Shown: one piece after another, positions 1 to 32,000 of the stretch
How the letters are laid out: every line of letters begins with the position of its first letter
Position numbering within the stretch: the first letter of the stretch is position 1
NCBI RefSeq assembly: GCF_000400465.1
Contig: NW_008806275.1
Span: 60,001 to 92,000 of the forward strand
Length of the DNA: 32,000 nt
Origin: Wallemia ichthyophaga EXF-994
Taxonomy: Eukaryota; Fungi; Basidiomycota
Direction of reading: 5' to 3'
Program-made: the position numbers and the translations under genes
Notes under the pieces: generated by a model
What the model was told of the DNA's origin: nothing
Databases searched by the model: none
The model's input: only the letters and a program-made list of their open reading frames with translations

Positions 1-552
1 ATGAGCAGTGGGAAAAGTGAGAGCAGCCCAGTGACAGTGCATGGTAGGTGGAATTTGTCATCATAGTCTGCTCCTGCTTAAGTTTATGCAGTCTTGGATA
101 CAGTTTCTGGTAAGCCGGCGCAGGGGATAACAGTTGAAATCAGCGACGCGTCCAAGAATACAATGGGCATTGAGTGAGCAGTGTGACATAGTTACCAGTT
201 TTACTCACTAAAATTGTCCAGAAAAACAAATGAAAATGGTCGCTGCGATACCATCCTAGAAAAACTCATACAGAATAGACCAGCAAAAGGCGCGTATAAA
301 GCCAGGTTCTATACAGAGGAGTACTGGTCAAAGAAATATACAATACCATTCCATCCGTTTGTCGATGTCAGTATGAGTTTTTACCTTGTGTCTAACTCAC
401 GCTTATCATTGAAGGTTTGGTTCAGTATACTCAACACCAAGGAGCATTATCATGTGAGTCTAGCTTGCTTCTTAGCCGTGCATCCCTTCTGACGCCTTCA
501 GATACCACTGCTCATCACTCCTGCCAGCTACACGACTTACAGGGGATCGTAG
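1..552 (+). CDS. URAH: 5-hydroxyisourate hydrolase (transthyretin-like), 119 aa; exons 1-43, 92-173, 222-366, 415-453, 502-552
   Basis: The spliced product MSSGKSESSPVTVHVLDTVSGKPAQG...PFHPFVDVWF...HYHIPLLITPASYTTYRGS* carries the HVLD..G.PA N-terminal motif and the C-terminal YRGS tetrapeptide of HIUases. Four GT-AG introns restore the frame. The ATG is at base 1, so an upstream extension cannot be excluded. Confidence 0.93.
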
Positions 553-632
553 CGTGGCACTTGTGTAAGGTTTTTGTGATGATTCACGTTTATAATGAAT
601 GAAGCGATGGTAATTACAATGCAAGTTTTGGG

Positions 633-2059
633 TTAGTCATTAAGATTGTAGTATATGTTTTTGTCTTGGTAAGGTGTCTGAGTTTGTGAAGAGCGCGATG
701 ATGTGGCAGAGTTAGCAGAGCGTGCGGACATAGGTTGCTGCGCTCTTTTCTCGAGTTTCAGCGGTTTAGTTTGAGTTGGAGGCGTGTTGACTAGAGGTAT
801 TTCCCATTCCCACACTTGAGCCAGCCAAACTGCCAAACGATCAGCAGGGAATTTCTGGCTCGTCTTTTTCACCCAGCTATCTTGGAGGAGTTGAGAAGGC
901 GATGGACGCGTTGCTGGATCTCTATCTAGACATTTTCTCACAAATGCCTTGATGCCAGACGACCATTTGAGACCTATTTCTGGCTCATCTGATAGTTCCG
1001 GTGGTTTGGATAGCGTGATCATATTTATCAGCTCTATCGGGCCCAGAGGCTCTTCGTTGGCTTCTTGGTACGGATATCTGTTCATGGCTACCTCGAGCAG
1101 TGTGAGTCCTAGCGACCAAACATCAGAATTTACTCTGTATCCCTGTCCTTTTGCATCCATTCGTTCAGGCTGAGAAGTGAGCTGTGATTGAGACAAAAGG
1201 TGCAAGAACTCACAGCCATATAGAACTGAGTACCGGTAAATGTCTCTGCTATACTACCTTGGAGTTCTCCAGATACACCAAAGTCACATAGCTTGACTTG
1301 ACCATTCCGCGTGATGACAATGTTCGATGGCTTGATATCTCTGTGAATGATTCTCTTGCTGTGGAGATATTCGAGCCCTCGGAGGACCTATGTGGGGAGT
1401 GAGTAAAGTCATCACTAAGATACCCCACCCACGCTGAAAGCAATGTTCCCGAGTGGCTTCTCGCCAGTCCTTCCCTGTCTCTTACGTATATGTTTGTAGA
1501 TTCTGTCGAGACTGCCACCCTCTGCGTACTCCATGCATACGTCGATTTCCGTGTTTTCTGAAGTTAGATAAGCGCCGTAGTATTTGATAATAGTTGAATG
1601 CTGGCAGTGCTTTAAGAATGATAGCTCACGCAGTAGCTGTTTGTGGATGGCAGGATCCGGGGAAGTTGACATGGATTTCTTAGCCATCACCATATCTGTG
1701 AGCTTATGCTTGACTTTAACGACGGAGCCACCAGCGCCCTCACCAAGTTTATCGATGACAGCGAGATCACGCGGGTTCATGTCGTAATCGTCGCCCAGTG
1801 GTATTTCCAAATCCTGTGGTTTGGGTGGTCGAGGAGGTGGAGCGGGTGCTGCGTAGACTGTCTTGTCGTAGTCGAGATTTGAAGAAGATGGCTGTGATGG
1901 CTGCAATTCTTCATTTGATGGTATGGCTAGCGATAGAGATGGTTTTCGCGCGTCGTGCGTATCCAGCTGATAACTCATCCCAGGAGCGTTATCGAGCTTT
2001 GGTATTTCAAGCTTCGGCATTGGCTTCCTTGATGGCTTCTTCGGAGGTAAGAATGCCAT
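633..2059 (-). CDS. MKK1: MAP kinase kinase, cell-wall-integrity type (Mkk1/Mkk2/Pek1), 445 aa; exons 2059-1433, 1387-1214, 1169-633
   Basis: Kinase motifs [16 protein letters not shown] and [26 protein letters not shown] (S-x3-T activation loop). [12 protein letters not shown] matches the Mkk1/Pek1 subfamily. N-terminal basic+LxI docking segment [13 protein letters not shown]. Introns of 45 and 44 nt. Confidence 0.9.
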
Positions 2060-2327
2060 CTTTGTGATTTGTTGATTTCTTTTCGTGCTCGAGCTCTTGG
2101 CTGTCGATGGGTGAGGCGGGTGCACACACTCACCACGCACACCGGCCAAGATGGCCGCAGTGTGACTTTTAATCAGTCTCGTGAACCCAACATATATCTT
2201 CTAGAACACATTGCGCGTAAGATGTACACCACCGAGGGAATTACAAGTTAATTATAAATGCTGTTAGTAAATGTTACAAGAATGTTTTGATATTTGTTTG
2301 TTGTATTTGCTGCATTCGCAAGATATC

Positions 2328-2770
2328 TCAGTACCTCCTCGTGGACTGCGCGTGTGCATAGCTAACGCGTATTCTTCTACCGTCCTATGATTGAGATTAG
2401 AGTGCTCTCAGCTACTCACAAGGAAATACTCACCAACTCAACCTCATTCATACTCTCAAGCGCACTGAGCGCCTCCTTGTCGTTTGCGTATGTCACAAAG
2501 CCAAATCCTCTGGATCGGCCAGTAGATCTGTCTTTCATTACGACGTAGTCCTGTATTTGACCAAATGGACTGAATGCCTGGTCTTAGCGTAAGTACGGTG
2601 GGTACGGTGAGTACGCTAACGACGCTAACGACGATGACGTCTTATTTCACCCACTTGCACAAGCCCTTCATCGCCCGTGTTCCAGCTGAGATTTGCTGAT
2701 ATCCGCTGTCAGCCTACATGCTATTCTTCACGCTTTACTGACAAATGTAGATTTTTGAGTTTTCGGACAT
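2328..2770 (-). CDS. Single-RRM RNA-binding protein (GRP/CIRBP-like RRM without glycine-rich tail), 89 aa; exons 2770-2743, 2695-2655, 2577-2434, 2384-2328
   Basis: The spliced product [89 protein letters not shown] has RNP2 (IYISNL) and RNP1 (RGFGFVTY). Introns of 47, 77 and 49 nt. Not in the ORF track. Confidence 0.92.
2589..2639. repeat. Degenerate 9-nt-period tandem array inside RRM-gene intron 2
   Basis: The + strand reads GTAAGTACG GTGGGTACG GTGAGTACG CTAACGACG CTAACGACG ATGACG, with units starting at 2589, 2598, 2607, 2616, 2625 and 2634. Confidence 0.85.
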
Positions 2771-2931
2771 CGTGGGGAAAGTCTAAGGAAGTCTAACGGA
2801 TGAAATTAAGTCATTATCATATACAATTGCTCTATTCTTATTCTATGGCTTGTCGATAGGTTGTTGAAGTTTTTGAGGTTGTTAACGTTGTTTGTTTGCT
2901 TGTTTTGTTTGTTGCTAATCAATTGCGCCGT

Positions 2932-4145
2932 CTATGCTTTGTCTATCCGATTGAGAAAATCTTTGACCAATTCATAAGTATAGAAAGATACTCCAATACT
3001 CGGCGCCACTGCATTTGTCAATTTATACACTCGAATCGTTTATCACTGTGACCCACCTAGATTTTATTAGCAGATGTAGGAAGATTTTCAGCTCATCTCA
3101 AACACACACCTTTCATCCAATTGGCAACTATACCTCTATATAAGCCCTTGACACTGTTTTTGAGAGTAATTAGGCATGCTTTATCGCAAAATACCCCACT
3201 CACCCCTCTGATTTGACAATATGTCTCACAGCATCGATCGATCCGTCGTATTTGAGTCCGAATATACCATTAACTTGCATCTTCCGTCTGAGGACGTCGC
3301 AGGGGTATCTGAAGAAGAAAGACGAGTGAGCATGTCTATGCGCAAGCTCACACCCTAACCCACGTGATTGTCTGAGATATCGTTCCAGAAACGGCGCCAA
3401 TAAGTAGCGTCATACAGCGATTACTTTCTACAGGCACATAAGGCTTGAGTGCTTCGTATATAGCGAATGAGCAGCCGACATAAGGAGCGATACCGGCACA
3501 TGACACCACTGAGCCACGATAGAGTGCTCTAATACCACCCTCTTCATAGTAGACCTTCTTTCCCATGCCCAAAATGCCTAATTGAGCATCACGGCGCGAT
3601 GATTCGAGACCGAGACTGGCAGTTGCGATCGATAGTCTCGAGCGGACGAGATCTAGTGGGTATGTAGCAGTAACTGATGCACAGCCTGCTATTGCACCTG
3701 CTGATAATCTCTCTAGATTACTCAGATGTGCGTCTTTCCTCCCGCCGCCGAGAAAGACCTTGACAACCTCGTATGTAGAGAATTGTATTCCTGAGTAGGG
3801 GAATATGCGCAGACAGTTGAGATAGTTGCCGCGGTAGAAGCCTTTGAAACCTTCTTCTGTGTACATCTTCAAAAGTGAGGGCCAGAATCGAGTGTACTCT
3901 GAATTCGACTGGACTTGTTGAAGTATCTTGAGCCTCTCCATTGGACTAACAGCTGTGCGGGAAGCTGCACCACTGATTCCACCTGCTAGCAACCACTCCA
4001 TGATCTTCCTCGACTGGAGATGCGTAGGGGTTGTCGTTGTGGTTTTGCTGGTGTTGTTGAGATTACTACTATTACTGCCACTATTTCCACCATTCAAATT
4101 ACCACTCTGTTCCCCGCTTTCCCCGCGTAGATCACTATAAGCCAT
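2932..4145 (-). CDS. Mitochondrial carrier (SLC25), YPR011C/Mrx21-SLC25A42-like, 335 aa; exons 4145-3364, 3308-3204, 3153-3110, 3008-2932
   Basis: Three Px[DE]xx[KR] repeats (PMERLK, PLDLVR, PCDVLR). LAGGISGAASRTAVSPMERLKILQQVQ and RGNYLNCLRIFPYSGIQF closely resemble yeast YPR011C. The C-terminal KVAPSIGVSFYTYE is restored by splicing. Confidence 0.9.
3009..3109 (-). other. Composite 101-nt intron = 53-nt intron (3109-3057) directly abutting a 48-nt intron (3056-3009)
   Basis: The minus strand reads GTGTGT...GCTAATAAAATCTAG|GTGGGT...ATTGACAAATGCAG. Each half has its own donor, branch motif and acceptor. The flanking exons join as AAA G|TG GCG (K-V-A) with no room for coding bases between the halves. 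Confidence 0.65.
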
Positions 4146-4232
4146 TCTCAATGATTGAACTAAAGATAGCAGATATATACCGAAAGAGCAACGAAATGTT
4201 TAAATTTTCAAATACAGTCTATGTTAATCACT

Positions 4233-5636
4233 TTATAGCATATTCCTCAAACTCGTTGTGAAAGCCTTTGGTGAGCCACCTGCCTCGGTAAACTTGGAAA
4301 GGAGCAATTCATCCGACATTGGATATGACAAGCCGAGAGTCTTGCCGAGAGATTCGAACACACCGACGGCTTCGGCGAAGGAGAGCTTGTTCATTTCTAC
4401 CAATTTGAGACCTTGGGAGTTATTGAGATGGTTTACGTTCCATTTGTGAAATGGATTAACTGGCTTCTGAGGCTGCAATCCAAGTTGAGCGAGGAGTAAA
4501 GGTGGTATCTGCATGCTTGTAGGAGTGCTGGAGGTTGCTGCGACTATAGCACCCTTGCTGAACTGCTGTCTACCACTAATCAATTCGAGAAGTTTTGCGG
4601 TTACGGATAGTTGGTAGGGTTGAAGCTTGTTGAAATGCTGGTCTCTGTATAAGGTGGGTTGATAGAGTGCTTGGAGTGAGTCAATGGCAAGGAGTGTTGG
4701 GTAGGTGGACTGCTTGTTGAGTTCTGCGAAGACACCTTCAAAAACTTCAACAGCGCTTTGTTCAGATTTTGATGGATGCATGCAGAGATTGTATAGACTG
4801 TCATCCTTTTTCACTTGAGCGTAATCCTGTGAGATTTTAACATTTACGAGCTTGTCCTTATTTGATTCAGCGAATGATCTGAGCAAAGAAGCTGAGAGTG
4901 CTGGCTGTGACCAGATAGAGTTGCTTTGAGAAGGAGGCAGATAGTCATAGCTGCTGTCGACCAAGTGTTGAGAGTTTGGTATGTAAATGACCAGATAACC
5001 CGATTGCTGGGCGTAGACGACAGACTGGAGGAGAGAGATGGATCTGCCGCTGCCAGCGTCACCGTGAAGAACGAGTCTGGTGTCTTTGCTGGGGCTATTG
5101 GCAGCCTTGTCCAGATAGTCGATAGATTTCAGTGTAGAAGCGCGAATAACGGCGTGTGGTTGTGTTTGAGCGTCGAACTCTCTAGCCAGGGTAGGTGGGA
5201 TACCCGTGTGCTTGATAAAGCTTAGATCGTTCTTTGTAAATTTCAAGGGAGAACCGAGTGAAGATTGAGTGAGGCGTTCTGGGAGGAAATCTGACATGAA
5301 TGAGAGGTCTGGCTGAGGACCCTGAAGCTTCTCGTAGCGGGCTGTATTGGTGTGTGTCTGTGCTGTTGTCAGCTGAGTATATATGAGATTCGAGGAAACA
5401 CACCTCAGTCTTCATTTTACCGCCGCCTTTATTCTTCTTAGTAAAGCTGTTAGACGCCTTTCTTGGGGCTAAAAGATGTAAGAGAGATGATCTAGCTGCA
5501 GTGCACTCCACTTACGCTGTGCCTTCTGGCCCTTCTTTGGTGGGAGATGTATTGAAGGCGTGCTGGTGAATTGCCTAACGCCTGTGAAGAGAGTATTCCT
5601 GGCTGATCTCTGTGCCATATGCGCCATCTGTGCCAT
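4233..5636 (-). CDS. RSM23: Mitochondrial small-subunit ribosomal protein mS29/DAP3, 436 aa; exons 5636-5516, 5468-5404, 5357-4233
   Basis: Presequence-like N-terminus (SARNTLFTGVRQFTSTP). P-loop region LVLHGDAGSGRSISLLQ, followed by GYLVIYIP and PTLLAIDSLQALYQPTLYRD typical of the DAP3 family. Introns of 47 and 46 nt. Confidence 0.85.
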
Positions 5637-5765
5637 TGTACTTTATATCTTCTATTTCCGAGATGGTGGTCGTAATCGGTCAAGGAGATGGACGCATCTT
5701 GTTCACAAACTACCAACACCAAATTCTAAATTCAAATCCCGAGTCGACTGATAGTCCTCATTGCA
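5637..5765. promoter_or_regulatory. 129-bp bidirectional promoter region between RSM23 and ARC40
   Basis: Divergent start codons at 5636 (-) and 5766 (+). Position only; no specific motif is assigned. Confidence 0.6.
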
Positions 5766-6959
5766 ATGTCCAAGCCTGAAGTTCTCCCAATTAATTTCTC
5801 TGTCCCCGTTTCCGCGTACTCGTTCAACGCTGACAGATCAAAACTCGCTGTCTCCCCAAACAGCAACGTTCTCCAGATCTACGACAAGTCCCCCGCTGGC
5901 TGGTCTCTCTCGGCCGAGCTCAAGGAACACGACAAGCTCATCACTTCCATCGACTGGGCTCCACACTCCAACAGAATCGTCAGCTGTGCTCAAGACCGCA
6001 ACGCTTACGTTTGGTCTCTCCACGCCAATCAATGGAAGCCTACTCTCGTACTCCTGCGTATAAACAGAGCTGCCACTTACGTCAGGTGGTCTCCCTTGGA
6101 GAATAAGTTCGCTGTCGCTTCAGGTGCACGCGCGATCGCCGTATGCTCATTCGACGCTGAATCTGATTGGTGGGTAGCCAAGCACATAAAGAAACCTCTT
6201 CGCTCTACCGTGTTGTCCATCGACTGGCACCCAAACAACGTCCTCTTGGTTGCCGGTTCTGCTGATGCCAAAGCCCGGGTATTCTCAGCCTACATCAAGG
6301 ACGTCGACTCAAAGCCATCACCCAGTGTGTGGGGTGAGCGTCTTCCTTTCAACACTATCTGCGGCGAGTACTCCTCTCCTGCTGGTGGTTGGGTGCACAG
6401 TGTAGCCTTCTCTCCCTCCGGCAATGCCATTGCATTTGCCAGCCACGATTCCAATCTTAGCATTATATACCCCACAGGCGTCGACAATCCGCCTTCTGTG
6501 TTCAACGTCCGCTTGACTTCGCTGCCCCACGCTTCACTCACTTTCCTCACCGAGGACAGCATTGTCGGGGCTGGATACGATTGTCAGCCTATGCTCTACC
6601 AACTCGTCAACAACAACAGCTGGCAATTTGTCAAATCTCTCGACGACGCAACGGGCGCAGCTAACCAACCTAAAGCTGGTGTATCCGGTAGACTGAACAA
6701 CACCGCCTTTAACGCTTTCAAGGCGGCAGATAGCATGGGCGCTACTGCTGGCATGACTGGCGTTGGCACGGGTGATACCGTCCTCACAACCGTTCACCAA
6801 AACACTATCACCGCCGTTAACCCTTTCGCAGGTGCTCCCGGTCACCTCACTCACGTATCCACCGCTGGTATTGACGGGAAGATCGTCATTTGGGATATTA
6901 ACTCTGGCGGCGCTGGTGTAGCTGGTCTTGTTAAGGAAACCTCCCAAATGGGTTTGTGA
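5766..6959 (+). CDS. ARC40: Arp2/3 complex subunit 1 (ARPC1/p41, WD40), 397 aa, intronless
   Basis: HDKLITSIDWAPHSNRIVSCAQDRNAYVW, PTLVLLRINRAATYVRWSPLENKFAVASGARAIAVC and WWVAKHIKKPLRSTVL are hallmark ARPC1 segments. Confidence 0.96.
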   Translation: MSKPEVLPINFSVPVSAYSFNADRSKLAVSPNSNVLQIYDKSPAGWSLSAELKEHDKLITSIDWAPHSNRIVSCAQDRNAYVWSLHANQWKPTLVLLRINRAATYVRWSPLENKFAVASGARAIAVCSFDAESDWWVAKHIKKPLRSTVLSIDWHPNNVLLVAGSADAKARVFSAYIKDVDSKPSPSVWGERLPFNTICGEYSSPAGGWVHSVAFSPSGNAIAFASHDSNLSIIYPTGVDNPPSVFNVRLTSLPHASLTFLTEDSIVGAGYDCQPMLYQLVNNNSWQFVKSLDDATGAANQPKAGVSGRLNNTAFNAFKAADSMGATAGMTGVGTGDTVLTTVHQNTITAVNPFAGAPGHLTHVSTAGIDGKIVIWDINSGGAGVAGLVKETSQMGL

Positions 6960-7078
6960 GGTCGGCTAGATGATAAATGAATGTTGATATTTTCTTTACA
7001 TTTGTTGATTAGCTGATTACTTTGTCTATATCCCACAATACAGTGTTACATCGGGGGTGTTAATATGAGGTCTTACCC

Positions 7079-8048
7079 TCAGTTGCGCTCTATGGTATCA
7101 CACTCGTTGGCCTTTCGCTGAATTTCTCCACGTGGGTCAATTAAAAGTGCGCATATATAGAAGGATACTCACGACGGAGCGTTTGGAGGTAAAAGACTCG
7201 TTGTCGATGCTCTCATCTCCTTCTTGTCGCTTAGGTGGACTAAACGAGTGTTTGTCGTCCGAGTAGCGAGGCAGGGGTGTTTCTGAACGCGACCCGAGCG
7301 GCTCTTTGCGCGACTTATAGCGATCGTAGATCTTTTCCAGTCCGCTAAGGAATATTTTACTTTTGCTGAATGTGCCACCGCCCTGGGTACTATTCGAGCT
7401 ACTCTTGGCATTCGTGCCATCTTCGCCGCCGCGTGGACCGACGAAAGACCAGCTTGTCTGATCACGCATTTCGCGGGAGACTTTGCGTGACTTGCTGCAT
7501 TTGGCTGTAAGTTGAGCAATCCAGCTGAAAGGGGGTGGGAGGACGCTACACCAAGCGTCAATCGAGCACATGCTGCGCGCCTCCTTGACCTTAGTCCCGA
7601 AAAGCCCGAGGAGGAGGTTGATGCAGGCGACTATAGCGAGTGCATAGAGACCAACAAGCGCACTCTTGCGCGTCTGCCTTTGTGAAAGGCCGGTGAACAC
7701 CACACTCACCTCCCACAACGCGGCGAAAAGGAGACCATACTCACTCCCAATGAGGGGAATATGCGTGGAGAAGGCACTGTTGTACACCTCACTCAATGCG
7801 AGAATCCAGCATTGGGTGAAGAGGCAGAGGTGGGTGAGGAGACTCCAGACGGGTCCCATGAAGTGGGTGGGTATGTCTGTGCCGTCCGAGTAGCCGTTCG
7901 TACCGTCGATCCCACTCACCCAGGTATCTACATGCTTCGACTGCACAATTGTTTCAATTAGCTGCGTCACGGCGACCAGCACCAGCACACCTATCGTGAG
8001 CAGTCTGAGCATATTGAGCGCAATTCTGATTGGTCCTTCAAGAAGCAT
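7079..8048 (-). CDS. Uncharacterised fungal membrane protein with about 4 N-terminal TM helices and a Ser/Lys-rich cytosolic tail; 3' exon uncertain
   Basis: Long ORF with first ATG at 8048 and four hydrophobic stretches (e.g. LRLLTIGVLVLVAVTQLI, GLYALAIVACINLLLGLFG). GTGAGT donor at 7172. An acceptor at 7118 gives a stop ending at 7079; an alternative acceptor exists at 7126. Confidence 0.65.
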
Positions 8049-8551
8049 TTCCTGGCTCGGTATCTGTTGTATTCTATCTGATGAGTGCAAGTGTGCGTGT
8101 GTGCGTGTTTTAGACGAGCCAGCGTCTGGAATAACTTAGCAGATGATTAGCGTTGGTGGCAGACTAACGAGGAATTACGCGTCAGCTTTACCGCCTTTCT
8201 CTCCTCAAAAACCCCCATTGTTTGGAGAACAATGAATTTTACGCAGGAACACAGGTACCACTGTACGCAAAGGTGTGTATATTTAAACGTCTGGAATCAG
8301 CCTGGAGAGGTTTTGGAGGGGTTGCTCGGGTGTATTGACTCGGTGTTGAGTGTCTCGCTTTTCGGCGCTTCTGCTAGGCACCAGTTTGCAGCGAGCCAGC
8401 CGAGCAAAGAGGACGGGACTATGCGGATAAATTTCTGCAACTATCAGGGCATACACGCAGCTACACAGCTATACAACTCATAGATAGAATAGTGCACCGA
8501 CGTCATCCCCTTCCTCTCGACAGCCATCTACTTGATTTTGAAATACAGAAA

Positions 8552-8948
8552 ATGCTGAGGATAGGTGCACTCAGAAGCAGCGCAAGATTGTAAGCATATT
8601 CAAACTCAGTTGGTACAAGTCCCCTGAGCATACGATTCACACGATTCAGATACTCCACGAGCAAAGACAAGTTCAGCGCACCGATCGTAGAGTCGTTGAA
8701 AGGTGAGTGGCGCAGGAACACGCTAGTACTCGACGCAAACTCGCAACACGTCAGGCGGAACAGCACTCGAGGAGCCTACACCCGGAATAGCCCCACATGA
8801 AAATGCACAGGACGCGCGAGAGGCCAAGGAAGACACCCCAGCTGGACCCACTCTCGCCGACGTCGAGCATCTTTCTCCAGAAGACCTCGGTGGCGGTGAA
8901 GTGGGTGAGAGAGCTCTGGGAGATAAGGGCCAGCAGAAGGATAAATAG
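8552..8948 (+). CDS. Small acidic protein with mitochondrial presequence, 94 aa; exons 8552-8589, 8650-8702, 8755-8948
   Basis: GTAAGC..CAG (60 nt) and GTGAGT..CAG (52 nt) introns join an open frame MLRIGALRSSARLYSTSKDKFSAPIVESLKGGTALEEPTPGIAPHENAQDAREAKEDTPAGPTLADVEHLSPEDLGGGEVGERALGDKGQQKDK*. Arg-rich presequence with R-L-Y|S motif. Not in the ORF track. Confidence 0.85.
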
Positions 8949-9035
8949 GGGTGAGAGCGAGAATGTTGCACAAGTCAATTTGCATGTATTTAAAGGATTT
9001 CAAGCTATCACAAGCTATAGTAAGCTAGCACAATT

Positions 9036-9935
9036 CTAGAACTTGAACACCTTCTCTATTGGCACACCAAGCTGTGCAAGTGCACCGCTGATCTCTCCTT
9101 GCGAACCATCCTGTGCTTTGTTGCCCGAGATAGCCTCCATCTGCGGAGGTGGTCCACACACGAATATCTGATAAGCACGTCAGCCACGCTACTCAGGATA
9201 CTCAGGCTACCCAATCTACACTCACTTTGTAATTGTCAGTGTCCTTGATTTGATCTGCTATCAGATCCTTGTTGATAAAGCCATGCAAGCCATCCCAGCT
9301 GCCATCTGGCTGATCGACCGTGTACACAACTCTGAAGCGCTTCGCATGCTTCTTTTCCATCTCGTTAAACTCCTCACGCAGGAGAATATCCCCAGGCGTT
9401 TTATTACCGTAAAGGAGCGTGAAACATGTCTTGTCGTGTGCGTCATCTAACGAGTGAAGGAGTTGCTGATAGAGTGGAGTTATACCTGCGAGTGGAATAT
9501 GAGTTTGAGGATATGCTCTGCTCTTCACCCACCTGAGCCACCACCAATCAAGATAACCCTATCCCAAGTATTTGGCTCATACTGGATTTTTGTTATTTGT
9601 TTGCCTATGTCGACGTGATCACCAGGCTGCAATGAGTGGAGGTGGGGCGTCATCTTGCCATCCTCATAACGCTTGATGGTGAATTCAATCTCTCCGCGCC
9701 TGTCAACCTCGCTCGTCGGCGTGTAGGGACGCATGATTGGATTCTTCATCCCTGGCTTGTGCCACCTCATCATGGTAATCGCATTGACGTTGAGACCGCA
9801 GTAGCTGTCTGGAGATGACAGAGCAAAGGTGAAACGCTTGACGTCGTGGTTTACTTGTTGGGTGCGGATAAGACGGTGTGGCTGGAATCCATCGGCTTTG
9901 AGACCATTCGCTGGCTGTGGAGATTTGTAGACCAT
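9036..9935 (-). CDS. MCR1: NADH-cytochrome b5 reductase, Mcr1-like, 264 aa; exons 9935-9533, 9485-9226, 9167-9036
   Basis: RPYTP flavin motif, IGGGSGITPLYQ NADH motif, IFVCGPPPQM, and the Mcr1-type C-terminus QGEISGALAQLGVPIEKVFKF. Introns of 47 and 58 nt. Confidence 0.85.
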
Positions 9936-10263
9936 CTGTTGTACTCGAGTAAATCTAATCGTGGTGGATTGAGTTCAAGGAGAATGACTGCCCGAGAAAT
10001 CACACTTGTTCAAAATTGAGCGTATTGAGAGATGAGTAGGTGCATGTTATGCACTGAGCCTCATTGAGTATATCAGTGTACTCATCTCTGCAATTTTGGA
10101 TGAAAATCCCAGCCACTATCAATTGTGGGCATTCGGGCCCTCTTAATTAAGCACGACAAACACGATTAAGAAGAAGAGGAAGAAACGGCACACAAGATTA
10201 GCGCAGAGTACTAGATTAAATTGTTATCAGTACAGCCAGCGCATTTATAGTCACATCGATTTG

Positions 10264-10298
10264 CCACCAGCAACCAGCCACTAGTCACCAGCCACCGG
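10264..10298. repeat. Five degenerate 7-nt tandem units in the MCR1/cyclin divergent promoter
   Basis: CCACCAG CAACCAG CCACTAG TCACCAG CCACCGG. The array creates CAGCCAC at 10275 and 10289. Confidence 0.7.
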
Positions 10299-10419
10299 CA
10301 TAGCGATAATGTTCTCAATCCAAGCTGCATCTGCAGCTTTACTTTAAGTGGTTATCTATCACGGTTATTGTCCTCACTTTGAATTTATTTGAAATATTCA
10401 AAGTTAGGAACTCTTTAAA

Positions 10420-11543
10420 ATGACAGAAATCTGGCATTATCAGAATTCGAGCCACAATTCAAACTACAATTCACCAGCCTCAACGTCCTCTTCAGTTCAC
10501 TCCAACCACTCCAACCACTCGTCCCAGTACAACACCTCTCCAACCTCCTACGATAACAACTCGTCGAATGAGTACCTCCCCAGACTACAATCCCTCTCTT
10601 TGGATGCTCCCAAAGCTCCAGTCGCACAGCCACTTCCCACTCCACCAACCGCCTCTTCCGCTAGAGGCACTAAACGTTGCAGATCATCCTCATATGCCTC
10701 GGACAGCTCACAGGGCAGCTTCTCGGCTAGCCCCTCTGACGATCTAGTTGCTCGTGAAAGGAAATCTTTTGCTGACGGTCTCATTGGTAAGTTTTTATTA
10801 CCATTCGAGGTCAGTGTTGATTTAGTCATTTCATTCTAGACACCGCCGTATTCACCGTTGAAGCTATATGGAAATGTCCCTTACCTGAAGATCCTAGTCC
10901 TAGATCCATCGAAGATTCTCAACTGCCTTTGAAGTGCTTTATTAGGGAGACCCTGCGCAGATCCAAGACATCGTCGCATATCCTCCAAGTTGCACTCTTT
11001 TACTTGTTCAAAATTAGAGATAAAGTGAAATGCAGACGAGCCGAAGCTGCTCAGATGTTGTGCGGCAACCAGGTTGAAACATGCGAAGACAGTCTCCTCT
11101 GCGGGAGGAGAACGTTCCTCTCAGCACTGATCCTATCAAACAAGTATCTCTCGGAACGGAATTACAGCAATCGTGCGTGGTCGAAAATGTCAGGTTTGAC
11201 TGCAAACGAGATAAGCTCGAATGAGAGAGCTTTCTTGATACTGATAAGCTACGATTTGAACGTGTCTGAGTCGACATGGAGACGTTGGGTGGCGTTTCTC
11301 GGTACGTTGGTGGACAAGCAAGCCAAGTTACCACAGACATCCCAATCAGAAGACGTTGATGATGAGAGAAGCTGCAAACGCACTTGTCTGCAGACTTCGC
11401 CGTCCGGTTCGAATACTGCCACACCGAAGCCATCGTCAACTAGACTGAATGAGCAGGTTTCACAGGGCGTGGAATCATATAGTAGCAAGGTCAGTTGGGA
11501 GGGTGTTAAAGCAGCTTCAGCCTCGAGTACAGCAGCAGTATAG
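10420..11543 (+). CDS. Pho85-family cyclin, Pcl5/Pas1-like, 356 aa; exons 10420-10786, 10840-11543
   Basis: Cyclin box FIRETLRRSKTS..ILQVALFYL and LCGRRTFLSALILSNKYLSERNYSNRAWSKMSGL. Ser/Asn-rich N-terminus. One 53-nt GTAAGT..TAG intron. Confidence 0.85.
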
Positions 11544-11745
11544 ATTCTTTTCATTGGGTTTTATCTATTTTATCTCAACTTCACATTATCTAGCCGGGTT
11601 AATAGTGAGTACTATGTGCAGCTTATTTTCTATGTCTATCACAAATAATGTTGTAAAAACGAAATTTATTTCAATTTAGATTTTCATTTTAGCAGCCACA
11701 CACTAAAGTCACTCCAACTTGTACTATCGCGAGGTGACGCGTGAA

Positions 11746-13989
11746 ATGAGAAGATCAGCGCGCAATCAAAGTGCAGTGGAATTAGAGACAGAAGCGCAGA
11801 GGCAGATGCAGGCTAACACGCCCAGTAAGAATAAGGTTGTGGACGTAAAGAAACCCAAGAAGCTAGCAGCGACTGATTCTATCGTCAAACTAAAGGGCAG
11901 CTCAGATGATGAGACTGAGAATAAGCCAGCGGTAACGCCTAGAAGATCGAGGAGAAACTCGGAGCGTCCGCAAGAGAGGCCCAGCTCATCTAGTTTGGAG
12001 TTTAGAAACACCCCATCTAAAAGTACACCAAGGAGAGCGACACCAATCAGAGCAACACCACCGTCGTCCACATCCAAACCAGCTGCACTAGCAACCAAAG
12101 CAACCAAAGCAACCAAAGCAACTCCCGTCAGGTCGATAACACGCACAAGCACACCCGTATCAGCGGATAGGGCTAAAGCGCGCGCACAGATGGCAGAAGA
12201 TGCTGAAGGCGAGCCTAGTAGTAGCAGTAGTAGCAGTAGTAGCAGTAGTGACGAAGAGCGCCATGCTTCTGATTACAGCAAGAGCGACAGCGGAGAAGAG
12301 GATGAGATAGAGGCGGACAAGAGCGACGACGATGACGTGCATGTCGACGTGAAGGATGAGATTCTCTCAAGTGATGACGACACAGACACGCGCAAGAGAA
12401 GACGCGGCGGCGTGAGTGCGACACCGCGCAAAAACAAAAGCAGGATAATGGGAAATATTACTCCATCTGCTAAGCGTAACCTGCAGCAGAGAAGAGCTGC
12501 CAATTCGTGGGTGTGAATCAAGTCAGCCAGTGTCTATCTAACCCCAGCCATAACTTCAGAGTAAGACCACTTCCTGCACCAGCTATTGAAAGCTTGAACG
12601 ATACCACAGACAGAGATGCTGTATCTCTGTCACGCGCTTTGCTCCACGTAGGAGCTACTCCAGGATACCTCCCTTGTCGCGAAGATGAGTATTTGATGAT
12701 TGAAGGGTGCATTGAGAGTCTACTTGAAGATGGACAGGGTGGATGTGTTTGTGAGTGGCTAGCTACTTCCTCTACAAGGCTTACACGCTCAGATATCTCT
12801 GGTACACCAGGCACTGGTAAAACAGCCACGGTACATTCAGTCATTAGAGGGCTGATAGACCGTTCAAATAACCAGGTGCGGTTGGTTTTAGCGTCTTATT
12901 CTTCTAACAATCACGTGCAGGAAATATCGCCATTCAAATATGTCGAAATTAACGGGCTCAGAGTCTCAGAACCGGCACGCGCGTATCCTATTCTTTGGGA
13001 AGGTCTCACCAACGACGCGATGAGTCTCTCTCCCAGAGCTGCTTTGAACGCTCTCGAGAGGTATTATGGCGAGGGTCAGAATGACCAAGCATGTGTCCTG
13101 CTTATGGACGAGCTTGATCAAATGGTTACAAGCAAGCAGAGTGAGGTTTATAACTTTTTCAATTGGCCCAATATGCCGCGTTCGAAGCTTATCGTTGTCG
13201 CTGTCGCCAACACCATGGACCTTCCTGAGCGTGTTTTACGCGGTAAAGTTAAGAGTAGATTGGGTGAGTTATATGTGTGTTTTATCTGACACTATGCTTA
13301 ACTCTATTTCTTTCTAAGGTATGGAACGCATCAACTTCGCTCCTTACGACCGTATGCAGTTGATAGAAATAGTGCAATCGCGTTTGCGCTACGCGATTAG
13401 TTTGGCCGAACAACGCGACTACTCGCTTCTCACAGACGAAGACACACGAGGGCTATTTGACGAGGACGCAGTAAAGATAGCAGCTGCGAAAACGGCTTCT
13501 GTGCAGGGCGACGCTCGACGGATGCTGGAAGTGTGCAGACAGACGCTCGAACGAGCGGCTTTACTGCCCGTCAAAACCAGCAACGTTCAACAGACGCTTA
13601 AAGCAATGTCACTCAGCCCTCTCAGTCGGATGATGGCCAATCTGAGTCTGTCTGCGAAGATCATGCTCGTATGCGCGATGCGATGCGCTGCTGCAGCTGG
13701 AATGGGAACGGGGGAGTGTAGGTGGGGCGATGTGTCAAGTTTGCACCAGAAACTCTCCTCACAGTTGGTGTCATACACACCGGTCATCCCGCTCAGTAGG
13801 ACTGATCAGTATCAAGTACTATCCAACCTCGCCGCTACCAGAATCGTGCTTGCTCACGAACCTGGTGCTCCAAACTATGGCCTCAATAAGGGAAGCGATG
13901 CCGAGAGAATGATTATTTTGAATGTTCCTGAGGCTGACGTGAGGAGAGTGCTGGGTGAGGATACTAGATTTCATTCTGTATTGGGATGA
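11746..13989 (+). CDS. ORC1: Origin recognition complex subunit 1, 682 aa; exons 11746-12506, 12560-12750, 12793-12875, 12921-13263, 13319-13989
   Basis: AAA+ motifs YISGTPGTGKTATV, LLMDELDQMV, YNFFNWP, VANTMDLPERVL and SRLG are characteristic of Orc1. Introns of 53, 42, 45 and 55 nt keep the frame. Confidence 0.9.
12091..12248 (+). repeat. Coding microsatellites in ORC1 (GCAACCAAA x3 = ATK repeats; AGTAGC/AGTAGT poly-Ser)
   Basis: Directly visible: GCAACCAAA x3 at 12091-12117 and an AGT/AGC run at about 12217-12248. Confidence 0.8.
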
Positions 13990-14198
13990 AGGTTTTCTGA
14001 ATGTATTGGTGGATGTATTTATGGAGTTCGTTGATGAAATTATTCACTTCGCCTGTCTTAGCTTGTGTGGGAGTTTTATGTGAGCGTGTCTGTATATTTC
14101 TTATGTTGTAGCCATGTGTATGTCTTTGTGTGTGCGTATTCACGCGTTTGCCCAGTTTTATTATCTTCCTCACTACCACCATCACCAACACCACGCCT

Positions 14199-17100
14199 AT
14201 GGGAGACTTCCATAAGATCCACCGATATTTCAGTCCGCTACTATCAATACTCGCAGATAGCAGCGTCGAAGATCTCCTCGGACGGTCTAATTCGATCTCC
14301 ACGCTATCAGATCTCTTGCGTCCATTCGACGTATTGCATAATGTACCTCTGCGGACGAGTCTCTTGGAAACGCACCACGCACCCTCCTTCTATCTACGCT
14401 TCAATGAGCTCGCTCAGCTTGATGCCGACGCCGATGAGTTGCACAGCGTCGTAGAGAACGCAGCAAATGATGCATTGGATGTACACGGTGCACAGAATCC
14501 ACTCAATCAGTATGATCATTTCGTAGACGCAGTTCTCTCCCACCACGACCTCCTCCCGTACTCCACCTTCCATCATCCGGCAGCATTTATCCTCGCAACG
14601 ACCACGACACACAGCGATCCCATAGCACAGCTCGCTCGACTCGCTCAGCAGGTGTCGCTGCCAGATGCCTATGCCAAGCGCACATACATGAACGCGACGC
14701 CCAACTATGTCCTCCGATACTACGTCCTCATACACGATTCACAGGATGGCAGTATTAGTATGGATGGCGCGCGTGAGCTGCTGGAGAAGGCTAAGAGGGC
14801 ACATGGGATTCACTGTGCTATGCTAATTATCAACTCTAAGGACAAAGCAGGCGTACATACCAATGACGATCTCGTTGCTCGCACGTACGGAAACGCTAGC
14901 GGTCACAGTCTCGACGCTTCAGATCTCACCGTCGTGAGGGCGTTCGTCAGGGAGCTTGTCGTCCAATCACTCATACCATGGATGGAAAAATGCACTCGTG
15001 ACTGGAACCAGCTGGTAAGTTGGTTCTTGGTGGCTTTTAAAACTTGCTAAATAAGCTCCAACCCAGTTCGTTGCAAATAGGAAGGGATTCGCTAATAAGC
15101 TGTTCTCTTCCTTTGGCGTTTCGAGGAAGTGGACTGCGCAGCAATCACCCGCTAGAGCTATCAACAGCGCTGCTTCGCCAGGATCGTTTATCAGCTCAGA
15201 GAAGATGTAAGTGGTGTGTTTGTGTGAAGCTGTAGCATAAGCGTTACGTCGACATTCTCATATTAACATTCACACTCCAAGATACCCATCAACTACCCAC
15301 GAAGCTACCTTCCGCAGACTGGCAGACTTTGCTTTCATGTTACGTGACTACAAGCTCTCAGCTCAGGTATACAGTCAGACGCGGCGAGATGTGGCCGAGG
15401 AGCCCGAAGCATATCACTACGCAGCCTCTGCTAACGAGATGCTGGGGCTATCGCATCTTCTCTCTCCGCACTCTCCAACGTCGACACTCGACCTCACACT
15501 GGAGCACCTCAAAGAAGCTTCGCGCGTGTGGGGTGAGACGGGAGAACGTAATGACAGCGCGCAGGCTGTGCGTGCTACGATACTATTCGTCGAGTCATTC
15601 AGAGCGCGCGGATCATCTGGTCTAGTCATACCTGCAGCACTCATCGGTGCGGCCAGCGGAGGTGCTGTGCACCACGCCATAATGCTCAGTGAGGCTGCAT
15701 TGGCGTATGAAAACCACGTTAGACCTTACAAGCGCAAGGCGTGTCTCTACTATGCCAGGGCAGCATCTTTATACGAAGCCAATGGGAAATTGGAACATGC
15801 TAGATGGTGCTACTCTCACTGCGATACTAGAAAATTCCCCTTTGTCGTGCAAGCTCTAGGTAGGCTAGCTAGTGAGTCCAACAAGCAGGAGGCTGCTAAT
15901 CTTTTCACTGAGGCACTGCGCTATGATGGTGATGAAGCGCTGCTAGATAATTGGAGACTGAGTGTTAAAGAAGAGGGCGTTGATGTGAAATCCCTATCAC
16001 TCCCATTCCCTTTTTTCGATAAGTCAGCGACTGTTATCTACGACCAAAGTCAGAATTCCACCACGAGCAGGAGATCGGAGGCTATTTTCAGCAGCCTTGA
16101 GCAAACGCTGGATGTAGATAGCAGCAAGCCTGATGCAAGTGTCGACGTAGACGCAGGAGAAACCTTCCACGTCCAAATATTCCCCCGCAACCCTTTCCAT
16201 GGCGGCATAACTTTGAGCGACCTGGAGCTCAACTTCGATGGCGATGGGAGGGTGGATGTGGAGCGACTCGACAATTTGGTGGAACTGGCTGCCATGCAAG
16301 CCCTTCCGCTTACCTTCAAATGCAGTATACCCACCCCATCTGCCGTTAAACTCAGCAGCGTTTCCTTCACACTGGACGGGCTTGCGAGGTTTACAGAGTC
16401 ATTGACGAGGAATGGACGGAGACTGAACGATACCAAAGAGCAGCGCATCGGCAGATTCTATGCGCCCGACTTATCACTACAGGTTAGAGCCCACGAAGCG
16501 TCCCCGAAGCTGTCGGCGAGCTTAGTGGGTGTCCCGCAGCGCATGGGTTTGGGCGAGGGGCGTTTAGCTCACCTCGTCCTCAACAACACCGGGCTATTGG
16601 ATGTGGACGATATTCGAGTGGCGGTTAATGAGCAGTCCTTTGTTGTGCTCGGTGTGGATGGCGGGATAGATAGTGCGCTCGATTTTTACAAACAGCAAAA
16701 AGGTGCGAGTAATGAGAAGTGTCGTGTCGAGAACAACTTGCTGCCCACTCAGCCGTTGGCCCTCCATGAGAGTATCAGAAGCGGGGAGAAGATGTCCATT
16801 CCCGTGCTCGTCAGAGGCGATGGCGTGGGCAAGCGAGCACTCCATCTACTTATCACGTACAAGCAGAAGGTGTGTTTTGTTTAGTTGCACTTACTCAGCT
16901 AACTCAGGATAGGATCGCACTTTACAACCTAGCACATCACAGCATGAAAGATCGCAGCGCACTTGGCACTCTCAACACAGCGTCAAAAGATTGCTGCACA
17001 TAGTCGATATTCGACCAGTGGTGGATGTGAAACTCGCCGCACATCCAAGCAAGGCGCCAGTCGGCGGCTACGAGCTTTCGCTTGAGATAGAGAATGTGGT

Positions 17101-18061
17101 GCCTGATTCGCAGGTAGACATAACGCAAGTGACGTTTGTATCTCCTGCATGGAAATGCGTAGGGGATCTGCAGGAGATGTCGCTGAGTTTTGAGGAAATG
17201 GTCAAACAGCATTTCAGGGCGGAATTAAGTGAGGAGTACGTAGCGTCGGATGGATATAGGACGCAAGAGTACATGGTGGACAGGATGGCGACGTATTTGC
17301 AGGGCAAAGATATGGCAGATACGCACCCACCGCCTGTGCATGTGCTCGCCACACACCTCGCCAACGCAACGGATGAATACATCCCATTTACTCAGACATC
17401 GCTCTTGAATATCATGATGAACGCTAGACGCAACCTCCGGCAGATCACACTGGCACACGAATTCAAAAGCTTGCACAAGGACTTGCAGCCTCACCTGTTC
17501 CCGCTCATGGAGATGGGTGAGGGGGACGTAATGGTGTGCTGGCGGATGGGCGACAGGGTCGGACACGCGCTTGTATCGGGACTGGTGATGGGCGCGCGAG
17601 AGGGACTTACGGGGAGGATAGCGGAGAGGGTGAAGCAGTCGAAAGATGTCAGGAGCGTCTTGTACGCGTCGACAATCAAAGAGCGCGAAAGAACACTAGT
17701 GGAGCTGAGCAAGAGTCGCTACAACGTGAACGACATGCCGATCATCGTTAACACTTACACGCCATCGACTATCAACCACCTTTTCGAACAAGAACCTGAG
17801 TTAAGGTTGAGCGTCGACGTCAGTCTGTTCAATAACTCGATCAGTAAAGAGGTGGAGTGCACGTTGAGCGTGAGGGATAAAATGGAGGGGCTGACTGTGC
17901 CGACGAGGATTTTTGAAAGGACAGTGCAGCCGCAGCAGGCGGAGATGGTCAATATACCACTCGTATGCACCGCACCCGGTGTGCACAAGTTAAGGGAGAT
18001 GGTCCTGTCATTGGGGACATCGAACTATGTCGTCAAGTTGAATGATATTGTTGTTATTTAG
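14199..18061 (+). CDS. TRS85: TRAPP III-specific subunit Trs85/TRAPPC8, about 1230 aa; exons 14199-15014, 15067-15206, 15282-16869, 16913-18061
   Basis: STFHHPAAFILATT, ELVVQSLIPWMEKCTRDWN and RRLADFAFMLRDYKLSAQVY are conserved Trs85 segments. Introns of 52, 75 and 43 nt restore one frame. Confidence 0.88.
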
Positions 18062-18219
18062 ACAAATGCATTGCTAGATCTAATTGAAATACACCACTTA
18101 CCTTAATATGAATCATATATTGCGTGAACAAAAGAAAATTCTCGTAAGTCAGTCCACAAGTTGAAATGTTCTTGGCTGCTGATTATGATTAAAACTTATA
18201 AATAGCAATTTACGATCCA

Positions 18220-18795
18220 ATGAGCTACATAGATTTCCCTTTACACATGGTACCGGTAACAATAGCTTATACGAATTATTTGGGTTGCTTCATCGGCAAA
18301 CATACTAAAGCACTACAATTATCCAGCTATGACAGATTAACACCATTTCATTTAGAAGACTTTTCCATTAAATCTCTTCCAAAACCAAAGTCATTCGAGC
18401 CGGAAAATCTTAATCCAACCAAAATCGCCCAAACAACCTTATTCTCAGGAATAATGTCGTTTATTTACTTCAAATATCAATGAGCAGTAGCAGAGCTGTG
18501 CTCAATCCTTGACTCAGGGATTAAGCACTGCGCAAGAGGACTGCTACGCAAACACAAAGATCAAAATGAAGGAAAGCCTTGTGTCTGTCCTCAAGTTACC
18601 TGGATTTCTACGCTCCCACTCAAAAAGTACGTGATTTTTCATAGGCAGGTTAACTTTGTTTTAGCAAGATGGGCACATTTGCAAAAGGAGAAAGGAGATA
18701 GAAGTAGTTCAACTACAACAACAAATACAAATCGACCACCTTTTCACTCACCACTCAGCCCACAACGCTTCAAGACCAGCACTATAATGCGTTGA
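18220..18795 (+). pseudogene. Orphan frame: 87 codons, single TGA (18481-18483), then 103 more sense codons to TGA at 18793-18795; pseudogene, readthrough gene or chance
   Basis: Translated by hand; only one in-frame stop interrupts the frame in an AT-rich region. No recognisable homology. Confidence 0.3.
18484..18549. other. Imperfect inverted repeat / RNA stem-loop with TGACTCA at its apex
   Basis: Inner arm 18498-18528 pairs at 13 of 14 positions (GTGCTCAATCCTTG / CAGGGATTAAGCAC, ACT loop). The outer arm GTAGCAG (18487-18493) is the reverse complement of CTGCTAC (18541-18547). Confidence 0.7.
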
Positions 18796-18908
18796 TCACA
18801 AGCGGATAGAAAGCGATTTTGAGATAATGAGAAATAGATTCAATTGGTGTTGAAATAGAATAAAGGTGACAAAGCTCATCTGAGTAGCCAGGGCTTTCCT
18901 CGCTTCAT

Positions 18909-18930
18909 CAGACTTCAGACTTCAGACTTC
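18909..18930. repeat. CAGACTT x3 tandem repeat in the long region upstream of PMC1
   Basis: CAGACTT CAGACTT CAGACTT C is directly visible. Confidence 0.8.
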
Positions 18931-19260
18931 TTTTTGGAAAAATCTTACGAATCAGATGAGACGGCTCACAGGAGAAATAAAGGGATAATGAACAAACAAG
19001 TCCTGAAATTTGATGGTGCTTATTAAATATTAAGCCTAACCTGAACCTCACCTACGATAAAGCAATTTGGTTTAGATTCTCGAAGGAAACGTCATAATGA
19101 TTTCCATTGAGAACTATCTACTATCCTTGTTGGAACATGGACTTTCCTTTCTTGAATTCTTACGTCTGCCACCAACAACTTTAACATTGTTAGTCTTATC
19201 CTAATCACATACTCAAACTCACTCTCACAAGGCAACCACTGAAGGTTTGACAATCAAGCT

Positions 19261-22200
19261 ATGGAACCACCTAAGATTACGATAGAGACGAGTCCCAATT
19301 CGCCCCAACCGAGCTACACAAACGACCGCAGAAACTCCGAGTCGCTGGCTGTCCCCACCACCTCCAAAGACCCTTTTACAGACGATAATGCTAGCACAAG
19401 CTATAGCACTCCCAGCGCACCCAGTACACCCCCAAAGAAGAAGAAGAAGGAGAAAAAGGAGAAGAAACCACTCGAGCCACGCCGCGTCGATAACCTCGGC
19501 GCCTTCGCCTTCCAGCCACACATCCTCACTGACTGCGTCGGCTACAAACAGTTTGACACTCTGCGCGACGATATCGGCGGCATTGATGGTCTTGCTCGTG
19601 GCCTAGGAACTGATCTTCGCGATGGTCTCCGTGCCGAGGCCTATTCCCTCAGTGGCAAGCCAGACCCCAGTGGTCCTCCCCAGGGAAGAGCGGGTTCCGC
19701 CAGCGAAGCCAGCGGCTTAGAAAGGCAGCGTGTGTACGACAAGAACGAGATTCCACCGAAAGAAACCAAGAACTTTTTCCAGCTTATGTGGATGGCTATG
19801 GAAGACAAGCTGCTGCAACTCCTCATAGTAGCTGCGATTGTCGCCCTAGCTTTGGGTATATATCAGGCTGTGGATTTCCCCGCACCCGTTATCAGATGCT
19901 ACAATGACGCAACGGGGAGATATGACGCATACTGCACAGAACCACAAGTCGAGTGGGTCGAGGGTGTCGCCATCCTCATCGCCATCATAATCGTCGTCCT
20001 CGTCGGCAGTATTAATGACTATCAAAAGGAGCTACAGTTCATGCAACTAAACAAGAAGAAGGAAGACAGAGATGTGAAAGTTAAAAGAGATGGCAATGAA
20101 CAGCACATAAGCATCAAGGATGTCCTCGTCGGCGACATACTGCAGCTCGAAACAGGCGACATCTTGCCTGTCGATGGCGTCTTTATCGGAGGTCACAACA
20201 TCAAGGCAGACGAGTCTGCAGCGACTGGTGAATCTGATGCCATTAAGAAGGTCACCTTTGACGATTATGCATCGTATCTTGACACCCTCAGCGAACACGA
20301 CAAAACTAAGAGTCAAAAGAAGGATTGCTTCTTGCTATCCGGTTCCAAGATTACCGAGGGCGTGGGTGAAATGATCGTCGTTGCCGTCGGTCTGCAATCC
20401 TACAACGGTCGTATCCTTGCCAGTCTAAATGACGAAGATGACGAAGGCACTCCCCTTCAAAGCAAACTGAACGACTTGGCAGAGTTGATTGCAAAGGTGG
20501 CTTCTGTTGCTGGTTTGCTCCTCTTCATCGCCCTCATGATAAGATTCTTCGTGGGATTGAAAGAGAATCCAGACAGAACCCCGCGCGAGAAGGGTCAGAA
20601 TTTCATTGAGATTCTCATCATATCGGTCACTCTCATTGTCGTTGCGGTCCCTGAAGGACTTCCGCTCGCTGTCACTCTAGCTCTCGCTTTTGCCACCAAG
20701 CGTATGACCAAGGCCAACCTTCTCGTCCGCCTTCTTGCTTCTTGTGAGACAATGGCGAATGCAACTGCTGTATGTACAGACAAGACTGGAACGCGTGGGT
20801 ATAGCCTTCTTGAGCATGTTTAACACCTCCTAATATGTCACAGTTACGCAGAATGTGATGAGCGTCGTCGCTGGCACCATTGGAATCAATGCTAAGTTCG
20901 TCATACGGCTTGAAGAAAACGCAGCAAGGTCAAATGCAGACCAACTGAATAGCGATGAAAAGTACACTGGCGGAAACTTTACTGTTGACTCCAATGATCT
21001 ATCCAATCACATCAAGGGTCCACTCCGCAAGCTGTTGTTTGACAGTATAGCGATCAACTCTACAGCTTTCGAAGACAAGAACAAGGAGACTGGTGAAATT
21101 GAATTTGTCGGCTCAAAGACCGAAACCGCACTCTTGCGCTTCGCTAAAGAGCGTCAATGGGATGACTGGCGGAACGCCCGTGAATCAGCCGAGATAGCGC
21201 AAATGATACCCTTCTCATCCGCACGCAAAGCTATGGGTATGGTTGTGAAGCTCAGCGACGGTCACTACAGGTTATACGTGAAGGGTGCATCAGAGGTGCT
21301 TGCAGGGCTTGCAACCAAGAGTGTTTCAATTGATGAAACTGATTCTGAAGATATACCAGTGTTTGATATGTCCCAGGCTGACCGTGAGAGCTTGAACGAA
21401 ACCATCAAGTTCTATGCAACGCAGTCGTTGCGCACTATAGCCTTATGCTATAAAGACTTCGCTGAGTGGCCACCGAAGAAGGCATCAATTGACGAGACTG
21501 GAGATGTTGAATATGATAGCATTGCGACGGACTTGACATTGGTCGGCATTACTGGTATAGAAGACCCTCTTAGACCTGGTGTATCTGACGCCGTAAAGAG
21601 AGCTCAAATGGCCGGCGTTAAAGTAAAGATGTGTACTGGTGACAATGTACTGACTGCGCAATCTATCGCTAGACAATGTGGGATCCTGACCGAAGGTGGT
21701 ATCGTTATGGAAGGAGTCGAATTCAGAAATCTCAGTGAATACGACAGAATAAGTTGTGTTCCGAATCTGCAGGTTCTTGCTAGATCATCTCCCGATGACA
21801 AGAAGATGCTAGTTCAGACGCTCAGAAAGTCTCATTCGGAGACTGTCGGTGTCACTGGTGATGGTACAAACGATGCACCTGCCTTGAAGGCTGCCAATGT
21901 CGGTTTTTCAATGGGTATCGCTGGTACTGAGGTAGCCAAGGAGGCCTCCTCGATCATTCTCATGGATGATAATGTGGGTGGATTAACTTTAAATGTGCTC
22001 TTGCAACCCACTTACACCTTTCTAGTTCGCTTCAATTGTCTCAGCTATAATGTGGGGCAGGTGTGTGAACGACTCGGTAAAGAAGTTCTTGCAATTCCAG
22101 CTCTCAGTCAATGTGACAGCAATTCTCATTGTCTTTGTCACGGCAATTGCATCAGATTCGGAAGAGTCTGTCTTGTCGGCTGTTCAGCTGCTTTGGGTGA

Positions 22201-23216
22201 ACTTGATAATGGACACATTCGCCGCATTAGCGCTGGCCACTGACCCTGCAACACCAACAGTACTCAACCGCAAACCAGAAATACCAGGCTCACCAATCAT
22301 CAATGCGAGTATGTTGAAGGTAATCACATCTCAATCGCTGTACAAAACGGCAGTTGTATTTGTCTTGCACTTTGCAGGTAGACAGATACTTGGTTATAGA
22401 ACGAGTTACACTACGGATGAAGAAGCAGCAGAATTCAGCGCACAAGGCACTCAATTGAAATCATTAGTATTTAACGCATTTGTCTGGTGTCAGATTTTCA
22501 ACCAAATCAACTGCCGTAGATTGGACAACAAGCTGAATGTGTTTGAGGGTATTCACAAGAATTGGTGGTTTATCGTTATGTTCTGCATCATGGTCGGTGG
22601 ACAAGTCTTGATTATCTTTGTTGGTGGCGCTGCATTCTCCGTCACAAGATTAGGTGGAAGAGATTGGGCGATATCTGTTATTTGTGGATTCTGCTCTCTT
22701 ATCATTGGAGCTCTTTTCAGATTTATACCGGATGAACCCATCGAAAGAAAGCTGACGCAGTGGGGTATGTTCCCCGACCCACATCGACTGCCAATCAATA
22801 TGGGTGAACCATCAAAGAAAGGAGAGGATCCAATATACGATTCACTTCAGCTGCTGTCGATGCTGCGTGGTGGGCGTATCAGAGGTTCATCAGTTGTGCA
22901 GAAATCAAGACGTATTGTCAGACATCCAATCCAAGAACTATCCGAAACACTCTACCCACATTCCAAAACCAATAGCGGGACAACGACGCCAGATAATGGT
23001 AGCACATCACCTTTGTCAGCGAAGCACACACATCTCGATGCTTTGTCGGTTTTGCCGATGATGGTGGCTTCGAGTGTGGGTGCAGGACCGATATACAGAA
23101 ACACGAGATCAGGAAGTGTGAATTCAAATTCGAACTCAAGACCGGGTCACTCTCCGTCTACGTCGATTGATGATCACAGCAGCGCACCTCCATCGCCCTT
23201 GTCGCATAAACGGTGA
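19261..23216 (+). CDS. PMC1: P2B-type (PMCA-like) vacuolar Ca2+-ATPase, 1284 aa; exons 19261-20794, 20844-21973, 22026-23216
   Basis: DESAATGESD, VAVPEGLPLAVTLALAF, phosphorylation site DKTGTLT (restored across a 49-nt intron), KGASE, TGDGTNDAPAL and QLLWVNLIMDTFAALALATDP. Confidence 0.96.
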
Positions 23217-23328
23217 GAGTGACGCCCGCGCCAACGACAAGAACAACGATAACGATAACGAGTAATTTATTTAATGTAAATGTATTATTTTGCTTATGAT
23301 AATATCATGTTTAATCAAGCGTACAACG

Positions 23329-24844
23329 ATGACCTCAATTAAGAGCAGACAGGATGAGCGAATGCCGCGGAGCTGGGAGCAGTACGCGTCGATCAGCATG
23401 GATGAAGGGAGCTGTGAGTGGGGTTGTTCTGTGGAATATAAGGTACTCAAAGTGCTCTAGATGAATCTGGATTGAGTAACTTTGAGAATATCCGTTGTCC
23501 AGGATATTTGCCATCGGAGTAGGTTTCCAGTTTTTGATTATTCGCACTCTCAGACGTCACACAGAAACTACATACAGCAATTTGTATACATTTCACTGGT
23601 CCCGACGGTGAGAAAGAGCGGTGATTCGAACAGCGGCGTGGGGACGAGAGGGAGAAGTAAGAAGCAGCAGCAACCACACATAAATACAAACACAAACACA
23701 CGCCATGACACCGTCGATGTTGCCGCGTTTGACGAGAAGATGGCGAGTAGCTCACTGCGTCTACTTACAAGACTGCTTGAGATGCAATCTGGCAGTGTGT
23801 TTGAAGACAGCGGGAAAGACCATCTCGAAATTATTCTCAACGCTTTGCCAAGTTACCGGCGGACAATGTCCGTTGCACACAAGCATGCACCCGATACAGT
23901 CCTCGAGAAGGGCGCTGCGGAGGTAAACAAGTGTAGGTGTATATGGGATCTGCTCGGCATGAACAGCAGGAATAAGAGTGAGAGGAAGAATGACATCAAT
24001 AATAATGCGGCAGAAGAGAATGTCCATATCGGCGTGAACGGGAATGTGAATTTGAACTTAGATGGCATCATTGATCAGGATGCATGGGCATTTTTCGGAT
24101 TCGTTGTGAGTGTTTGGGAAATGCAGGCGAGAAATAGTCAGCCTACCCACCTCATGGCGAATCTGCGCGATGTCCGATATGACGCTAGCTCGGCACTAGA
24201 TGCGGTTCTGGCGGGTTTCGAAGCCCCGACGAAGCTCTCCCCGCTGAGCTGCTCGCCAAGCGTAGGCATCAGGGTACGCGAAAATCACCACGAGCTGCTC
24301 GCTGCCAAGATGGCATCTGAGAGTATCCAGCGGGTGGATATTTCAAAGCGGCTGCTGAGATTGGTAGGTGGTGATGTAATGTATGATACTGCGTGAGTCG
24401 CTCACACTCTCCTGCAATAGCTTCTCCAGCTCGTCGTTGATGGCACTCTTGCCGCTTCTGCCGTGCTGACTCACCTTGGTAGCCAGTTGTCACTCAGGGA
24501 AGGCGACGTGGTGTGTGATGTAATGGACGTGCGTATTGGATTTAATTCAGTGGTGCTCCCGCTCACACTTCGGCTTTCTGTCACAGGCATTTCCCGTTGA
24601 GTACACAGATATCATGCTCGATGTCATGGTCGCTGTGATACAGGCTAAAGGGGAGCTAGTTACACAGGGGCAGACACCTATTATGAAAGTACTGCTGTCG
24701 TCAGAAAGCTCCACCTTGAAAGCTATTGGATTGAGAAATGCCATCATCGGCAAGAGTCCATCGGTTGATTCGGTGAGAGAAAGTAGAGAGGAGCTAGAGG
24801 GGCATTGCGGAAAGGCTGTGAATGTTCTTCTTGCACTTCTGTAA
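23329..24844 (+). CDS. Uncharacterised helical protein, possibly Smc5/6 subunit Nse5-like, about 435 aa; exons 23329-23413, 23461-23518, 23565-24363, 24421-24528, 24587-24844
   Basis: Four canonical introns (47, 46, 57, 58 nt) link the ORF-track fragments into one frame, so the gene itself is well supported. The Nse5 resemblance (YLPS..YI, SLRLLTRLL, CIWDLL, W.FF..V...WE) is from memory and weak. Confidence 0.7.
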
Positions 24845-25089
24845 AATAAGTAGAAAAGTAAATTTTCATGACAATAATCACCGTCATCTAAGGAATGTCA
24901 ATCAAGGCACGCAATCGGAATGGTGAGTCAACTGGCACGGCTTGATCGGTGGGGCTATATATTAATTGAGGATTTCTGTACGCTTTTGGAAAAAGAAAGA
25001 GATTGGTGTCATTGGCTGAAAAGTTTCTTGGCTTTCGTGAATAAAGAGGAGCCTTGTTGAAAAATAACAATCACAGTTGTGTACATACA

Positions 25090-25886
25090 ATGAATTCAGC
25101 AGAAGTACCAGATCTAGTCAGTGACTCTTCGTCGGGTTGCCAATCTTCACCGGAAATGCAAGCATTCGACAGAGTGCAACGGATGGAGAAGGTAAATGGG
25201 GAATTGGTTGAAATCGATTAGTAAGTGTGGGTTGCTGCAGCTACCATGCCTACTTACAGCTACATTCAGCGCATGCATTTGCTGTGATCCTGCCAACACA
25301 ACTGGCTATCACTGTCCACAGACATACTCCATCGTAAAGAAGAAGACAAAGAGAGACACAGAGAGCTGGCACAGTAACATGATTAGAGGAGACAAATTCA
25401 GAGAAATCGGGATACTCCATCATGAAGAGTGCCTTGGGTGCTACAAGTTCATTCCATCTAAGTTTCCAGACGTCGGGAGTAGATGCAGCTGCTGTGGTTC
25501 ATACAGCTGTGATAATATCACCCCAGGTGGCTGCACTCGCAATTTCAGCGTAACTCAGCTTGGTTGTGAGCAAGATTAGTACATTTAAACAAACAATACT
25601 CACGCAGCCCACAGCACCAAAACTACCAGCAAACTCACTCAACTGGATACTCTCAAATCAAAACGCTGCGGGACTCCTCAACAGGTACGGTAGTGTGGAG
25701 AAACTTATTCATGCAGTCGTAAATGTCCTCCCCAGAGCTGGTGCTGGAGATAAGCTTATTTTGTCGAACGGTCTAATCAGAGATATCAATAGTATGATAT
25801 GCTCAAATTGCGTCTGGAGGGATGTCGTGGTTGACGGATTACATTTGCTCTGGAAGCATAACAATAGCATTAACATCAACAACTAG
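25090..25886 (+). CDS. Cys/His-rich orphan protein; exons approx. 25090-25220, 25270-25549, 25608-25886 (termini and later introns uncertain)
   Basis: A 49-nt GTAAGT..CAG intron joins MNSAEVPDL...EIDY to ACICCDP...HHEECLGC...CSCCGSYSC. A 58-nt GTAACT..ACTCACGCAG intron joins the last ORF-track frame. No homology recognised. Confidence 0.55.
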
Positions 25887-26131
25887 GAGAACACACATTA
25901 CATATCAGCACAGCGTATCATAAACCCAGCTCAACTCGCCTTAACTGTATCACACCCTAGCAACCACAGCAGTCTCTCTTCTTTGTATTTCTAACGCAAT
26001 CAGCAATTAGCTGCATACATTCGTCACATTGTTTATCATACTAGAAACTAGATGCTGGATAGGATGAAAGATGAGATTTATTAAACCGTGAAAATTACTA
26101 AAACAGAATCAAGATTAAAGAGAAAAAGAGT

Positions 26132-29100
26132 CTAGTTCTTTGGTGCAACTTCAACACGGTTGAGATCAATAAAGATATCGTCAGCAGGGTGTCTGTAGAG
26201 TGGTTGTCTGAGTCTCTTTTGGTCCAAGAAGTGACCAATGAAACCGATTGTTCTACCCAAGACGAAGAGACCGTTGAGAGTACCAATCTTCATATAATCT
26301 CTAGCCTCTTCTTCGTTGAATGCACCGGAGCATTTGAGGAGATCACAGAATGCAGCTGCGATACATCCATCAACGTTAAGAATGAGTGAGTCCTTCTTCG
26401 ATGACGTAACATTCTCAACACCGAGTGCGTAGTCCATAGTAGCGTGAGATGGGAAGTTCTTCATAACAAAGTCCTTAACCAACTCAACACGCAAGTCTGG
26501 GTTAGTCTTTGACTTAATCTTGTGACCGATACCTGGAATTAATCTGTTTTGCTTTCTCATAGAGTCAACAAACTCTCTTGGAGAAAGACCAGATTCGACA
26601 CCTCTAGTGAACTCATTTGCTGCACCGTCGAGAGCACCACCGAATCTATCACCGATAGTCAACAAACCTGAGCAGAGTGCTGAGATCAAGTCCTTTCCTG
26701 CACGTGCAGTAACGATAGTGTTCATTGCTCCAGATACAGCTGGTCCATGGTCTGCTGTTAATTGGAGAGCAATTTCAAGGAACTTGCATGCGTAGCCTGG
26801 CATACGTCTCTTGAACCACAAGAGCGACATAACACCACCGATACCGATTTCTTCCTTAAATACATCACTAATCTTCATACCATTGTAGAGGAGTTCTTGA
26901 CCACGCTCATCGGAGATGGTAGAAATGAATGCAGCTGGTTTACGGATCATACCAAGTTCCTGTGTTGTGTGGTTAACTGGTGCACTCTTTCAAACATACT
27001 TTAAGACCCACTTGTGCCCACTTGTAGTCCATTGGGATAGTTGGTGGTTGTGGTTCTGATCTTGGTGTGATTTGTCCCTTCTTGACGAGATCCTCGTAAG
27101 CGGCACGAAGGACATCTGGGAGCTCTTCAAAGGTTTCTGGAACGATAAAGCCTGCGTTTCTCATAGCAGTGTTCTTGGCATCAGCAGTTTCAGAGTCTGA
27201 GTTTGCCATCGAACCGGCGTGACCGAACTGAACTTCGGTGCTGAACATCTTAGCGCAAGTACCAATAGACCAAGCAACAATTGGCTTCTTAATGATACCC
27301 TTCTTGACAGCATCGATGACGCGGTATTCCTCAACACCACCAACTTCACCAAGCAACATAAGCAATTTGCAGCTTGGATCAGCCTCGTAGCGCAACAAGT
27401 GATCAATAAAGGTTGAACCTGGGTAACGGTCACCACCAATAGCAATACCTTCGTAGGTACCGTCGGTGACGATTGAGAGTATGTTGTTCAACTCGTTAGA
27501 CATACCACCTGACTTGGAGACGTAACCAACTGAACCTGATCTGTAGAGCTTTGAGGAGAGAATGTTGTCCATCATACCACCAGAGTTACCAATACGGAAG
27601 CAGCCTGGCTTGATACCACCAACAGTTGCTGGACCAATGATGAGAGTACCCTTCTTCTCAGCCTTGACGAGAATTTCTCTAGCGAAACGCTCTGGAACAC
27701 CTTCAGCGATGATTGCAATTGACTTGATTTGTGGGAAGTCAAGTATATCCATCACAGAGTCGAAAACTGAACGCGATGAAGCAAAGTTGACAACACAGTC
27801 TGCGTCTGGGTGCTTGGCGATAGCTTCTTCAACTGAAGTGTAAACTGGAAGTAAGGTTTCCTTTGTACCCCAGTAAAACTTTTGAATGTGGTGACCACCG
27901 AATGGATAAATCATAGCAGCAACAGAAGAGCTCTTACGGCCACATGAATAGTCAAAGTCAAGCATACCTTGAATGGCTCTTGGTTGAAGACCAAAGACGA
28001 GACATCTGGTGTTTTCATCGAATGGTCTGAAAGATGGTCTCTTTCCAGCTTCCTTGTTGGTGTCAAATGTAACGATGGCGTCCTTTGGTTGAGTGCGCTC
28101 ACCAGAGGCAACATCAACTGATCCTACGGTAGGAGCAGTGTTTGCAACGTCAGCTGGTTGACCTGATTGAGAAGCTTGGATAGAAGCAGCGGTTGCGGTA
28201 GTTGGTTGGATTTGAGCGGTAGTCTTTGTTAAACCGAGTGCGAGTGGGACAATAGCAGTGATGTGGGTTTCTGGACCGTAGACGTTGATATCGACACCGA
28301 GAGACTCACCGAGCAAGCGCATTGCCTTGAGACCTTCTTGGTAGTTTGGACCAGCACGACGGACGTAGATCTTTACGTTGTGCTTTTGAAGAGGTTGTTG
28401 GTATTCTCTGAGGGCTTGGATGATACCCTTGAAAGTAGCAGCGACGTTTGTAAAGTTGGCAATACCACCACCAATGATGAGAAGTTTACCTTCTGGGTGT
28501 GGCTCACCGCGGGTGATGAGGTCAATAATAGTCTTTGCGTACTCGTAGGTTTGGCCTTGAGTAGGAGCACCCGAGTATTCACCGTAGTTAGCGAGCTCGT
28601 GAGCGAAACCGGCAGCAGCAATTGCGTCAGAGTATACAACGGAAGCACCACCACCAGCGACCATGGTCCAGATACGACCTTCTGGCTTTAAAACGGTGAG
28701 CTTCAAAGAGGCACCAGTTGAGCCATCAAGTTTCTTGATGTAGGCCTCTTCTTTGGTGGAGTCACGACCGAAAGGAGCAGGCCAAACCATGGCAGGACCA
28801 CGATCAGAAGAAACAGCTTGGTTTAAAGGAGTGTCATCACGAGCAATTGACCACTTTGGACCACAAATGTAGTCAGCGGTTTGATCAATCTTGGCAGCCA
28901 AATCGAGGAAGTGCATTGTTGGTGGGGATGTTGGGGTGGCGTCAAGGCAAACAAGAGGGTTGATTTCGAGATAAGCGAAGTGGAGGTCTACGTAGACAGC
29001 GTAGAGACGTTCCAAGAACTCAATGAGAGTGTCTTGCTTGCTGGAATCAACGTCTTTGACGAGACCGCTCTTGAGTTCAGCTCTAGTTGGGAATTTACCA

Positions 29101-29668
29101 TCAACTGGGGCAATAGTGATCTTTTGAGCCTTTGAGTCGACATCACCAACGTCAACACCACCTTCAGCAGTGAAGAGAATGTTGTCACCTTCACGAGTTG
29201 AGTGGATACAGACGTAGTACTCGTCTGTTTGTGGGTGAGGAACGAATGGCTCAGCAATAAAGTTGTTCAAGGTGCCTGAAACTGATTGGACCTATGTCGA
29301 GTCTCAGAAATTTTTCACCAAAACAAAACATCGAGACTCACTTGTTGCTGCTTGCCAGCTCTTTCTTGGATCCATTGCTTGCCGCCTTCAGACCAAGACT
29401 TGTTGATACCGAGCAAGCCAGCCTTTCCTCTACGCTTGATGAGCTGGTCAGGCTTGACGACGAGCTTATCGGTGAAGACCCAGCCAGGAAGCTGGTTGTC
29501 AGGGGTAATAGAGTTGGATTCCGAGTCCCAAGCGATTTGAGCAACCTTTGCGTCAGGGAAGACGAAACCAGGAGAAGGCTTAATGTCGCTGGACACAGAA
29601 GGGGATCTTGGGAGCCAGTAGCTGACGATTCTTTTGCCGTCGTATTCAAGGATCGATGCAGAGGACAT
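26132..29668 (-). CDS. ACL1: ATP-citrate lyase, single-chain (fused) form, 1144 aa; exons 29668-29342, 29291-27012, 26959-26132
   Basis: [39 protein letters not shown], catalytic QFGHAGS, and citrate-synthase-like C-terminus [10 protein letters not shown]...IPGIGH. Introns of 50 and 52 nt. Confidence 0.97.
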
Positions 29669-29671
29669 GGT

Positions 29672-29777
29672 CTGTTTGTGGTGATCAGATGTGTGCGCGC
29701 TGGGTGTTGAGTGGCCGTGTACACCTACATTAGCTAGTGTGTGTTAGCGCTGTCTGCGCCGCGTAGATCTCACTTAC
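29672..29777 (-). other. Two tandem 5'-UTR introns of ACL1 (44 nt + 57 nt around a 5-nt exon, or 53 + 53 nt abutting)
   Basis: The minus strand reads GTAAGT...GCTAACACACACTAG CTAAT GTAGGT...TCTGATCACCACAAACAG ACC ATG. Confidence 0.6.
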
Positions 29778-30241
29778 TTTAAATTATTGCTCTAGATGGT
29801 ACAGAACTAAGACTGCCGCGAATACCAGCCCGTCCGTCTTCCCCAATCCAAAAATAAAAATCTTTAAATCGGGCTTTGGGGGAGTGTGCAGGAGTGTAGC
29901 GTGAGCGTGTGCAATTATCAGCCCTACAAATACCTTGCAATACACTTGAATCTTTTTTTACGCCTCGAGAAGATTACGATGGGGTTTTTGTTTGTGCGCG
30001 TAATCAGCTGATCAGCGGCGCTTGAGAGTGGTGGGTCGCTTGTTGCGTTTATTGAAGTACAGTATCTCTACGCTGTGAATCTCTGCGCTGTGCATCTCTC
30101 CCCATTGATCCCGACATCAGGTACACCAAGATACACCAAGATACAGCATGCGCTGTGAACACCACACGCACAAGCTGCAACCCCCATATCTATTGTCCAA
30201 ATGCATCTCTATCGTCTCTTCATCTCCAACAACCATCTGCA

Positions 30242-32000
30242 ATGCCTGAAATCAAGTACACGCAGCTCGGCTCCAGCCTCGTGAATCTGCCGCCATCCAT
30301 CTACTCCCAGCTGGTCGCCAAAGGCAGCGTGCGTTCGATTCCCGCTGCGTCCATATCTCATATGACCTCAGCGACCACAATCTCTCGCTGTTATCATCAG
30401 ACACGGCGACCGCGAGTACTACCTGGGCTGGTCTGGCATGGCCTCATCGATAGCCACGCTCGCCATCGAAGACTTTGTCGAGATTGATCCCGTCGTTGCG
30501 GCTGCCTATCGACTCGACCACGGCGCAAACGTGGGTAGCCACCCAGCAACCACCACACTCTCACCCAGCGCACAAAGGTATCCGTCTCGCTCCATTCCTC
30601 GCTCCCCACTGCCAAGTCGGTGAATGTGGTACCCGATACGCCCGACGACTGGGAGTTGCTCGAGGCGCACGCCGAGTATGTCGAGCAGAATCTTCTTTCC
30701 CAAGTGCGTTTGGCCTCCACGCATCAGCCAATGGTCGTCTACCTTCCCTCCAAGTCCAGCATGACCTTTCGCGTCGAAGCCACAGACCCTGCCACCTCTT
30801 TCTCCTCTCTTTCCCCCCAAGCCACTCCCGCGGTGCGCCTTGACCGCGACACCGACGTTGCTTTCGCTCCCAAACTGCGCAGGCCCCCGCCTAGCAGCAG
30901 TGCCTCTTCCACTATCCGCCCCACTCCCACTCCCGTCGTGCACAGCCAAGATGATCAGGCTGTGCAACAGCTCGCGCGCGTCATACCAGCGCGGGTATAT
31001 CCACGCACTGAGCCCGGCCTCGCCCACGCCCATCCTGCCTTGGTCCACCGTCTTTGTGGACAGGAGAACGATAGCGCGACGGTGACTCTCACCCGCCTCA
31101 AGTCCCCGCTCACGCGCTACAACGACAAGAGAAAGCAAGGCGGTATGGAAGTGGAGCCAGCTGGGCTGACGTTGGGAATGGGCGGTGCCGCTGCGTTGAA
31201 GAATGCCACTAGCAAGCCCGTCGCAAGCGAGCAAGAGCGGGAACTTGCTCTTACACTCACACTCTCGCTCGTAGCAGATGATACCCTCGTCGATGGTCAT
31301 GTCGCCCTCCCGCTCGGCTCTCACCAACGCCTCCAGTTGAAACAGTACGAATTAGTATCGTGCTCCCTCTCAAACTCTCACTCAAACTCTCAAATTCTAT
31401 ACCACGACTACGATATACTCGCTCCACTTTTTAGTACTGCTGACGACGATATCCTCCCTGGGCACCACGCTCTGGTTGAAGAGGCTGCTGATTATCTCAT
31501 CAGCTCTATCGGCATGTCCCTGTCGAAACTGAAAGTGGAATTAAAGGATGGGTATCCAGGTGATCACTCTCACTCGCGCTCTTTAGGTCTGCTAATTACT
31601 GGTGGATCCAGCACAGGCAAGACGACGCTAGCCAAGACAATAGCTTATCACATAAGCCAAGATGTACGGATATTCGCCCACAGCCTCTATGAGGATGTAT
31701 CGGGGTGGGTGCAAGAGAAAGCTTCGACTATAGACGATAAGCTGCGGCTGCTACTCGAGGAAGCTCACTGGAGTGCTCCCACCGTCATCATACTCGACGG
31801 TCTCGATGTTTTGCTAACCCCGGAAAGTGAAACAGACCAGAACACAACCCAGTCTGGCAGACAGCGCACACTCGCTGACCTCTTCGCTCGCCTCTTCTCA
31901 CCTTGCAACCGCAATCTGCCGCAGGGCGTGGTTGTGGTGGGTGTGGCCAGTGGTTCCCTCCACTCCGCCGTTAATACCTCGCGTGTGTTTGGGAAGGAGA
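30242..32000 (+). CDS. PEX1: Peroxisomal AAA ATPase Pex1, 5' partial gene (runs off the window); exons 30242-30328, 30372-30530, 30578->32000
   Basis: SSLVNLPPSIY, RPQSLAV, YLGWSGMAS, EIDP and DDWELLEAHAEYVEQNLLSQVR N-domain motifs. D1 Walker A GGSSTGKT and Walker B IILDGLD. The frame is open from 30578 to the window end. Confidence 0.92.

What the first reader, a model, noticed from the sequence alone, without database searches (positions are those of the whole stretch)
3009..3109. Two complete introns back-to-back with a zero-length exon (recursive-type splicing of a 101-nt intron)
The only intron of about twice the normal length in the window splits precisely into a 53-nt unit (GTGTGT, branch GCTAAT, TAG) and a 48-nt unit (GTGGGT, branch ATTGAC, CAG) joined at TAG|GTGGGT. 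GTGGGT is among the most frequent donors in this window, and both halves sit in the modal size range. The conserved carrier motif K-V-A-P leaves no room for a coding micro-exon. Removing only one half gives a premature TGA in either order. Recursive splicing is established for very long animal introns and nested stwintrons are described in ascomycetes. An abutting pair of ~50-nt introns would be a distinct two-step mechanism in a length-constrained spliceosome (inference).
Basis: partly seen in the sequence, partly recalled or inferred. Interest (0 to 1): 0.8.

Follow-up and report, generated by a model that had tools for sequence, protein, structure and literature searches.

The report
Two abutting short introns, Wallemia carrier
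The last intron of a mitochondrial-carrier gene of the salt-loving fungus Wallemia ichthyophaga is built from two complete ~50-base introns joined end to end; a sister species keeps the joint, so it is probably removed in two cuts, a route already known in other fungi, and every public gene model seen here gets it wrong.

Summary
Observation confirmed. On the minus strand, a mitochondrial-carrier gene (CDS 4145-2932) has a 101-nt phase-1 intron (3109-3009). It divides exactly into a 53-nt unit (GTGTGT…CTAAT…TAG) and a 48-nt unit (GTGGGT…TTGAC…CAG), joined TAG|GTGGGT. Removing either unit alone hits a TGA.

The window is Wallemia ichthyophaga. An unnamed sister species (L001) has the same design, 55+43 nt, with TAG|GTGGGT and a CTAAC branch site in each unit. 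Yet 4-fold sites are near saturation (41.7% identical) and other intron interiors no longer align. W. hederae and the W. mellicola group, which branch outside this pair, have one 50-59-nt intron at this site, homologous to the 5' unit. The doubled intron is therefore derived, and its internal splice-site pair looks maintained by selection. The chance of such a joint in a random 101-nt intron is about 0.002, or 0.0005 with a branch site.

Most likely these are two functional abutting introns (a zero-length exon) removed in two reactions. No RNA data could be reached, so the pathway is inferred.

This is not a new mechanism. Zero-length-exon recursive splicing is documented in Cryptococcus neoformans, S. 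pombe and Candida/Debaryomyces, so this is a new, unusually small member of a known kind. The W. ichthyophaga models I read remove only the 5' unit and truncate the protein (…NWMKGGSQ*).

The parts
3110..3153 (-). Exon 3 of the mitochondrial-carrier gene (…VKGLYRGIVANWMK + first base G of the Val codon)
   Evidence: CDS assembly and translation. Orthologous exon in L001, W. hederae and W. mellicola.
3057..3109 (-). 5' intron unit, 53 nt: donor GTGTGT (3109-3104), conserved interior CTGAAAATCTT (3091-3081), branch-like CTAAT (3070-3066, A at 3067), acceptor TAG (3059-3057). Orthologous to the single intron of the Wallemia species that branch outside this pair.
   Evidence: Interior is similar to the L001 5' unit (z=4.7) and to the W. 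mellicola single intron (z=3.0, p=0.002). The ab initio reference annotation treats it as a stand-alone intron.
3009..3056 (-). 3' intron unit, 48 nt: donor GTGGGT (3056-3051), branch-like TTGAC (3021-3017, A at 3018), acceptor CAG (3011-3009). Lineage-specific addition shared with L001.
   Evidence: Interior is not alignable to the L001 3' unit (z=-0.2), while donor, branch site and acceptor are kept. Absent from W. hederae, W. mellicola and L008.
3055..3059 (-). Zero-length-exon joint TAG|GT (3' splice site of unit 1 abutting the 5' splice site of unit 2). After unit 1 is removed the donor context becomes AAG|GTGGGT.
   Evidence: Sequence. Identical TAG|GTGGGT in L001 at 8256-8264. Invariant in 6 further W. 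ichthyophaga assemblies.
2932..3008 (-). Last exon: (V)APSIGVSFYTYELVKDFLNRIDKA + TAG. It supplies the last ~20 positions of the third carrier-repeat profile (inferred to be the final transmembrane helix). Missing from all the public W. ichthyophaga protein models I read.
   Evidence: Pfam coverage 8-94/96 with it against 8-74/96 without. 95.7% amino-acid identity to L001. Present in W. mellicola XP_006956181.1. Public models end NWMKGGSQ.
3154..3203 (-). Intron 2 of the same gene (50 nt, GTGAGT…CTAAT…CAG), an ordinary single intron used as a yardstick
   Evidence: Interior not alignable to the L001 ortholog (z=1.15).
3309..3363 (-). Intron 1 of the same gene (55 nt, GTGGGT…CTCAC…CAG), an ordinary single intron used as a yardstick
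   Evidence: Interior not alignable to the L001 ortholog (z=-0.28).
3364..4145 (-). Exon 1 of the carrier gene (ATG at 4145)
   Evidence: Its ORF is on record in Logan assemblies of the same species.

Best explanation
The 101-nt intervening sequence is a tandem pair of complete U2-type introns separated by a zero-length exon, in the last intron position of a mitochondrial-carrier gene of Wallemia ichthyophaga.

Shown: the ancestral state is one ~50-59-nt intron at this phase-1 site, as in W. hederae and the W. mellicola group. In the common ancestor of W. ichthyophaga and an unnamed sister species (L001), a second intron-sized unit with its own GTGGGT donor, branch site and YAG acceptor came to lie directly after the old acceptor. 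All six splice signals have been kept since then, while the neutral sequence around them has been randomised.

Inferred: in a fungus that recognises introns across ~50 nt (intron definition), the first donor pairs with the nearest good branch site (CTAAT; CTAAC in L001) and the first AG after it. The 5' unit is therefore cut out first, probably during transcription. This ligates exon 3 to GTGGGT and recreates a donor (AAG|GTGGGT). A second reaction then removes the 3' unit, giving ...NWMK-VAPS.... The opposite order, or a direct one-step 3110^3008 splice, would give the same mRNA and may occur in a minority of transcripts. A transcript that stops after one step carries a premature TGA.

Inferred, undecided: the second unit arose either by tandem duplication of the ancestral intron, with breakpoints at the AG|G…AG| boundaries and the downstream copy free to diverge, or by insertion of a new unit.
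For: 1. Exact anatomy, with every signal within the range of the window's 19 confident introns: donors GTGTGT 2/19 and GTGGGT 6/19; branch-to-AG distances 10 and 9 nt; unit sizes 53 and 48 against a median of 52.
2. Low chance expectation: 0.002, or 0.0005 with a branch site.
3. L001 has 55+43 nt with TAG|GTGGGT and a perfect CTAAC in each unit, and each acceptor is the first AG after its branch site.
4. Neutral divergence between the two species is close to saturation. Four-fold sites are 41.7% identical. Orthologous introns 1 and 2 and the 3' unit interiors are not alignable (z=-0.28, 1.15, -0.2), yet the internal joint and both branch sites persist.
5. A rooted tree gives ((W. ichthyophaga, L001), W. 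hederae), W. mellicola with 100% bootstrap. The two outer species and L008 have a single 59-, 50- and 50-nt intron, so the double state is derived.
6. The 5' unit aligns end to end with the W. mellicola single intron (z about 3) and the 3' unit does not.
7. The last exon is under coding constraint and completes the third carrier repeat, so both units must be removed.
8. Self-trained GeneMark-ES independently called the 53-nt unit an intron.
9. There is no stable RNA fold that could shorten a one-piece intron (z=+1.65 and +0.5).
10. The W. mellicola ortholog is annotated with two introns about 15 nt apart, so closely spaced introns are plausibly handled in this genus.
11. The same mechanism is demonstrated experimentally in another basidiomycete and in yeasts.
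Against: - There is no transcript evidence of any kind: no junction reads, no lariats, no intermediates.
- Conservation rests on a single sister lineage.
- The TAG and GTGGGT lie next to a 5' unit whose whole interior is unusually conserved for an unknown reason, so part of the joint's conservation could belong to that block rather than to splicing.
- Within-species polymorphism is uninformative: 5 variable sites, none in a signal, expected by chance about 20% of the time (my calculation).
- Introns of about 75 nt exist in the window, and the species' mean intron length (61-68 nt) implies that longer one-piece introns are tolerated. One-step removal cannot be excluded.
- The 314-aa product of the half-spliced RNA is on record only as the genome annotation, on one contig, not on any assembled transcript. 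This is weak negative evidence.
Confidence: 0.65

Rival explanations
1. It is one ordinary 101-nt intron removed in a single step (donor 3109, branch near 3018, acceptor 3009). The internal AG|GTGGGT and the upstream branch motif are incidental by-products of a ~50-nt insertion and are not used.
For: Longer-than-modal introns exist: about 75 nt at 15207-15281, and a genome mean of 61-68 nt. The final mRNA is the same on either route, so nothing in the coding sequence demands two steps.
Against: A strong branch site followed by its first AG at optimal distance from the donor would act as a decoy giving a premature stop unless re-spliced. Selection should remove it, but it is retained, and in L001 it is a perfect CTAAC. 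The chance of the joint is 0.002-0.0005 per intron, and it is seen in two species across near-saturated divergence.
Confidence: 0.15
2. The internal sites are used mainly for regulation. Splicing to the internal TAG without re-splicing gives a transcript with a premature stop (…KGGSQ*) that is degraded or encodes a truncated carrier, which tunes expression. The productive mRNA comes from one-step or two-step removal depending on conditions.
For: Either half-spliced form has a premature TGA in W. ichthyophaga. Intron retention and alternative 3' sites are the main alternative-splicing classes reported for this species, affecting 15% of genes, half of them salinity-specific. The unexplained conservation of the 5' unit interior could be a regulatory splicing element.
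Against: In L001, retention of the 43-nt unit causes a frameshift with no stop inside the unit, so a stop inside the retained unit is not conserved (my reading of the sequence). There is no expression data. The truncated protein lacks the end of the third carrier repeat and is unlikely to function.
Confidence: 0.12
3. It is a stwintron-like nested intron. An internal intron 3107-3057 (GTGTGT…TAG, 51 nt) sits inside the donor of an external intron, whose donor GT|GTGG is formed only after the internal intron is excised. The runs of GT at the 5' end allow this reading.
For: The 5' end reads GTGTGTGT, so alternative donors at 3107 and 3105 exist. Stwintrons are well documented in fungi.
Against: It is not needed, because both units are complete and functional-looking in the primary transcript. 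L001 starts GTATGTGT, where the shifted parse gives the same 3' unit anyway. The regenerated donor GTGTGG would be weaker than the intact GTGGGT. The defining feature of a stwintron, an interrupted signal, is absent.
Confidence: 0.04
4. The public annotation is right. The gene ends inside the 3' unit (…NWMKGGSQ*) and the downstream 'last exon' is not part of the mRNA.
For: This is the model in GenBank for EXF-994 and in the two population-strain models I read.
Against: Those models come from an ab initio predictor and were then propagated as protein evidence, not derived from transcripts. The last exon is 95.7% identical in protein to L001 while silent sites are saturated. It is present in the W. 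mellicola and Agaricomycete orthologs. It completes the Pfam repeat.
Confidence: 0.03

Closest known systems
Zero-length-exon recursive splicing in fungi: C. neoformans BOT1 intron (bioRxiv 10.1101/224170), S. pombe SPNCRNA.445 intron (bioRxiv 10.1101/226894), Candida/Debaryomyces snoRNA host transcripts (PMC5033589)
   Same: A 3' splice site lies directly against a 5' splice site inside what is annotated as one intron, and each part has its own branch site. The host is a fungus that uses intron definition. The BOT1 case is also in a basidiomycete protein-coding gene. The S. pombe site is likewise conserved in sister species.
   Different: Those introns are long for their genomes (375 nt = 210+165; 336 nt), or each part carries a snoRNA. 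Here the whole is 101 nt and each part sits at the genome's modal intron size with no embedded RNA (Rfam negative). Those cases have direct spliceosome-profiling or RT-PCR evidence and this one has none. Here the evolutionary birth is visible, with a single intron in the species that branch outside this pair.
Animal recursive splicing at ratchet points / RS sites (Drosophila Ubx and about 200 others; vertebrate long genes)
   Same: A juxtaposed YAG|GTRAGT regenerates a 5' splice site after the first ligation. The intron is removed stepwise and the final mRNA carries no trace.
   Different: The animal cases subdivide introns of tens to hundreds of kilobases, and in vertebrates they rely on exon definition through an RS-exon. 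Here the intron is 101 nt and no such exon-definition step is plausible.
Stwintrons (spliceosomal twin introns) of ascomycetes (PMC6616335, PMC7138796, PMC9024468)
   Same: A complex intervening sequence made of two U2 intron units at one intron position in a fungal gene, removed by consecutive reactions. The Lipomyces case can be excised either in one step or in two. Origin by new splice sites or duplication within an existing intron has been proposed.
   Different: In a stwintron the internal intron interrupts the donor, branch site or acceptor of the external one, so the order is obligatory. Here neither unit interrupts a signal of the other, and either order or one step is formally possible.
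Closely spaced introns flanking micro-exons in intron-definition fungi
   Same: In the W. mellicola ortholog of this very gene, the annotation places a 45-nt and a 53-nt intron around a micro-exon of about 15 nt. This suggests that the Wallemia spliceosome can handle near-adjacent short introns.
   Different: There a coding micro-exon remains. Here the exon length is zero, so the second donor's upstream context is created only by the first ligation, or vice versa.

Membership tests
Zero-length-exon (recursive) intron pair | 3' splice site immediately abutting a 5' splice site inside the intervening sequence | tested here: met
   TAG|GTGGGT at 3059-3051, and the same in L001.
Zero-length-exon (recursive) intron pair | Each part has its own plausible branch site, and the acceptor is the first AG downstream of it | tested here: met
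   CTAAT is 10 nt before TAG and TTGAC is 9 nt before CAG. L001 has CTAAC in both units. The motifs lie within the range of the 19 window introns.
Zero-length-exon (recursive) intron pair | A functional donor is regenerated or retained after the first ligation | tested here: met
   By sequence only: exon 3 ends AAAG, giving AAG|GTGGGT. GTGGGT is the commonest donor in the window, 6/19.
Zero-length-exon (recursive) intron pair | Splicing intermediates: junction reads to the internal site, two lariats | not testable with these tools
   No RNA-seq could be queried. The metagenome scan found only distant cDNA-like relatives.
Zero-length-exon (recursive) intron pair | Conservation of the internal site in related species | tested here: met
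   Kept in L001 at 41.7% four-fold-site identity, with other intron interiors unalignable. This rests on only one sister lineage. The species that branch outside this pair have a single short intron.
Zero-length-exon (recursive) intron pair | The host intron is unusually long for its genome (the usual rationale for recursion) | tested here: inconclusive
   At 101 nt it is about twice the window median of 52 and the longest intron I could confirm in the window. It is tiny in absolute terms next to 336-375 nt in other fungi.
Stwintron | The internal intron interrupts the donor, branch site or acceptor of the external intron, so the external one is functional only after the internal one is excised | tested here: not met
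   Both units carry intact GT…branch…AG in the primary sequence. A shifted [D2,3]-like parse is possible but unnecessary.
Introner-like / repeated intron element | Multiple sequence-similar copies in other genes of the same genome | tested here: inconclusive
   blastn-short of both units against roughly 110 kb of Wallemia DNA (the window plus loci L001-L009, some of them overlapping copies of the same region) found only chance 8-13-nt matches apart from the self and ortholog hits. The whole genome was not searchable.
Mitochondrial carrier (SLC25, PF00153), the host gene | Three tandem ~100-aa repeats, each a full PF00153 match | tested here: met
   Three stretches, 240.7 bits. The third repeat is complete only if both units are removed.

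The most novel reading that the evidence does not exclude
An intron can multiply in place. In a genome whose spliceosome is tuned to ~50-nt introns, a tandem duplication of a whole intron, or the insertion of an intron-sized unit at an existing splice junction, is neutral from the outset, because the product is two self-sufficient introns around a zero-length exon. Selection then preserves the internal AG|GT. Such abutting pairs would be a previously unrecognised route of intron birth, since a later small insertion at the joint would create a micro-exon and two separate introns. They would also be a systematic source of truncated gene models in compact fungal genomes.
Probability: 0.25. Interest if true: 0.65.

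Novelty: new member of a known kind. Interest (0 to 1): 0.45.

Why it matters
- It would be the smallest zero-length-exon intron pair among the cases I found: 101 nt, with each part at the modal intron size. If confirmed, recursive splicing would not be only a device for very long introns.
- The single-to-double transition is caught between sister lineages. This gives a clean natural experiment on how new intron units arise next to old ones, and on how strongly intron length is policed in intron-definition fungi.
- There is a practical consequence. The reference W. ichthyophaga protein (J056_001991 / XP_009266130.1) and the two population-strain models I read end at …NWMKGGSQ, lacking the end of the third carrier repeat. 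The W. hederae model skips the last exon and fuses four genes. Ab initio predictors trained on ~50-nt introns will make the same error wherever introns abut.

Tried and rejected
- A home-made dynamic-programming gene finder with codon log-odds chained unrelated genes and mis-set introns, for example 20770-20851 in place of the true 20795-20843 that restores DKTGTLT. I dropped it in favour of a strict open-frame-plus-signal filter and hand checks.
- The first protein search returned no Wallemia hits, only Agaricomycetes at 53-55%. I reached relatives through the neighbouring mS29/DAP3 gene and cluster lists instead.
- The metagenome scan gave only 42-47% cDNA-like relatives.
- A cluster look-up for more species of the L001 lineage gave only a spurious 53-aa fragment.
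- Repeat or Introner origin: no other copies were found.
- An RNA hairpin that could shorten the intron: none, and the sequence folds less well than shuffles.
- An intronic snoRNA or other known RNA: no Rfam match at E<=1.
- Similarity between the two units, as a trace of duplication: not significant (z=-0.7 and 0.8). This is expected at saturation, so it does not decide the origin.
- A regex scan for further abutting pairs in the window and related loci: the other hits were coding sequence followed by one intron.
- Apparent long introns at 7172-6966, 13796-13967, 23213-23343 and 23414-23553 were rejected as antisense ORFs or gene boundaries.
- Coprinopsis has its nearest intron 6 nt upstream, in the Leu codon of L-K-V, so the position is not strictly shared with Agaricomycetes.

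Full report
**What is there.** The finding lies on the minus strand in a four-exon gene for a mitochondrial carrier. The exons are 4145-3364, 3308-3204, 3153-3110 and 3008-2932, giving 335 aa with three PF00153 repeats. Introns 1 and 2 are 55 and 50 nt. The third is 101 nt (3109-3009), in phase 1 of the Val codon of …NWMK|VAPS….

It divides with no base left over into two units.
- The 5' unit, 3109-3057, is 53 nt: GTGTGT, CTAAT at 3070-3066, then TAG.
- The 3' unit, 3056-3009, is 48 nt: GTGGGT, TTGAC at 3021-3017, then CAG.

In each unit the acceptor is the first AG after the branch-like motif, 10 and 9 nt downstream. Removing only one unit gives a TGA within a few codons, either way.

**Is it more than chance?** I could confirm 19 introns in the window by open-frame logic plus splice signals. 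They are 43-75 nt long with a median of 52. Their donors are GTGGGT (6), GTAAGT (5), GTGAGT (5), GTGTGT (2) and GTAAGC (1). Other apparent long introns dissolved into antisense ORFs or gene boundaries, so the 101-nt intron is the longest real one I found.

I simulated 100,000 Markov-chain introns of the same length and composition with the true ends fixed. A central [CTA]AG|GT[AG]NGT occurred in 0.2%, and together with a well-placed branch motif in 0.05%. A pattern scan of the window and related loci found no second genuine case.

**Whose genome, and what do relatives show?** The ATP-citrate lyase exon is 96% identical to that of Wallemia mellicola. Exact look-ups of the window's ORFs place them in a cluster of W. 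ichthyophaga proteins. I fetched syntenic loci through the adjacent mS29/DAP3 gene. The orthologous intron position compares as follows.

| Source | Intron at this site |
|---|---|
| W. ichthyophaga (window, L006 and five NCBI strains) | 101 nt = 53+48 |
| Unnamed closer relative, L001 (Logan SRR25399871; carrier 90.6% aa identity over the aligned conserved part) | 98 nt = 55 (GTATGT…CACTAAC…GATAG) + 43 (GTGGGT…GCTAAC…CCAG) |
| W. hederae | one intron, 59 nt |
| W. mellicola CBS 633.66 | one intron, 50 nt |
| L008 (DAP3 in the same 90%-identity cluster as W. mellicola) | one intron, 50 nt |

A neighbour-joining tree of the carrier, rooted with five Agaricomycetes, gives ((W. ichthyophaga, L001), W. 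hederae), W. mellicola with 100% bootstrap at each node. The doubled state is therefore derived, by one gain in the ichthyophaga/L001 ancestor.

**Evidence for selection on the joint.** Between W. ichthyophaga and L001, four-fold degenerate sites are only 41.7% identical. The interiors of orthologous introns 1 and 2 are no more alike than shuffles (z=-0.28 and 1.15). The interior of the 3' unit is equally randomised (z=-0.2). Yet TAG|GTGGGT, both acceptors and a branch site in each unit are all retained, and in L001 both branch sites are the perfect CTAAC.

An unused strong branch site plus AG at the ideal distance from the donor would be a harmful decoy, so its retention argues that it is used. 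The unit lengths differ between the species by non-multiples of three, which excludes any coding role. Within W. ichthyophaga three haplotypes differ at five intron positions, none in a signal. That is compatible with constraint but not significant; by my own arithmetic, about 20% of such sets would miss every signal by chance.

**Which part is old?** The interior of the 5' unit is significantly similar to the L001 5' unit (z=4.7) and to the single intron of W. mellicola (z about 3, p=0.002-0.008). The 3' unit resembles nothing (alignment A1). The simplest reading is that the 5' unit is the ancestral intron and the 3' unit is the addition.

A tandem duplication of the whole intron would produce exactly this structure at birth, with breakpoints at the shared AG before each boundary. 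Insertion of an unrelated unit would also fit. The two units are no longer similar to each other (z=-0.7 and 0.8), which is expected at this divergence, so the origin stays open. Neither unit has other copies in the DNA I could search.

**How it most likely works (inferred).** Fungi with ~50-nt introns recognise introns across the intron. The first donor should pair with the nearest good branch site and its first AG, so the 53-nt unit is excised first. This joins exon 3 to GTGGGT (AAG|GTGGGT). A second reaction removes the 48-nt unit. The reverse order, or a one-step 3110^3008 splice, would yield the same mRNA.

No stable fold brings the outer sites together (z=+1.65 and +0.5), and no known RNA is embedded. 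The W. mellicola ortholog is annotated with six introns of about 45-53 nt, two of them only about 15 nt apart, so near-adjacent introns are plausibly handled in this genus. None of this replaces RNA evidence, which I could not obtain.

**Annotation consequence.** The reference protein J056_001991 / XP_009266130.1 (314 aa) and the two MAKER population-strain models I read (742-743 aa, fused to mS29) end …NWMKGGSQ. They remove only the 5' unit and stop inside the 3' unit.

The reference genes were called ab initio with GeneMark-ES, and the later strains used that proteome as evidence, so this is a propagated error and not transcript evidence. The last exon is 95.7% identical in protein to L001. 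It is present in W. mellicola XP_006956181.1. It extends the third carrier repeat from profile position 74 to 94 of 96. The W. hederae model skips the last exon and fuses four genes.

**Comparison with what is known.** Abutting introns removed through a zero-length exon are established in several systems.
- Drosophila and vertebrates, in very long introns.
- C. neoformans BOT1, 375 nt split into 210+165, shown with junctions and branches.
- S. pombe SPNCRNA.445, 336 nt, with the site conserved in sister species.
- Candida/Debaryomyces snoRNA host transcripts.

The stwintron literature lists 'abutting U2 introns excised by recursive splicing' as one class of complex intervening sequence, distinct from stwintrons. 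The present case fails the stwintron definition, because no signal is interrupted. It meets all the sequence-level criteria for a zero-length-exon pair. Its distinctive points are its size, with each part a modal-length intron and the whole only 101 nt, and the visible evolutionary transition from one intron to two.

**Verdict.** It is a new member of a known kind, of moderate interest.

Noticed in passing
window 3081-3091 (minus strand; within 3060-3103): The interior of the 5' unit, especially CTGAAAATCTT, is conserved across Wallemia (TGAAAWWYTT in W. hederae, W. mellicola, L008 and L001), although neighbouring introns are saturated. It could be a regulatory element of the downstream RRM gene, whose ATG is only about 160 nt after the carrier stop, or an intronic splicing element.
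   Followed up: partly
window 2932-5411 (minus); proteins P0262, P0264, P0268, P0245: Public gene models here are wrong in several ways. The W. ichthyophaga carrier is truncated at …NWMKGGSQ. MAKER models fuse mS29/DAP3 with the carrier (742-743 aa). The W. hederae model TIA93655.1 fuses DAP3, carrier, RRM protein and a MAP-kinase-kinase into 1245 aa.
   Followed up: yes
L004 3001-4303 (W. mellicola CBS 633.66 ortholog): The W. mellicola carrier gene has six introns of about 45-53 nt, against three intron positions in W. ichthyophaga and L001. They include a micro-exon of about 15 nt (…IERLK…) between a 45-nt and a 53-nt intron, so intron number changes quickly within the genus.
   Followed up: partly
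window 12507-12559 (+): An intron with GTGGGT donor and CTAAC branch site has two in-frame acceptors 12 nt apart (…CCCCAG at 12547 and …CTTCAG at 12559). Which one is used, or whether both are, is unknown.
   Followed up: no
window 16870-16957 (+), Trs85-like gene: The acceptor choice is ambiguous. In-frame AGs at 16912, 16942 and 16957 would give introns of 43, 73 or 88 nt, and CTAAC lies before the first. An 88-nt one-piece intron here would bear on the length-limit idea.
   Followed up: no
L019 1810-1871 (Coprinopsis cinerea ortholog): The nearest Agaricomycete intron lies 6 nt upstream of the Wallemia position, in phase 1 of the Leu codon in L-K-V-A-P. This means either an independent origin or a shifted intron.
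   Followed up: partly
L014-L018 compared with window 3009-3109: Within W. ichthyophaga the 101-nt intron carries 5 variable sites across three haplotypes. One of them turns CCTAC into CTTAC, an extra branch-like motif upstream of CTAAT. In the most divergent haplotype, 4 of its 8-10 differences across the 1,030 nt compared fall inside the intron.
   Followed up: partly
window 20795-20843 (+), P-type ATPase gene: A 49-nt GTGGGT intron splits the catalytic DKTGT|LT motif. A naive predictor places the donor 25 nt too early (GTATGT at 20770) and deletes the phosphorylation-site motif.
   Followed up: yes
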